Shown: piece by piece, positions 1 through 64,000 of the stretch
Layout of the letters: each line of letters begins with the position of its first letter
Numbering within the stretch: position 1 is the stretch's first letter
Assembly (NCBI GenBank): GCA_023663085.1
Contig: JAMPIB010000001.1
Span: forward strand, 32,046-96,045
Direction of reading: 5' to 3'
DNA length: 64,000 bases
Origin: Ruminococcus sp.
GTDB taxonomy: Bacteria > Bacillota > Clostridia > Lachnospirales > Lachnospiraceae
The notes under the pieces: model-generated
The model's database searches: none
What the model saw: the letters and a program-made list of their open reading frames with translations, nothing else
Told to the model about the DNA's origin: nothing
Translations under genes and position numbers: made by a program

Positions 1-477
1 CTGGATGTGGACGCCTATATCCCGCCTTCTTATATCGTCAACGAGATACAGAAGCTGGATATTTATAAACGTATCGCCGGCATTGAAAACGACAGGGAAC
101 GCGACGATATGAAAGAAGAACTGTTAGACCGCTTCGGAGAGATACCGAAATCGGTAGATAATCTTCTGCGTATCGCCATGATAAGGGTCAGGGCGCATAA
201 ACTTTTCATGCCGGAAGTCAAGGGCAAAAATGAATTGTTACAGTTTTTGTTCCGTCTGGATGCGCCGATAGCGGTGGAAAATATTCCGCGTCTGCTTACA
301 AAGTATCCTAAAAATCTGACGTTCGATCCCAAGGGAACGCCGACTTTCCGCTATCGTTACAGAAAATATGATCTGGTGGAAAAAAACGAGGAATTACTGC
401 TTTCTCTGACGGAGCAGTTATTGTACGATATGCAGGAGTTATTACTGCCCGTGGAAAAAGAGGTGCGGACAGTTTAA
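1..477 (+). CDS. mfd: Transcription-repair coupling factor Mfd, C-terminal part (5'-truncated by the window edge)
   Basis: The ORF runs in from the window start. Its translation (DAYIPPSYIVNEIQKLDIYKRIA...IPKSVDNLL) matches the TRCF C-terminal domain of Mfd. Confidence 0.7.
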   Translation: MDVDAYIPPSYIVNEIQKLDIYKRIAGIENDRERDDMKEELLDRFGEIPKSVDNLLRIAMIRVRAHKLFMPEVKGKNELLQFLFRLDAPIAVENIPRLLTKYPKNLTFDPKGTPTFRYRYRKYDLVEKNEELLLSLTEQLLYDMQELLLPVEKEVRTV

Positions 478-813
478 GAACAGATGTTTGTAAAAGACCG
501 GTTTATCGGACTGGATAAGTGCTATTCTGTTTTCAGAAGAAATTAAAATATGATTCTGAAAGGAGATAGTAATTATGAAAGGATATACGGTAGAAAGCGG
601 TTATATGGGATATGTGAACGGAGATTATATGTTGTTTGCAAGCGAGATGGATTACGAAGAATATATGCAGGGTTGAGGACGGGATTTTATCAGGAACCGT
701 ATGAGAGCCTGCATTTCGGACTGCTATTAAGTAACGATCGGGTATTGTATCCAGAAGCAAAATGGCATATGATGGGAACAGGAACAAAAGCGACGTATGG
801 GAGGAATACCGGA

Positions 814-2160
814 ATGAAAAAAGCGTTATACGGGATAGGACTGTTCATGGCGGCGGGCATGCTTCTTAGCGGCTGCGCCGGAGGGGAGGAAAACGCCGGG
901 GAGTCTGAAGGAGTAAGCGATGCGCTGGAATCATCGCAGGTTATTGCGGAAGACGCCGGACAGTCTGGTGAAGAGTCAGAGATGGAAGATGCCGGAACGC
1001 AGGATATACAGGCGGCGGAGATTGAGAGCGGGCAGGAAACAGATATCACGTCGCCGGATGCTCTTGCATTCGTAGAGGATATGAAGATTGGCTGGTGTCT
1101 GGGGAATACTTTTGACGCGATAGATTATGGCGGATTGAGTGACGAACTGCAATATGAGTCCTGCTGGTGCAATGCGGTAACGACCAAAGAGATGATAGAT
1201 GCGCTGAAAGAAGCGGGGTTTCGGACGATCCGTATCCCGGTTTCCTGGCATAATCATTTGACAAGCGATACGGATTCTTCGGTATATGCAGCCAATCCGG
1301 AGTATGTCATCAGCAAGGTGTGGCTGGACAGGGTGCAGGAAGTGGTGGATTATGCGATAGAAGATGGCTTGTATGTCATTATCAATATCCATCATGATAA
1401 CAGTAAAGAATATATTTATCCTTCCAGTGAATATCTCGAACAGTCCAAAACGTATGTTACGGATATCTGGCGGCAGATCGCGGAGCGGTTTAAGGATTAT
1501 GACGAACATCTGATCATGGAAGGTATGAATGAGCCGCGGCTGGTCGGTACGGCGAACGAATGGTGGCTGGATCTGCGGAAAGAAGAATGTATCGACGCTG
1601 TGGAATGTATCAATGAACTAAATCTGGCATTTGTGGATACCGTGCGTTCCACAGGCGGCCAGAATGCGGGAAGGTATCTGATGGTGCCGGGATATGCGGC
1701 TTCTTTGGAGGGCGCGGTGAATCCTTATTTCAGCCTGCCGGAAGATATCGCCGGAAATCAGAACAGGATACTCGTTTCCGTGCATGCCTATACGCCGTAT
1801 GCTTTTGCCCTGCAGGCGCCGGGAGAGGGCGGCAGTACGGATTCTTTTGACCCGCAGAGCGCTTCGAGTACGGGTGATATTGATAATCTGATGGATACTT
1901 TGTACGATACGTTTATCAAGAACGGAACCGGTGTGGTCATCGGGGAATTTGGCGCCAGGGATAAAGGCGGCAATACGCAGGCCAGAGCGGATTTTTCTGC
2001 ATATTATGTAGAAGCGGCCAGAGCAAGAGGTATAACATGCTGTGTATGGGACAATAATGCTTTTACGGGAGATGGAGAAAACTTCGGGCTTTTCCGGCGT
2101 ACATCGCTGCAATTTCTTTATCCGGAGATTGTGGAGAGTCTGATGTCGCATTGTGAATAG
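814..2160 (+). CDS. Glycoside hydrolase family 5 (cellulase/endoglucanase-like) lipoprotein
   Basis: The long ORF runs 550..2160. The internal ATG at 814 is preceded by GGGAGG and followed by a lipoprotein signal (MKKALYGIGLFMAAGMLLSGC), then a Ser/Glu-rich linker. The GH5 fold is marked by WCLGNTFD, RIPVSWHNHL and the catalytic NEPR motif. Confidence 0.8.
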   Translation: MKKALYGIGLFMAAGMLLSGCAGGEENAGESEGVSDALESSQVIAEDAGQSGEESEMEDAGTQDIQAAEIESGQETDITSPDALAFVEDMKIGWCLGNTFDAIDYGGLSDELQYESCWCNAVTTKEMIDALKEAGFRTIRIPVSWHNHLTSDTDSSVYAANPEYVISKVWLDRVQEVVDYAIEDGLYVIINIHHDNSKEYIYPSSEYLEQSKTYVTDIWRQIAERFKDYDEHLIMEGMNEPRLVGTANEWWLDLRKEECIDAVECINELNLAFVDTVRSTGGQNAGRYLMVPGYAASLEGAVNPYFSLPEDIAGNQNRILVSVHAYTPYAFALQAPGEGGSTDSFDPQSASSTGDIDNLMDTLYDTFIKNGTGVVIGEFGARDKGGNTQARADFSAYYVEAARARGITCCVWDNNAFTGDGENFGLFRRTSLQFLYPEIVESLMSHCE

Positions 2161-2252
2161 AGCACATATTGCATAGTAATAGGCACAAGGAAGGCTGTTC
2201 GTGTCATAGCCTATCTTTTAAAATAAAGAAAATACGGGAACAGGAGTTATGC

Positions 2253-3017
2253 GTGGTTAAGAAGATTGATGATATTTCAGTGAATTATATAGATGAAGGC
2301 GAGGGAGATGTTGTTTTACTGCTTCATGGCTGGGGTTCCAATATCACTTTATTCGATGGTATTGTGAAGACGCTTGTGCCAACGCACAGGGTCATTGCGC
2401 CTGATATGCCGGGATTTGGGAAGACGCCTGCGCCATCCGAAGCCTGGTGTGTAGACGATTACGTGGATTTTCTGATCAAGTTTATCGACAGTATGCAGAT
2501 AACGAAGTTCAGCGTTCTGGTGCATTCGTTCGGCGGAAGGGTTCTATTCAAATTAAATGCCAGAGAAGGTCTGCCGTATGTGATCCGGAAAGCGGTATTG
2601 ATCGACAGTGCAGGGATCATGCCGAAGAAGACCTGGAAACAGAAGGTGAGTCTGCGCTTTTATAAGGCGGCCCGTGCGGTCATGAGCACTAAAGTATTAC
2701 GCTTTTTGTACCCGGATGCGGTAGAGGATATGCGTAAGAAGAGAGGTTCTGCGGATTATAATAATGCAACGCCGGTCATGCGGGCTACGTTAGTGAAGGT
2801 AGTCAACGAAGATCTGGAACCGCTTATCGCGAAGCTGCATTGTCCGACGCTTTTAATATGGGGGGATGCCGATACGGCGACGCCGATAGAAGATGCCCGG
2901 ACAATGGAGAGACTGATCCAGGACACAGGGCTGGTGGTCTGCGAGGGAGCAGGACATTATTCTTTCCTGGAACAGCCTGCCAAAGTGCATGGCGCGCTGA
3001 AAGCGTTCCTCGGATAA
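2253..3017 (+). CDS. Alpha/beta-fold hydrolase
   Basis: A GTG start at 2253 sits 7 nt after a CAGGAG RBS. The HGWGS and nucleophile-elbow (HSFGG) motifs are typical of alpha/beta hydrolases. Confidence 0.65.
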   Translation: MVKKIDDISVNYIDEGEGDVVLLLHGWGSNITLFDGIVKTLVPTHRVIAPDMPGFGKTPAPSEAWCVDDYVDFLIKFIDSMQITKFSVLVHSFGGRVLFKLNAREGLPYVIRKAVLIDSAGIMPKKTWKQKVSLRFYKAARAVMSTKVLRFLYPDAVEDMRKKRGSADYNNATPVMRATLVKVVNEDLEPLIAKLHCPTLLIWGDADTATPIEDARTMERLIQDTGLVVCEGAGHYSFLEQPAKVHGALKAFLG

Positions 3018-3083
3018 TTGCCGGCATGGTATAAGAATGAATGTGAATCGTATCAGGAAACAGAAAGGAAATTAGATTCGTAT

Positions 3084-4652
3084 ATGGATATTTTGTTATG
3101 GGTGATCTGGCTGGGTACTTATGTTCTCGGCGCCGTCTGGTTTGAACTTTATATCATGCACATGTTTCAGCAAAACTCCTATAAGCCGAGGGAGTATGGT
3201 GAATGGCTGCGGGTAACAGGAAATATCGGCAGGATATTGGGAAAGATTTTATACGCCGTAATTTCTCTGCCGCTTATCGCGGCCGGCGGATATGGCTGTC
3301 TGACCGCAGCCTGCTGCATGAATATAATGACTATATTGGTCAACAAACCGCGTCAGGCAAAAAAACCGCTTGTTTGTACGGCAAGGGTAAAAAGAATGTT
3401 TATGACGACAGGTTTATTATTTGTGATCGTCATGGCATTGTGCCTTCTTTTGCCGATAAGGTCGGTAAAAGTCTGCGCCCTGTTCTTATTGATCCTGTTT
3501 ATCATAGAACCTGTTCTGGTACTGGCGGTCAATCTGATTAATCATCCGCTGGAATTGGGGATTGATAAGCATTATATCAACGATGCGGCGAGGATTTTGC
3601 GGGAAATGCCAGATCTGACAGTTATCGGCGTTACCGGAAGTTACGGTAAGACGAGTGTAAAATATTTTCTGAGTAAACTGCTTTCCACGCAGTTTTGTGT
3701 ACTGCATACGCCGGGTAACTATAATACGACCTTAGGCGTTGTGAGGACGATAAGGGAACAGATGAAGTCGTTTCATGAAATCTTTATATGTGAGATGGGA
3801 GCAAGGGAAGTAGGAGATATTAAAGAAATCTGCGATCTGGTGCATCCGCAGTATGGCATCATCACCTCCATCGGGCCGCAGCATTTACAGAGTTTCCACA
3901 GCATAGAGAATGTCATCAGTACGAAATTTGAGCTGGCGGACGCGGTTCCTGCGGAGGGCAAAGTATTTTTAAATTATGATAACGAATATATCCGTGAGCG
4001 GAAGATAGACAAAACAGTCGTAAGCTACGGCGTATCCGAGGAAACCGCAGACTATGCGGCCTATGATATTTCTGTTTCCAGAGAAGGCTCTGCGTTTAAG
4101 ATGAAAGATAAGGAAGGCACAGAGTATCAGTTCCATACAAGATTAGTCGGGAATCATAATGTACAGAATATAGCGGGTGCTGTCGCGGTGGCCAATACGC
4201 TCGGTATTCCTATGGAGAAATTGCTCTTTCCGGTGAAGCAGTTGGAAAGCGTTCCACACAGGCTGCAATTATTGAAGCAGGGTGACCGTATCGTTTTGGA
4301 CGACAGCTATAATTCCAATAAAAACGGCTTTAAGGCGGCTTTGGATACACTGGCCATGTTTGATGAACTGCGGATTCTGATGACGCCGGGCATGGTGGAA
4401 CTTGGCGAGAAGCAGTATGATGAAAATAAGGAGATTGGCCTTTACGCGCACGATAAATGCGATTACGCGGTCTTAGTCGGCAGAGAGCAGACCAAGCCGA
4501 TACAGGTAGGGTTACTGGAGGCCGGATTCCCGCATCATAGGATCATCATTGCCGATACCTTGCAGGAGGCATTCCAGATGGTCAATGCAATACCCGGAGA
4601 GAAACAGAAAGTTGTTTTGATCGAAAACGATCTGCCGGACAATTATCAATAA
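3084..4652 (+). CDS. murF: UDP-N-acetylmuramoyl-tripeptide--D-alanyl-D-alanine ligase (MurF) with an unusual N-terminal multi-TM extension
   Basis: The Mur ligase P-loop (VIGVTGSYGKTS) and the Mur middle and C-terminal domains are present, and the gene lies directly upstream of ddl. The first ~180 aa are hydrophobic, with about four predicted TM helices, instead of the usual soluble MurF N-domain. The first in-frame ATG is 3084; the ORF caller's TTG at 3018 is an alternative start. Confidence 0.7.
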   Translation: MDILLWVIWLGTYVLGAVWFELYIMHMFQQNSYKPREYGEWLRVTGNIGRILGKILYAVISLPLIAAGGYGCLTAACCMNIMTILVNKPRQAKKPLVCTARVKRMFMTTGLLFVIVMALCLLLPIRSVKVCALFLLILFIIEPVLVLAVNLINHPLELGIDKHYINDAARILREMPDLTVIGVTGSYGKTSVKYFLSKLLSTQFCVLHTPGNYNTTLGVVRTIREQMKSFHEIFICEMGAREVGDIKEICDLVHPQYGIITSIGPQHLQSFHSIENVISTKFELADAVPAEGKVFLNYDNEYIRERKIDKTVVSYGVSEETADYAAYDISVSREGSAFKMKDKEGTEYQFHTRLVGNHNVQNIAGAVAVANTLGIPMEKLLFPVKQLESVPHRLQLLKQGDRIVLDDSYNSNKNGFKAALDTLAMFDELRILMTPGMVELGEKQYDENKEIGLYAHDKCDYAVLVGREQTKPIQVGLLEAGFPHHRIIIADTLQEAFQMVNAIPGEKQKVVLIENDLPDNYQ

Positions 4653-4696
4653 AAGCCCGGTCGGTCTATCAATAAAATAAGAGGAGTAAAGCTGTT

Positions 4697-5878
4697 ATGA
4701 AGATCAAAGTAGGCGTTTTTTTTGGAGGAAAAAGTGTAGAACATGAAGTTTCCGTGATTTCGGGCATTCAGGCGCTCAATGCGTTCAATAAGGAGAAATA
4801 TGAGGCAATCCCCATCTATATCACGAAGGAAAATGAAATGTATACCGGGGAGGCTGTTGCCGATATCGGGAATTATAAAAATATTTCCGAATTGTTAAAA
4901 AAGAGTACCCGTATCTTTTTTATCCGTGAACAGGGTAAGTTGAATATGGTACAGTATCCGGAGAAAAAATTCGGCAGTTCCATAGTGGACTATATCGACG
5001 TAGCGTTCCCGGTCGTACATGGAGCCAATGTGGAAGACGGTTCCCTGCAGGGATTTCTGCGCCACTACAATGTGCCGATGGCAGGCTGTGACGTGACAGC
5101 GGCGGCGGTCTCCATGGATAAATATGTGATGAAGACCGTGTTAAAAGATAACGATATCCCCGTGCTGGACTGCGTGACGCTGCATGTCAGAGAGTATGAA
5201 AAAGACGAAGAAGCGGCGTATTGTAAAGTAGAAAATAAAATACCCTATCCTGTTATCGTAAAGCCCATTAATTTAGGTTCAAGCGTCGGTATTAAAGTCG
5301 CCAAAGACAGGGAAGGACTCTGTGAGGCACTCCAATATGCCTATGAGTTCGGACAGAAAGTGCTGGTTGAAAAAGCTATCATGAACCTGCGTGAGATCAA
5401 CTGTGCAGTCCTCGGCGATTATGAGAGCGCACAGGCTTCTGAATGTGAAGAGCCAATATCAAGCGATGAGATTTTAAGCTACGAAGATAAATATGTGGCA
5501 GGCGGTAAAGGAGCGTCCGAAGGAATGCGGACGGCCAGAAGAGAACTGCCGGCTGATCTGACGCCGGAGCGCAGAGAAGAGATTCGCACATTGGCAGTCA
5601 GAACTTTTCAGGCACTGGATTGCAATGGCGTATCGCGGATTGATTTCATGATTGATAAAGATACGGATAAGGTCTATGTCAATGAGATCAATTCCATTCC
5701 GGGTTCGCTGGCTTTTTATCTATGGGAGATCATGGGCAAACCGTATGAGGAATTGTTGGACGATATGGTGAGACTGGCCTTGAAACGCGAGAGGGAAGAG
5801 AGTAATCTGATGACCTCGTTTGAAAGCAATATTTTGCAGAATGCCAATTTATCCGGGGCCAAGGGTGTCAAAAAATAA
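4697..5878 (+). CDS. ddl: D-alanine--D-alanine ligase
   Basis: The N-terminus (MKIKVGVFFGGKSVEHEVSVISG) and the ATP-grasp fold match Ddl, and the murF-ddl gene order is conserved. Confidence 0.9.
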   Translation: MKIKVGVFFGGKSVEHEVSVISGIQALNAFNKEKYEAIPIYITKENEMYTGEAVADIGNYKNISELLKKSTRIFFIREQGKLNMVQYPEKKFGSSIVDYIDVAFPVVHGANVEDGSLQGFLRHYNVPMAGCDVTAAAVSMDKYVMKTVLKDNDIPVLDCVTLHVREYEKDEEAAYCKVENKIPYPVIVKPINLGSSVGIKVAKDREGLCEALQYAYEFGQKVLVEKAIMNLREINCAVLGDYESAQASECEEPISSDEILSYEDKYVAGGKGASEGMRTARRELPADLTPERREEIRTLAVRTFQALDCNGVSRIDFMIDKDTDKVYVNEINSIPGSLAFYLWEIMGKPYEELLDDMVRLALKREREESNLMTSFESNILQNANLSGAKGVKK

Positions 5879-5893
5879 GACGGAAGAGGAATA

Positions 5894-6017
5894 GTGTGAA
5901 AAATCACACTGATGTGCTGATTTTTCACACGGCAATTTGTGCCGGAGCGTCACAAATATGCCTTGATGGCAGACGCAAATTTGAGATTTGCGTCGCCCCG
6001 TCGCGAAAACGCTCCGG
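5894..6017 (+). promoter_or_regulatory. Highly structured intergenic element with nested inverted repeats, downstream of ddl and upstream of the dipeptidase gene
   Basis: A perfect 13-bp inverted repeat (gtgtgaaaaatca at 5894-5906, tgatttttcacac at 5918-5930) overlaps a 6-bp mini-palindrome. A 9-bp stem (gacgcaaat/atttgcgtc, 5972-5994) is enclosed by an 8-bp outer inverted repeat (ccggagcg/cgctccgg, 5942-6017). Confidence 0.4.
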
Positions 6018-6063
6018 AATGGAGATTAATATAAAAGATGATTAATTATGAAAGCGGGAAAGG

Positions 6064-7047
6064 ATGACAAATATGGTCTTTGACGCGCATTCGGATATCT
6101 GGTCGGATGTTACCGTGAAGTTTATGCGGGGAGAGAGCGATATCTTCCGAAAGTATCACTACCAAAGACTGCAAAAGGGCGGCATAGAAGGTTCTATCCT
6201 GGCTATGTGGATCGATCCGCCATATGATAAAGACCCTGTGCTGCGGCTTAGGCAGATCATGGAGGCGGTAAAGGCGGAGACTGCCTGCTGTGGAGATATT
6301 TTACAGATCGTGCACGATTACGAAGAAATGAAAGAGGCCAAAGAGAAGGGACTTTTCTATGCTTTTATCGGCTGTGAAGGACTTTCGGGCATCGGGGAAG
6401 ATATAGAGAAGATAGATATGCTTTATGAGTTCGGGGTAAGATGCGTATCCCTTACCTGGAATGAGCAGAATGCATTGGCGGCCGGGGCACGTGCGGATAC
6501 GGAGAGCGGTCTGACTGCGCTCGGAGTTCAGGCGCTTCATAAGATACAGGATAAGCATATGCTGTTTGATGTGTCTCACTTGAATGATAAGTCTTTCTGG
6601 GACGTCATGCGCCATGCCACAGGCCCGGTCGTGGCTACACATTCCGACAGCCGCAGCCTGTGTCCTGCACCCCGGAATCTGACGGATGAGATGATAAAAG
6701 AAATTGTGCAGACAGGCGGTATGACAGGTATCAATGCGTATCCCGATTTTGTTTCTTCCAGGAAAGAAGAAAAAACCGTTGATATGCTGGCCAAACATAT
6801 AGAACATATCGCCGATATCGCGGGTATCGAACATGTGGGATTCGGTTTTGATTTCTGTGAATTTCTGGAAGAAGAAGCGGCCGCGTCGTTTGGCACAGAT
6901 GAGGAAACAGAGGGTCTGTACGGCTTAAAAGATGCGTCCGAGACGCCGAATGTCCTGTGGGCCATGCAAAAAATCGGTTTTACAAAAGCGGATATCGAAA
7001 AGGTTTCTTATCAAAACTGGCATCAGATAATACGGAAAGTTATATAG
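6064..7047 (+). CDS. Membrane dipeptidase (peptidase family M19)
   Basis: At 327 aa with an N-terminal DAHSD(I) motif and an amidohydrolase-type barrel, it is typical of the M19 renal dipeptidase family. Confidence 0.75.
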   Translation: MTNMVFDAHSDIWSDVTVKFMRGESDIFRKYHYQRLQKGGIEGSILAMWIDPPYDKDPVLRLRQIMEAVKAETACCGDILQIVHDYEEMKEAKEKGLFYAFIGCEGLSGIGEDIEKIDMLYEFGVRCVSLTWNEQNALAAGARADTESGLTALGVQALHKIQDKHMLFDVSHLNDKSFWDVMRHATGPVVATHSDSRSLCPAPRNLTDEMIKEIVQTGGMTGINAYPDFVSSRKEEKTVDMLAKHIEHIADIAGIEHVGFGFDFCEFLEEEAAASFGTDEETEGLYGLKDASETPNVLWAMQKIGFTKADIEKVSYQNWHQIIRKVI

Positions 7048-7145
7048 AAAATTAAAATATTTTAGGTATAAACTCCCACCATTTACAGATACTAGTAGCA
7101 CGGTTTATTCAAAATACTAATAACGTAAATGGAGGTTTTTATCAT

Positions 7146-7691
7146 ATGAAAGCAACAGGAATTGTCAGAAGAATAGATGATTTAGGGCGGATTGTCATTC
7201 CCAAGGAGATCAGGCGGACGCTGCGTATCAGAGAAGCCGACCCGTTAGAAATCTACACGGACAGAGAAGGCGAGATTATTTTGAAAAAATACTCCCCGAT
7301 CGGGGAAATGGGAACATTTGCCAAGCAGTACGCGGAAAGCATGGCACAGGTTTCCGGGCATATCGCCATGATAGCTGACAGAGATCAGTTCATTGCCGTA
7401 TCCGGCGGTATGAAGAGTGTTCTTGGCAAGTCGATCAGCAGGGATCTGGAAGAGAAAATTAATAATAGAGAGAGCGTCGTAGCGACTAAGGGAGACCGGA
7501 ATTTTATCCCCGTCTGCCATGAAGCCGGAGAGGACTATCAGCACGAAGCGATCAGTCCTATCATCTGTGAGGGTGATGTGATCGGTGCCGTGATCTTGCT
7601 GGAAATGGACAATAAGTCCAAGATGGGCGAGGTGGAACAGAAGCTGATCCAGTCTGCGGCCGGATTCCTTGGCAGACAGATGGAGCAGTAG
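7146..7691 (+). CDS. spoVT: Stage V sporulation protein T (AbrB-type DNA-binding domain plus GAF domain)
   Basis: The N-terminal swapped-hairpin AbrB domain (RRIDDLGRIVIPKEIRRTLRIREADPLEIY), a C-terminal GAF-like domain and the 181-aa length match SpoVT. GGAGG lies 8 nt upstream. Confidence 0.8.
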   Translation: MKATGIVRRIDDLGRIVIPKEIRRTLRIREADPLEIYTDREGEIILKKYSPIGEMGTFAKQYAESMAQVSGHIAMIADRDQFIAVSGGMKSVLGKSISRDLEEKINNRESVVATKGDRNFIPVCHEAGEDYQHEAISPIICEGDVIGAVILLEMDNKSKMGEVEQKLIQSAAGFLGRQMEQ

Positions 7692-7746
7692 CAGTAGTCT
7701 GCAAGCATATTTTCTGGCAGGCAGATAAAGCGCTGAAAAATAATAG

Positions 7747-8052
7747 CTAAGATTCAATATCCTGAATATCATCAAAGTTTATTTTGGTATTCACGATCTG
7801 TAATATCCGGCTGGTTTCGTCAATACGGGAAACCATGCCGGATATTTTGATATATTCGCCGTCATGGAAATAAACGACAGTAGCGATACTGCCGCGCGTA
7901 AGCAGGCGCATTTTCCTGTCCAGTTCTTCTTCCATTTCCGGCGAGAGTTCCATTTTGGGGACAATAATTTTTTCTTTGGCCTTCAGTGCCTCCGGCAGAC
8001 CTTTTAAGGCGGCGAAAGGCATGAACTGTTTGGCCCTTTCGGATACGGGCAT
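7747..8052 (-). CDS. YolD-like protein (accessory protein of Y-family polymerase cassettes)
   Basis: This small ORF lies immediately downstream of the Y-family polymerase gene and is co-oriented with it. Its sequence pattern (MPVSERAKQFMPFAALKGLPEAL...) is typical of the YolD/YqjX family. The start is taken at the internal Met at 8052; the longer ORF to 8226 overlaps the polymerase gene. Confidence 0.6.
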   Translation of the reverse strand: MPVSERAKQFMPFAALKGLPEALKAKEKIIVPKMELSPEMEEELDRKMRLLTRGSIATVVYFHDGEYIKISGMVSRIDETSRILQIVNTKINFDDIQDIES

Positions 8053-8059
8053 TTTATTC

Positions 8060-9334
8060 TTAGGTCTTTTGGCCACTTCGATGTCCTCCGATCTGTGTAT
8101 TTCTTTCTCTTGTCGTAGCATGTTCCTGCAGATCCATGCCCCGCAGAATGGCATTTTTGCCAAATTTATTTTTGATGCTGATGACCGCTTCCTGTACCTT
8201 GCGGTTCTTAGCCAGTTCCTGCGCATCCGTGAAAAAATTATATTGATGGCATTCTTCGGGAATCACGTTATTACAGCTGAGATTGACCCGCTTGATCGGA
8301 TACTGCGGGTTGACGATCCGCTCATAGAGAGCGGTAACAGCAGGTATCAGCAAAAGGTCGGAGTTGGTCTCATCATCTAAGGAAGCGCTGCCGTGTGCCG
8401 AAGGTACATTCAGGCGGTTGGAGTAGCCGACGTGTAAAGTGATTGACCTGGTGACAAGATTTTTTTCTACCAGATCAAGGCAGAGTAAGTCCATCATTTC
8501 CTTGACGATCAGCCGGCCATCTGCAAAGTTATAATCGCAGGCCAGCACCTGGCCGCTGGAGAGACAATTGGTCTCTGAACGATAGGCTTTGATATGGGCG
8601 ATGGTAACAGGTTCCCGTCCCCAGGCGTGGTCAATGAGCAGTTCCGCGTCTATGCCGAACAGATGGTAGAGAAAATCTTCGTCGGCTCCGGCGATATCGC
8701 GCATTGTCAGAATACCATAAGAAGCCAGTTTCTTAGCGGTTCCGGCGCCGATGCGCCAGAAGTCAGTCAGCGGTCTGTGATCCCAGAGTCTGGCACGGTA
8801 GGATTCTTCCGTCAGTTCGCCGATAAAATCAGCGGCATGTTTGGCCGTGATATCGAGAGCAATCTTGGCCAGATACAGGTTCGTACCGATTCCGCAGGTG
8901 GCATGGATATGAAGTCTTTCATAGATTTCGTCAATGATAGTCTGTCCGAGCTGCCTGGCGGAGAGCCGGTACATGGTCAGATATTCCGTAACATCCATAA
9001 AAGCTTCGTCGATGGAGTAGACATGGATATCGTCTTTGGAGACATATTTTAAATAAATAGCATATATTTCAGCGGCATAATCAATATAAAGCTGCATTCT
9101 TGGCGTGGCGGCGATATATTTGATATGCGGCGGTATCTCAAAAATACGGCAGCGGTTGTGGATGCCGAGCGCCTTCATGGCGGGCGTTATAGCCAGACAG
9201 ATAGTCTTCTCCGTGCGCGACATATCGGCCACCACGAGGTTGGTCGTCATGGCGTCCAGTCCGCGCTCGGCGCATTCTACGGACGCATAGAAGGATTTCA
9301 GATCAATGCAGATGTATGTGTGTTCTTTCATCAA
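8060..9334 (-). CDS. Y-family DNA polymerase (DinB/UmuC-like, translesion synthesis)
   Basis: The N-terminus (ICIDLKSFYASVE), the IMPV-type palm/fingers domains and the 424-aa length are typical of UmuC/DinB/YqjW-type polymerases. A LexA box lies upstream. Confidence 0.85.
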   Translation of the reverse strand: MMKEHTYICIDLKSFYASVECAERGLDAMTTNLVVADMSRTEKTICLAITPAMKALGIHNRCRIFEIPPHIKYIAATPRMQLYIDYAAEIYAIYLKYVSKDDIHVYSIDEAFMDVTEYLTMYRLSARQLGQTIIDEIYERLHIHATCGIGTNLYLAKIALDITAKHAADFIGELTEESYRARLWDHRPLTDFWRIGAGTAKKLASYGILTMRDIAGADEDFLYHLFGIDAELLIDHAWGREPVTIAHIKAYRSETNCLSSGQVLACDYNFADGRLIVKEMMDLLCLDLVEKNLVTRSITLHVGYSNRLNVPSAHGSASLDDETNSDLLLIPAVTALYERIVNPQYPIKRVNLSCNNVIPEECHQYNFFTDAQELAKNRKVQEAVISIKNKFGKNAILRGMDLQEHATTRERNTQIGGHRSGQKT

Positions 9335-9446
9335 TGCGGTACCGCCTTTCGCCTTTTATTCCCGCAGGCATGGGCCAGGTGACTGCCTGTGACGGGGGCT
9401 TTGGATTTCAGTATATCATACTTTTTGGCAAATGTCTCACAAAATA

Positions 9447-9460
9447 CGAACGAATGTTCT
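9447..9460. promoter_or_regulatory. LexA (Cheo-type SOS box) operator upstream of the Y-family polymerase operon
   Basis: CGAACGAATGTTCT matches the Firmicute Cheo box (CGAAC-N4-GTTCG) in 13 of 14 positions. It sits about 113 bp upstream of the polymerase start. On the minus strand it abuts a TTGTGA motif, and an extended -10 (TGATATACT, plus coordinates 9410-9418) lies downstream. Confidence 0.6.
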
Positions 9461-9639
9461 GGAAATTATGCGAAATTTTTCCATACAGGATTTTTGTGTG
9501 TAAAATTCTCGTATAAAATTTTTTCATTTTTCTCGCTCAGAAGGCATTTTTTTCTGCATATGAATATGCTATAATACAATGTTGAAAAGGCGGAGGATGC
9601 AAAGCCGAAAAGTACATTGTAGTAAAAGGAGGAAGGATT

Positions 9640-10065
9640 ATGGCTAAACTGATCATTACGGTCGAAGGAGGAAAGATCACACAGACGCTGAATTTTTTGG
9701 ACAGAAATATCAAAGACAACAGATACGTTTACGGAAACGGCAATGAGTCAGGCATCATGGATGACCCCGAAAAAATATATGCTGATATTCCGGACTGCCA
9801 GCGTCTGTCCGAAAGTTACAGTGAACTGCTGGAAGCGGTGAATTTGGGAAAAGTGCAGGTTACTGACATCATGCGTCATTTGAACGAACTGGAAAAGGAA
9901 ATGGATGCGTATTCGCTCCCTACAGAGAAGCATGAACAGGAACATGTCATCACATTGAACAATGCCGACTTGGAAAAGCTTCTTGGAGAAGTGGAAGTGG
10001 ACTTGGAATCCATGAACGATAAGCATATAGAAGATGCAATTAAGAAACTGATACACAATAAATAA
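9640..10065 (+). CDS. Hypothetical acidic protein (141 aa), divergent from the SOS cassette
   Basis: The ORF has a strong RBS (AAAGGAGGAAGG 6 nt upstream) and an extended -10 (TGCTATAAT, 9567-9575). I recognise no conserved domain. A hairpin terminator follows. Confidence 0.5.
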   Translation: MAKLIITVEGGKITQTLNFLDRNIKDNRYVYGNGNESGIMDDPEKIYADIPDCQRLSESYSELLEAVNLGKVQVTDIMRHLNELEKEMDAYSLPTEKHEQEHVITLNNADLEKLLGEVEVDLESMNDKHIEDAIKKLIHNK

Positions 10066-10082
10066 AAACAAATAGAGAAATT

Positions 10083-10119
10083 CCTGGGAGAATGCCATGT
10101 TTTTCGGCATTCTCTTGGG
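10083..10119. terminator. Bidirectional hairpin terminator between convergent genes (GGGAGAAT-family palindrome)
   Basis: The stem gggagaatgcc / ggcattctc(tt)ggg encloses the loop atgtttttc and is followed by gtgaaaaag. It lies between the stops of the convergent genes at 10065 and 10163. Confidence 0.45.
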
Positions 10120-10162
10120 TGAAAAAGATTTGCTTTGCAAGTCAGAACTTCTTTTCACCCTT

Positions 10163-10804
10163 TTAGATGAAATAATCTATCGTATCTTCCGCTAGAAGTC
10201 GGGTTTCCTGATTAAACACGATGACAGCCTCCCGGATATCGTAAGGCCCCATCTCATAAAAGCCCTCGCTCGTGCGGTTGAGGCGCTCGATAGAGACCAG
10301 ACGGTTGGCGCGTTTCGGCTGATTGCTTATGAAAGTGATGCCCGGTTCGGAATATTCTTCGCTCAGTTCCGGGTCGTCCTCTTCTTCATAATAGGGATCG
10401 AAAAGATAAAGGCTGTCACCCTCAATGCCTGTCAAAAGCACATAATGTCCCACATCCAGAAAAAGACGCAGTACGACCACGCCGCCCTGCTGTAAGGCGC
10501 ATAAGATTTTGCTGGTCTGGTCGATATGTACGTCGGCGCCGGATAAAAATTCGCAGGCGATCGGAAAGTTTTTCATTTTGCCGAACTGATTGAGCCAGTT
10601 GGATAAAAACATCATAGCGGTCGCAGATGTACCGTGTTTGCCGACCTCTCCGTCTTCATTATAAGAATCCAGACAATAGAGCATAATATATTTAATGATA
10701 TCAGGATAAATATCCTCTCGTTCAAAGAGATAGCGCACGGCATTGGTCAGAGTAACGGGGCCGCAGTCGTATTCGCTGGATTGATAATTGAGCAGATTTT
10801 TCAT
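10163..10804 (-). CDS. C39-like cysteine peptidase domain protein (papain-like; function unknown)
   Basis: The N-terminal SEYDCGPVTLTNAVRYL motif has the Cys in a bacteriocin-processing C39-like context, with downstream His (GHYVLLTG) and Asp residues. The start is taken at Met-27 (10804) of the longer ORF. Confidence 0.5.
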   Translation of the reverse strand: MKNLLNYQSSEYDCGPVTLTNAVRYLFEREDIYPDIIKYIMLYCLDSYNEDGEVGKHGTSATAMMFLSNWLNQFGKMKNFPIACEFLSGADVHIDQTSKILCALQQGGVVVLRLFLDVGHYVLLTGIEGDSLYLFDPYYEEEDDPELSEEYSEPGITFISNQPKRANRLVSIERLNRTSEGFYEMGPYDIREAVIVFNQETRLLAEDTIDYFI

Positions 10805-10967
10805 AATTATTCCACACTTATTTCCTTTGTAATAATAGGCTGTTATCTTATAAAAGTGATGATAATATACAACGTATTGCATTTTTTGTCAAGGTTATGA
10901 TATGATACCTGTGTCTGTCATATTTTTCGCGGGAATTTTTCATGCCATATTTTTATGGAAAAAAATG

Positions 10968-10996
10968 TTGACAACGGGTGGTTATGGAAATATAAT
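10968..10996 (+). promoter_or_regulatory. Sigma-A consensus promoter for the opp-like operon
   Basis: TTGACA (10968-10973), a 17-nt spacer and TATAAT (10991-10996) are perfect consensus hexamers, about 80 bp upstream of the SBP gene. Confidence 0.6.
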
Positions 10997-11074
10997 ATAG
11001 AACAGTTCCTATATAAATAGTAGGAAATAAGCGAAAGATATGGTATTGCTGTGTAAGAATGGAGGAAGAGGATT

Positions 11075-12682
11075 ATGAAAAGGTTTATCAGAAAAATCTT
11101 AAGTCTGGCTCTGGTGGCGGCAATGGCGCTTACTATGGCAGGCTGTGGTGATTCGGGAACAGGTACTGCGACGCAGGAAGATATCGTCAATATCGGTATT
11201 ACCGATTCTCTGGGCGGGATCAATCCGCTGACGGTCGATCAGACATGGGTCAATAAATACGCGATCGGCTTACAGTTTCTGCCGCTCGTGGATCTGGACA
11301 ACGATCTGAATTTTGTACCGATGCTGGCGGATTCTATCACGACGGAGGATAACAGGAATTTTATCGTCCATATTGATGAAAAAGCGACATGGTCGGATGG
11401 TACGCCCGTTACGGCGCAGGATGTGGAGTTCACCTTCTTACGTCTGGCCAGTCCGGTGATCGCCAATCCGACGCTGATGCTTTACGCATTTGAGGGAGTA
11501 GGCGATGAGGGATTTGTGGAAGAAGGCGCCGAGAGTGTAGAGGGCGTGACAGTTCTGGATGATAAGACGGTGCAGTTTACGACCAAGTATCCGATTGCGC
11601 TGACAACATTTGAGAATACTTATGCTTTTTATATCCATACCTTACCGAAACATATATTAGGGGAATACAGTGAGACGGAGCTGGCTACCTTAGACTGGTT
11701 CAATCACCCGGATGTGGTGAGCGGGCCGTATATTGTGACGGATTATGATGTGGATCACTATATTTCCTATACGGCGAACGACGCTTACTGGAAAGGTGCG
11801 CCGCATATTGCCAAACTGAATTTCCGTATCATGGATTCCAGTCAGATCTATGCAGGATTACAGTCCGGTGAAATTGATGTGACACACCATACCATGACAG
11901 CGATCCCGCAGGAAGATTATGAGAATATCGAGGCGCTCGATAACGTGGATGTTGTCTATGGTTCGCCGATCACTAATCAGTCGGTGTTCATCAAGACTAC
12001 CAATATTCAGGACAGCAGAGTACGGCAGGCGCTTTTATATGCCATTGACAGAAATAAAATTTTGGAGCAGTTGATGAAAGGACACGGAGAAGTAGTGGAA
12101 GGATTTCTTTCTTCCGCCAGTCCGTTTTATGACGAGACGATAACGCCGACGCCCTATAATCCCGAAAAAGCCAAAGCCTTACTGGAAGAGGCAGGCTGGG
12201 ACGGTTCGCAGACGCTGCGTTTCTATGTAAATTCCGGTGACGGCACCTTTGTCAATGCCGCACAGGTCATGGTGGAACAGTGGGCGGCTGTCGGTATCAA
12301 GGCCGAGATACAGACTGTCGATCTGGCCGCTTTGATGGACGTGGCGGGAACGGAGGATTTTGATATCATGGCGGTACAGTATACGTATGCGCCGGTCGAT
12401 CCGTACCCGGATATCGCCTGGCTGCTGGGCGGCGAGGGCAGCTGGACAGGATATGCCAGCGAGGAGATCAACGAGGCGTTAGCTTCGACACAGACTGCGG
12501 GCAGCGTTGAGGAGATGAAGGATTTTTATTCGATTGTCGATAAAAAAGTGCAGGAGGATGTACCGATGTTCTCCGCATATATCATCAGCGCGCAGGGAGC
12601 GGTAAACAAACGGCTGACAGGCGTGAATGCCAATGTCTACGGATTTTTCACCAATGTGCATGAATGGGATATAGTCAGATAA
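11075..12682 (+). CDS. ABC transporter substrate-binding lipoprotein, family 5 (oligopeptide/dipeptide/nickel type)
   Basis: A lipobox (LTMAGCG), the SBP_bac_5 architecture and the 535-aa length fit this family. It is the first gene of an A-D-F-B-C cluster. Confidence 0.85.
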   Translation: MKRFIRKILSLALVAAMALTMAGCGDSGTGTATQEDIVNIGITDSLGGINPLTVDQTWVNKYAIGLQFLPLVDLDNDLNFVPMLADSITTEDNRNFIVHIDEKATWSDGTPVTAQDVEFTFLRLASPVIANPTLMLYAFEGVGDEGFVEEGAESVEGVTVLDDKTVQFTTKYPIALTTFENTYAFYIHTLPKHILGEYSETELATLDWFNHPDVVSGPYIVTDYDVDHYISYTANDAYWKGAPHIAKLNFRIMDSSQIYAGLQSGEIDVTHHTMTAIPQEDYENIEALDNVDVVYGSPITNQSVFIKTTNIQDSRVRQALLYAIDRNKILEQLMKGHGEVVEGFLSSASPFYDETITPTPYNPEKAKALLEEAGWDGSQTLRFYVNSGDGTFVNAAQVMVEQWAAVGIKAEIQTVDLAALMDVAGTEDFDIMAVQYTYAPVDPYPDIAWLLGGEGSWTGYASEEINEALASTQTAGSVEEMKDFYSIVDKKVQEDVPMFSAYIISAQGAVNKRLTGVNANVYGFFTNVHEWDIVR

Positions 12683-12766
12683 ATATGAAATAAAAATAAA
12701 TGTAAAATCGAAATAAATGTGAAATAAAAGCAGATGCAGAATAACAGCATAAGGCGGTGCGACAGA

Positions 12767-12803
12767 AAATACCACAGATGGCTTCGGGCGGTCTGTGGTA
12801 TTT
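12767..12803 (+). terminator. Intercistronic hairpin (partial terminator or attenuator) between the SBP and ATPase genes
   Basis: An 11-12-bp stem (aaataccacaga / tctgtggtattt) with the loop tggcttcgggcgg. It lacks a strong U-tract, so it probably acts as an mRNA-stabilising or partial terminator giving excess SBP transcript. Confidence 0.4.
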
Positions 12804-12858
12804 ATGCCAGTCGGCGGCCGGATAAAAAATAAACGGAGAAAGTATAGAGAAAAAAAGG

Positions 12859-13851
12859 ATGTCGCATTTATTGGAAGTTGAAGGACTGACAACGAGTTTT
12901 AAAGGGGATTACGGAACGAATATCAGCGTGGATCATATCTCTTTTCATGTGGACAAAGGAGAAATTGTCTGCATCGTGGGAGAGTCCGGCTGCGGGAAGA
13001 GCGTTACCTCGCTTTCCATTATGGGACTTCTTTCCAGAAGCGGCAGGGTGACGGAAGGCGCAGTCTTGTTTGAGGGGGAAAATTTATTCGCCATGACGGA
13101 GAAAGAACTGGACAGGGTCAGAGGCGACCAGATCACGATGATCTTTCAGGATCCGCTGACTTCGCTGAATCCGGTCTTTACAGTCGGCAGCCAGATCACG
13201 GAAAGCATCAGGACGCATATGGGACTTTCCAAAGAAGAGGCACGCAGGCGGGCCGAGACGCTGCTTACCAGAGTCGGTATGCCGGACGCAAAGCAGGCCA
13301 TGAAGAAATTTCCGCATACGCTTTCCGGCGGTATGCGGCAGAGAGTGATGATCGCCATGGCCCTGTCCTGTAACCCGAAACTTCTGATCGCGGACGAACC
13401 GACGACGGCTTTGGATGTTACGATACAGGCACAGATCATGAAGTTATTAAAAGAATTACAACAGGAAAATGACATGTCTGTCATTTTGATCACGCATGAT
13501 ATCGGACTGGTCGCGCGGATGGCGGACAGAGTCATTGTGATGTATGCGGGACAGCTGATTGAAGAAGCGCCTGTAAAAGAACTTTTTAAAAATCCGCAGC
13601 ATCCCTATACACAGGCATTGTTAGACTCGGTGCCGACGATACGGGATGAGGCTGACAGGCAGTTGGAGGCTATACCGGGAATGGTGCCGGAAAATTATGA
13701 CGATATCACGGGATGCCGTTTCGCAAAGCGCTGCCGGTATTATGAGGCAGCGTGTGACAACAGGCAGGAGGATTATGAATGTGCGCCAGGGCATAAGATA
13801 AAATGTATAAGGCAAAGAGAATTTCTAAGTCTGCGGAGGGACGCAGACTAA
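12859..13851 (+). CDS. ABC transporter ATP-binding protein (OppD-like)
   Basis: Walker A (GESGCGKS), the signature motif (LSGGMRQR), Walker B and a C-terminal oligopeptide/dipeptide ABC extension. Confidence 0.85.
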   Translation: MSHLLEVEGLTTSFKGDYGTNISVDHISFHVDKGEIVCIVGESGCGKSVTSLSIMGLLSRSGRVTEGAVLFEGENLFAMTEKELDRVRGDQITMIFQDPLTSLNPVFTVGSQITESIRTHMGLSKEEARRRAETLLTRVGMPDAKQAMKKFPHTLSGGMRQRVMIAMALSCNPKLLIADEPTTALDVTIQAQIMKLLKELQQENDMSVILITHDIGLVARMADRVIVMYAGQLIEEAPVKELFKNPQHPYTQALLDSVPTIRDEADRQLEAIPGMVPENYDDITGCRFAKRCRYYEAACDNRQEDYECAPGHKIKCIRQREFLSLRRDAD

Positions 13852-13889
13852 GAAATTCTAGGATTTGCGGGGCAAATCGCTCTTTGCCT

Positions 13890-13916
13890 GGGAGAATTGC
13901 TGTGGGCAATTCTCCC
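13890..13916 (+). repeat. Intergenic 11-bp-stem palindrome (GGGAGAATTGC-tgtgg-GCAATTCTCCC)
   Basis: A perfect hairpin between the two ATPase genes, preceded by a second small hairpin (ggcaaa-tcgctc-tttgcc, 13871-13888). It shares the GGGAGAAT...ATTCTCCC core with the hairpins at 10086 and 46768. Confidence 0.45.
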
Positions 13917-13967
13917 GGAGAAGATGGAGGCAGCAATTTTTCCGAAAAAAATGAAAGTAGGAAGGGA

Positions 13968-15005
13968 ATGAAGGGTATGGAGAAACCGCCTTTGATTCAA
14001 GTAGAGAATATGAAGAAGTATTATCCGGTGAGGGGCGGGATTATCACGCATACGACCGGGTATGTCAAAGCTGTGGATGGGGTGAGTTTTTCCATTAGGC
14101 AGGGAGAGACGCTGGGACTCGTGGGAGAGTCGGGCTGCGGGAAATCAACGATCGGCAGACAGCTTGTGGGATTGGAGAAACCGACGGAGGGCCTTATTTA
14201 TTATAAGGGGAAAGATTTGTCGGCTTTGCATAAAAATGAAATGGAGCAGATACGCACGAATCTGCAGATGATCTTTCAGGATCCATATTCCTCGTTAAAT
14301 CCCCGTAAGCATATATATGAGATTCTGGCGCAGCCGATGTTATATCATAAAATTTCTACGAAAGAAACGATAGAACAGGATATTGTGAAGATTCTGGATA
14401 TGGTCGGTCTGCCCGCCAATGTGCTGGGCAGGTATCCGCATGAGTTTTCCGGCGGGCAGAGACAGAGGATTGGCATCGCCAAAGCGCTTTCTCTAAAACC
14501 GGAATTTATCGTCTGCGATGAACCGGTGAGCGCTCTGGACGTGTCCATACAGGCCCAGATTTTAAATCTGCTAAAGAGTCTGCAGGAAGAACTGCATCTG
14601 ACCTTTTTGTTTGTCGGGCATGGTCTGGGAGCGGTCAATTATGTCAGCGACCGGATCGCGGTGATGTATCTTGGGAAAATCGTGGAGATTGGCGATGCAG
14701 AAGAGGTTTTCCGCCATCCGGCGCATCCTTATACGAAAGCATTGTTAGATGCGGTCCCGGTGCCCGATCCGGAGGAAAAAGAGAAAGAACACGAACTGCT
14801 GCAGGGCGAGATCGGCAGCAGTATGTCGCCGCCGGAAGGCTGCAGGTTCCATCCAAGGTGTCCGTTTGCGACGCCCGCGTGCAGGAAAGAAGAGCCCGCC
14901 ATGCGGAAGGTGTCGGAACGAGCGGCGGATGATGAAGAGAGTATACACTGTGCGGCATGTATTCTGGCGGGAGATAACAGCCGGGATAAAAGAAAGGCAG
15001 ACTGA
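13968..15005 (+). CDS. ABC transporter ATP-binding protein (OppF-like)
   Basis: Walker A (GESGCGKST), the signature motif (FSGGQRQR) and a C-terminal extension. The start is taken at the ATG at 13968, preceded by AGGAAGGGA. The ORF caller's 13803 start would overlap the upstream gene and its hairpin. Confidence 0.8.
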
Positions 15006-15018
15006 TTGATAGAAAGGC

Positions 15019-15978
15019 GTGGTTACGGATATGGGAAAATATATCTTGAAAAGAATACTGGTTGCAATCCCTGTACTGATCGGGATCACGATTATTGATT
15101 ATGCGATCATGTGTCTGGCTGGAAGTCCGCTGCAGATGCTGCAGGGGCCAAGAGTCTCGGAAGGGGCGTTAGAAGCGAAAAAAATTGCGCTGGGACTGGA
15201 CAAGCCTTTTTATATCCAGTATTTTGTCTGGCTGGGACAGCTTTTACATGGTAATATGGGCTATTCGATGAAATCTTATCAATCGGTCGCTTCCTTGATC
15301 GGGAGCCACTTAGGTCCTACGCTGCTTTTGATGGGCGTATCTCTGGTAGTCAGCCTTTTCATTGCGATTCCTGCGGGGATCTACAGTGCTGTCCACCAGT
15401 ATTCCAGGGGCGATTACGCGGTAGTGACCTTTTCGTTTCTGGGCAGCAGCGTTCCCGGCTTCTTTCTGTCACTGTTATTGATATTTATTTTTACCGTGAA
15501 ATTAAAACTCCTTCCTTCAAGCGGCATGGTTACGCTGGGAACAGGCGGCGGCGCGGGGGATGTAGCCAAACATATGGTGATGCCCGTTATCGTGCTGGCG
15601 GCTTCTATGGCGGGGAGCAACATCCGCTATATCCGCAGCGCGGTACTGGAAATCTTACAGCAGGATTATTTGAGAACGGCTAGAGCCAAAGGGATTGGCA
15701 GGTTTAAGGTGATCTACAAACATGCGCTCAGAAACGCGCTGGTGCCGATCGTGACGGTGATCGGTATGGAGATTCCAGTCTTATTCGGCGGGGCAATTAT
15801 CATTGAGCAGGTGTTTTCCTGGCCCGGACTGGGACTTATGACCATGAGTGCCATCAGTAACAGGGATTATCCGGTCATCATGGGAGTGTGCCTGCTTTCG
15901 GCGGTCGTTGTCCTGATTGGGAATCTGGTGACGGATATTTTATATGCGTTAGTCGATCCGACGATACAGTTACAGTAG
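15019..15978 (+). CDS. ABC transporter permease (OppB/DppB-like)
   Basis: A BPD_transp_1 fold of about six TM helices, 319 aa. Confidence 0.85.
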   Translation: MVTDMGKYILKRILVAIPVLIGITIIDYAIMCLAGSPLQMLQGPRVSEGALEAKKIALGLDKPFYIQYFVWLGQLLHGNMGYSMKSYQSVASLIGSHLGPTLLLMGVSLVVSLFIAIPAGIYSAVHQYSRGDYAVVTFSFLGSSVPGFFLSLLLIFIFTVKLKLLPSSGMVTLGTGGGAGDVAKHMVMPVIVLAASMAGSNIRYIRSAVLEILQQDYLRTARAKGIGRFKVIYKHALRNALVPIVTVIGMEIPVLFGGAIIIEQVFSWPGLGLMTMSAISNRDYPVIMGVCLLSAVVVLIGNLVTDILYALVDPTIQLQ

Positions 15979-16038
15979 AAAAAACGGTGTGCTGACAAAA
16001 GGGGCAGAGGCCAGTCAGGAAAGGGGCACAGGTTTAAG

Positions 16039-16899
16039 ATGAATATTACAACAGAAAGCTATTTGCAAACGGTGTTTCGTCGGTTTAAAAGACACCATCT
16101 GGCGGCGTTTAGTCTGGTAGTGTTAGCCTTTGTGTGCGGCGCGGCCCTGCTTGCACCGGTGATCGCGCCATATGACCCGGAGGCTATCGTAGGTCCTTTC
16201 AGCGGCGCGCCGAGTAAAGAGTTCCTGCTGGGGACAGACCAGATAGGAAGAGACGTTTTGAGCAGGCTGCTTTATGCGACACGCATTTCTTTGCTGGTCG
16301 GTGTTATGGCGACGCTGATCTCTACTGTGGTCGGCGTTGTATTAGGACTGCTGGCGGGATATTTTGGCGGTATTATTGATATGGTCATCATGCGCTTTAC
16401 GGATATGGTCATGTCGTTTCCCTATATTTTATTAGTGCTTGTAGCAGCCTCAATTTTTAAGCCGGGATTGTGGAACATTATCCTGATCCTTGGTTTTGTG
16501 GACTGGCCGGGTGTTGCCAGACTGGTACGCGGGAATGTGTTGTCTTTGCGGGAGACTAATTTTGTCAAAGGAAATATTGTAGCGGGTATGCCGCTTCGTC
16601 ATATTTTATTTTCGGAAATATTACCGAATACGGTAGCGCCGATCCTGGTATATGCTACTTCCGTTCTGGCATTGTCCATGCTGGATGAGGCGGCGCTCAG
16701 TTTTCTTGGAATGGGCGTACAGCCGCCTACGCCAAGCCTTGGGAACATGTTAAATGGCGCGCAGTCGCTGACCGTCCTCACAAGACAGCCGTGGCTGTGG
16801 CTGCCGCCGGGACTGTTAATTGTTATACTGGTGGTGGCAATCAATTTTGTCGGAGATGCGCTGCGTGACGCGTTGGATCCGAATAGTGAGAAGCGATAG
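16039..16899 (+). CDS. ABC transporter permease (OppC/DppC-like)
   Basis: An N-terminal OppC-type segment and a BPD_transp_1 fold, 286 aa. Confidence 0.85.
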   Translation: MNITTESYLQTVFRRFKRHHLAAFSLVVLAFVCGAALLAPVIAPYDPEAIVGPFSGAPSKEFLLGTDQIGRDVLSRLLYATRISLLVGVMATLISTVVGVVLGLLAGYFGGIIDMVIMRFTDMVMSFPYILLVLVAASIFKPGLWNIILILGFVDWPGVARLVRGNVLSLRETNFVKGNIVAGMPLRHILFSEILPNTVAPILVYATSVLALSMLDEAALSFLGMGVQPPTPSLGNMLNGAQSLTVLTRQPWLWLPPGLLIVILVVAINFVGDALRDALDPNSEKR

Positions 16900-16940
16900 A
16901 ATAAAAGCGATAGAATAGAAGCGTAATGGAGAGATATAAG

Positions 16941-18068
16941 ATGAAAATGAGAGAAGATTTGAGGAAAGAATTAGAAGAGGCTTTTCAGTGGTTTCATGAG
17001 CATCCGGAGCTTTCTTATAAAGAGTATGAGACGACGGCGAAGATACGGGAAATATTGACGGCGCACGGGATTGAGATTCTGCCGTATGAATTGGAGACAG
17101 GACTTGTGGCGGTAGTGCGCGGCGAGAAAGATGGCGCCGTGCGGGCGCTGCGATGTGATATCGACGCGCTGCCCATTGAAGAAGCGACGGATTTATCCTA
17201 TCGTTCTAAAAAAGCAGGAAAGATGCACGCCTGCGGACATGACATGCATATCGTGTCGGGTATCGGGTGCGCGATTCTGTTGCAGGAGAAGCGGGAGACG
17301 TTAAAAGGTACGGTGAAGATCATTTTTCAGCCGGGGGAAGAAACGGCATTAGGCGCCTTAAAGATTCTGGAAACAGACGTTATGAAGGATGTGGAATATA
17401 TCTGGGGTTTTCATGCCGATCCGACCAACGCAGTCGGCGTGATCGGTATCCGCGCGGGCTATGTGGCGGCAGCGGCGGATAGATTCCGGATCACTGTAAA
17501 AGGAGTCGGATGTCATGGTGCGCATCCGGATGACGGCATAGACCCCATCCTTACTTCCGCGGCCATCATACAGGCCCTGCAGTCTGTCGTCAGCAGAAAT
17601 GTGAATGCCTTTCACCCTTCGTTACTCAGTGTAACGCGCATCAGCGCGGGGACGACATGGAATGTGATTCCCTCGGAGGCGGTCATGGAGGGGACTGTGC
17701 GTACCATGGAACGCGAAGACCGGGTTTTGTATGAGAAAAAAGTAAGAGAGATAGCAGAACAGACGGCCGGAGCCTATGGCGCGGAGGTGCAGATAGAGTG
17801 GATCGCGGGAGCGCCCGCTGTAGAAAATGATAAAAAAATGTCGGACTTTGTGGAAAGAAAAGCCGGGGAAATGGGCCTTGAGACTGTCCCGGAGGAAAGT
17901 TCCATGGGCGGCGATGATTTTTCCCTTTATGAAGAGAAAATGCCGGGATGCTATATCAAGATAGGCACCGGGATCGGACACCCGATCCATCATCCGGGAT
18001 TTCGCGTTGATACGAAAGTACTGCCGCAGGCGGCGGCGTTTTTGGCGAAGGTGCTGGGAGAAACGTGA
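16941..18068 (+). CDS. M20D-family amidohydrolase (N-acyl-L-amino-acid amidohydrolase/hippuricase-like)
   Basis: The HACGHD metal-binding motif and an M20 dimerisation domain. GGAGAG lies 7 nt before the ATG at 16941; 16926 is an alternative start. Confidence 0.75.
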   Translation: MKMREDLRKELEEAFQWFHEHPELSYKEYETTAKIREILTAHGIEILPYELETGLVAVVRGEKDGAVRALRCDIDALPIEEATDLSYRSKKAGKMHACGHDMHIVSGIGCAILLQEKRETLKGTVKIIFQPGEETALGALKILETDVMKDVEYIWGFHADPTNAVGVIGIRAGYVAAAADRFRITVKGVGCHGAHPDDGIDPILTSAAIIQALQSVVSRNVNAFHPSLLSVTRISAGTTWNVIPSEAVMEGTVRTMEREDRVLYEKKVREIAEQTAGAYGAEVQIEWIAGAPAVENDKKMSDFVERKAGEMGLETVPEESSMGGDDFSLYEEKMPGCYIKIGTGIGHPIHHPGFRVDTKVLPQAAAFLAKVLGET

Positions 18069-18074
18069 TTTTAT

Positions 18075-18299
18075 TTACATATTCTTTACTGCCTGTTCAA
18101 ATTCCTGTTCTGTATCCACAAAATGATATGGTTCATATTCTCCATAAGCAGAAGGTCTGCTTATAGTTACTAACTGAATTTGTTCATATCCAATTTCCTG
18201 TATAAGGCGTTCTTTAAAATCTGCTAAATGTGAGCCAAGTGTGGTTTGCAGGGCAAGGCAGCCTGCATCATCAAATTTCTTTGCGATTAAGTAGCACAT
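18075..18299 (-). CDS. Small 74-aa protein; candidate antitoxin or partner of the upstream RelA/SpoT-domain protein
   Basis: The ATG at 18299 is preceded 8 nt upstream by a strong AAGGAGAAA RBS that lies inside the 3' end of the upstream gene, with a 29-nt overlap. The region is AT-rich and I see no recognisable domain. Confidence 0.45.
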   Translation of the reverse strand: MCYLIAKKFDDAGCLALQTTLGSHLADFKERLIQEIGYEQIQLVTISRPSAYGEYEPYHFVDTEQEFEQAVKNM

Positions 18300-18906
18300 T
18301 CTTTAATTTCTCCTTAAACTCATTTTCATTTCTAATTTCAGCATTTTCGTATGCATGCCTTAAATGCTGCCCAATGCTATTATCATACGGTTTTTTATAG
18401 ATATATTTATGGAGCCAGTTGTTCATTTGTCTATCATAATAAGTATTATATTGTATTTCAATGGGATAATGAAAATTATCTAATTGATAATATACATGAA
18501 CTCCCCTATAGCCATCATCATGAGTTTTTCCATTGGACAGATCTGCAATCCGTATCTGCTTACAGCCTTTTAATAATAATACGGTTTCATAGTTATTACA
18601 AAGTGTCCGAAAACCCAACATATCATTAAATACTTTTCCGGCTTGATGATCAGGATAATAGCGCATATACTTCAGAAAAGCTGATTGGATACTTTTTATC
18701 CTGTAGTCAGTTGCAAGATCATGAAGATATTCGCATTTATCATACCACTTATTTATTTTTTTCAATTCGTCAAATAATACTTCTTTATCAAAATAGTGTA
18801 AATTCTTTTTCAAATTGATATTCATATTTGAACGATATGATAATTTTTCCAGTATTTTTAAAGATAAGCCATCTTTTTTCAGGATATCTTCGATTGCCTC
18901 CGACAT
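18271..18906 (-). CDS. Divergent RelA/SpoT-domain nucleotidyltransferase, small alarmone synthetase-like; candidate toxSAS-type toxin
   Basis: All the core synthetase-domain motifs are present but divergent: YRIKSIQSAFLKYMR (the R-x-K-x3-S-x3-K motif), NDMLGFRTLC (D-x2-G-x-R), DDGYRGVHV (the GYRSLH motif) and PIEIQYNTYYDRQMNNWLHKYIYK (the EIQIRT...W...H...YK motif). It is 211 aa with GGAG 6 nt upstream, and the region is visibly AT-rich relative to its flanks. Confidence 0.65.
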   Translation of the reverse strand: MSEAIEDILKKDGLSLKILEKLSYRSNMNINLKKNLHYFDKEVLFDELKKINKWYDKCEYLHDLATDYRIKSIQSAFLKYMRYYPDHQAGKVFNDMLGFRTLCNNYETVLLLKGCKQIRIADLSNGKTHDDGYRGVHVYYQLDNFHYPIEIQYNTYYDRQMNNWLHKYIYKKPYDNSIGQHLRHAYENAEIRNENEFKEKLKNVLLNRKEI

Positions 18907-18984
18907 ATTATGGACTCCTATATATTATAATGTTTCATATTGTATTCAAACTTCTGGTCTGAGAAAATAGTATTGCGGAGAAAA

Positions 18985-20238
18985 TTAAAAATAATCCGAA
19001 AAATACGGTTTCTCCACCGGAATCAGCCGCTCCAGCCAGGTCAGCATATAATACTCTGTCTGTATCTTTTCATGCTCGTAAAGATAGGTGGGTCTTTTAT
19101 ATCCCATGAGCATCGTAGTCAAAGTGTTGACCGATAGTTCCACGACATTAATGGACTGGTTATTTTCCACCCGTTCGCAGATCGTTTTGCCATCGTGCCA
19201 GGAGACCATATAATCCCCTTCGTTCCAGGGCGCCATCCGGTCGTGGACGAGGAAATGGAGTTTGAAGTCTTCGGGCTGTACCTGATAAGGGTATTCAGAA
19301 AGAAATTCTTTCACGTCGATGACACGCGCCATGATATACGGAGAAATCGTTTCCGTAATTTCGCTGTCGTCAAACAGATAGGCCATCGGTTCGCCGGAAT
19401 AGTTATCGCCCTGTACCTGTGTGATCATGGAAAAATGCGCGCTGATATAATTCCAGAGTCCGTGATTGGCCTCGATATTTAAGTAGACCATTTCCTTGAT
19501 ATGAAAAATCTCATTGGCAATATAATAGACGACATAACCGAGCGGTTTATGTTCTTTGCTGTAATAAACGGCGGCAATGATATCGTCGTTATCCCAGCGC
19601 CAGTATTCTTCCCAGGAAAGAGCGTCACGGATCAGCGCGCCGTGGCGTTGCAGCGCAAAATAGGAATGTACATTATGATAGTCTTCGGAATCGAGAGAGA
19701 CTCTTTCCACCATGCCCTCTACGGGAATTGCTTTAGGGAGCTGTGTGTCCTTGACGATAAAGGTCAGTTTATCCGAGACGATTTCCCAGCCCATTTTCCG
19801 GTAAAAAGGAATGGAGTAGGGATACAGGAAAGAAAGCAGCATACCCTGCTGGTGGATATAATCCAGCGCATGTTTCATCAGAGAATGGATAAGTCCCCTG
19901 CCGGTATATTCCGGATAAGTGGCCACGCCGGTAATGCCGCCCATGTCCATAATGGTATCGTGGATATTGACTTTCATGGAATAGACAACGATCATGGAGG
20001 CCAGTTTCTCCTGATAAAACCAGCCGAGCACATAGGCTTCTTCCAGAATCGGTCTCTTGGCATATTTGATTTCATCTAACTGCCAGCCGGTCTGGAACAG
20101 GTCGTAGGATGTGACCTGAAAAGCATATTGCAGCAAAGCGTTAAACTGCTCCAAGTCTCCTTTATCCAGTTCCCGCATTTTAAAATTTTCATTTACTTCC
20201 AAATAAATAGGTTCCTGTACGTCATCCATAAGAGTCAC
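18985..20238 (-). CDS. GNAT-family N-acetyltransferase with a C-terminal SCP2-like domain (Eis-like)
   Basis: It is about 410 aa with an N-terminal GNAT fold, a second GNAT-like region and a C-terminal sterol-carrier-like domain, which is typical Eis architecture. The start is ambiguous between the GTG at 20238, the ATG at 20229 and the ATG at 20178. Confidence 0.65.
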   Translation of the reverse strand: MTLMDDVQEPIYLEVNENFKMRELDKGDLEQFNALLQYAFQVTSYDLFQTGWQLDEIKYAKRPILEEAYVLGWFYQEKLASMIVVYSMKVNIHDTIMDMGGITGVATYPEYTGRGLIHSLMKHALDYIHQQGMLLSFLYPYSIPFYRKMGWEIVSDKLTFIVKDTQLPKAIPVEGMVERVSLDSEDYHNVHSYFALQRHGALIRDALSWEEYWRWDNDDIIAAVYYSKEHKPLGYVVYYIANEIFHIKEMVYLNIEANHGLWNYISAHFSMITQVQGDNYSGEPMAYLFDDSEITETISPYIMARVIDVKEFLSEYPYQVQPEDFKLHFLVHDRMAPWNEGDYMVSWHDGKTICERVENNQSINVVELSVNTLTTMLMGYKRPTYLYEHEKIQTEYYMLTWLERLIPVEKPYFSDYF

Positions 20239-20249
20239 CTGTTCCCGGT

Positions 20250-21134
20250 TTAATCGAAGTATTCAGCGTATTTTCCCATATCTGCGTCAAAAAAGCAGAA
20301 GCCGATGATGCCGCGTCCGGTATGCGCACCGATCGCACAGCCGACGGTGGCAATCAGAACCGATTTTGGATGAAAATTTTCCTGGATCATAGATTCCATG
20401 AAATGCAGAGTCTCTTCATCTTCCCCGTGGCAGATGGCAATGGTCTGTTCATCCAGATGATATCCGTTTTCTCTGGCATAATCAATTAGTGCTTTTAAAG
20501 ATTTTTTACGGCCGCGGACTGTCTTGATAACGGACAGCGCGCCGTTTTCATCTACGACTAAAACAGGTTTCATATCCAGCGTTTCGGCCAGTGTGCCTTT
20601 AAATTTAGTGAGCCGCCCGCCCTTGATTAAATACGCAAGTGTCTGTACGGTGAAAACATGTTTAATATGAGAGATGAAATAATCCGCAGCTTCTATGATC
20701 TCCTCTTTAGAAGCGCCTTTTTCCAACATTGTGACCAGTTTGGAAACGACCAGACCAAAGCCGATTGACGCGCACTTAGAGTCGATGATAGTCAGGTCAA
20801 AATCCGGATAATCTTCCAGTACGTTGTTTTTGGCAATATTGGCGGCGTTATAAGTGCCTGCTATGCCAGTTGAAAAGCAGAGATAGATGATGGTATCCCC
20901 GGCCTTGGCATAAGGCGTAAAGGCGTCTGTGAACATGGCCGGATTGATGTGGTAGGTCTTTACATCACGTTTTATATCGTCTAGAATGTCATAAAATTCT
21001 TTTGTCTGAATGGTCTGACCGTCAAAATAGTCTACGTCGTCAATGACAACGGGTGTCGGGATGACGTGAAGGTGATGTTCTTCAATGTAGCTTTTTGGCA
21101 GGTCGCTTGCTGAATCGGTGATTATACGAAGCAT
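20250..21134 (-). CDS. DegV-family fatty-acid-binding protein
   Basis: An N-terminal ITDSASDLP motif, 294 aa and a DegV/EDD fold. Confidence 0.85.
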   Translation of the reverse strand: MLRIITDSASDLPKSYIEEHHLHVIPTPVVIDDVDYFDGQTIQTKEFYDILDDIKRDVKTYHINPAMFTDAFTPYAKAGDTIIYLCFSTGIAGTYNAANIAKNNVLEDYPDFDLTIIDSKCASIGFGLVVSKLVTMLEKGASKEEIIEAADYFISHIKHVFTVQTLAYLIKGGRLTKFKGTLAETLDMKPVLVVDENGALSVIKTVRGRKKSLKALIDYARENGYHLDEQTIAICHGEDEETLHFMESMIQENFHPKSVLIATVGCAIGAHTGRGIIGFCFFDADMGKYAEYFD

Positions 21135-21213
21135 AGTCTTGTCCTTTCCGGTATAAAGAATATACCTCTTCTATCATACTTTATGGGAAAAAACTTTGCA
21201 AGGGAAAATCATC

Positions 21214-21243
21214 TTGACAACCGCTTTTTATTGATACTATAAT
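21214..21243 (+). promoter_or_regulatory. Sigma-A promoter upstream of the ileS leader
   Basis: TTGACA (21214-21219), an 18-nt spacer and TATAAT (21238-21243). Confidence 0.5.
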
Positions 21244-21289
21244 AGGCTAAGTAAAAAAAGACAATAAATAGATACATTGATAAATAAGT

Positions 21290-21552
21290 CAAGACGTTGA
21301 AGAAGCCAGTAGCTGGTCTTTCAAAATCACAGCGAGCCGGGGAGGGTGCAAGCCCGGTATGAGTAAAAGATCAGGGAAAATCCCTTCCGAGTCTCGGACT
21401 GAACATTCTTTAGAATCAGTAGGATCCGACGGTGTTTCCGCCGTTACCGGAAACCGCATGAATGACGCAGCAGGCGCATCGTGCGTGTAACAGGTGGTAA
21501 ACGAGCGCATAAGACCTCGTCCTTTTACAGGATGGGGTTTTTATTTTTTCTA
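21290..21552 (+). ncRNA. T-box riboswitch leader (Ile-specific) preceding ileS
   Basis: The roughly 300-nt structured leader contains the T-box-like sequence AACAGGTGGTAAACGAGCG (21489-21507). A terminator hairpin follows (cctcgtcc / ggatgggg, 21515-21537, then a U-run). A candidate AUC(A) specifier lies at about 21337-21344. ileS is classically T-box controlled in Firmicutes. Confidence 0.55.
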
Positions 21553-21593
21553 GAAGACAACAGCACATTGCAAAAAAAGAACGGAGGAGTGTT

Positions 21594-24500
21594 ATGTATC
21601 AGAAAGTAGATGCCAGTTTAAATTTTGTGGACAGAGAAAAAGAAGTCTGCCAGTTCTGGAAGGAGCATGATATTTTTAAAAAGAGCATGGATTCCCGAAA
21701 AGAAGGAGAGACTTATACATTTTATGATGGCCCGCCGACGGCCAACGGTAAGCCGCATATCGGGCATGTATTGACGCGTGTTATCAAGGATATGATTCCA
21801 AGGTACCGCACGATGAAAGGCTATATGGTGCCGCGTAAAGCGGGTTGGGATACCCACGGGCTGCCGGTGGAACTGGAAGTGGAGAAACTGCTTGGCTTAG
21901 ATGGCAAGGAGCAGATCGAAGAATACGGTCTTGACCCTTTTATCAGCAAATGTAAAGAGTCTGTCTGGAAATATAAGGGCATGTGGGAAGATTTCTCGAA
22001 TACGGTAGGATTCTGGGCGGATATGGACGATCCGTATGTCACCTATCATGACGACTTTATCGAATCCGAATGGTGGGCGCTCAAACAGATCTGGGATAAG
22101 GGTCTGTTATATAAAGGGTTTAAAATCGTGCCTTATTGTCCGCGCTGCGGAACGCCGCTTTCTTCCCATGAAGTGGCGCAGGGGTATAAGGCGGTCAAAG
22201 AACGTTCCGCGGTCGTGCGTTTTAAGGTAAAAGACGAGGACGCCTATTTTCTGGCCTGGACGACGACGCCCTGGACGCTGCCTTCTAACGTGGCGCTCTG
22301 CGTCAACCCGCAGGAGACTTATGTCAAGGTAAAAGCGGCGGACGGCTATGTTTATTATATGGCCGAGGCGCTTTTAGACAATGTGCTGGGCAGGCTGGCC
22401 GAAGAAGGGAAAGCGGCCTATGAAGTACTGGAGACTTATGTGGGAACGGATCTGGAATACAAAGAGTATGAACCGTTATTTGCCTGCGCCGGGGAATCGG
22501 CGGCGAAACAGCATAAGAAAGCGCATTTCGTGACCTGTGATACTTACGTTACCATGACCGACGGTACAGGTATCGTTCATATCGCTCCGGCTTTCGGTGA
22601 AGATGACGCGCAGGTCGGACGCAAATATGACCTTCCTTTCGTACAGTTTGTAAACGGCAAGGGCGAGATGACCGAAGAGACGGCTTATGCGGGCCTGTTT
22701 GTAAAAAAAGCCGACCCGGAAATATTAAAAGACTTAGATAAAGAAGGAAAATTATTCGACGCGCCTAAATTCGAGCATGATTATCCGTTCTGCTGGCGAT
22801 GCGATACGCCGCTTATCTACTATGCACGCGAATCGTGGTTTATCAAGATGACGGCGGTCAGAGACGATCTGGTGCGCAATAATAAAACGGTCAACTGGAT
22901 ACCGGAATCCATCGGCGAGGGGCGTTTCGGCAACTGGCTGGAAAATATACAGGACTGGGGCATCTCCCGTAACCGTTACTGGGGGACGCCGCTGAATGTA
23001 TGGGAGTGCGAAGGCTGCGGCCATATGGAATCTATTGGTTCCCGCGAGGAACTGGAAAAGAGGAGCGGCAATCCTGACGCGAAAACAGTAGAGCTGCACA
23101 GACCTTATATTGACGAGATCACCATGACCTGTCCGGACTGCGGCCAGAAGATGAAGCGTGTGCCGGAAGTGATAGACTGCTGGTTTGATTCCGGCGCGAT
23201 GCCTTTTGCACAGCATCATTATCCGTTTGAAAATAAGGACTTATTCGAGCAGCAGTTCCCGGCGCAGTTTATCTCCGAGGCGGTAGACCAGACGCGAGGG
23301 TGGTTTTATTCGTTAATGGCGGAATCCACGCTGTTATTTAATAAAGCGCCTTTTGAAAATGTTATTGTACTCGGACATGTGCAGGATGAAAACGGTCAGA
23401 AGATGTCTAAATCCAAGGGAAACGCGGTCGATCCGTTTGAGGCGTTGGAGACTTACGGGGCGGACGCTATCCGCTGGTATTTCTATATCAATTCCGCGCC
23501 GTGGCTGCCCAACAGATTCCATGGCAAGGCGGTACAGGAAGGGCAGCGTAAATTCTTAGGAACACTGTGGAATACTTATGCGTTCTTCGTGCTCTATGCG
23601 AATATTGATGATTTTGACGCCACGAAATACACACTGGATTATGATAAACTTCCGGTCATGGATAAATGGCTGTTATCGAAACTGAATACGGCCATCAAAG
23701 AAGTGGATACGAACCTGAATGATTATAAGATACCGGAGGCGGCGCGCGTACTTGATAATTTTGTCGATGAGATGAGCAACTGGTATGTCAGAAGAAGCCG
23801 TGAGCGTTTCTGGGCAAAGGGCATGGAGCAGGATAAGATCAACGCCTATATGACGCTGTATGCTGCGCTGGTCACGATCTGTAAGTGCGCGGCGCCGATG
23901 GTTCCTTTTATGACGGAAGAGATTTATTTGAATCTGGTAAAAAGTATCGACAAAGAAGCGCCGGAGAGCATTCATTTATGCGATTTCCCGGTGGCGGATG
24001 AAAAGATGATAGACGAGAAGCTGGAAGAAGACATGGAAGAGGTATTGAAAATCGTCGTTATGGGCCGTGCGGCGCGTAATGCGGCGAATATCAAGAACCG
24101 TCAGCCAATCGGCGCTATGTTCGTCAAAGCGGAGAATACGCTTGGTGAGTTTTATCAGGAGATCATCAAAGACGAACTGAATGTGAAAAAGATTACTTTC
24201 ACGGATGACGTCAGAGAATTTACAAGTTACAGCTTCAAACCGCAGCTGCGGACGGTCGGCCCCAAATACGGCAAACAGCTGGGCGGTATCCAGAAAGCGC
24301 TCGCCGGTGTGGATGGCAATCAGGCCATGGAGGAACTGAACGCGGCCGGCGCGTTAAAATTTGATATCGATGGTACGCAGGTCGTTCTGGAAAAAGATGA
24401 TCTGTTGATCGAGATGGCCCAGAAGGAAGGTTATGTCTCCGAGGCCGATAATGTCATGACCGTAGTGCTCGATACGAATCTGTCCGACGAACTGATCGAG

Positions 24501-24752
24501 GAAGGCTTTGTCTACGAGGTCATCAGCAAGATTCAGACAATGCGTAAGGATGCCGGTTTTGAGGTCATGGACCACATCAGGGTGGCCATCTGTGAGAACG
24601 AGAAAATCGCCGCCATCGTGCATAAGAATGAGGCCATGATCGCCGGGAAAGTACTGGCCGAAAGCATCGTGGAAGCACAGTCTCTGACAGTTTCCAAAGA
24701 ATGGAACGTCAACGGGGAGAAAGTTGTCATCGGCATAGAAAGACTGCCATAG
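21594..24752 (+). CDS. ileS: Isoleucine--tRNA ligase (long type-2 form)
   Basis: The HIGH motif (PTANGKPHIGHVLTR), KMSKS, the CP1 editing domain and a C-terminal extension; 1052 aa. Confidence 0.95.
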   Translation: MYQKVDASLNFVDREKEVCQFWKEHDIFKKSMDSRKEGETYTFYDGPPTANGKPHIGHVLTRVIKDMIPRYRTMKGYMVPRKAGWDTHGLPVELEVEKLLGLDGKEQIEEYGLDPFISKCKESVWKYKGMWEDFSNTVGFWADMDDPYVTYHDDFIESEWWALKQIWDKGLLYKGFKIVPYCPRCGTPLSSHEVAQGYKAVKERSAVVRFKVKDEDAYFLAWTTTPWTLPSNVALCVNPQETYVKVKAADGYVYYMAEALLDNVLGRLAEEGKAAYEVLETYVGTDLEYKEYEPLFACAGESAAKQHKKAHFVTCDTYVTMTDGTGIVHIAPAFGEDDAQVGRKYDLPFVQFVNGKGEMTEETAYAGLFVKKADPEILKDLDKEGKLFDAPKFEHDYPFCWRCDTPLIYYARESWFIKMTAVRDDLVRNNKTVNWIPESIGEGRFGNWLENIQDWGISRNRYWGTPLNVWECEGCGHMESIGSREELEKRSGNPDAKTVELHRPYIDEITMTCPDCGQKMKRVPEVIDCWFDSGAMPFAQHHYPFENKDLFEQQFPAQFISEAVDQTRGWFYSLMAESTLLFNKAPFENVIVLGHVQDENGQKMSKSKGNAVDPFEALETYGADAIRWYFYINSAPWLPNRFHGKAVQEGQRKFLGTLWNTYAFFVLYANIDDFDATKYTLDYDKLPVMDKWLLSKLNTAIKEVDTNLNDYKIPEAARVLDNFVDEMSNWYVRRSRERFWAKGMEQDKINAYMTLYAALVTICKCAAPMVPFMTEEIYLNLVKSIDKEAPESIHLCDFPVADEKMIDEKLEEDMEEVLKIVVMGRAARNAANIKNRQPIGAMFVKAENTLGEFYQEIIKDELNVKKITFTDDVREFTSYSFKPQLRTVGPKYGKQLGGIQKALAGVDGNQAMEELNAAGALKFDIDGTQVVLEKDDLLIEMAQKEGYVSEADNVMTVVLDTNLSDELIEEGFVYEVISKIQTMRKDAGFEVMDHIRVAICENEKIAAIVHKNEAMIAGKVLAESIVEAQSLTVSKEWNVNGEKVVIGIERLP

Positions 24753-24922
24753 AGAAATTGATATAAAGGGAATGCCATAGAGAAACTGCCATAAGGAAAC
24801 TGGAATAAAGGAAGTGTAATTTATAGATATTGAGGGTAGTCAAAAAAGAAAATACAAGATATAATAGTATAGGATTCAGACAGACTTTGTATAGAGCAAA
24901 GGGGAAACAAGGAGGTAAGTAA

Positions 24923-27400
24923 ATGCAAAAGAAAACGGCACAATTTGATACGGAATTGTTTAAACGGAGCGTACTTTATAATGTAAAGACGCTTTACCGG
25001 AAGACGCTGGAGGAGGCGAGTGACCAGCAGATCTTTCAGGCAGTATCCTATGCAATAAAAGATGCCATTGTCGATCAGTGGATGACATCACAGAAAGAAT
25101 ATGACAAACAGGACCCCAAGATGGTATATTATCTTTCCATGGAGTTCTTAATGGGTCGTGCGCTCGGCAATAACCTCATCAACTTACAGGCGTATGATGT
25201 CTTCAAAAAGGCGCTTCAGGAGTTGGGCATTGATCTGAACATAGTGGAAGATCAGGAGCCTGATCCCGCTTTGGGAAACGGTGGTCTGGGAAGACTGGCT
25301 GCCTGTTTTCTGGACTCTCTGGCAACGCTCGGATATGCGGCGTATGGCTGCGGTATCCGCTATCGTTACGGTATGTTCAAACAGGAGATCAGAGACGGTT
25401 ATCAGGTAGAAGTGCCCGATAACTGGTTACAGGATGGCAATCCGTTTGAACTGCGCAGACCAGAATATGCCAAGGAAGTCAAATTCGGCGGTTATGTGAA
25501 TGTCTATGTTGACGAGAACGGCAGAAACAACTTCAAACAGGAAGGTTATCAGTCGGTACGGGCCGTGCCGTATGATATCCCGATAGTCGGCTATGGCAAC
25601 GGCATTGTCAATACGCTGCGTATCTGGGATGCGGAACCGGTAGAGTGTTTCCATCTGGATTCTTTTGATAAGGGCGATTACCAGAAGGCTGTCGAGCAGG
25701 AGAATCTGGCCAGAAATATCGTAGAAGTATTGTATCCGAACGATAACCATTATGCCGGTAAGGAATTGCGTTTAAAACAGCAGTATTTCTTCATCTCCGC
25801 CTCCGTACAGGAAGCTGTGGCGAAATATATGCGTAAACATGACGATATCCGGAAATTCCATGAGAAAGTTACCTTCCAGCTCAACGATACCCATCCGACA
25901 GTAGCTGTCGCGGAACTGATGCGTATCTTAATGGATGATTATTATCTGACATGGGATGAGGCGTGGGAAGTCACCACTAAGACCTGCGCGTATACAAATC
26001 ATACCATTATGGCAGAAGCTTTGGAGAAATGGCCGATAGAACTGTTTTCAAGACTGTTGCCGCGTGTTTATCAGATCGTGGAAGAAATCAACCGTAGATT
26101 CGTAGCGCGGATCGAGCAGTTGTATCCGGGCAATCAGGAAAAAATTAAAAAGATGGCCATCGTCTATGACGGACAGGTAAAAATGGCGCATCTGGCCATT
26201 GCGGCAGGTTATTCCGTAAACGGTGTAGCAAGACTGCATACGGAAATCCTGAAAAATCAGGAACTCAAAGATTTCTATGAAATGATGCCTGAGAAATTCA
26301 ATAATAAGACCAACGGTATCACACAGAGACGTTTCCTTCTGCACGGCAATCCGTTGCTCGCAGACTGGGTAACGGCACATGTCGGCAGCGACTGGATCAC
26401 CGATCTGCCGAAGATCAGCAAGCTGAAAGTCTATGCGGATGACGAAAAGGCACAGCAGGAGTTTATGAACATCAAGTATCAGAATAAAGTACGTCTCGCC
26501 AAGTACATTAAGGAACATAACGGAATCGACGTAGACCCGCGCTCCATCTTTGATGTACAGGTTAAGAGATTACATGAATATAAACGTCAGTTGATGAATA
26601 TCTTACATGTTATGTATCTGTATAACGAGTTAAAAGAGCATCCGGATATGGATTTCTATCCGAGAACCTTCATCTTCGGCGCCAAGGCGGCTGCAGGCTA
26701 TCGGAACGCCAAGCTGACGATCAAGCTGATCAATGCGGTAGCTGATGTGGTAAATAATGATGCGGCTATCAACGGCAAGATCAAGGTGGTATTTATTGAG
26801 AACTATCGTGTATCCAACGCCGAGATGATCTTTGCGGCAGCCGACGTATCGGAGCAGATCTCGACGGCAAGTAAAGAGGCGTCCGGTACGGGTAACATGA
26901 AGTTCATGTTAAACGGCGCGTTGACCATCGGTACAATGGATGGCGCGAACGTGGAAATCGTGGAAGAGGTTGGAGAGGAGAATGCTTTCATCTTCGGTTT
27001 AAGTTCAGATGAAGTCATTAAGTATGAGAATTACGGCGGATACTCTCCGATGGATATTTTTAACAACGATCCTGATATCAGAAAAGTTCTGATGCAGCTT
27101 ATTAACGGAACCTATTCACCGAACGATCCCGAACTGTTCAGAACACTGTATAACTCTTTGTTAAATACACAGAGTACGTCCAAAGCGGATACTTACTTTA
27201 TCCTCAAAGACTTCAAACCTTACGCGGAGGCGCAGAAGAAAGTGGAGGCAGCTTATAAGGATGAGAAGAACTGGGCAAGGAGCGCGATTTTAAACGTGGC
27301 ATGTTCCGGTAAGTTTACATCTGACAGGACCATTCAGGAATACGTGGATGAGATCTGGAAACTGGATAAGGTAGTGATCCCCAAGAAGGCGAATTCATAA
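24923..27400 (+). CDS. glgP: Alpha-glucan (glycogen/maltodextrin) phosphorylase
   Basis: The GT35 family signature (EFLMGRALGNNLINL), the PLP-binding Lys region and 825 aa. Confidence 0.9.
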   Translation: MQKKTAQFDTELFKRSVLYNVKTLYRKTLEEASDQQIFQAVSYAIKDAIVDQWMTSQKEYDKQDPKMVYYLSMEFLMGRALGNNLINLQAYDVFKKALQELGIDLNIVEDQEPDPALGNGGLGRLAACFLDSLATLGYAAYGCGIRYRYGMFKQEIRDGYQVEVPDNWLQDGNPFELRRPEYAKEVKFGGYVNVYVDENGRNNFKQEGYQSVRAVPYDIPIVGYGNGIVNTLRIWDAEPVECFHLDSFDKGDYQKAVEQENLARNIVEVLYPNDNHYAGKELRLKQQYFFISASVQEAVAKYMRKHDDIRKFHEKVTFQLNDTHPTVAVAELMRILMDDYYLTWDEAWEVTTKTCAYTNHTIMAEALEKWPIELFSRLLPRVYQIVEEINRRFVARIEQLYPGNQEKIKKMAIVYDGQVKMAHLAIAAGYSVNGVARLHTEILKNQELKDFYEMMPEKFNNKTNGITQRRFLLHGNPLLADWVTAHVGSDWITDLPKISKLKVYADDEKAQQEFMNIKYQNKVRLAKYIKEHNGIDVDPRSIFDVQVKRLHEYKRQLMNILHVMYLYNELKEHPDMDFYPRTFIFGAKAAAGYRNAKLTIKLINAVADVVNNDAAINGKIKVVFIENYRVSNAEMIFAAADVSEQISTASKEASGTGNMKFMLNGALTIGTMDGANVEIVEEVGEENAFIFGLSSDEVIKYENYGGYSPMDIFNNDPDIRKVLMQLINGTYSPNDPELFRTLYNSLLNTQSTSKADTYFILKDFKPYAEAQKKVEAAYKDEKNWARSAILNVACSGKFTSDRTIQEYVDEIWKLDKVVIPKKANS

Positions 27401-28561
27401 AGTGTTGGACATTTTTTGACGATATTCGCGCGGCGTCATGCCGTATTGATCCTGAAACAGTTTATAAAAATAAGTACGATTGGAAAAAGACAGCTTCGCC
27501 ATGATAGACGATACGGATTCGTTCGTCGATGAAAGGTAGTAAGCTGCTTTTTTCATGCAAAATTCCATACCGTAAGTATGCAGAGACATGCCGGTATACT
27601 TGTTTATGATACGATTCAGATAATCGCCGCTGTAATTTAATTTCTGTGACAATTCGCTCCGGGTGATGCGCCCGTCATTTTCGTCCAGCAGATGTTCCAC
27701 ACGGGAAAACAGAAGATAATCGCTGTTATTGGACAGTTCCGCACAGGTACAGTGATAACTCTTTGGATCGGTTATATATTGCAGGATGCTGCATAAAAGC
27801 CCGTTTAACATATAAGTGGAACCAAAGCGCGGAAAGAGAATGGTCGTAATAAGATCTTCCGTCAGTTTGTGAAGATAGTTTTGCGGCGCGGCATTGTGCA
27901 GGGTGGGAATAAAGTCTAAGTATGCCTTGCGGCCGGGACTGTTGATGTCGTTGGCAATAAAATCGTAAAGCAGCGTTTCCCGTATCTGATTTTCTTCCGT
28001 AAAATAGGCCAGACCGCCGATGTTGAGGAGGTTCATGATAAACTCTGCGGAGAATCCCAGAAACAATACTTTTGTCGGCTGCAAAAAAGCTTCTCTGTGG
28101 AAAAGATTACGGTTGATGCAGCAGGAGCATCCCTGCGAATACAGATATTCTTTGCCCTCGATCTGCTGGATCAAAGAGCCTTCTATCACAATGAGAAATT
28201 CATAAAAATCATGAAAATGAGGCGGCCTGTTACGGAAAAAATAATTGTGCAGCTTCATGGTCTCCTGAAAAAAAGAAGTGCCTTTTTCCGATAAAGACAG
28301 GATATTCAGGTAATCATCTTTCTCAGAGCCGCTGCAATATTCATAAGTGATCTGAAAGGGCGCATTCAGTTTATAAAAATAATTAAGATTGCTGTCTGAA
28401 TTTAAAATGTTGAAGGGCATATTCTTATCATCACTGAAGTCCGATGGTGAAGGATTGATAAATTCTTTTCTGGCCATATCCTGATCTCCTTTAAAAGATT
28501 CCCATTTTTGATACAAAATCTGTAAAACATATCTGATTAGGTCATTGTTCCCAAACAGCAT
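27395..28561 (-). CDS. AraC-family transcriptional regulator
   Basis: A C-terminal AraC helix-turn-helix (YFYKLFQDQYGMTPREYR) and an N-terminal ligand-binding domain of about 250 aa. It is divergent from the sugar ABC operon. Confidence 0.8.
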   Translation of the reverse strand: MLFGNNDLIRYVLQILYQKWESFKGDQDMARKEFINPSPSDFSDDKNMPFNILNSDSNLNYFYKLNAPFQITYEYCSGSEKDDYLNILSLSEKGTSFFQETMKLHNYFFRNRPPHFHDFYEFLIVIEGSLIQQIEGKEYLYSQGCSCCINRNLFHREAFLQPTKVLFLGFSAEFIMNLLNIGGLAYFTEENQIRETLLYDFIANDINSPGRKAYLDFIPTLHNAAPQNYLHKLTEDLITTILFPRFGSTYMLNGLLCSILQYITDPKSYHCTCAELSNNSDYLLFSRVEHLLDENDGRITRSELSQKLNYSGDYLNRIINKYTGMSLHTYGMEFCMKKAAYYLSSTNESVSSIMAKLSFSNRTYFYKLFQDQYGMTPREYRQKMSNTL

Positions 28562-28649
28562 AATTATTAAAATTTAATAAAGAGCAGGTCGTAATTTAAG
28601 ATAATTATACACATCTTAAACAAAAAAATCAAAGGAGAAGGGACAGGGA

Positions 28650-29594
28650 ATGAAAAAAGGTGAAAATGGGAAGAAGTACAAAACTCCGTTTCTGAAAACC
28701 GTAAAAAAGCATTGGATGTTACTTTTGATGTTAACTCCGGCGCTGCTTTATGTCATCATCTTTAACTATGTACCGATGACGGGTATCGTGCTGGCGTTTA
28801 AAAAGTATCAGTATGCGGGTGGTATATACGGTTCTCCGTGGAACGGACTCAGTAACTTTAAGGCTCTTTTAATTTCGGGCAAGTTAGGACAGGTAACACG
28901 CAACACGCTTTTGTATAATATCGCATTTATTTTTCTGGGCGTGGTCTGTGAAATGGGAAGTGCTATTTTATTGAATGAATTATTTAATAAACATTTTAAA
29001 AAGATCGCACAGTCATTTATGTTTCTGCCCTACTTTATAAGCTGGGTTGTGGCGGGCGCAATCATGTACAACATCTTCAATTATGAAAGAGGCGTCTTCA
29101 ATCACATTTTAAACTGGCTGGGAATCAATTCCTTCGATCTGTATAACACGCCCGGAGCGTGGCCGCCGGTACTGATATTCTTAAAGCTCTGGAAAGGAAC
29201 GGGATATGGTTCCGTAGTATATCTGGCGGCTATCACAGGGTTGGATCAGGAGATGTTCGAGGCGGCGGCTATCGATGGTGCGAGCGCATGGCAGAGGATA
29301 CGTTATCTGACCATCCCCTCCCTGAAACCGACTATGATGATAATGATACTTCTGGCTATTGGCAATATCTTCCGCGGCGATTTCGGATTGTTCTATCAGA
29401 CGGTAAAGAGCAGCGCGCTGTTGCAGCCGATGACAGATATTATTGATACCTATGTATTCCGGCTGCTGATCGATACGGGCGATATCGGCGTATCAGCCGC
29501 GGCGGGTCTTTATCAGTCGATCTTGTGTCTGGTGACCATTACGCTTTGTAATAAGCTGGTAAAGAAGGTCAATCCGGACTACGCATTATATTAA
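28650..29594 (+). CDS. Sugar ABC transporter permease (LplB-like)
   Basis: A BPD_transp_1 fold with an LplB/YtcP-type N-terminus, 314 aa. Confidence 0.85.
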   Translation: MKKGENGKKYKTPFLKTVKKHWMLLLMLTPALLYVIIFNYVPMTGIVLAFKKYQYAGGIYGSPWNGLSNFKALLISGKLGQVTRNTLLYNIAFIFLGVVCEMGSAILLNELFNKHFKKIAQSFMFLPYFISWVVAGAIMYNIFNYERGVFNHILNWLGINSFDLYNTPGAWPPVLIFLKLWKGTGYGSVVYLAAITGLDQEMFEAAAIDGASAWQRIRYLTIPSLKPTMMIMILLAIGNIFRGDFGLFYQTVKSSALLQPMTDIIDTYVFRLLIDTGDIGVSAAAGLYQSILCLVTITLCNKLVKKVNPDYALY

Positions 29595-29606
29595 GGAGGT
29601 GGGTAC

Positions 29607-30515
29607 ATGGCAAGCGCAAAAGTAAAACAAAAACGTCATATCAGCAAAGACCAGCGTTCGGTCAGTATCGTAGGGTATGTTGTGATTGGTATTTTCGCAC
29701 TGATCTGCCTGATCCCGTTTTATCTGATCATCGTGGCGTCTTTTACGGATGAAGCCTCTCTGATCCGCAACGGGTATCCGCTCATCCCTACGGATTTCAG
29801 CATACAGAGTTATCTTCTGTGCCTGAAAAATCCGATCGCCATACTAAAAGCCTATGCAACGACGATTGGCGTTACTGTGGTCGGAACGTTTTTATCGGTC
29901 ATCCTGGCGACCATGACAGGATATGTGTTATCGCGTCAGGACTTTCCGTGGCGAAACAAGTTTTCGTTCTTCTTTTTCTTCACGACGCTTTTCAGCGGCG
30001 GACTGGTGCCCTGGTACATGCTCTGCGTGCGGTATCTGAATTTTAGAAATTCTTATCTGGGTGTTATCCTGCCGTTGATGTTTTCGGTCTGGAATATGAT
30101 AATCGCCAAATCGTTTATGCTGGGCATTCCGAGCGCGATCACGGAATCGGCCAAGATGGACGGAGCCAATGATTTTACGATCTATGCCAGACTGATCCTG
30201 CCGTTAAGCAAGCCGTTGATTGCCACGCTCAGCCTCTTTGCGGCGCTGGCCTATTGGAACGACTGGTATAACTGTATGCTCTTTATAACCGATGAAAATA
30301 AATTCATGCTCCAGTATTATCTGCAAAGAGTGCTGGGAAGTGCCGAGGCCATGAGGATCGTCGCGGAGAAATCCGGTATGGCGCTGCCGACGGTGCCGTT
30401 AGAAAGTATGAAAATGGCGATGACTGTTATTGCGACAGGCCCTATCGTTTTACTGTACCCGTTCGTACAGCGGTATTTTGTAAAGGGTCTTACGATCGGG
30501 GCGGTCAAAGGCTAA
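29607..30515 (+). CDS. Sugar ABC transporter permease (LplC-like)
   Basis: BPD_transp_1 fold, 302 aa. Confidence 0.85.
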   Translation: MASAKVKQKRHISKDQRSVSIVGYVVIGIFALICLIPFYLIIVASFTDEASLIRNGYPLIPTDFSIQSYLLCLKNPIAILKAYATTIGVTVVGTFLSVILATMTGYVLSRQDFPWRNKFSFFFFFTTLFSGGLVPWYMLCVRYLNFRNSYLGVILPLMFSVWNMIIAKSFMLGIPSAITESAKMDGANDFTIYARLILPLSKPLIATLSLFAALAYWNDWYNCMLFITDENKFMLQYYLQRVLGSAEAMRIVAEKSGMALPTVPLESMKMAMTVIATGPIVLLYPFVQRYFVKGLTIGAVKG

Positions 30516-30624
30516 GCCAGGCAGCATGGCAGCATGGCTGCAAGTTTGCGGCTTACGCCGGCAAACTCGCGGGTTGTGGAAAGTTAAAAGCATAAAAAAA
30601 TAAACTATAAAAAGGAGAGAAAGT

Positions 30625-32319
30625 ATGAAAAAGAAAAAAATCTTGTCAATTATTCTGGCGTCTTGTCTGGTGTTTACGACACTGGCAGGCTGCGGTTCGT
30701 CCGGTGAGGGCGGGAGCAGTACGGGAACTGCGGATACGGCAGCAGGTGATACGGGGAGCACAGCGTCTTCTGCGTCGGATACTTCAACAGATGGCGGAGC
30801 ATCTGCGGATGGAGGCGGGTCTGCGGCCTCTTTACTGGACAGTCTGCCGGCGGCGCCGGGAGAGGGAACGATTGTGGCGTCTCCCGATATGTATGCAGGA
30901 GTGGACTTGAGCAGCCCGTATACGGTAAATATGTATCTGATCGGCGATACGCCGAATGACTGGGACAAAGTTCTTTCTCTGGTAAATGAATATCTGGAAC
31001 CGTATAATACGGATCTGGCAGTAACATTCATGAGCTGGAGTGATTACCAGACCATGTATTCGCTGGTACTGGCAGGCGGCGAGCAGGTGGATTTAATATT
31101 TACGGCGCCGTGGTGCTATATGTATACCGAAGCATCCAAAGGCTCTTTCTATGAACTGACGGATGATTTTATCGCCAACTGTATGCCGTTATCCAATAAG
31201 TATCAGGATAAGGAAAGCTGGGATGAGACGACGCTGTCCGGCAAGACGATAGCGGTTCCGTCTAACGTGGCGCAGGCTATGGGTAAAATTGTAGCGATAC
31301 GTCAGGATCTGGCGGATAAGTACGGTATCAGCAGCTTATCAAGCTGGGAAGAATACAAGGATTTCATGAAGACTATGGCGGGGCAGGAAACGCCCGAAAG
31401 CGGTATCTATGGTCTGGCGGCAGCAGGAGATAATAACGAATTATGGGATGTATATCGTCAGCAGTATGACACCTTCCTTGCTCTGGACAGCGACTATTTC
31501 GATATGATCTATCAGTGGGACGGAGAACTCCCGAATGCCGAAGAGATCACACTTTCCTATGAAACAGATTATTTCCGTGAATATGCCAAAGATATGAAAG
31601 AAATGGCGGACGCCGGATGCTGGAGCCGCAGCGCACTGACCAATACCGTAACGGATGATGATGCCTTCGGTGCATTACAGGGCGCTTCTGTTGCCTGGAA
31701 CGGTTCTGTTATCACTTATGTAAGACAGGCGGAGGAAAGCGAAGGTGTAAACTGTTCCATTTATGATCTGACGACAGATCATTTCGTAGGATGTGAAGCA
31801 TTCTCCAATAATGATATGGCAATAGCGGCAGGTTCCGGTAATCCTGAACGCGCGGCCATGGTTCTTGACCTGATGAAATTTGATACTTATTTAAACAGAC
31901 TGCTCATCCTCGGTATTGAAGGCGAGCATTACAGCATTGACGAAGAAGGATACTATACGGAATTGGAGAAATCTTCCGATTTCGCGGCCTTTGCCATTTC
32001 CGCATCCTGGGCGATCAAAAACGGCGACCTGAGCGAAGCGGGTGCAGATCCCCGTATGCAGGCGGTTTCCGACGCATGGGCCGAAAGAGTGGAAAATAAT
32101 CCGACCATCACCTTCGTATTTGATACAACGCCGGTCGATTCTTATGTGGCGTCTGTTAATATCGTATTAAACGATTATGTACCCATGTTGGAACTTGGTC
32201 TGGTGGACGACGTGGATGCGACTCTGGATGAGATGATCCAGAAATGTTACGATTCGGGATATCAGCAGGTAAAAGATGAATTTGACGCGCAGTATAACGC
32301 GTGGAAAGCGACACGCTGA
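30625..32319 (+). CDS. Extracellular solute-binding lipoprotein (LplA-like, oligosaccharide-binding)
   Basis: A lipobox (LAGCGS) followed by a long Gly/Ser/Thr/Asp/Ala low-complexity linker, then an SBP_bac_1/8-type domain; 564 aa. Confidence 0.8.
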   Translation: MKKKKILSIILASCLVFTTLAGCGSSGEGGSSTGTADTAAGDTGSTASSASDTSTDGGASADGGGSAASLLDSLPAAPGEGTIVASPDMYAGVDLSSPYTVNMYLIGDTPNDWDKVLSLVNEYLEPYNTDLAVTFMSWSDYQTMYSLVLAGGEQVDLIFTAPWCYMYTEASKGSFYELTDDFIANCMPLSNKYQDKESWDETTLSGKTIAVPSNVAQAMGKIVAIRQDLADKYGISSLSSWEEYKDFMKTMAGQETPESGIYGLAAAGDNNELWDVYRQQYDTFLALDSDYFDMIYQWDGELPNAEEITLSYETDYFREYAKDMKEMADAGCWSRSALTNTVTDDDAFGALQGASVAWNGSVITYVRQAEESEGVNCSIYDLTTDHFVGCEAFSNNDMAIAAGSGNPERAAMVLDLMKFDTYLNRLLILGIEGEHYSIDEEGYYTELEKSSDFAAFAISASWAIKNGDLSEAGADPRMQAVSDAWAERVENNPTITFVFDTTPVDSYVASVNIVLNDYVPMLELGLVDDVDATLDEMIQKCYDSGYQQVKDEFDAQYNAWKATR

Positions 32320-32383
32320 TCGACATATTAATATAGAGTAAAGCGAAAAATCTCTCTCTAAAAAGGGCAGGAGATTCTGTCAA

Positions 32384-32410
32384 GGCAGGATTTTTCCTGC
32401 CCTTTTTACC
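32384..32410 (+). terminator. Rho-independent terminator after the SBP gene
   Basis: ggcagga-tttt-tcctgcc followed by ctttttacc. An alternative outer stem is gggcagga/tcctgccc. Confidence 0.55.
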
Positions 32411-32535
32411 TTATAGGAAAGTCCGTCGTCAGATGCAGATAATTTATGAAATAAATTTTCTGTTGGACATTTGGAATAAAAAGGCGAACTTGTTCGCTTT
32501 TTTACAAGTATGAGAAGAAAAGGAGATGTGCGACT

Positions 32536-33567
32536 ATGAAGATGAAAATGACATTAGGAGTTGATCTGGGCTGGCTGAGCCAGTTAGAAGCGCAGGGCGT
32601 CCGCTGGGTAGATCAGGATAAAAAAGAAGTGGAAGTCATTCAGGCCATGAAAGAGATGGGAGCGGATTCCGTGCGGCTGCGTATTTTTGTAAATCCGCCG
32701 AAAGAGGCGTATTGGACAAAAAACGACGGCACTGTCTGTATGCTGGGATTCTGCGATGCCGAAAGTGTGCTCGCGGTATCGAAAAGGGTTCATGAAGCGG
32801 GCATGAAACTGATGCTTGATTTTCATTACAGCGATCATTTCGCAGACCCGGAATATCAGGATATTCCGGAAGAATGGACGAAAGATGATGCAGATGGACT
32901 GACAAGACGCGTCTATCAGCATACGAAGGACGTGCTGGAACTGTTCACACAAAGCGGTATCGTACCGGAGTGGGTACAGGTAGGGAATGAAATCAATCCG
33001 GGGATTTTGCTGCCGGCAGGAAGTTGTAAGGAACATCCTGAGCAGATGGCCGCCTTTTTAAATGCTGGATATGATGCGGTCAAGGAGTGCTGTCCGGACT
33101 GTCAGGTGGTCACCCATATTTCCTGCGGAAATTACCGTGAATACTGCGATCCGTTTCTGGAAACCTTTTTTAAATACGGCGGCAAGACCGACATTCTGGG
33201 ATTTTCCTATTATCCGTACTGGTACGAGCGGATCGTGGAGCGCACGGAGAAAAAACCGATGGCGCTTTTATACAATCCGCTGACCTATTATGCGGAAACG
33301 TACCAAAAAGATGTGATGATCTGCGAGGTCGGCGGGCCGGAGACTGATGAGGAAGGAACCTATAACCTGCTTATGAACGCCATGGAGGCAGTAAGACAGG
33401 TGCCGGATGGTATGGGCGCGGGCGTTTTTTACTGGGAGCCGGAAGTAGGAGCCGCGCTGGTACCCGATAATTATCCGCTCGGCGCAGGTATCGCGCTGGA
33501 TGAACATACGGTGCAGCTGACCGGGATCATGACGGCCTACAGGGATTTCCGGGAAAAACATCAATAA
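32536..33567 (+). CDS. Glycoside hydrolase family 53-like (arabinogalactan endo-beta-1,4-galactanase), no signal peptide
   Basis: GH53-like motifs (LDFHYSDHFADPEYQDIPEEW and WVQVGNEINPG, a catalytic acid/base context) in a TIM-barrel of about 340 aa. It is linked to the AraC/LplABC cluster. Confidence 0.6.
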   Translation: MKMKMTLGVDLGWLSQLEAQGVRWVDQDKKEVEVIQAMKEMGADSVRLRIFVNPPKEAYWTKNDGTVCMLGFCDAESVLAVSKRVHEAGMKLMLDFHYSDHFADPEYQDIPEEWTKDDADGLTRRVYQHTKDVLELFTQSGIVPEWVQVGNEINPGILLPAGSCKEHPEQMAAFLNAGYDAVKECCPDCQVVTHISCGNYREYCDPFLETFFKYGGKTDILGFSYYPYWYERIVERTEKKPMALLYNPLTYYAETYQKDVMICEVGGPETDEEGTYNLLMNAMEAVRQVPDGMGAGVFYWEPEVGAALVPDNYPLGAGIALDEHTVQLTGIMTAYRDFREKHQ

Positions 33568-33625
33568 CGGACATTTGCAATATAGGCACAAAACAGGTAC
33601 AATGTATCTATATTCGGAGGTGTCT

Positions 33626-34942
33626 ATGGAAAAAGCGTTATTAGTTGGAATGAATCTGAACAATGGAGAAGATTACAGACTTTCGCTGGAAGAACTGGAA
33701 GATCTGGCGCAGGCATGCGATATGGAAGTGGTGGGCGTTATCGAGCAGAATCTTCCGGAGGTGCACAAGGCGTTCTATATCGGCACTGGTAAAGTGGAAG
33801 AAGTAAAAGAAGAAGCCGAGGCGCAGGAGGCGGACATCGTCATTTTCGATAACTCGCTCTCCCCGATCCAGATACGGAATCTGCAAAATAAGATTGAAAA
33901 GCCGATTCTGGACAGGAGTACATTGATTCTGGATATTTTTGCCAGACGCGCCCGCTCGAAAGAAGCCAGATTGCAGGTAGAGGTGGCCAGATTACAGTAT
34001 ATGCTGCCGCGTCTGGTCGGACTGCATGCGGCGCTCAGCCGTCAGGGTGGCGGCAGCGGCTCTTTGAGTAACAGAGGAGCCGGAGAGAAGAAGTTAGAGC
34101 TTGACAGGCGTATCTTAGAGCACCGGCTTGCGGAATACCGCCGGGAATTAAAAGAAGTCGCTATCCAGCGGCAGACGCAGCGCAAACAGCGCGTTGATTC
34201 CGGTATGCCCAGAGTGGCGCTGGTCGGCTATACGAATGCAGGCAAATCGACGCTTTTAAACGCCATGCTCGATCTGTACGGTACGGATGAAGCCGGTGCG
34301 GAAGAAAAGAAGGTCATGGAAAAGGACATGCTCTTTGCAACGCTGGATACGACGGTGCGCAAGATAGCGCCACAAGGGCATCATGCTTTTCTGTTATCGG
34401 ACACGGTCGGCTTTATCCACAAACTGCCGCACCATCTGGTAGAAGCCTTTCATTCCACACTGGAAGAAGCCAAAGAGGCGGACGTTCTGTTACAGGTCAT
34501 AGATTACAGCGACAGTCATTACAAAGAGCAGATCGCCGTGACAGAGAATACCTTAAAAGAACTGGGCGCCGACGGTATTCCCATGATCTATGTCTATAAT
34601 AAGGCGGATAAGGTATCGGCTGACGATATTCCGGGCGCCTCCGTTACGGAGGCGGAAACTGCCGTATCCAGGCTGCCGGCCGTTACAGATGACAGTATCT
34701 ATTTATCGGCCAAAGAGCGGATCGGTATGGAAGAGCTGGTTACTTTAATAGAGAAGAAACTTGCGGGCGGTTATAGGGAATGTACGCTGCTCATCCCTTA
34801 TACTGACGGCCGGGCGGTGTCTTATCTGAATGAAAATGCCGTCGTATATCAGACGCAGTATCTGGAAAATGGAGTCAGTCTGAAAGTGAATTGCCGGGTC
34901 GAAGACTACCGGTATTATGCAAAATACACCGCGATGAACTGA
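33626..34942 (+). CDS. hflX: GTPase HflX
   Basis: The HflX N-terminal domain and a G-domain (GYTNAGKSTLLN; DTVGF). GGAGG lies 5 nt before the ATG at 33626; the longer ORF from 33575 lacks an RBS. Confidence 0.85.
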   Translation: MEKALLVGMNLNNGEDYRLSLEELEDLAQACDMEVVGVIEQNLPEVHKAFYIGTGKVEEVKEEAEAQEADIVIFDNSLSPIQIRNLQNKIEKPILDRSTLILDIFARRARSKEARLQVEVARLQYMLPRLVGLHAALSRQGGGSGSLSNRGAGEKKLELDRRILEHRLAEYRRELKEVAIQRQTQRKQRVDSGMPRVALVGYTNAGKSTLLNAMLDLYGTDEAGAEEKKVMEKDMLFATLDTTVRKIAPQGHHAFLLSDTVGFIHKLPHHLVEAFHSTLEEAKEADVLLQVIDYSDSHYKEQIAVTENTLKELGADGIPMIYVYNKADKVSADDIPGASVTEAETAVSRLPAVTDDSIYLSAKERIGMEELVTLIEKKLAGGYRECTLLIPYTDGRAVSYLNENAVVYQTQYLENGVSLKVNCRVEDYRYYAKYTAMN

Positions 34943-34947
34943 TGTTC

Positions 34948-34957
34948 GGGGGGGGGG
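34948..34957. repeat. G10 homopolymeric tract immediately 3' of the hflX stop
   Basis: Ten consecutive G residues (34948-34957), 5 nt after the TGA. Confidence 0.8.
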
Positions 34958-35300
34958 TGCTGAAAAATAGGTAAATTTGTCTAAAAAAAGGCTGAATATT
35001 TGGTTAAAAATCAAAATAGTTACACTATTGACTAATATAGTTTCATATGCTAAACTGAACTGTAATCAGATAAAAGGGGTCGAAATTGCCAATTATTCAT
35101 ATTCTTATTAAAAAATATCTAAATCACTTCTAAGGCTTTCATAAGGGGTTTATCTTATTTTTTATGAGCATATTATGTGTTACCGGATTCTTTTTGTGCA
35201 GCCGTAGAATATGTGCGATATGAAGACAGTTTCTTTGTAATCTGAGAGTGTACCGTATCATTTTGAAAAATCTATGGTGAGTATAAGGAGGATAAGGTGA

Positions 35301-37007
35301 ATGAGTAAAAAACTGAATAAGTACCGGATCAAGGAGCGACTGGAGAAAGGATTTATGATCGCTGCCGGGATTCCGGCGATCGCCGCTGTCATAGCGCTGA
35401 TCGTTATGATCGTTGTGTCTGGTAAGTACAGCAGCGCGCTGGTTGACTATGGTTTCGCGCAGGGAGAGGTCGGCAAGACCATGACTTATCTGTCAGAGAC
35501 GAGGTCGGCTCTGCGGGGCGTTATCGGCTATGATGAAATGGAAGCGATAGAAAAGATAAGAGAAGATCATGACGAGAACGTTGCACTGTGTAAACAGAGT
35601 TTTGCAGATCTCGAACAATATATGGTAACAGAAGAAAATAAAGAGATCTATAAAAATCTGGTCACTAAACTGGAAGATTACTGGCAGCTTGATGAAGAGA
35701 TCGTTGAACTGGGCGCGACCACAGACCGGGCAATTGCCACACAGGCGCAGAACAGGGCCATGAACGAGTTGATGCCTGCGTTTGAAGATATTTACGAAGA
35801 CTTGACAAGTATCATGAATATTAAAGTCGCCCACGGAAACAATGAGTCGAGTTTCCTGTCAATCCTCTGCATCGTATTGGCGGTCATCATTGGCGTAGTC
35901 CTTGTAGCAGCGATATTTACTTCTGTTAAAATGGGAATGAATATTGCTGATAATATTGCGAAACCGATGTTAGAGCTTGGCGACAGACTGGAACGTTTCG
36001 CACAGGGCGATCTGTTCAGTCCCTTCCCGCAGGTGGAAACACAGGATGAAGTTGCGGATATGATCGCATCGGCTAACGATATGGCAAATTCCCTTGACTT
36101 TATCATTGCAGATATGGAACATGTACTTGGCCAGATGGCTGATTCCGACTATACTGTAAGATCAAAGGATGGTACAAGATATATTGGCGATTTCAGGCAG
36201 ATGTTTGACTCTATGAAGAAGTTACGTGACTGTATGGTGGATACGATGCACTTTATCGAGGAATCTTCCATTCAGGTTACGGCAGGTTCCGGCAACCTTT
36301 CCGAGACATCCTTAAGTCTGGCGGAGGGCGCTACGGAACAGGCAAGCGCGGTAGAAGAATTGCAGGCGACTATAACAACGATTGCAGAAGCTGCACAGAA
36401 AGCGGCGGAAAATGCGGACGGCGCATACCAGCAGTCGCAGGAATATGCAAGAATGGCGGATGACAGCAGCGCGGATATCAGAGAAATGGTAGACGCTATG
36501 GCACGTATTAACGAAGCGTCCCAGAAGATTGGCAATATTATTTCCGAGATCGAGAGCATCGCTTCTCAGACGAATCTGCTTTCCCTCAACGCTTCTATCG
36601 AAGCGGCAAGAGCAGGCGAAGCGGGACGCGGATTTTCCGTTGTGGCGGATCAGATCAGACAGCTGGCTGAACAGAGCAGCAAGTCCGCGGTAGATACCAG
36701 ATCGTTGATCGAAGGCGCGATGATGGAAATTGAAAACGGTAATAAAGTAGCGGAACGTGCTGTAACCTCTATTGAAACGGTAGTACACGGAATTCAGGAA
36801 GTAGCGATATCTTCCAAGGAACTGAGCGATGTATCCGCAAATCAGGCGCTGACTATGAAAGAGGCGGAGGAAGGTATCAACCAGATCTCCGATGTTATCC
36901 AGACGAATGCAGCGGTTGCACAGCAGTCTTCCGCAACGAGTCAGGAGCTGGCGGCACAGGCGGCTTCACTGGATGCTCTGATTGCCAAATTCACATTACC
37001 GGCATAA
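35301..37007 (+). CDS. Methyl-accepting chemotaxis protein
   Basis: An N-terminal TM, a sensor region, a second TM and a HAMP domain, then the MCP signalling domain (LLSLNASIEAARAGEAGRGFSVVADQIRQLAEQS). Confidence 0.85.
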   Translation: MSKKLNKYRIKERLEKGFMIAAGIPAIAAVIALIVMIVVSGKYSSALVDYGFAQGEVGKTMTYLSETRSALRGVIGYDEMEAIEKIREDHDENVALCKQSFADLEQYMVTEENKEIYKNLVTKLEDYWQLDEEIVELGATTDRAIATQAQNRAMNELMPAFEDIYEDLTSIMNIKVAHGNNESSFLSILCIVLAVIIGVVLVAAIFTSVKMGMNIADNIAKPMLELGDRLERFAQGDLFSPFPQVETQDEVADMIASANDMANSLDFIIADMEHVLGQMADSDYTVRSKDGTRYIGDFRQMFDSMKKLRDCMVDTMHFIEESSIQVTAGSGNLSETSLSLAEGATEQASAVEELQATITTIAEAAQKAAENADGAYQQSQEYARMADDSSADIREMVDAMARINEASQKIGNIISEIESIASQTNLLSLNASIEAARAGEAGRGFSVVADQIRQLAEQSSKSAVDTRSLIEGAMMEIENGNKVAERAVTSIETVVHGIQEVAISSKELSDVSANQALTMKEAEEGINQISDVIQTNAAVAQQSSATSQELAAQAASLDALIAKFTLPA

Positions 37008-37061
37008 AGTACATAACAGGTTTTGCCGTTAATAATGGCAGGAACAATAAAATAAATGTAA

Positions 37062-37108
37062 ATCTCCGGATCGAAGAAAACAGGCGGTTCGGAGATTTTT
37101 TAATTGCA
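37062..37108 (+). terminator. Rho-independent terminator after the MCP gene
   Basis: aatctccg ... cggagatt (8-bp stem with an internal sub-stem) followed by TTTTTT. Confidence 0.45.
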
Positions 37109-37175
37109 TGGAGACTGTTTATCCCTTATAATTATTAGTGGCGTTTGAGTAAAACAGATTTGAGGAGGACGTAAG

Positions 37176-39476
37176 ATGATAAAATTATGGGACGGCGGCG
37201 CCTACCTGCTGGGGGGAGAGGAACTGATCGCCGATCAGGCGGACGCATCCGCACAGATTAAAAATAAGACCGGAAAAGAGATATCCAAAGAAGAAGCGGC
37301 GCAGGGAACGATGGCTTATCGTATCTTAAAAGCGCATAATACTTCCGGCAATATGGAGAAACTGAAAATTAAATTCGATAAACTGACTTCGCATGACATT
37401 ACTTTCGTCGGTATCATCCAGACGGCCAGAGCTTCGGGACTGACCAGATTTCCGATTCCGTATGTGCTTACGAACTGCCATAACTCTCTGTGTGCGGTGG
37501 GCGGTACGATCAATGAAGACGATCATATGTTCGGCCTTACCTGCGCGAAGAAGTACGGCGGCGTTTATGTTCCGCCGCATCAGGCGGTCATCCATCAGTT
37601 CGCCAGAGAGATGTTGGCGGGCGGCGGTAAGATGATCCTCGGTTCCGATTCCCATACGCGTTACGGCGCGTTAGGCACAATGGCCATGGGAGAGGGCGGC
37701 CCGGAACTTGTGAAACAGCTTTTATCACAGACATATGATATCAATATGCCCGGTGTGGTGGGCGTATATCTAAAAGGTGCGCCCGTTAAGGGGGTAGGAC
37801 CACAAGATGTAGCGCTTGCAATTATCGGCGCGGTGTTCCATAATGGATATGTTAAGAATAAAGTGATGGAATTTGTCGGCCCCGGCGTGCAAAATCTAAG
37901 CGCTGACTTCCGTATCGGTATCGACGTCATGACGACGGAGACGACCTGTCTGTCCTCTATCTGGACGACGGATGAACAGATCAGAGAGTTTTATGACATT
38001 CACGGCAGAAGTGAAGAGTATGCGGAACTGTCCCCGGAGGAAGTCACTTATTATGACGGTATGATCGAGGTAGATTTATCAGCCATCAAGCCGATGATCG
38101 CCATGCCGTTCCATCCGAGCAATACCTATACGATAGAAGAGGTAAACGCCAATCTGACGGATATCCTCCATGATGTGGAAGAAAGAGCCAAAGTCAGCTT
38201 AGATGGCGCTGTGCCCTATTCCTTGCAGGATAAGGTCGTAAACGGTAAGTTCATGGTGGATCAGGGTATCATCGCAGGCTGTGCCGGCGGCGGCTTTGAG
38301 AATATCTGTGCGGCGGCCGATATCTTAAAAGGCTCTTATATCGGTTCGGACGGCTTTACCTTAAGCGTATATCCGGCATCTATGCCCGTATATATGGAAC
38401 TGATCAAAAACGGCTGTGCGGCAGCGATCTTAGAGACGGGTGCCGTGATGAAGACCGCGTTCTGCGGGCCGTGTTTTGGCGCAGGGGATACGCCTGCCAA
38501 CAATGCCTTCAGTATCCGTCATTCTACGAGGAACTTCCCGAACAGAGAAGGTTCCAAGTTACAAAACGGTCAGATTTCTTCTGTGGCGCTGATGGATGCA
38601 CGTTCTATAGCGGCTACGGCGGCGAATCAGGGTGTTTTGACGCCGGCGACGGAATTTGACGGTGAGATTGGAAAATATAAATATCATTTTGATGCGAATA
38701 TCTATGCCAATCGTGTCTTTGATTCGCACGGTGTGGCGGATGAAAGCGTGGAGATCCAGTTCGGCCCGAACATCAAGGACTGGCCGGCTATGGGTGCCTT
38801 GCCGGAGAATCTGGTACTGCGTGTCGTATCGGAGATCCATGACCCGGTAACGACGACAGACGAACTGATCCCTTCCGGAGAAACGTCTTCTTATCGTTCC
38901 AATCCTCTGGGACTGGCCGAGTTTACGTTATCCAGGAAAGATCCTGAGTATGTCGGACGCGCCAAGGATATCCAGAGAGCCGAGAAAGCGAGGATGGCGG
39001 GAGAGCATCCCTGTCATGTACACCCGGATGTAAAACCGCTCATGAATGTAATAAAAAAGACGTTTGCCGATGCTTCACATGAAAATACCGGCTTCGGTTC
39101 CACGATCTTTGCGGTAAAACCGGGCGATGGTTCGGCGAGAGAGCAGGCGGCAAGCTGTCAGAAAGTATTGGGCGGCTGGGCGAATATCGCCAATGAGTAT
39201 GCAACAAAAAGATATCGTTCCAATCTGATTAACTGGGGTATGCTCCCTTTCTTAATTAAAGAAGGTGCGCTCCCGTTTCAGAATCTGGATTATCTTTTCA
39301 TCCCGGATATCCGGGGAGCAGTAGAGGAGAAACGGGAAACAGTGACCGCTTATAAGGTCTCTGTAGAAGAAGATGCTTTGTGTGAGTTTGAAATGACATT
39401 AGGGGAACTGACTGACGAAGAACGTCAGATTATATTGAAAGGATGTCTGATCAATTATAACAGAGTCGATGGATGA
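37176..39476 (+). CDS. Aconitase-family Fe-S hydro-lyase (fused large and swivel domains; aconitate hydratase-like)
   Basis: The LGSDSHT motif, the Cys-ligand region ([13 protein letters not shown]), [15 protein letters not shown], and a C-terminal LeuD-like swivel ([10 protein letters not shown]...[10 protein letters not shown]); 766 aa. Confidence 0.6.
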
Positions 39477-39508
39477 TCGGCGGAAGATGTAATTTATGAC
39501 AGAAATTT

Positions 39509-40510
39509 ATGGGTAAAAAAAGCAGAAGAGGGTATTTTATTTTTAAAACGGTTTGTATAATCGGCTTCTTTGTCTGTGTGGCTTCGGCCTGCATTTTTGC
39601 AGAAACCATGACGACGGGAGACGAATATGTGGAGAAGGCGGCTGTCAAGGCGGCCAGAAGACCGCTGGGACTGGAAGTCGAAGAGGTGCAGACGGCGGAA
39701 TTTCTGCCGATGGCGGCCACGGTGCAGGAGCCGCAGATAGAAACGACGAAAGAGATCGTGGACGACAGTATTTTGAGCAATGTTCCAGCGGCCGACTATG
39801 CCTATTCTTTTAACAGGCAGATGGATGGCGCCAGAGTCGTCACCAGAACGGGAGATTATGGCGGATTTAACGAAGGAGCCTATCCGGAGGAGAATCTTGA
39901 AAAAGCGCCTTTATTTACCAGCGGTGTGGAAGGAGAGGCCATATATCTGGACGGAAGTTATGGTGTGGAACTGCCTGACGTAGCGCTGACTTCACCTTCT
40001 TATACGATTTCCTTCTGGATGAAGGCGGAAGAAATATATGACTGGTCTCCGTTTCTGGTGATCGGGTCGCATCTTACGCCATATGAAGAAAATAAGAACT
40101 ATATCTGCTTTAATAAAAAGACTTCCGAAGAGGGAGAAGATGTTCTGCCGGTCTTTAATACCATTAACGAGACATACAACAATTCCTGCGAGGTACGGCC
40201 TTCTCTGGAGGACAAGAAATGTATCTCTTTGAATGAATGGTATTATATCACGATCCGGGTAGACAGCTCGCAGGTATCGGAATCCGATCCGCAGAAGGTC
40301 ATGGCGTATCTGTATTTAAACAGCGAAATGATCGGCAGCAGCGAAGTTTCCAATATGGCTTTCGATATGGAAAATATGAAGGCTTATCTGGGAATTAACT
40401 GTACCGACAGGATGTTCCGGGCCTGCTATGACGAGGTGCGTATCTGGAACAGCCTGCTGGATGAAAACCAGATCACGAATATGTATATGGCTTATATCAA
40501 TGCCGAATAA
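39509..40510 (+). CDS. Secreted LamG/concanavalin-like jelly-roll domain protein
   Basis: An N-terminal signal or TM segment and a C-terminal laminin-G_3-like pattern (ISFWMKAEE...DEVRIWNSLL). Confidence 0.4.
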   Translation: MGKKSRRGYFIFKTVCIIGFFVCVASACIFAETMTTGDEYVEKAAVKAARRPLGLEVEEVQTAEFLPMAATVQEPQIETTKEIVDDSILSNVPAADYAYSFNRQMDGARVVTRTGDYGGFNEGAYPEENLEKAPLFTSGVEGEAIYLDGSYGVELPDVALTSPSYTISFWMKAEEIYDWSPFLVIGSHLTPYEENKNYICFNKKTSEEGEDVLPVFNTINETYNNSCEVRPSLEDKKCISLNEWYYITIRVDSSQVSESDPQKVMAYLYLNSEMIGSSEVSNMAFDMENMKAYLGINCTDRMFRACYDEVRIWNSLLDENQITNMYMAYINAE

Positions 40511-40636
40511 GCCGGCATGGATGAAAATTGGCAGGGAGATTAAGGAAAAAAAGAAAGTGTCCGATATATAAATCACAAGGGATGGCTGCATCCGGCCGGA
40601 CGGTCATTCCTTGAATTTATAAGTCTGACCACGGAT

Positions 40637-40681
40637 GGTATTTTTTATGGAAAAGGATTTTCCGGAAAAATACCTTTTTTT
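40637..40681 (+). terminator. Rho-independent terminator (nested hairpin plus T7 run)
   Basis: ggtattttt (40637-40645) pairs with aaaaatacc (40666-40674) around an inner ggaaaa-gga-ttttcc mini-hairpin, followed by TTTTTTT. Confidence 0.55.
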
Positions 40682-40728
40682 ATGCCATTTTTGTGCCATT
40701 CGGGGGGAAAGACAAAAAGGAGGTATCA

Positions 40729-41787
40729 TTGCGAATCAGTTCCAGTAGTATAGGAATGGAATCCGCCAGAAGTTATTCTTCTGTAACAGTACGAAGTGCC
40801 CGCGCATACCGGGGCACGACCAAGGGCCTGACAACCGGAAATGGATTTCTTGGAAGCTTTTGGGGAATGAATGATGAAGCACAGGACACGGAAGAAAGTA
40901 GTAATGCGCAGACTGCTTTACAGGATGTCTCGCTTCATATGAGCAACTTGTCTAATACAAGCTGGCTCAGAGCACGTAGTGAAGAGGAGGAGGCCAGGGA
41001 GACGATAAGACAGCACTGTATGAAGTTTCTGATGTATCTGCTGTTTGGAGACGAGCACAGGAAAGAACTGGATGATTATTTCGGGATCAGCACAGCTTCT
41101 TCGTCCCGGGTCGAATATCAGAACTACGGTGTTACACAGACATATTATCACTCCGAGACGGAAACGACATCTTTTGCCACGACCGGCGTTGTAAAGACTG
41201 CCGATGGCAGAGAGATCAGTTTCGGACTCAATCTGGAGATGAGCAGAAGTTTTACGGAATATTACGAGGAAAATTATGATGTCGGCGTACTGCATTGCAC
41301 AGACCCCTTAGTCATTAATCTGAACGGAAATATTGCGGAACTTTCTGACCAGACATTTTTCTTTGATCTGGATGGCGATGGGGAGAAGGAGGAGATTTCT
41401 TCTCTGGGAGCCGGCAGCGGTTATCTGGCCCTGGACCGGAATGAGGATGGTGTCATCAACGATGGCACAGAATTGTTCGGAACCAGATCCGGCAATGGTT
41501 TTGCAGATCTGGCCAGGTATGATGAGGATGGCAACGGCTGGATCGATGAAGATGATGCGATCTGGGATAAGCTGCTCATCTGGACGAAGGATGAAAACGG
41601 CAACGACAAACAGTATCATCTTTCGGAGGCGGGTGTAGGCGCGATCTGCCTGCAGAACAACCGGACAGAATTTGCTTTAAATTCCATGAAGGATAATCAC
41701 ACGAACGGTTTTATCAGAAACACCGGAATTTTCCTTTATGAAAACGGTAATGTCGGCACCGTACAGCATCTGGATCTGGTACGCTGA
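40729..41787 (+). CDS. Hypothetical protein with three Ca-binding-like DxDxDG (EF-hand/FG-GAP-like) motifs
   Basis: A TTG start 5 nt after AAAGGAGGT. It has a Ser/Thr-rich N-terminus and the repeated motifs DLDGDGEKEEIS, DRNEDGVINDGTEL and DEDGNGWIDEDD. It lies immediately upstream of the SpoIID-like gene. Confidence 0.45.
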   Translation: MRISSSSIGMESARSYSSVTVRSARAYRGTTKGLTTGNGFLGSFWGMNDEAQDTEESSNAQTALQDVSLHMSNLSNTSWLRARSEEEEARETIRQHCMKFLMYLLFGDEHRKELDDYFGISTASSSRVEYQNYGVTQTYYHSETETTSFATTGVVKTADGREISFGLNLEMSRSFTEYYEENYDVGVLHCTDPLVINLNGNIAELSDQTFFFDLDGDGEKEEISSLGAGSGYLALDRNEDGVINDGTELFGTRSGNGFADLARYDEDGNGWIDEDDAIWDKLLIWTKDENGNDKQYHLSEAGVGAICLQNNRTEFALNSMKDNHTNGFIRNTGIFLYENGNVGTVQHLDLVR

Positions 41788-41870
41788 TTTTAACTGCGGC
41801 AGCAAACTTTGTTCGAATTGCTTTAGTATGAACAGGGACACTTCAACATACAATGAAAAGAGGTGTCCAG

Positions 41871-42881
41871 ATGAATTTATTTAGAATCGTCCGAAAAAGA
41901 ACAAACAAAAGCGGGTATAACGGAAGTCCTTACCGGGACGTCCCGACTGTGCTTTTGTTTGTTTTTTTATTGCCCTATGTCATTTCCTGTCTGTGGGGAC
42001 ACAGCGGCGTGGAGACAGAATATGTCTTTGGAAAGGCGAAAGAGGAAGAGACGACTTATATAGATGAAGAATATGAGATAGTACTCAGTGGAAAACAGGG
42101 AACAAAACATATGACGATGCAGGAATATCTGCTGCGGAAATTAAAGATCACCATGCCTAAAAGTAAAGAGGGCATAATGTATGAGACAGAAGCTTTAAAA
42201 GCGCAGGCCATCCTTCTGCGTACAGAAGTGTGGGGATTTTTTCTTTCCGGGGAAAAAACAGTCGTGCTGGAAGATGACGTGAGCATGTATGAGCAGGAGG
42301 AAAGCTATAGCGGGGAAGAAGAGCAGTCTTATGCAGAGGCGGTCATGACAACAGATGGGATTTATCTGGCGTATGAGGGACAGCCTGTCAAGGCAGCTTT
42401 TTTTCCGGTCAGTAACGGACAGACACGGGATGCCGCCGAAGTCTGGACAGGGGACATTTATCCCTATCTGCGCCGGGTGGAATGTGAACAGGATATCCTG
42501 GCCGGAAACTATCAGAGTCTGATCGCTTATGATAAAAAAGAATACTGTCTGTTAATAGGAGAACTGTTTGATATGCAGGGGAAGGCGGAAGAGATCTGGG
42601 GAAATCTGGAGCTGACCCGCGACAGTTCGGAATATGTGATAAATGTAAAGATCAATGATCTGTCCTGCGACGGAGAGACGTTCCGCTATGCGCTGGGGCT
42701 GGCGTCCGCGGATTTCAGGGCACAGTGGGAGGAAGAAAGCGTTACTTTTCATGTAAAAGGAGCCGGACACGGCTTCGGGCTAAGCCAGTATGGGGCGAAT
42801 CAAAAAGCTGTTTCGGGAGATACGTTTAACCAGATATTGGCAGCTTACTTTTTTCAGGCAGAATTAGTAAAAATTGAATAA
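41871..42881 (+). CDS. SpoIID/LytB-domain protein (stage II sporulation protein D-like lytic transglycosylase)
   Basis: SpoIID-type motifs (EALKAQAILLRTE and GAGHGFGLSQYGA), a TM near the N-terminus, and AAGAGGTG 6 nt before the ATG at 41871. Confidence 0.7.
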   Translation: MNLFRIVRKRTNKSGYNGSPYRDVPTVLLFVFLLPYVISCLWGHSGVETEYVFGKAKEEETTYIDEEYEIVLSGKQGTKHMTMQEYLLRKLKITMPKSKEGIMYETEALKAQAILLRTEVWGFFLSGEKTVVLEDDVSMYEQEESYSGEEEQSYAEAVMTTDGIYLAYEGQPVKAAFFPVSNGQTRDAAEVWTGDIYPYLRRVECEQDILAGNYQSLIAYDKKEYCLLIGELFDMQGKAEEIWGNLELTRDSSEYVINVKINDLSCDGETFRYALGLASADFRAQWEEESVTFHVKGAGHGFGLSQYGANQKAVSGDTFNQILAAYFFQAELVKIE

Positions 42882-42963
42882 TATGTCATATTCGGGTAAG
42901 ACTAAACACCAGAAATTATTTCTTAAAAAATCCGGAAGGATAACAGGAGGCAGAGTTTAAGTT

Positions 42964-43932
42964 ATGAGTATGAGAAGAAATAGAAATGGTGTTAGAAAAG
43001 AACGGATCATCATGTTGGCTTCATCGGCCCTGGTACTGACGGCACTGACGGTCACGGGCGTCTTTGTCAGAAGCAGCAGACAGAAGGAAGAAGAAAGCAA
43101 CGTGATAGATTTCAGTGTGATTGAAAGCGGCATCACAGAGAGTGCGGACAGTTCGCTTACCGGAGAAGATCTGGATACCATTTTTGCCGAGGTAGGCACG
43201 GATGATCTGGATTATGACCCGAATTTCCAGGAGGCTAATTCCGACAGAGTAGAGAACCCGAATGCCCTGAGTGCTCTTACAGGCAAGGATAAAGAGGCGG
43301 AAGATAAGCAGGAACCGGAGAATGGGGCTGATGCCGATACCGGGGTGCAGAGCAGAAAGGATACAAAGAAGGAAGAACAGGAAGATTCCGCAGAGTCAGA
43401 TACTGATAAAAAAGAAGAAGACGAAGAAGGCATGATAGATGAGTCACAGGAGACCATGGCCGAAGAACCCGAAGATACGGAGGCGATCGCAACTACCGTA
43501 CAGCCGGTTCTGGATTTTAACGAAGAGGATGGGCTGATATGGCCGATCGTCGGAGATATCCTGATCAATTACAGTATGGACAAGACTATTTATTTCCCGA
43601 CATTGCAGCAGTATAAATATCACCCGGCTATTGTGATCTCGGCAACGGAAGGCGAGAATATCTCTGCGGCGGCGGATGCCAGAGTGATCTCCGTATCCTA
43701 CGATACACAGCTTGGCAATACCGTAGTCATGGATCTGGGAAACCAGTATGAACTGACCTATGGACAGCTGGCCAATATCACAGTGACCGAAGGCAGCTAT
43801 GTAGCAAAAGGCGATATTATCGGAAGTGTGGCTTCGCCAACGAAATATTACAGCACGGAAGGCGCCAATGTTTATTTTAAACTGACCAAAGCCGGAGAGC
43901 CGGTCAATCCTATGACGCAGCTGAAAAATTAA
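42964..43932 (+). CDS. Membrane-anchored degenerate LytM (M23) domain protein, SpoIIQ-like
   Basis: An N-terminal TM, a long acidic linker and a C-terminal LytM fold lacking the catalytic His residues (VVMDLGNQYELTYGQL; GANVYFKL). Confidence 0.5.
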   Translation: MSMRRNRNGVRKERIIMLASSALVLTALTVTGVFVRSSRQKEEESNVIDFSVIESGITESADSSLTGEDLDTIFAEVGTDDLDYDPNFQEANSDRVENPNALSALTGKDKEAEDKQEPENGADADTGVQSRKDTKKEEQEDSAESDTDKKEEDEEGMIDESQETMAEEPEDTEAIATTVQPVLDFNEEDGLIWPIVGDILINYSMDKTIYFPTLQQYKYHPAIVISATEGENISAAADARVISVSYDTQLGNTVVMDLGNQYELTYGQLANITVTEGSYVAKGDIIGSVASPTKYYSTEGANVYFKLTKAGEPVNPMTQLKN

Positions 43933-43953
43933 AGTATGGGAAAGGGAAGGAAG

Positions 43954-45141
43954 ATGCTGACGATCATTCATGGAAAAGTCAAGACTATGGCGGATACAGA
44001 CTACGAAAACGGTTTTATCTGTATTGAAGATGGCAGGATAAGCGCTATCGGCGATATGAAAGATTATTATACAACAAACGTGTGTAAAGATGATATGGAA
44101 GGTAATATCATTCTCGATGCACAGGGAAATATCGTCATGCCGGGGATCATCGAGGCACACTGTCATATGGGCATCACCGAGGAAAAAAAGGGTATGGAAG
44201 GCGATGACTGCAACGAAAACGTCGATCCCATCACACCATATCTGCGCGCCATAGATGCGATTAACCCTATGGACGCGGCATTTGATGATGCGCTGCGTGC
44301 CGGCATCACTTCCGCTATGGTGGGGCCGGGGAGTTCTAACGTAGTCGGCGGACAGTTCGCCTTTATCAAAACCCATGGCCGCTGTATCGACAAGATGATC
44401 GTCAAGGCGCCGGCCGCCATGAAAATTGCCTTCGGAGAAAATCCGAAGGTGAATTTTTCGGGGCAGAATGTCTCTCCGGCCACCAGAATGGCTATTGCGG
44501 CCATGCTCAGAGAGGAACTTTTTAAGGCCAGAGCTTATCAGAAGAAACGGGAGAGCGATAAAAATACGGAGCAGGATTTCCGCTATGAATGCTGGCTGCC
44601 GGTACTGCGCGGCCAGATTCCCCTAAAGGCGCATGTACACCGCGCTGACGATATCCTCACGGCCATCCGTATCGCCAGAGAGTTTGGTCTGTCTATGACG
44701 TTAGACCATTGCAGCGAAGGACATCTGATCGCAGAGGAGATAAAAGAAAGCGGTTTTCCGGCTATTGTAGGCCCCGATATGGCCAGCAGGAATAAGATAG
44801 AAGTCCAGAATATGGCTTTTAAGACCGTCGGTATCTTAAACAGAGCGGGCATCTGTACGGCTGTTACCACCGATCATCCGGTCTCCATGATACAGTTTCT
44901 GCCGATCTGTGCAGGGCTGGCTGTCAAATCCGGTCTTCCCGAAGACGAGGGACTGCGCAGTATAACAATCAATGCGGCGAACATCTGCGGCGTTGCAGAC
45001 CGGGTAGGCAGTCTGGAAGTAGGAAAAGACGGGGATGTTGTCATCTTCGATGGCAGTCCGTTGGAAGTCGCATCCAGAGCCTTATGCACGATCATAGAAG
45101 GAAAAATTGTATATCATGATGAAAAAGCAGATTTTTTATGA
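43954..45141 (+). CDS. Amidohydrolase-family metal-dependent hydrolase
   Basis: The HxH metal-binding motif (IEAHCHMG) and a (beta/alpha)8 amidohydrolase fold, with GGAAGGAAG before the ATG at 43954. Confidence 0.65.
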   Translation: MLTIIHGKVKTMADTDYENGFICIEDGRISAIGDMKDYYTTNVCKDDMEGNIILDAQGNIVMPGIIEAHCHMGITEEKKGMEGDDCNENVDPITPYLRAIDAINPMDAAFDDALRAGITSAMVGPGSSNVVGGQFAFIKTHGRCIDKMIVKAPAAMKIAFGENPKVNFSGQNVSPATRMAIAAMLREELFKARAYQKKRESDKNTEQDFRYECWLPVLRGQIPLKAHVHRADDILTAIRIAREFGLSMTLDHCSEGHLIAEEIKESGFPAIVGPDMASRNKIEVQNMAFKTVGILNRAGICTAVTTDHPVSMIQFLPICAGLAVKSGLPEDEGLRSITINAANICGVADRVGSLEVGKDGDVVIFDGSPLEVASRALCTIIEGKIVYHDEKADFL

Positions 45142-45189
45142 TAAGATAGGTTATATAACAGAGAATCATAAAAAGACTGAAAGATAAGG

Positions 45190-46782
45190 TTGAGAAATAA
45201 GATGAAGAGAAAATATACAAACAGTGCCATGGCTATACTGCTTGGCGTCATGATGCTGTCCGGCTGCGAGGGCCTGGAGTCTCCGCCGGCTGGAACAGCC
45301 GATGCCGGGCAGGAAGAAGAAATAGAAAGTCTGGGGCTGGTTCCGGAATTTAATTATGAAGTGCCGGTGAGCCTTCCGGATATCATGATAGATCAGGTGG
45401 GATATGCTCTGAAAAGCAATAAAATTGCAGTATTCCGGGGGGAAGTACTGCCCGATACATATGATCTTATCGACGCCGAAACGGAAGAAGTTGTTTATAC
45501 CGGCTCCGTTAAGCGAAAAGGCTATAATATCCTGACGGAAGAAGTCATAAGCTATGGTGATTTTTCAGATTTTGCACGGCCGGGGACTTACTATCTCCAG
45601 GCTGATATCATCGGGCGTTCCTATCCTTTTGTGATCGCGGACAACCCTTATTCTGACATTTTTACCGGAGCGCTGAAATGTTATTATTATAATCGCTGCG
45701 GCCTGATGCTCTCGAATGAACTGGCCGGTGATAAGGCGCATAATGCCTGTCATACGAAGACGGCGCTGTTAAAAGAAGATACGACGGTGGAACTGGATGT
45801 TTCGGGCGGATGGCATATTGATGAAAACGGCCAGAGAGACGTGATAAAGGGCTGTCAGGCCATTGATAACCTGCTTTTGGCGTATGAACTGTACGGAAGT
45901 GTTTTTACGGACGGGATCGGCATACCGGAGAGCGGCAACGATATTCCGGATATATTGGATGAAGTAAAGTATGAGATAGACTGGCTTTTGAAAATGCAGG
46001 ATGCGGCAAGCGGCGCTGTCTATTCCGCTGTCAGCATGATAAATAATCCTGACTCCACCTATCAGATGTATGTTGATTCTGTCTCCATGGATGCGACAAT
46101 TCATTTTGCGGCCACGATGGCCAAATTCAGCTATCTTTACCAGAGCTACGACATGGACTTTGCGACACAATGCCTGCGGGCCGCCGACAGGGCATACCGC
46201 TACGCCGAAAATTATCCGCAGGATGCGTCCGCAGAAGCTTTTTTCTATGCGGCGGCGGAATTGTACCGTGCAACGGGCAATTACAGTTATCGCAATGTCA
46301 TTCATCAGTATTTAAATGATAACGAAGTTGTGGATATGGGAAATGACCCTGTTTTCTGGGGATGTGTGACTTATCTGTCCACCAAACAGCGCGTGGACGT
46401 CAATCTGTGTGAGAAGGTCATCAAGATACTGCTTTCGGATGTGGAAGATATCTCTTATGCCTCCAAAAACTCCAAGTATCTGACAGAGGGCAATAAAGAG
46501 CAGACCAATAACCGGGAACTGCTGCAGAAAATGGTGCGGCTGGCGGTTGTCGATCATATCATCACCAATCACGAATATATGACGGTCTTAGAGAACCATC
46601 TGCATTATTTTCTGGGCCGCAACGGACTCTCGATCAGTTATATCGACGATACGGGGAGCCGGAACTATGACGTGATTGATGAAAAAACGGGCATTATGAA
46701 GCAGATTGATTCCAACGCGGAACTTATTGTGATACTCAGTACCATCGAGGCGGAACTTGACGGGAGCGGGGAGAATACCTGA
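45190..46782 (+). CDS. GH9-like (alpha/alpha)6-barrel lipoprotein with an N-terminal Ig-like (CelD_N-type) domain
   Basis: A lipobox (LSGC), GH9-like segments (DVSGGWH..., DEVKYEIDWLLKMQDAASGAVY) and an aromatic-rich C-terminal barrel. The canonical DAGD catalytic motif appears substituted (HIDENGQRD). Confidence 0.45.
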   Translation: MRNKMKRKYTNSAMAILLGVMMLSGCEGLESPPAGTADAGQEEEIESLGLVPEFNYEVPVSLPDIMIDQVGYALKSNKIAVFRGEVLPDTYDLIDAETEEVVYTGSVKRKGYNILTEEVISYGDFSDFARPGTYYLQADIIGRSYPFVIADNPYSDIFTGALKCYYYNRCGLMLSNELAGDKAHNACHTKTALLKEDTTVELDVSGGWHIDENGQRDVIKGCQAIDNLLLAYELYGSVFTDGIGIPESGNDIPDILDEVKYEIDWLLKMQDAASGAVYSAVSMINNPDSTYQMYVDSVSMDATIHFAATMAKFSYLYQSYDMDFATQCLRAADRAYRYAENYPQDASAEAFFYAAAELYRATGNYSYRNVIHQYLNDNEVVDMGNDPVFWGCVTYLSTKQRVDVNLCEKVIKILLSDVEDISYASKNSKYLTEGNKEQTNNRELLQKMVRLAVVDHIITNHEYMTVLENHLHYFLGRNGLSISYIDDTGSRNYDVIDEKTGIMKQIDSNAELIVILSTIEAELDGSGENT

Positions 46783-46808
46783 AGTACAGGCATTCTCCCC
46801 CATATTTT
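46768..46808. terminator. Bidirectional terminator hairpin of the GGGAGAAT family between convergent genes
   Basis: ggggagaatacc / ggcattctcccc (one mismatch) with the loop tgaagtaca, which contains the GH9 stop codon. It is followed by catattttta. Confidence 0.45.
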
Positions 46809-47542
46809 TATACAAGTTCCTTATTCTTAAAATACATCTCCTTAATGATCTCCTGTACCTTCGCGCCGATGCCTTTCTTTTCTTCCCTCGTCATTTCGCT
46901 CATATAAATGGGTTTGCCGTATTCGAGAACGACATGCGTCTTTTTGATCTTCGGAAGATGGTCTTCAAAAATATCCGCCGCATTGTTGATACTCATGGGC
47001 ACGATCGGACAGCCGGTCTTTTCGGCAATCTTAAAACTGCCTTCATGGAACGGCAGGAAAGTGTCGTTTACCTTGTTTCTGGTCCCTTCCGGGAAAATGC
47101 AGATGGAGATGCCGGAATTTACTTTTTCAATACCCTCTAAAATCGTTTTCATCCCCTGTTTGATATCCTTGCGGTCTAAGAACAGACAGTGCAGATATTT
47201 CATCCAGTCGCGCAGAAGCGGGTAGCGCAGCATTTCTTTCTTGGCAATATAGCCGGTCGGTCTTGGAACCCGGACATAAGTCATGAGGATATCGAAATAA
47301 CTGCGATGGTTGCCGATGTAGAGAACCGCCTTGTCTTTTGGGACATTTTCTTCCCCGATCACCGTGATCTTCGTACCGGCCAGAAATAAGCAGCAGCGGA
47401 ATGCCCAGTTGACAATGGCTAACGACGAGCGGTTCTTTACGTCCATATTAAACTTTCCGATAAAAAATTCTATAATAAGTAACGGTATGCTGCCGACTAA
47501 AAACAGCAGGACAAACAAAACAACCAGAATAAAGCGAATCAT
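46808..47542 (-). CDS. plsC: 1-acyl-sn-glycerol-3-phosphate acyltransferase
   Basis: The acyltransferase HX4D motif (NHRSYFD), an N-terminal TM, and the FPEGTR motif. Confidence 0.85.
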   Translation of the reverse strand: MIRFILVVLFVLLFLVGSIPLLIIEFFIGKFNMDVKNRSSLAIVNWAFRCCLFLAGTKITVIGEENVPKDKAVLYIGNHRSYFDILMTYVRVPRPTGYIAKKEMLRYPLLRDWMKYLHCLFLDRKDIKQGMKTILEGIEKVNSGISICIFPEGTRNKVNDTFLPFHEGSFKIAEKTGCPIVPMSINNAADIFEDHLPKIKKTHVVLEYGKPIYMSEMTREEKKGIGAKVQEIIKEMYFKNKELV

Positions 47543-47707
47543 ATAAATACCATACCTTTCTTAAAGTCCAAAGTATTGCAACTTGCCTTTTATTATAGCG
47601 AACTTCCCTTTTTTAATCAATAGGAATAGACTTTTCTCTTTGTTAATAAATTTATAGTAATTAAAGTGCATCGTGACAGATTCGCGTAGAAAGGAAAAAT
47701 AGTTACT

Positions 47708-48127
47708 ATGGTTGAACTGGGAAAAAGATTAGTGAGCATTGCGCTGGTGGCGCTGCTCTGTGCAGGTGTGATGGCCTGCGGAAAAAGCAAAGACCCTATG
47801 GAGAAGATCAAAGATCTGGAATTCAGTGTGATCCCGGAGGATAAGCTGCCGGAGGAACTGCTGAGCGCTATTGAGGAAAAAAAGGAATCGCCGTTTAAGA
47901 TGACTTTTCAGGATCAGGGATTTCTGTACATATGCGTCGGTTATGGCGTGCAGGAGACGGCCGGCTACAGTATCACGGTCAACGCGCTCTATGAGACGGG
48001 AAACGCCATTTATATCGACACCAATCTGATCGGGCCGGGCGCGGAAGAAAAGGGGAAGAATACGCCGACATATCCGTATATCGTGGTAAAGACGGAGAAT
48101 CTGGATAAGTCGGTCGTATTTGACTAA
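47708..48127 (+). CDS. Small lipoprotein (PrcB-like/unknown)
   Basis: A lipobox (VMACG); 139 aa; no confident domain. Confidence 0.45.
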   Translation: MVELGKRLVSIALVALLCAGVMACGKSKDPMEKIKDLEFSVIPEDKLPEELLSAIEEKKESPFKMTFQDQGFLYICVGYGVQETAGYSITVNALYETGNAIYIDTNLIGPGAEEKGKNTPTYPYIVVKTENLDKSVVFD

Positions 48128-48194
48128 AGAGTGGCGTTTGCGGAAAGTTTGTGATACACTTGTCTTAGTGAGTCCGCATGAGGAGGCAGAAGCA

Positions 48195-49517
48195 ATGCTG
48201 CATATTATAAACGGTTATCTCATAGACCCGGAATCGCGCCGGGAAGGATACTATGATCTGTTGATAAAAGAAGATAAGATAGCGGCGATCGCCGAAAAGG
48301 GCACAGCACTCTCGGAGATACCTGAGCAGGCAGATGTAGCAAAGTCCGTGTCAGCCGCCGAATCCGACGTCACCACCATAGACGCCGCCGGAAAAATTAT
48401 CGCGCCGGGTCTGGTGGATGTGCATGTGCATTTCAGGGATCCGGGATTTACTTATAAAGAAGACATCCTAAGCGGCGCGGCGGCGGCGGCGAAAGGCGGT
48501 TTTACGAGCGTCGTGCTGATGGCCAATACGAAACCGCCTGTCGATAATGAAGAAACTCTGGCTTATGTTTTGCAAAAAGGCAGCGAAACCGGGCTCCATG
48601 TGCATACCTGTGCCAATGTGACCAAAGGCATGAAAGGGCAGGAACTTGTGGATATGGAGGCTTTATCCCGTGCAGGAGCGGCCGGATTTACGGATGACGG
48701 CATACCGCTAATGGAAGAGGACGTACTGCGCAGGGCGCTGCAAATGGCGGCAAAACTGCATAAGCCGGTCAGTCTGCACGAAGAAAATCCCGCATATATT
48801 AAAAATAACGGTATCCATGCAGGAGCCGCGTCTGCACATTTTGGTATCGGCGGTTCGCCAAGAGAAGCGGAGATCAGCATGGTTGAACGGGATATTCAGA
48901 TAGCGCTGACGCAGGAGGCCGATCTGTCCATTCAGCATATCAGTACGAAAGAGGCGGTGGAACTGGTGCGGCAGGCGAAAAAAAAGAGCGCGCATATTTT
49001 TGCAGAAGCGACGCCGCATCATTTTACACTGACGCAGGAGGCGGCGATAAAACACGGGACGTTGGCGAAGATGAATCCGCCGCTCCGGGAAGAGAGCGAC
49101 AGACTGGCTATCATAGAAGGGCTGCGGGATGGTACGATAGATATGATCGCTACCGACCACGCGCCGCACAGTAAAGAAGAGAAAGCAAAGCCGCTCACAG
49201 AAGCGCCGAGCGGCATCATCGGCCTGGAAACGGCGTTGTCGTTAGGAATCCGCGAACTGGTAGAGCCGGGCGCTCTGACGCTGATGGAACTTATCGAGAA
49301 AATGAGTCTGGCACCGGCGAAGCTCTATCATCTGGAGGCCGGACGCATCATAGAAAATGGCCCGGCGGATCTGGTCATCTTTGATAAGGACGCGGTGTGG
49401 AAGATGGAAGAAGAAACGATAGTCTCCAAAGCGCACAATTCACCGTTTATCGGCGAGAGGATGCCGGGCGTGGTCGCCTGGACGATATGCGGCGGCAAAA
49501 TAGTTTATAAGAACTAA
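48195..49517 (+). CDS. pyrC: Dihydroorotase
   Basis: The metal-binding motif (VDVHVHFRDPG) and an amidohydrolase fold, with AGGAGG 8 nt before the ATG at 48195. Confidence 0.85.
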   Translation: MLHIINGYLIDPESRREGYYDLLIKEDKIAAIAEKGTALSEIPEQADVAKSVSAAESDVTTIDAAGKIIAPGLVDVHVHFRDPGFTYKEDILSGAAAAAKGGFTSVVLMANTKPPVDNEETLAYVLQKGSETGLHVHTCANVTKGMKGQELVDMEALSRAGAAGFTDDGIPLMEEDVLRRALQMAAKLHKPVSLHEENPAYIKNNGIHAGAASAHFGIGGSPREAEISMVERDIQIALTQEADLSIQHISTKEAVELVRQAKKKSAHIFAEATPHHFTLTQEAAIKHGTLAKMNPPLREESDRLAIIEGLRDGTIDMIATDHAPHSKEEKAKPLTEAPSGIIGLETALSLGIRELVEPGALTLMELIEKMSLAPAKLYHLEAGRIIENGPADLVIFDKDAVWKMEEETIVSKAHNSPFIGERMPGVVAWTICGGKIVYKN

Positions 49518-49541
49518 GATCAAGAAAGGTATGGTCATATT

Positions 49542-50330
49542 ATGCCACAGAAGAAAAAAGTAATAGCGACAGTTGTGTCACAAAAAGAAATTGCGGAGCA
49601 GATATTTGATCTATGGCTGGAGACAGAACTGGCTCTGGACGCACATCCGGGACAGTTTGCGGCCATTTATCCGCACAGCGCGGCGACGCTCCTGCCGAGG
49701 CCGATCAGTATCTGTGAGACAGATAAAGAAAAGAAAAGGCTGCGTTTTGTATACCGCGTCGCCGGAACGGGGACGAAAGAATTTTCTTCTTACCGGGCGG
49801 GCGATGAAGTATCGCTTCTCGGCGTTTTAGGCAACGGATTCCCACTCGAAGCGGCGGCAGGGAAACGTGTCTTTTTAATGGGGGGCGGTATCGGTATCCC
49901 GCCGATGTTACAGCTGGCCAAAGAACTGACTAAAGAAGTAACAGGAGAAAAGAAGATCATTGCCGGATACCGGAACAGCGACCTGTTTTTACAGGAAGAC
50001 CTGGAAAAATACGGGGAACTTTATATTGCGACGGAAGATGGCAGTATAGGAACGAAAGGTAACGTTCTGGACGCCGTGCGTGAAAATGATTTACATGCCG
50101 ATATCATCATGGCCTGCGGCCCGCTGCCGATGTTACGTGCAGTAAAAAAATATGCCGTCCAAAATGATATGAAAGCATATTTATCGTTAGAGGAACGGAT
50201 GGCCTGCGGAGTAGGCGCCTGCTTAGGGTGCGTCTGTAAAACAAAGGAAGTGGACAGCCATTCGCACGTGCATAACGCGCGTATCTGTACGGATGGCCCG
50301 GTATTTGAAGCAAATGAGGTGGATATCTGA
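49542..50330 (+). CDS. pyrK: Dihydroorotate dehydrogenase electron-transfer subunit
   Basis: An FAD/NAD-binding fold and a C-terminal [2Fe-2S] Cys cluster (CGVGACLGC). Its stop overlaps the pyrD start. Confidence 0.85.
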   Translation: MPQKKKVIATVVSQKEIAEQIFDLWLETELALDAHPGQFAAIYPHSAATLLPRPISICETDKEKKRLRFVYRVAGTGTKEFSSYRAGDEVSLLGVLGNGFPLEAAAGKRVFLMGGGIGIPPMLQLAKELTKEVTGEKKIIAGYRNSDLFLQEDLEKYGELYIATEDGSIGTKGNVLDAVRENDLHADIIMACGPLPMLRAVKKYAVQNDMKAYLSLEERMACGVGACLGCVCKTKEVDSHSHVHNARICTDGPVFEANEVDI

Positions 50331-51232
50331 TGAATACGAAAGTTACGATTGCAGGAGTACCATTAAAAAATCCGGTCATGACGGCGTCGGGGACTTTTGG
50401 TTCCGGTATGGAATACAGTGAGTTCGTCGATTTGAGCAGATTGGGAGCCGTAGTGACCAAGGGCGTGGCCAACGTTCCCTGGCCGGGTAATCCGACGCCG
50501 CGCGTGGCGGAAGTGTACGGCGGGATGCTCAATGCTATTGGCTTGCAGAATCCGGGTATTGACGTGTTTATCGAGCGGGATATTCCTTTTCTCCAAAAAT
50601 ATGATACCAGGATCATCGTCAACGTCTGTGGCAAGAGCGCGGAGGATTATCTGGAAGTGGTGGAAAGGCTGAAAGATCAGCCGGTGGATATGCTGGAGAT
50701 CAATGTTTCCTGTCCGAATGTCAAGGAAGGCGCTATCGCTTTTGGACAGAAGGCGGATGCTCTTTATGATATCACTTCCCGTATCAAGCGTGTGGCGAAA
50801 CAGCCGGTCATCATGAAGCTGACGCCCAATGTGACGGATATCGCAGAAATGGCCCGCGCGGCAGAAGCGGCAGGGGCGGATGCCATATCGCTCATCAATA
50901 CCATTACGGGAATGAAAATAGATATTCACCGCAGGAAATTTGTGCTGGCCAATAAGACGGGCGGCCTTTCGGGGCCTGCTATCAAACCGATGGCCGTCAG
51001 AATGGTATATCAGGCGGCACAGGCTGTGAAAATCCCGGTTATCGGCATGGGAGGTATCGCGACGGCGGAGGATGCGGTCGAGTTCCTTTTAGCGGGAGCT
51101 TCGGCTGTGGCGGTGGGTGCGATGAATTTCGTCAATCCTTATGCGACGGTGGAGATCGCAGCGGGGATCGAGGATTATATGAGACAGCATAACGTAGAAG
51201 ATGTGCAGGAACTGATCGGAGCGGTCGAGTAG
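50330..51232 (+). CDS. pyrD: Dihydroorotate dehydrogenase 1B catalytic subunit
   Basis: A class 1B DHODH TIM-barrel (GSGMEYS; NVSCPN; GLSG). Confidence 0.9.
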   Translation: MNTKVTIAGVPLKNPVMTASGTFGSGMEYSEFVDLSRLGAVVTKGVANVPWPGNPTPRVAEVYGGMLNAIGLQNPGIDVFIERDIPFLQKYDTRIIVNVCGKSAEDYLEVVERLKDQPVDMLEINVSCPNVKEGAIAFGQKADALYDITSRIKRVAKQPVIMKLTPNVTDIAEMARAAEAAGADAISLINTITGMKIDIHRRKFVLANKTGGLSGPAIKPMAVRMVYQAAQAVKIPVIGMGGIATAEDAVEFLLAGASAVAVGAMNFVNPYATVEIAAGIEDYMRQHNVEDVQELIGAVE

Positions 51233-51388
51233 CGGCGGCAGTATTCTGCGGGCCGTGAAGTGTACACAGGCAGAAGGCGGCCAGCGGATAAGAGGCAGCC
51301 AGCGGGACAGGAGACAGAAATCGCACAGAGTCATATATCGCCTTCATGCGGCATACAATACAATAAGTATACGCATGGAGGTATTTTT

Positions 51389-52945
51389 GTGGAATTAGTG
51401 AAAAAAAAGATACATATGGACCGCATCGCCAACAAGGCCGGCACGCAGATGGTGCTTGAGGAGGATGTAAATATATCGGATAACAGACCGGATGCCAGTC
51501 ATCTGATCTCGGTCAAAGGCGATGTCATCATGGATGAGATCCGTGTAAATGACGACCGTGTCAGTTTAAAGGGCAGGTTGCAGGTGCAGGTGTTGTATCT
51601 GACGGAAGAGGAAGGGATGTGCGCAGGGATGGAGGCGCAGCTTCCGTTTGAGGAAAAAGTCAATATGGAAGGCGTTCATAACGGAGATTCCATCATTCCA
51701 TCCTGGACGATAGAAGATCTGACGGTAGGACTTATCAATTCCAGAAAGATGAGCGTACAGGCAATGATCTCTTTTACCCTGGAAATGGAGGAAAAGATCG
51801 AGCAGGAGGCAGCTGTCGATATCTATCATGAAGAACCGGTAGAGTACCGCAAACAGGTCTATCCGCTTCTGCAAATGGCAGTTAATAAAAAAGATATTTT
51901 CCGGATCAAAGAAGAAATGGAACTGCCTTCCAATATGCCGAACGCTTTTCAGCTTATCTGGAGCAGCATCACGCTCAATAAAGTGGAGTTCAAGGCTTTA
52001 GATGGGAAGATTGCCTTACAGGGTGAGATGAAGGCATTTTTCTTATACGAAGGGGAAGGCGACAACGACAGGACGCTCTGGTATGAGAATACGGTGCCTT
52101 TCAGCGGGATGATAGAGTGTCACGGCTGTATGGAGAATATGATACCGGATATCCGCTATACCACCTCACAGTGCAGCGTGGAGATCAAACCGGACTTCGA
52201 TGGCGAAGAAAGAGTCTTTTGTGTAGAGAATGTATTGGATCTGGAGATTCGTCTGTACGAAGAAGAGAATCTGGAAGTGCTTTCGGATATTTACGGCGTC
52301 GATAAGGAGATCGAGGCGGTGTCGGCGGAAGTTGCGTTAAAGCGTCTGCTTCTGCATGGCAGCGGCAAGTGCAAGATAGCGGAACATGCACGGATACAGG
52401 ATACGGAAATGCACATGTACCAGCTTCTGCATAATGAGGGAGAGATACGCATAGAGGAACAGGCGGTCATGGAGAACGGTATTTCTGTTACGGGGACATT
52501 GCAGGTCACGACAATTTATCTATGCACGAATGGACAAAACACCTTATATGCGACGAAGAGTGTTCTGCCTTTTACCCATTTCATTGACGTGCCGGATATG
52601 GAGGAAAACTGCGACTGTCACATTTACTGGAGTTTAGAGCAGCTTATCGTTACCATGTTAGACAGCGAAGAACTGGATATCAAAGCGGTGCTGGATTTCG
52701 ACGCCCTGCTTTTTACGACGAGAAAAACGAACCTGATCACGGATATCAAGGTGGAAGAACTGGATATGAATAAGATCAGCGAACTGCCCGGTATCGTCAT
52801 CTACATTGCGGGAAACGGCGATACGCTCTGGGATATCGGTAAGAAATACTATGTGCCGATCGCGCAGTTAAAGGAAGTCAACGAGCTTGTTTCGGAAGAG
52901 ATCAGGGCCGGAGATAAGATCCTGGTCGTAAAGGGAACCGCTTAA
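51389..52945 (+). CDS. SipL-like spore morphogenetic protein (tandem DUF3794/SPOCS domains plus a C-terminal LysM)
   Basis: Two repeated DUF3794-like segments and a C-terminal LysM motif (GDTLWDIGKKYYVPIAQLKEVN). The likely GTG start at 51389 lies 7 nt after GGAGG. Confidence 0.5.
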   Translation: MELVKKKIHMDRIANKAGTQMVLEEDVNISDNRPDASHLISVKGDVIMDEIRVNDDRVSLKGRLQVQVLYLTEEEGMCAGMEAQLPFEEKVNMEGVHNGDSIIPSWTIEDLTVGLINSRKMSVQAMISFTLEMEEKIEQEAAVDIYHEEPVEYRKQVYPLLQMAVNKKDIFRIKEEMELPSNMPNAFQLIWSSITLNKVEFKALDGKIALQGEMKAFFLYEGEGDNDRTLWYENTVPFSGMIECHGCMENMIPDIRYTTSQCSVEIKPDFDGEERVFCVENVLDLEIRLYEEENLEVLSDIYGVDKEIEAVSAEVALKRLLLHGSGKCKIAEHARIQDTEMHMYQLLHNEGEIRIEEQAVMENGISVTGTLQVTTIYLCTNGQNTLYATKSVLPFTHFIDVPDMEENCDCHIYWSLEQLIVTMLDSEELDIKAVLDFDALLFTTRKTNLITDIKVEELDMNKISELPGIVIYIAGNGDTLWDIGKKYYVPIAQLKEVNELVSEEIRAGDKILVVKGTA

Positions 52946-53144
52946 AATAATAGTAAAACGGCATGAAAATACCATAAGCATCACAGGCCGGCCGGGAATC
53001 CTCTTAAGCGGATTCCTATCCGGTTTTGCCAAATAATTTACAATTACAAAAATATGTGGTATTATGTATCAGTATAAGACTATATATTTGAGAACAGGCA
53101 AAAAACAGACAGGCAGTTTGGAAAACTGTCTGAAGGGGGACAAT

Positions 53145-53903
53145 ATGAAACGCAAAGGGCACAAGCATAAGGAATCCTTTTCCATACTGTTTATTTCCCA
53201 TGCGGGACAGCGTAACAGACAGTTTAATATTTCACGGACGGCAGGCCGGGTTATTCTTTGTCTGGCGATCATTTTATTGATCGTTCTTGGCACGGGAACG
53301 GGACTGTTTGGCTGGCTGGTCTATGGCGGCGCGGTGTCGGGGAGCAGTCAGAAGGACTTGCAGGCGCAGATCGACGCGCAGCAACAGCAGATCGTGCAGC
53401 TGGAATCGGAGAAGGATGATCTGAGTAGTGAAAAGGCCGCGCTGGAACAGGAAGTCGCAGCCTTACAGCAGAGCAATGAAATGCAGGCGGCGGAGCAGGC
53501 AGAGGCAGAAGCGCCGGAAGAGACCACCTCTGATGACGATATTCCCAGACGTTATCCGTCTCCGAAGACAAGCGTGGTCATTTCTTCTTTTTCCGAGGAA
53601 GAACCTTATCTGGCGATCGGGCTGCATGAGGAAGGAAACATAGTCGCAACCGGAAATGGAACCGTTATTTCGGTCTCTTCGGATGATACTTATCCGGTCA
53701 TTATAGAGATAGAACATGATAAAGGGTATAAGACCCGTTACATGTGCCGTCATGAAGCGGAGGTACAGACTGCCGAAGGCGCACAGGTAGAAGCGGGCGA
53801 TACCTTATTTACGATCACTGTAGAGGATTCACAAGTGGACTATCAGATCCTTTTTGAAGGAGAACCGATAGATCCGCTTACGGTCATTGAGGCCAAAGGA
53901 TAA
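53145..53903 (+). CDS. EnvC-like membrane protein: TM, coiled-coil and a degenerate M23/LytM domain
   Basis: A TM segment, a Gln-rich coiled coil (QAQIDAQQQQIVQLESEKDDL...) and a C-terminal LytM fold missing the HxH catalytic motif. The start is taken at the ATG at 53145. Confidence 0.55.
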   Translation: MKRKGHKHKESFSILFISHAGQRNRQFNISRTAGRVILCLAIILLIVLGTGTGLFGWLVYGGAVSGSSQKDLQAQIDAQQQQIVQLESEKDDLSSEKAALEQEVAALQQSNEMQAAEQAEAEAPEETTSDDDIPRRYPSPKTSVVISSFSEEEPYLAIGLHEEGNIVATGNGTVISVSSDDTYPVIIEIEHDKGYKTRYMCRHEAEVQTAEGAQVEAGDTLFTITVEDSQVDYQILFEGEPIDPLTVIEAKG

Positions 53904-53918
53904 AGGGAGGAAGAGGGA

Positions 53919-54395
53919 ATGATGAGTAAAAACAAAAACACCACAGTGGATACGAAAGCCAGAATCGGTACCATAATCGGTAAGGGCGCCGTTTTTAATG
54001 GCAATCTGTCGGATCCGCAGTCTGTCCGTCTGGACGGTACGTTGAACGGAAACTGTGAATGCAAGGGAATGACGATAGTCGGCGTGGATGGACAGATCAA
54101 TGGAGACATCATAACGCAGAATATGGTCGTTGCCGGTAAGATTGAGGGCGATATCATTGCCGAAGGCAAGCTGGAACTGCTTTCTACTGCCAAAATGACA
54201 GGCAATATCACGGCCAAATCGCTTGTGATCGACGAAAACGCATGTTTCGATGGCCGATGCAGTATGACGTCGCCTGATGCGGCTTCTGCAAAAGACAACA
54301 GGAATAACAAAAACGAAACGACCGCTGAATCCGGAAAAGAAAACCAGAATACAACGGCCGCCGAGTCAGATCAAAAGAACAGATCCCGTTATTAA
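53919..54395 (+). CDS. Bactofilin (DUF583 polymer-forming cytoskeletal protein)
   Basis: The repetitive beta-helix pattern of bactofilins (GAVFNGNL, GTLNGN, GVDGQINGDI, GKIEGDI) and a disordered C-terminal tail. Confidence 0.7.
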   Translation: MMSKNKNTTVDTKARIGTIIGKGAVFNGNLSDPQSVRLDGTLNGNCECKGMTIVGVDGQINGDIITQNMVVAGKIEGDIIAEGKLELLSTAKMTGNITAKSLVIDENACFDGRCSMTSPDAASAKDNRNNKNETTAESGKENQNTTAAESDQKNRSRY

Positions 54396-54409
54396 ATCAC
54401 TTATGAAAT

Positions 54410-56755
54410 TTATGCTTCGGGCTTAATTTCCATTCGGACAGCGGAGGGAGTGAGAACTGTATCATTCCCTTCCGTCCGGATCGAAGCGCCTGTTGCTGAC
54501 ACGCCTGTCACATTGATAAGCCTGATGGTATATGTCTTAGAAGCATCCGCTTCAATGACGATCTCACCGTTTTTCTTCGTGGCGGAGATGGTAAGTTCTG
54601 CTTCGCCTTTCATGTTATAGACAACGCTTCTTGCAGTATTTCCTTCGCCAAGTGCATAAACTCTGACTTCTGCACCGTCGGCATAATCATAATCCGGTCT
54701 GTCGTCTTTGGCGCCGAGCGTGACGATGCTGTTTTCTTTTACCATCAACGGCAGATGCAGATAGTCATATTTTCGCTCCACCCATGTGCCGCCTTCCATA
54801 ACTTCTCCGGTGAAAAAGTCTGTCCAGGTTCCCTTCGGCAGATAAAAGATTCCTAAACTGTCTTCGTTAAAAATGGGAGCGACTAACAGGTTGTCGCCGA
54901 GCATGTACTGTTTGTCCAGATAATGACAACTGCGATCCTGTGTGAAGTCCAGGACCATACTGCGCATGGTCGGAACACCGGATCTGGATGTATCGATGGC
55001 AGTCTTATATAAATAAGGCATCAGAGAGGCTTTCAGTTTCGTAAAGGTTCTGACAACATCCACGGCTTCTTCATCATATACCCAGGGCACACGGTAGGAA
55101 CTGCTGCCATGCAGACGGCTGTGTGAAGAAAGCAGACCGAATGCAACCCAGCGTTTATAGACATCCGCGGTGGAAGTATTCTCAAAACCGCCGATATCGT
55201 GCGCCCAGAAACCGAAACCGGACATCATCAGGGACAGACCGCCGCGCAGACTCTCTTCCATGGATTCATAATCCGACCAGCAGTCGCCGCCCCAGTGTAC
55301 GGGGAATTTCTGGCCGCCGACCGTTGCGGAACGCGCGAACAGTACCGCTTCGCCTTTACCGCGTTTTCTCTCCAGAAGTTCATAAACCGTCTTATTATAC
55401 AGATAAGTATAATAATTGTGCATTTTCTCCGGATCGGAACCATCGTAGTAAACGCAGTTTACGGGGATGCGCTCGCCGAAATCCGTCTTGAAGGCGTCTA
55501 CGCCCATATCCAATAAAACTTCGAGTTTATCCTGATACCATTTGCAGGCCGCCGGGTTGGTGAAATCAACCAGAGCCATGCCGGGCTGCCACATATCCCA
55601 TTGCCATACGTCGCCGTTGGTACGTTTCAGAAAATAGCCTTTTTCCATGCCTTCCGCAAACATGGCCGATTCCTGACCGATATACGGATTGATCCAGACG
55701 CAGATATTCAGCCCCTTATCCTTGATACGCCGCAACAGGCCCGCAGGATCGGGAAATACTTCGTCGTCCCAGATAAAATTGCTCCAGTGAAAGGCTTTCA
55801 TCCAGAAGCAGTCAAAATGGAAAGTGCGCAACCCAATACCGCGGTCTAACATACCGTTGATGAAACTCATAACGGTCGCTTCATCATAATTGGTCGTAAA
55901 AGAAGTTGACAGCCACAGACCAAACGTCCAGGGCGCCGGGAGCGAGGGCTTGCCGGAGAGGTCTGTGTATCTGGTCAGGACTTCCTTCATAGTCGGCCCA
56001 TTGATAAAGAAGTAATCCAGACTGCCGCCTTTGACGCTGAAAGCTGTTTTGGTCACATTTTCCGTGGCAAATTCAAAAGAAACTCTTTCCGGGTGGTTTA
56101 CCAGAACGCCGTATCCCTTATTGGAAATGAAAAACGGGATATTTTTATAAGACTGCTCGGTGCTGGTGCCGCCGTCTTCATTATAGATTTCCACACTCTG
56201 GCCGTTCTTGACAAACGGTGTAAAATGCTCGCCCGTACCGTATAAGAGTTCCCCTACGCCGATACCGAGCTGCTGGCGCATATAAGTATCGTGCAGATCG
56301 CCATCCAGATCATAAAAGTCGCCTGTCCAGTTTTCTTTTATCATGGCCAGATCTTTGGGGCCGCTCTTCGTGATGACTTCGCCGTTTCGCATATAATTCA
56401 TATACCAGGTTTTTTTGCCGATCTCTAACGAAAGCGAGCCGCTGGTGATGACTATTTTATCCTCGGATTCTTCTACCTGCAAAGTCTGCGGGTCATCCAG
56501 AGAAAGCTCGAATGAAGGACTCTGGGGCATTCTGCCCATATAGTGGTCGGTCTGTACGCGGATGATATCGGGCATCGGAGAACTGATGCGGATCGTCAGG
56601 TTGGCCGCGCCTAAAGTATCGCCGCGGTCTTTGATGAGATGTGTCGGCGCGCATAAAGTAACTTCTTTTTCTTCCCGTTTGACATAGTAGACCTGCGCGG
56701 GAGAAAAGCAGCCGACACCCTCTTTCAGTAACCAGCAGCCATTGCTGAATTTCAT
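54410..56755 (-). CDS. GH31 alpha-xylosidase (YicI-like)
   Basis: The GH31 catalytic region (KTDFGERIP; WINP) and 781 aa, matching the YicI architecture. Confidence 0.8.
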   Translation of the reverse strand: MKFSNGCWLLKEGVGCFSPAQVYYVKREEKEVTLCAPTHLIKDRGDTLGAANLTIRISSPMPDIIRVQTDHYMGRMPQSPSFELSLDDPQTLQVEESEDKIVITSGSLSLEIGKKTWYMNYMRNGEVITKSGPKDLAMIKENWTGDFYDLDGDLHDTYMRQQLGIGVGELLYGTGEHFTPFVKNGQSVEIYNEDGGTSTEQSYKNIPFFISNKGYGVLVNHPERVSFEFATENVTKTAFSVKGGSLDYFFINGPTMKEVLTRYTDLSGKPSLPAPWTFGLWLSTSFTTNYDEATVMSFINGMLDRGIGLRTFHFDCFWMKAFHWSNFIWDDEVFPDPAGLLRRIKDKGLNICVWINPYIGQESAMFAEGMEKGYFLKRTNGDVWQWDMWQPGMALVDFTNPAACKWYQDKLEVLLDMGVDAFKTDFGERIPVNCVYYDGSDPEKMHNYYTYLYNKTVYELLERKRGKGEAVLFARSATVGGQKFPVHWGGDCWSDYESMEESLRGGLSLMMSGFGFWAHDIGGFENTSTADVYKRWVAFGLLSSHSRLHGSSSYRVPWVYDEEAVDVVRTFTKLKASLMPYLYKTAIDTSRSGVPTMRSMVLDFTQDRSCHYLDKQYMLGDNLLVAPIFNEDSLGIFYLPKGTWTDFFTGEVMEGGTWVERKYDYLHLPLMVKENSIVTLGAKDDRPDYDYADGAEVRVYALGEGNTARSVVYNMKGEAELTISATKKNGEIVIEADASKTYTIRLINVTGVSATGASIRTEGNDTVLTPSAVRMEIKPEA

Positions 56756-56867
56756 AGTAACCTCCGTTCCGGGAACAGCAGTCGTAAGAAAAATGATGTT
56801 CCCTCTGTTAAATTTTTTGATTTTATATTATTATAAAGCTAAATCATGAGAAAGGACAGTCTATTTT

Positions 56868-59306
56868 TTGAAAATGAGGGTGGAAAATTACGAATACCGT
56901 AATCTGCCGATACCGGGCGGCGGTTACGTGACAGGATTTATTTATCATGAAAAAAAGCCGGGCGTATTTTATATCAGGACGGATATCGGCGGCAGTTATC
57001 GCTTTGATATGGAAAAAGAGCGCTGGATCAGTCTGATAGACCATGTGACAATGGAGGATATCAGCGAGACTTTCCCGATCGCGCTGGCGCTGGACGATAC
57101 CCATCCGCAAAGGCTCTATATCGCCTGCGGCATCAATAAAGAGGCTTCCGGCGTGCTGGCGGTTTCGGAGGACTATGGAGAACATTTTATCTATCATAAG
57201 ATTCCGGTGCTGGTGCATGGCAATTTAAACGGCAGAGGAACCGGGTACAGACTGCTTGTTGATAAAAAGGACAGCGACAGGCTCTTTTTTGCCAGTCAGC
57301 AGGAAGGGCTGTGGATGAGCCCTGACAGAGGCATACATTGGGAGAAAAAAGAGGCTTTCCCGGACACACATATGACTTTTGCGGGCCAGAGTAAGGATGG
57401 CGCTGTGTTATTCGCCGCCTGCGCGGGCGTGGCGACGAAACGCGGCGAACATCTGCGCGGACACAGTCTGTATGTTTCTTATGATGACGGCGCGCATTTT
57501 AAGCCCCTCTGGCAGCCGCAGGATAGTGAGATCGAGGGCGTCAGACTGGCCGGACTGGTGGCGCAGCGCTACGCTGTGGATGACAGCTATTTATATGTGA
57601 CTTTTTCCGTTATGGGCAGAAACGCCTATGTCCTGGAAAACGGTTACAGCTGTGACGGCGGGAGTGTAATAGGCGGCAGGGTCGTCAGATATCCGTGGCT
57701 GGTAACAGAAGATGGCACGCGGCTTGGAGCGGGAGAAGAATTGTTCCCGCAGACAGCGGCACAGAAAGCCGGGACAGATCTGGCCGGGCAGCCCGGAGGG
57801 ATTGCGGCACAGAAGTCCATGGAACTGGAATACGGTTTCGGCGGCATTGCGGTGGCCGCATCCAGACCGGGTCTTTTGATCTGCTCGACGATCTGTAAAG
57901 ATGACGGCGACTGTATTTTTCGTTCGTTTGATCACGGGGAGCACTGGGAAGTCATTTTATACGACTTGGAAGTCGGACGCATGGCATTTCGTACTTCTTA
58001 TATGAAACCCTGTTATAACGGCGGGCATTCGTTAATTCACTGGCTGACAGATTTAAAGATCAATCCCTTTGAGGAGAACGAGGCGTGGTTTAATACCGGA
58101 ACAGGCGTGTTCCGTACAAAAAACCTCACGGAGACGGAAGTCGTATTCAGCGATCACTGCGATGGACTGGAAGAGACCGTACATCTGAATCTTTACAGCC
58201 CGCCGAAGGGCGATGTGCAGTTGATCGACATATTGGGCGATCTGGGCGGTTTTGCATTCAGCGACCTTGATAAGCCGTGCGATAATTCTTTTGCGGATGC
58301 GGAGGGCAACCGTTATATCACCTGCATCAATGCCGACTATTCAGATAAAAATCCGGATTTTGTGGCCGTTACGCCAAGAGGCAACTGGACGGGGAAGACC
58401 AGAGGCGGACTGATCGTCTCCAAAGACCAGTGCCGTACTTTCACCAGACTGCCGATGCCTTTCGGGATCACGGAGAAACTGGATGTGGCCTTACATAATA
58501 TGGAAACGCCCAATGTCAACAGCGGCTGGGTGGCTGTTTCGCCGGACTGTCAGAACCTTGTCTGGTCGGTGGCTGAGGGAATCAGCCTGCCGGTCGATAT
58601 GGTCATCGCAAGTCAGGATGGCGGCGCCAGTTTCACGCAGGCCAAGGTCTATGACCTGTCGGGTGAAATCGTAAACAGCGGCGGCATGAAAGTCTTCTCC
58701 GACCGTGTGGAGAGCAGTATCTTCTATGGTTTCGGCGAGCGTTCGCAGTTCTATGTCAGCCGTGACGGCGGCCGGACGTTCAGACAGAAGATGCTGCGGG
58801 TGAGCGGTGTGCAGATGGGGATACAGAATGGAATACAGGATGGAGCGGACGATAACTGTCCGGATTTCCCGCAGGTTGAGTTTTCCCTGATCGACTGCGC
58901 CAATAAGACCGAAGTGCGCGGCGAAAGCGGCAGGCAGGGCGTTTTCTATATGGCGCTCGGCACACACGGCCTTTGGAAACTGTATTATGACATGATAAAA
59001 GATGACACGAGTGTCACCAAACTCAGTAAGAAAGATGACGTCTTCTACCGCCTCGGACTCGGCGTTCTTTGTCCGAATGGAGATTATTATCATGAAGCCA
59101 AGGCCATTTACACTTCGGCGGTCATAGATGGTGAATACGGCTTTTACCGTTCCACAGACGACGGCGCATCTTTTACCAGACTGAACACAGAGAAACAGAT
59201 GTATGGCGAGATCAACAGCATAGAGGGCGACAGCAGAGTATACGGCAGATTTTATCTGGCCACCGGAAGCCGCGGCGTATTATATGGACAGCCGTGTGAG
59301 GCGTAG
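56868..59306 (+). CDS. GH74-family xyloglucan hydrolase (tandem 7-bladed beta-propellers), no signal peptide
   Basis: The N-terminal GGGYVTGFIYHEKKPGVFYIRTDIGGSYRFD matches the GH74 propeller start. The ~810-aa length and recurring BNR-like SxDxGxxW segments also fit. Confidence 0.65.
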   Translation: MKMRVENYEYRNLPIPGGGYVTGFIYHEKKPGVFYIRTDIGGSYRFDMEKERWISLIDHVTMEDISETFPIALALDDTHPQRLYIACGINKEASGVLAVSEDYGEHFIYHKIPVLVHGNLNGRGTGYRLLVDKKDSDRLFFASQQEGLWMSPDRGIHWEKKEAFPDTHMTFAGQSKDGAVLFAACAGVATKRGEHLRGHSLYVSYDDGAHFKPLWQPQDSEIEGVRLAGLVAQRYAVDDSYLYVTFSVMGRNAYVLENGYSCDGGSVIGGRVVRYPWLVTEDGTRLGAGEELFPQTAAQKAGTDLAGQPGGIAAQKSMELEYGFGGIAVAASRPGLLICSTICKDDGDCIFRSFDHGEHWEVILYDLEVGRMAFRTSYMKPCYNGGHSLIHWLTDLKINPFEENEAWFNTGTGVFRTKNLTETEVVFSDHCDGLEETVHLNLYSPPKGDVQLIDILGDLGGFAFSDLDKPCDNSFADAEGNRYITCINADYSDKNPDFVAVTPRGNWTGKTRGGLIVSKDQCRTFTRLPMPFGITEKLDVALHNMETPNVNSGWVAVSPDCQNLVWSVAEGISLPVDMVIASQDGGASFTQAKVYDLSGEIVNSGGMKVFSDRVESSIFYGFGERSQFYVSRDGGRTFRQKMLRVSGVQMGIQNGIQDGADDNCPDFPQVEFSLIDCANKTEVRGESGRQGVFYMALGTHGLWKLYYDMIKDDTSVTKLSKKDDVFYRLGLGVLCPNGDYYHEAKAIYTSAVIDGEYGFYRSTDDGASFTRLNTEKQMYGEINSIEGDSRVYGRFYLATGSRGVLYGQPCEA

Positions 59307-59343
59307 GAGCGGCCCCGCAACATGAAGAAAGAGAGGATAGAAT

Positions 59344-61413
59344 ATGTATTTGGAACAACAGAACAACCGACTTATCATCAGATCCGGGCGCACACAGGTC
59401 TGGATCGAGCCATGGGGCGAAAACGCCCTGCGTGTGCGGATGACCGGCGAGGCAGAAATGGATGCGCACGACTGGGCCTTAACAGAGAAAGTTGCAGAGA
59501 CACAGGCCAGTATCACTTTTGAAGAAATTGACGTGACCGATCCCTGGTATCGTTCGCAGGAGTATGCGAAGTATCACCAGAAAGGAACGCAGGCGACGCT
59601 TGTAAACGGCAAGATCACCGCCAGAGTCTCGCACGAGGGCTGGATCAGCTTTTATAATCAGAAAGGCGAACTGCTGACGGAAGAGTACTGGCGCAACAGA
59701 GACCGTATCAACCGTTACTGCGTGCCCCTGCGGGTAGAAGCCAGAGAACTGAAACCAATCCAGGGCAGTACGGATTATGAACTGACAGCCCGCTTTGAAG
59801 CCTATGATGATGAGAAGATCTTCGGCATGGGACAGTATCAGGAGAAACATTTGAACAAAAAGGGTTCCGTTCTGGAACTGGCGCACCGGAACAGTCAGGC
59901 CAGTGTTCCTTTTATGGTATCGAGCAGAGGCTATGGATTCTTATGGAATAATCCGGCCATTGGCACGGCCGTCTTTGGCATGAACAAAACGGAGTGGTCG
60001 GCTAAGAGTACGAAAAAACTGGATTATTTCATCACGGCGGGAGATACGCCCGCAGAGATAGAGAAGCAGTATTCCGCGGCAGCAGGCAGAACGCCGATGA
60101 TGCCGGAGTATGGCATGGGTTATTGGCAATGTAAGCTGCGTTACCGGAATCAGGAAGAACTGCTGGCAGTAGCCAGAGAACATAAGAAAAGAGGACTTCC
60201 CATGGACGCTATCGTGGTGGATTTCTTTCACTGGACGAGACAGGGCGAGTTTAAATTCGAGCCCAGGGACTGGCCCGATCCCGAAGCGATGGTCAGGGAA
60301 CTGAAAGATATGGGTATCGAGACGGTCGTTTCCGTCTGGCCGACGATAGACGAGCAGAGCGAAAACTTCGGTGAAATGGCGCAGAAGGGCTATCTTGTGA
60401 CGGCGGATCGTGGTAATTCCAACCATATGACATGGATGGGCAATACCATATTTTATGACGCAACACACCCCGGCGCACAGAAATTCGTGTGGGAGAAATG
60501 CCGGGAAAATTATTATAAAAAAGGCATCCGCTGTTTCTGGCTGGACGAAGCGGAACCGGAGTACGGGCCGTATGATTTCGACAACTACCGCTATTATGAA
60601 GGGACGGCCCTGCAATGTTCCAACCGTTATCCGGTCGGCTATGCCAAAGGATTCTATGAAGGATTGAAAGAAGAAGGTGAGACGGATATCATGAGTCTTG
60701 TGCGTTGTGCATGGGCGGGCAGTCAGAAATACGGCGTGCTGACATGGTCGGGCGATATTTCTTCTACGTTCCGCGCTATGCGCGAACAGCTGCAGGCGGG
60801 TCTTAATATGGGTATGGCGGGCATTCCCTGGTGGACTTCGGATATCGGCGGGTTCTTAGGCGGCGATATCCAGGATGAAGATTTTAAGGAACTGCTGGTG
60901 CGCTGGTTTGCATGGGGGGCTTTCTGCCCGGTATTTCGTATGCACGGCGAGCGTTCGCCCTGGTATGAGAGGGAGCAGGAATATATCAACGGTGTGAGAC
61001 AGTTGACGAGCGGACAGGACAATGAGGTATGGAGTTTCGGCGAGGATAATTATAAAATCCTTTCTAAATTTCTTTTTATCAGGGAAAAACTGCGTCCTTA
61101 TATCAGAGCCTGCATGAAAGAGGCGTCGGAGTCGGGCGCGCCGGTGATGCGGCCGTTATTCTATGATTTTCCGGAGGACGCGGCCTGCTGGGAGGTAGAG
61201 GACGCCTATATGTTCGGTCCCGATCTTTTGATAGCGCCGGTGATGGAAAAAGGTGTCTGCGAAAGAAGCGTCTATCTGCCGGCCGGCTGTAAATGGACGG
61301 ATGCCAGTACGAAGAAAGTATATGATGGCGGTCAGTGTGTGACAGTTCCGGCGCCGATAGAAATTATTCCCGTTATGATAAGAGAAGGAAAGCAGTACGA
61401 TATTTATGGATAA
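59344..61413 (+). CDS. GH31 alpha-glycosidase (alpha-xylosidase/alpha-glucosidase)
   Basis: GH31 motifs (FWLDEAEPE; WTSDIGGF) and 689 aa. Confidence 0.8.
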   Translation: MYLEQQNNRLIIRSGRTQVWIEPWGENALRVRMTGEAEMDAHDWALTEKVAETQASITFEEIDVTDPWYRSQEYAKYHQKGTQATLVNGKITARVSHEGWISFYNQKGELLTEEYWRNRDRINRYCVPLRVEARELKPIQGSTDYELTARFEAYDDEKIFGMGQYQEKHLNKKGSVLELAHRNSQASVPFMVSSRGYGFLWNNPAIGTAVFGMNKTEWSAKSTKKLDYFITAGDTPAEIEKQYSAAAGRTPMMPEYGMGYWQCKLRYRNQEELLAVAREHKKRGLPMDAIVVDFFHWTRQGEFKFEPRDWPDPEAMVRELKDMGIETVVSVWPTIDEQSENFGEMAQKGYLVTADRGNSNHMTWMGNTIFYDATHPGAQKFVWEKCRENYYKKGIRCFWLDEAEPEYGPYDFDNYRYYEGTALQCSNRYPVGYAKGFYEGLKEEGETDIMSLVRCAWAGSQKYGVLTWSGDISSTFRAMREQLQAGLNMGMAGIPWWTSDIGGFLGGDIQDEDFKELLVRWFAWGAFCPVFRMHGERSPWYEREQEYINGVRQLTSGQDNEVWSFGEDNYKILSKFLFIREKLRPYIRACMKEASESGAPVMRPLFYDFPEDAACWEVEDAYMFGPDLLIAPVMEKGVCERSVYLPAGCKWTDASTKKVYDGGQCVTVPAPIEIIPVMIREGKQYDIYG

Positions 61414-63214
61414 TAAATTCCGCAGGATTTCTTTTTTTACTAAATATAAGATTAAGAGACAGTTGTATTTGATGTATGCGGCGGTCGTCGTGATCCCTGT
61501 AGCCTTGATTGGTATGTTCCTGCTGGTATATACTTATCAGATGATGGTCAATTATCATACGGATATGTTGGATTCCGATAACCGTCGTGTGCGGAATATC
61601 TTATTTGAGATCACTACGCAGATCTATAATATATCAGAAAATATTTCTTTCGATAACGGGATCAGAGAGGTCCTGACGGGGGATTTTGCCGACAGACAGG
61701 AATATATGGAGGCGGTTGCGGGAAATGGGCTTTTGGATAATTATGAAAAGACCTATACGGAGATCTACTCGGTAGAGATTTATACGGATAATCCGGCACT
61801 TTCTGAATATAAACAGTTCAGACCGGTGAGCGGGGAGATAGAAGAACTGCCGTGGTATCAGAAAGCCATTTCGCAGTCGGGCGTTTTCTGGAAAGAACTT
61901 TCTTGGGAAGATGGAAATGGCAACCGTTATTGGAATCTATGTCTGATCCGCAAGATCCCGTTGGTCGATTCGCCTTATCATGCGGTACTGGTGCTCCGTA
62001 TCAGTGATAATTATCTACGAACAAGGGTGGATAACAGCGAGTATATCAGTATGGTATCAGTGGATAAAGGGCCGATCCTGTACAGTTCCGACCGGGAAAA
62101 ATATGGTCTGGCCCAGCCGTGGATGATAGATTATGACCAACCGTATTTCCGGTATGTGGGACGGGCCCGTATCGAGGGAGAAAGGTGTTTTATCAATGTA
62201 TCGGCGTTAAACACCTATCAGTCGGATTCCCGGATCTATGTCTGTTCGCTCGACAGGCAGGGATACGGTGATATCCTCAGTATTTTGAATATATGCTGTG
62301 TGCTCCTGTTAGTGGCGTTGACGATACCGGGATTCATGATCCGCTATTTTGCAGGAAACTTTACAGAAAGAGTAGGTGTACTCAGACAGGAGATGCACAA
62401 GGCGAGCAGGCAGGACTATGAACTGATCTCTACATTCCAGGGAAACGATGAACTTTCAGAAGCCTTTGACGATCTGCAGGTCATGGTACAGAATATCAAG
62501 GAACAGGAGGCGAGAGCTTATGAGGCGCAGATCAAAGAGCAGGAACTTATGATCCGGCAGCAGGAGATGGAATTTAAGATGCTGGCAAGTCAGATCAATC
62601 CGCATTTTCTGTATAATACGTTAGAAACAATCCGCATGAAAGCATTTACGGCAGGCGATAAGGAGGCGGCAACGGCCATCAAACTGCTCGGACAGTCCAT
62701 GCGCTATGTTCTGGAAAATACAGGAAATCATGAGACTACATTAAAAGAGGCGCTCGATCACGTAAACGTTTATATGAAGATACAGCATCTGCGTTTCGGA
62801 GAGCGCATCCAATATGAGACGAAGATTGAAGAGGGACTGCACCCCGCCGAATACAATATCCTGCCGCTTTTACTACAGCCTGTTGTAGAAAATGCCATCG
62901 TACATGGACTGGAAGAAAAAGAAGATGGAGGCCGCATTCTGCTTTCGGTATACAGCGGAAAAGAAGAAAATGCCGGTCTGCTGGTGATAGATGTGGAGGA
63001 TAACGGCTGCGGCATGACACAGGAGACGCTCGATAAACTGCATGAAGATATTGCGATACGGGATATGAGCCGTAGTAAGAGTATCGGCTTATATAATATC
63101 AATCAGCGTATGAAACTGCATTACGGAGACGGATACAGTCTGCACATTTATGCATCGCCCGGACGAGGAACGCGGGTCAGACTGATGATTCCGGCGGAAA
63201 ATACGGGGCGATAA
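61406..63214 (+). CDS. Sensor histidine kinase (YesM-like, HisKA_3/His_kinase plus HATPase_c), no adjacent response regulator
   Basis: Two TM segments flanking an extracytoplasmic domain, a HAMP-like region, a His kinase motif (QINPHFLYNTLETI) and an ATPase domain (VENAIVHG; DNGCGM). Confidence 0.85.
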   Translation: MDNKFRRISFFTKYKIKRQLYLMYAAVVVIPVALIGMFLLVYTYQMMVNYHTDMLDSDNRRVRNILFEITTQIYNISENISFDNGIREVLTGDFADRQEYMEAVAGNGLLDNYEKTYTEIYSVEIYTDNPALSEYKQFRPVSGEIEELPWYQKAISQSGVFWKELSWEDGNGNRYWNLCLIRKIPLVDSPYHAVLVLRISDNYLRTRVDNSEYISMVSVDKGPILYSSDREKYGLAQPWMIDYDQPYFRYVGRARIEGERCFINVSALNTYQSDSRIYVCSLDRQGYGDILSILNICCVLLLVALTIPGFMIRYFAGNFTERVGVLRQEMHKASRQDYELISTFQGNDELSEAFDDLQVMVQNIKEQEARAYEAQIKEQELMIRQQEMEFKMLASQINPHFLYNTLETIRMKAFTAGDKEAATAIKLLGQSMRYVLENTGNHETTLKEALDHVNVYMKIQHLRFGERIQYETKIEEGLHPAEYNILPLLLQPVVENAIVHGLEEKEDGGRILLSVYSGKEENAGLLVIDVEDNGCGMTQETLDKLHEDIAIRDMSRSKSIGLYNINQRMKLHYGDGYSLHIYASPGRGTRVRLMIPAENTGR

Positions 63215-63301
63215 GATGATAATGAAACAAAGATAAAAAAGTGACGGTATTTTTTATCAATTCTTTCCGGTATTTTTATGTTTATAAATTTTTTATAATA
63301 T

Positions 63302-63348
63302 AAGCATCAATGAAAATAAGTATATTATATTTTCATTGATGCTTTTTA
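63302..63348 (+). terminator. Perfect 17-bp-stem hairpin (terminator-like) after the histidine kinase gene
   Basis: aagcatcaatgaaaata / tattttcattgatgctt with a 7-nt loop, followed by TTTAT. Confidence 0.5.
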
Positions 63349-63390
63349 TGGGAATAGGAATAACTAATTTAACAGGAAAGGGGACAAAGC

Positions 63391-64000
63391 ATGAGTGCAA
63401 AAAAAGCGCAAAAAGAAAAGGTGATCAAACCGAAGTTCAGTATGCAGCTTATGTGGAAACAAAGATATCTGCTTCTGATGTCGGTTCCATTTTTGATCTG
63501 GCTGATCATATTTAAGTACATACCGTTGTGGGGCTGGACGATGGCTTTTCAGGAGGTAAAACCCAAGACAATGGTACTTCCCGTATGGGAGAGGCCGTTC
63601 GTCGGTCTGGAGAATTTTGCAAAGGCTTTCAGCGACCGTGTATTCGGTCAGGCTCTTCTCAATACGATCGGACTCAGTATATTGGGAATCGCTTTTGGAA
63701 CATTCATGGCAATTTTGTTTGCCTTGATGTTAAATGAAATATGTTTTGTCAGATTCAAGAAGATAACGCAGACAATCTCTTATCTGCCGCACTTTGTATC
63801 CTGGGTTGTTATCGCCAGTATCGCCAAGATGGTATTGAATGACGGCGGTATGCTGGATACGGCACTTGGCACAAGACTGGGACTTATGAGTACAAACTCC
63901 CCGCTATTCTGGTTTACGGTCGTACTGATCAATATCTGGAAAGAAGTAGGCTGGGACGCTATCGTTTATCTTTCTGCAATGGCCGGTATCGATCAGGGAT
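63391..64000 (+). CDS. Sugar ABC transporter permease (LplB-like), 3'-truncated by the window edge
   Basis: An ATG at 63391 after AGGAAAGGGGA and an LplB-type N-terminus (LMWKQRYLLLMSVPFLIWLIIFKYIPLWGW). The ORF is open to the window end. Confidence 0.75.
   Translation, partial: MSAKKAQKEKVIKPKFSMQLMWKQRYLLLMSVPFLIWLIIFKYIPLWGWTMAFQEVKPKTMVLPVWERPFVGLENFAKAFSDRVFGQALLNTIGLSILGIAFGTFMAILFALMLNEICFVRFKKITQTISYLPHFVSWVVIASIAKMVLNDGGMLDTALGTRLGLMSTNSPLFWFTVVLINIWKEVGWDAIVYLSAMAGIDQG

Follow-up and report, generated by a model that had tools for sequence, protein, structure and literature searches.

The closest described counterpart of the locus analysed here is the FaRel2:ATfaRel2 toxin-antitoxin (TA) system of Coprobacillus sp. 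D7 (PDB 8PU1-8PU4; PMC7229694; Kurata 2021; PMC11782079; PMC11559606). The FaRel2 subfamily was defined in 2020 (PMC7229694), and the crystal structure of ATfaRel2 has been published together with the mechanism of neutralization (PMC11782079). The toxin gene comes first in this operon, with a published 150-bp upstream fragment that runs into the FaRel2 start MYILDKIGL, and the proteins comprise ~207 aa (toxin) and 73-75 aa (antitoxin). In CapRel SJ46, a toxSYNTH domain also pyrophosphorylates tRNA, and a pseudo-Zn-finger blocks the ATP donor site with its YxxY motif (PMC11782079), but this system is one fused polypeptide that is triggered by a phage capsid and regulated in cis. PhRel2:ATphRel2 and PhRel:ATphRel (gp29:gp30) are toxSAS TA modules with a bicistronic organization and also act on translation, and type II antitoxins protect against their cognate toxSAS only (PMC7229694). 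RelQ and RelP share the ancestral RelA/SpoT nucleotidyltransferase fold and the mode of ATP coordination, but they have no antitoxin partner, lack ordered N-terminal tRNA-binding helices (PMC11782079), and make (p)ppGpp without modifying tRNA.

The window, i.e., the whole 64-kb stretch of DNA that was analysed, stems from a Lachnospiraceae-type gut MAG and not from Coprobacillus. The preliminary description had proposed a toxSAS-type system of two tightly coupled genes, a 211-aa ORF and its small partner of 74 aa, which overlap by 29 nt, with the ribosome-binding site (RBS) of the small ORF inside the 3' end of the large gene. These points were all correct; both ORFs are on the minus strand, and the pair matches FaRel2/ATfaRel2. 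The following features belong to the gene pair:

18271..18906, minus strand: putative faRel2 orthologue, encoding the 211-aa toxSAS toxin (ORF list; phmmer against the PDB)
18075..18299, minus strand: putative aTfaRel2 orthologue, encoding the 74-aa antitoxin (DUF6718, pseudo-Zn-finger domain, YxxY at Y52/Y55; Pfam and PDB matches)
18271..18299, minus strand: 29-nt overlap of the toxin 3' end with the antitoxin 5' end (ORF coordinates)
18310..18315, minus strand: antitoxin Shine-Dalgarno AAGGAG, within the toxin coding sequence, 10 nt 5' of the ATG (sequence)
18915..18919, minus strand: toxin Shine-Dalgarno AGGAG, 8 nt 5' of the ATG at 18906 (sequence)
18924..18929, minus strand: TATAAT -10-like hexamer (sequence and alignment to locus L001, which has TATGAT)

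With high probability, the segment represents an intact FaRel2/ATfaRel2 type II TA operon, the toxin of which would pyrophosphorylate the 3'-CCA ends of tRNA. For the window copy, this conclusion is based on family membership, the conservation of residues and partner, purifying selection, and the distribution of the cassette among relatives, whereas enzymatic activity, toxicity, neutralization, and stoichiometry are inferred from the published type system, the toxin of which is 52% identical. Protein lengths and gene order are as in Coprobacillus sp. D7, and conservation extends to all residues of the donor site, catalysis, the G-loop, tRNA binding, the YxxY motif, and the secondary interface.

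When the 211-aa protein was used as a phmmer query against the PDB, the FaRel2 chains 8pu4_A, 8pu1_B, and 8pu3_C were found with E-values of 7e-67 to 1e-66, and residues 8-210 aligned without gaps to residues 3-205 of FaRel2. The Pfam RelA_SpoT score of 26.8 bits is 0.2 bits short of the gathering score (cut-off 27), and the toxin is not covered by any NCBIfam model. The (p)ppGpp-synthetase-fold motifs that had been named in the preliminary description are all present, namely R69-x-K71-x3-S75-x3-K79, D95-x2-G98-x-R100, G132-Y133-R134-G-V-H137, and E150-I-Q152-Y-N-T155...W164-L-H166. With the ATP-donor, catalytic, and G-loop residues of FaRel2 listed in PMC11782079 as a reference, R64, K66, S70, K74, R77, D90, G93, R95, Y128, E145, and Q147 are identical here, where they correspond to R69, K71, S75, K79, R82, D95, G98, R100, Y133, E150, and Q152, respectively. 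By these measures, the protein, which had been described as a 'divergent' SAS, is a typical FaRel2-subfamily protein and not unusually divergent.

A survey of 80 homologous loci from other species showed that the functional positions of toxin and antitoxin are conserved in 75-80 of them. The G-loop tyrosine Y133 (GYRGVH) is invariant (80/80 loci), and the G-loop mutant Y128A of the type FaRel2 is non-toxic (PMC7229694). The basic tRNA-binding pair K28/R29 of FaRel2 is found as K33/K34, a conservative R-to-K exchange, and most family members likewise have a lysine in the second position of this pair (75 of 79 loci). The protein is predicted to combine a toxSYNTH domain, i.e., a nucleotidyltransferase domain of the RelA/SpoT type, with a helical extension at the N-terminus that binds tRNA. 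Its least conserved part is the N-terminal region for recognition of the tRNA acceptor stem, which is 43% identical to FaRel2 as compared to 60% for the catalytic core, and therefore the tRNA preference could differ from that of the type system, i.e., the targeted tRNA species may not be tRNA-Gly/Thr.

The 74-aa protein matches the Pfam family PF20476 (DUF6718) over its entire length (1-74 of 74; E 1.8e-35, 121.5 bits, cut-off 27), and in the PDB search it matched the ATfaRel2 chains 8pu1_A and 8pu3_A (E 2e-20, 55% identity). The 8pu1_A sequence is also contained in entry 8pu2. The NCBIfam search with the antitoxin gave just a meaningless weak Pal match. V44, I46, A51, Y52, and Y55, which form the YxxY motif and the beta3 scaffold, are identical to V43, I45, A50, Y51, and Y54 of ATfaRel2, and the same holds for R48, Y58, and F60 of the secondary, tetramerization interface (R47, Y57, and F59 in ATfaRel2). 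The YxxY residue Y55 is kept in 76/76 loci. By these matches, the partner is an orthologue of ATfaRel2, the structure of which is already solved, and not the undescribed antitoxin type that had been suspected. Since the solved complex is 52-55% identical to the pair, it also settles the fold. Unlike in CapRel SJ46, the antitoxin is encoded by a separate gene and would act in trans, the topology of the pseudo-Zn-finger is circularly permuted, and the sequences have no detectable similarity; PDB searches with the toxin, the antitoxin, and the family profile returned no CapRel chain at E<=10. The PhRel2 and PhRel modules differ in their RSH subfamilies, in their antitoxins, which are not homologous, and in their association with phages or prophages.

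In the survey, 77 loci had enough sequence to judge the partner, and the antitoxin gene was directly downstream of the toxin gene and overlapped it in 77/77 of these, which answers the question of whether the small ORF is conserved beside homologues; the remaining 3 of the 80 loci lie at contig edges, with no more than 36 nt left beside the toxin. Of the overlaps, 44 measure 29 nt, 17 measure 20 nt, 15 measure 32 nt, and one measures 13 nt. The 29-nt overlap in the window suggests translational coupling. From the RBS to the start codon of the antitoxin, the minus strand reads TTTAAGGAGAAATTAAAGAATG, and this Shine-Dalgarno sequence is kept in the FaRel2 loci L001-L004 (alignment columns about 727-746), whereas the toxin Shine-Dalgarno AGGAG is common to the window and L001. 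The TATAAT hexamer falls in the upstream part that is conserved with L001 and is possibly the gene pair's own promoter, a view that is based on the TATAAT/TATGAT conservation only, and the -35 element that can be paired with it is poor (TTGAAT, 14-nt spacing). A consensus promoter scan called no clear minus-strand sigma-70 promoter in the 78 nt that precede the toxin gene, and expression could therefore depend on read-through from DegV-GNAT. The sole terminator-like hairpins found in a terminator scan sit within the 3' end of the M20 gene, and an Rfam search of the cassette at a relaxed threshold revealed no RNA antitoxin and no other RNA family.

The gene pair lies in a segment that had been described as AT-rich and as horizontally acquired into a core-gene junction. 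A comparison within the window agrees with the first point, as the GC content of 18075-18984 is 0.314 compared to a window mean of 0.475 (sd 0.035, 910-bp windows), making this the 910-bp stretch of lowest GC in the entire window. The cassette and its flanking genes are as follows:

18069..18939, minus strand: extent of the transferable cassette (blastn against FaRel2 loci of other species)
18985-20238, minus strand: GNAT/Eis-like acetyltransferase, flanking gene
20250-21134, minus strand: DegV, flanking gene
16926-18068, plus strand: M20 peptidase, convergent flanking gene

The called GNAT and M20 genes encode 414 and 375 aa, and the ORF starts used here differ. The cassette is the only stretch of the window with DNA similarity to FaRel2 loci of other species (blastn identity of 91.5% to L001 and 92% to L002), and the comparison with these two loci showed no DNA similarity in the flanks and no flanking proteins in common. 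The cassette genes are absent from 80/80 loci of relatives that carry the GNAT orthologue (60-90% identity), and the GNAT-M20 gap measures 9-51 bp in four cassette-free relatives (L094, L100, L103, and L152); both observations support the insertion of a unit of ~870 bp. Very probably, the cassette was thus horizontally acquired into the junction between housekeeping genes. A search for target-site duplications and terminal inverted repeats gave one 16-nt, 81% inverted pair alone (18057-18072 and 19000-19015). We treated this pair as chance, because both arms fall within the coding regions of the flanking genes, and the sequence of the GNAT-side arm also occurs in cassette-free relatives.

The system of Coprobacillus sp. 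D7 suggests, by homology, the following mechanism. The 211-aa toxin would bind uncharged tRNA via its basic N-terminal helices and, with ATP as the pyrophosphate donor, would pyrophosphorylate the 3'-CCA end, so that the tRNA could no longer be aminoacylated and translation would stop. The 74-aa antitoxin, whose translation from the shared mRNA would be coupled to that of the toxin, would bind the toxin by beta-sheet extension, and the tyrosines Y52 and Y55 of its YxxY 3-10 helix would be pushed onto the adenine-stacking arginines R69 and R100 of the toxin. In this arrangement, ATP would be excluded while tRNA binding would still be free, and contacts of R48, Y58, and F60 would stabilize a 2:2 heterotetramer. 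The AT-rich cassette of ~870 bp was very probably gained horizontally and is located between the convergent 3' ends of the GNAT and M20 genes.

The physiological role of the pair could be that of a selfish addiction module or of a phage-triggered abortive-infection system. That the pair is such a defence system in its native host, and not merely a selfish addiction cassette, is possible but doubtful. The related toxSAS CapRel SJ46 and PhRel/gp29-gp30 protect against phages (PMC11559606), family members were found on 12 viral contigs in IMG/VR, and the cassette is mobile and AT-rich, as are many defence genes. However, the surroundings of the locus are housekeeping genes (opp operon, M20, GNAT, DegV, and ileS) and not those of a prophage or a defence island, and neither PADLOC nor PHROGs gave anything significant: in PADLOC-DB 2.0, the toxin had just a weak PDC-S33 match (E 0.0029, 15 bits) and the antitoxin none, and in PHROGs there was no significant match for either protein. 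Moreover, none of the 50,697 records of a phage GenBank collection matched, and the family members that also occur on Clostridium plasmids fit plasmid addiction. For the family as a whole, we rejected a fixed genomic context or defence-island association, as the neighbours are diverse; the commonest, prfA, is found in 13 of 75 loci. We further regard it as improbable that either the divergent acceptor-stem region reflects a different tRNA set together with phage-triggered abortive infection in gut commensals, or the bare two-gene cassette moves between species without a recombinase or repeats. If true, the latter kind of transfer would imply an undescribed route for TA cassettes.

A FaRel/Tas1-like toxSAS that kills through (pp)pApp synthesis and ATP depletion, without tRNA modification, is very unlikely. 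Both (pp)pApp and tRNA modification had been named as options in the preliminary description, and the toxSYNTH fold is indeed the same, with the FaRel2 core superimposing on Tas1 at 1.0 A rmsd (PMC11782079). However, the sequence is that of FaRel2, a subfamily that has been shown to pyrophosphorylate tRNA, and the tRNA-binding pair is kept. In addition, the antitoxin has a pseudo-Zn-finger, a type that acts by blocking the donor site for ATP, whereas (pp)pApp producers are neutralized at the acceptor site by Tis1 domains or SAH hydrolases (PMC11782079). No gene for a Tis1 domain or a SAH hydrolase is adjacent; the DUF6718 protein is the sole partner, and the neighbours are GNAT and M20.

It was in principle conceivable that the cassette is a decaying, non-functional remnant, as the toxin is broken in 7 of the 80 family loci (about 9%; five premature stops, one frameshift, and one deletion of the 5' end), which means that an intact toxin is not universal in the family. 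The window copy is intact, however, since neither ORF is truncated, start codons and RBSs are in place, and no functional residue has been lost, and identical copies of the two proteins exist in three NCBI records. The dN/dS values relative to orthologues are well below 1 (0.07-0.23 for the toxin and 0.04-0.07 for the antitoxin), showing that purifying selection acts on both genes, and decay is accordingly a most improbable explanation. A housekeeping RelQ/RelP-like small alarmone synthetase, which would synthesize (p)ppGpp in stress signalling and be accompanied by an incidental small ORF, would share the RelA/SpoT motifs and the label 'putative GTP pyrophosphokinase' that some sources give to homologues, but it is scarcely credible, as a profile of 25 family members matched FaRel2 with E 3e-98 and the next structure, RelQ/YjbM, marginally with E 0.01, so that the toxin does not group with RelQ/RelP, the overlapping ORF is a constant companion that itself matches a characterized antitoxin, the N-terminal tRNA-binding extension has no ordered equivalent in RelP/RelQ, and the cassette is missing from the host's close relatives and thus is outside their shared gene set.

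The gene pair of the window therefore belongs to the already characterized FaRel2/ATfaRel2 family and is no new kind of system. The survey shows the family to be widespread among gut Lachnospiraceae, as relatives were present in genomes of 264 species. Databases contain 2159 homologues, which, along with the matches to solved structures and the dN/dS values, puts the gene pair far beyond chance. The main value of the assignment is improved annotation, while the understanding of the mechanism is unchanged: the exact proteins of the window are named 'hypothetical protein' at NCBI (MCM1037719.1 and MCM1037718.1), and many of the more than 2000 homologues, as well as plasmid-borne copies, have no functional name. 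With DUF6718 recognized as ATfaRel2, such loci can be named as tRNA-pyrophosphorylating toxSAS TA modules, and the survey provides a background for testing phage defence by FaRel2 in native hosts.

The gene pair on the minus strand is laid out as in the preliminary description, and its ribosome-binding site and all listed motifs were likewise found in the window sequence:

18271..18906, minus strand: 211-aa toxin ORF (ORF call)
18075..18299, minus strand: 74-aa antitoxin ORF (ORF call)
8 nt 5' of the ATG of the 211-aa ORF, minus strand: its Shine-Dalgarno AGGAG (sequence)
10 nt 5' of the ATG of the 74-aa ORF, within the 211-aa ORF, minus strand: its Shine-Dalgarno AAGGAG (sequence)

The two ORFs overlap by 29 nt, and the toxin carries the motifs R69-x-K71-x3-S75-x3-K79, D95-x2-G98-x-R100, GY133RGVH, and E150-I-Q152-YNT...W164-L-H166. 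The surroundings are housekeeping genes (opp-type transporter, M20, GNAT, DegV, and ileS with a T-box): DegV and a three-domain GNAT/Eis-like acetyltransferase gene lie upstream on the same strand, and an M20 peptidase gene is convergent with the cassette, its stop only 6 nt from that of the 74-aa ORF. The AT-richness noted earlier was borne out, as 18075-18984 has a GC content of 31.4% against a window mean of 47.5% (sd 3.5%, 910-bp windows) and is the GC minimum among the 910-bp stretches of the 64-kb window. The second-lowest stretch (about 0.36; 27395-28561, minus strand) coincides with a 388-aa ORF of AraC-like appearance at its C-terminus, and an ABC sugar-permease pair runs divergently from this ORF. 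Rfam at its gathering threshold found no RNA family in the whole window; the ordinary T-box leader at 21288-21527 (plus strand), upstream of ileS (21594), was missed because it scores 73 bits against a gathering score of 93, with the model covered at full length (E 6e-16).

Among PDB sequences, the toxin matched solely the three FaRel2 chains from Coprobacillus sp. D7 (8pu4_A, 8pu1_B, and 8pu3_C; E 7e-67 to 1e-66), with a gap-free alignment of residues 8-210 to FaRel2 3-205 at 52% identity. The antitoxin is Pfam DUF6718 over its full length (121.5 bits, E 1.8e-35) and matched the ATfaRel2 chains 8pu1_A (a sequence shared with entry 8pu2) and 8pu3_A with E 2e-20 and 55% identity, so the suggestion that it could be an undescribed antitoxin type has to be abandoned. 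A housekeeping RelQ/RelP identity of the toxin is out, as a profile made from 25 members of the family hit FaRel2 with E 3e-98 and, as the next solved structure, RelQ/YjbM with E 0.01; this profile search settles the choice between RelQ/RelP and toxSAS in favor of the proposed toxSAS-type module. NCBI lists the exact proteins (MCM1037719.1 and MCM1037718.1, from MAGs labelled Roseburia sp./Ruminococcus sp.) under the name 'hypothetical protein', probably because Pfam RelA_SpoT reaches only 26.8 bits with a gathering score of 27 and an NCBIfam search with the toxin returned no model. Judged by sequence, the cassette is thus a new, unannotated member of the FaRel2/ATfaRel2 family, which has already been characterized genetically, biochemically, and structurally.

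In FaRel2, the ATP-donor and catalytic residues are R64, K66, S70, K74, R77, D90, G93, R95, E145, and Q147, accompanied by the G-loop tyrosine Y128 and the tRNA-binding pair K28/R29; ATfaRel2 uses a YxxY motif with its scaffold (V43, I45, A50, Y51, and Y54) and a secondary interface (R47, Y57, and F59) (PMC11782079). With an offset of +5 for the window toxin and +1 for the antitoxin beyond residue 39, all these positions are identical in the window proteins except R29, which is K34, and lysine is the most frequent residue there in the family. The named positions are kept in 75-80 of the 80 homologous loci. The catalytic core is 60% identical to that of the type FaRel2, the N-terminal tRNA-recognition helices 43%, and the C-terminal dimerization region 45%.

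By homology to the type system, the basic N-terminal helices of the toxin (K33/K34) would bind uncharged tRNA, and the toxin would pass pyrophosphate from ATP, held by R69, K71, S75, K79, R82, R100, E150, and Q152 with Mg2+ at D95, to the tRNA 3'-CCA end, which would block aminoacylation and hence translation. The type FaRel2 prefers tRNA-Gly and tRNA-Thr, read via acceptor-stem base pairs 1, 2, 4, and 5 (PMC11559606). Antitoxin translation would be coupled to that of the toxin through the 29-nt overlap. The antitoxin is predicted to dock by beta-sheet extension and to insert Y52 and Y55 onto toxin R69 and R100, shutting out ATP but not tRNA, and R48, Y58, and F60 would cross-link a 2:2 heterotetramer (after PMC11782079).

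A large protein collection held 2159 toxin homologues at E<=1e-3, the top one 89% identical, and 264 genomes had relatives in a survey limited to one per species; 80 of the loci were fetched. As expected for a genuine partner in the preliminary description, 77 of the 80 have a DUF6718/ATfaRel2 homologue directly downstream in the same orientation; the remaining three contigs break off no more than 36 nt from the toxin. An overlap of 29 nt, as in the window, is the most frequent (44 loci), ahead of 20 nt (17 loci), 32 nt (15 loci), and a single case of 13 nt. When the window was compared with toxin loci of other species, dN/dS for toxin and antitoxin, respectively, was 0.23 and 0.07 with L001, 0.07 and 0.04 with L003, and 0.10 and 0.04 with L004. 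The Coprobacillus operon is toxin-first like that of the window, because the published 150-bp upstream fragment leads into the FaRel2 start MYILDKIGL; the DNA upstream of that operon is also a binding target of ATfaRel2 (Kd 484 nM; PMC10565793).

Seven of the 80 loci have broken toxin genes, by in-frame stops (L025, L035, L059, L063, and L067), a frameshift (L071), or a 5' deletion of about 18 codons with start and RBS (L002:1-700), and all 77 antitoxin genes that are visible are intact. TA modules usually erode in this way, with the toxin going first. Partial DUF6718-like fragments 0.6-1.2 kb downstream of a complete pair (L027:3402-3500, L035:7320-7418, and L010:7933-8022), comprising the C-terminal ~30 residues at ~80% identity to the window antitoxin, may be remnants of a second cassette.

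Horizontal acquisition into a gene junction, as first proposed, is supported from two sides. DNA similarity to the closest relatives (toxin loci L001, 91.5%, and L002, 92%) is limited to 18069-18939, a span of both genes extended by ~33 nt upstream and by 6 nt downstream, and neither toxin nor antitoxin was found in any of 80 metagenomic loci of host relatives with GNAT orthologues (60-90% identity). The window's flanking proteins recur at none of the 80 toxin loci. In four GNAT-orthologue loci (L094, L100, L103, and L152), GNAT faces M20 in convergent orientation across a gap of 9-51 bp; the closest GNAT relatives (about 90% identity), which have DegV upstream, lack a downstream M20 gene altogether. 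Two further assemblies of the same species have identical proteins in identical context. The junction, equivalent to 18069-18984, is variable in L084, L090, L095, L108, and about 50 similar loci; other lineages carry there what we take, from the translations, to be a ~321-aa Gfo/Idh/MocA-like oxidoreductase gene (~1.2 kb) or a ~490-aa nicotinate phosphoribosyltransferase-like gene (~1.5 kb), the latter accompanied in L084 by a 170-aa repeat-rich ORF. Of 76 family loci, 73 have a cassette poorer in GC than its flanks (mean 0.36 against 0.45), and AT-richness is therefore a family trait. A search at the insertion found neither flanking repeats nor mobility genes. The sole repeat bracketing the cassette, a 16-nt inverted pair (18057-18072 / 19000-19015, 81% complementary), is probably due to chance; its arms belong to the 3' coding sequence of M20 and of GNAT, and cassette-free relatives also have the sequence of the GNAT-side arm.

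Elsewhere in the family, the neighbors are diverse. Of 75 FaRel2 loci, 13 from different species (L005:4812-5891, L010:4891-5964, L017:4533-5606, L019, L020, L028, L037, L046, L048, L050, L067, and others) have a class-I peptide release factor gene directly upstream on the same strand, and one more has a release factor gene downstream. The protein is full-length (~358 aa, Pfam PCRF and RF-1, GGQ present) with an RF1-like N-terminus. This prfA adjacency probably reflects a shared insertion site in one Lachnospiraceae clade, but a translation-targeting toxin adjoining a translation termination factor may deserve attention.

Family members also occur on clostridial plasmids and megaplasmids, in records of Clostridium perfringens (NZ_CP075935.1, NZ_CP118266.1, and NZ_CP119189.1), Clostridioides difficile (NZ_CP037841.1 and NZ_MF547664.1), Clostridioides sp. 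(NZ_CP067350.1), and C. butyricum (NZ_CP039706.1). These FaRel2-like genes are 41-47% identical and mostly annotated 'hypothetical protein', the next gene being a 'DUF6718 family protein' in the C. perfringens, C. difficile, and Clostridioides sp. records, and they look like unrecognized toxSAS TA modules on pathogen plasmids. Twelve IMG/VR viral contigs carry family members, and 50,697 GenBank phage records carry none. PADLOC and PHROGs searches gave nothing significant for the cassette proteins, and a phage-defence role is not established. The broken toxins beside intact antitoxins, together with the plasmid copies, are at least as compatible with a selfish or addiction lifestyle as with a defensive one.
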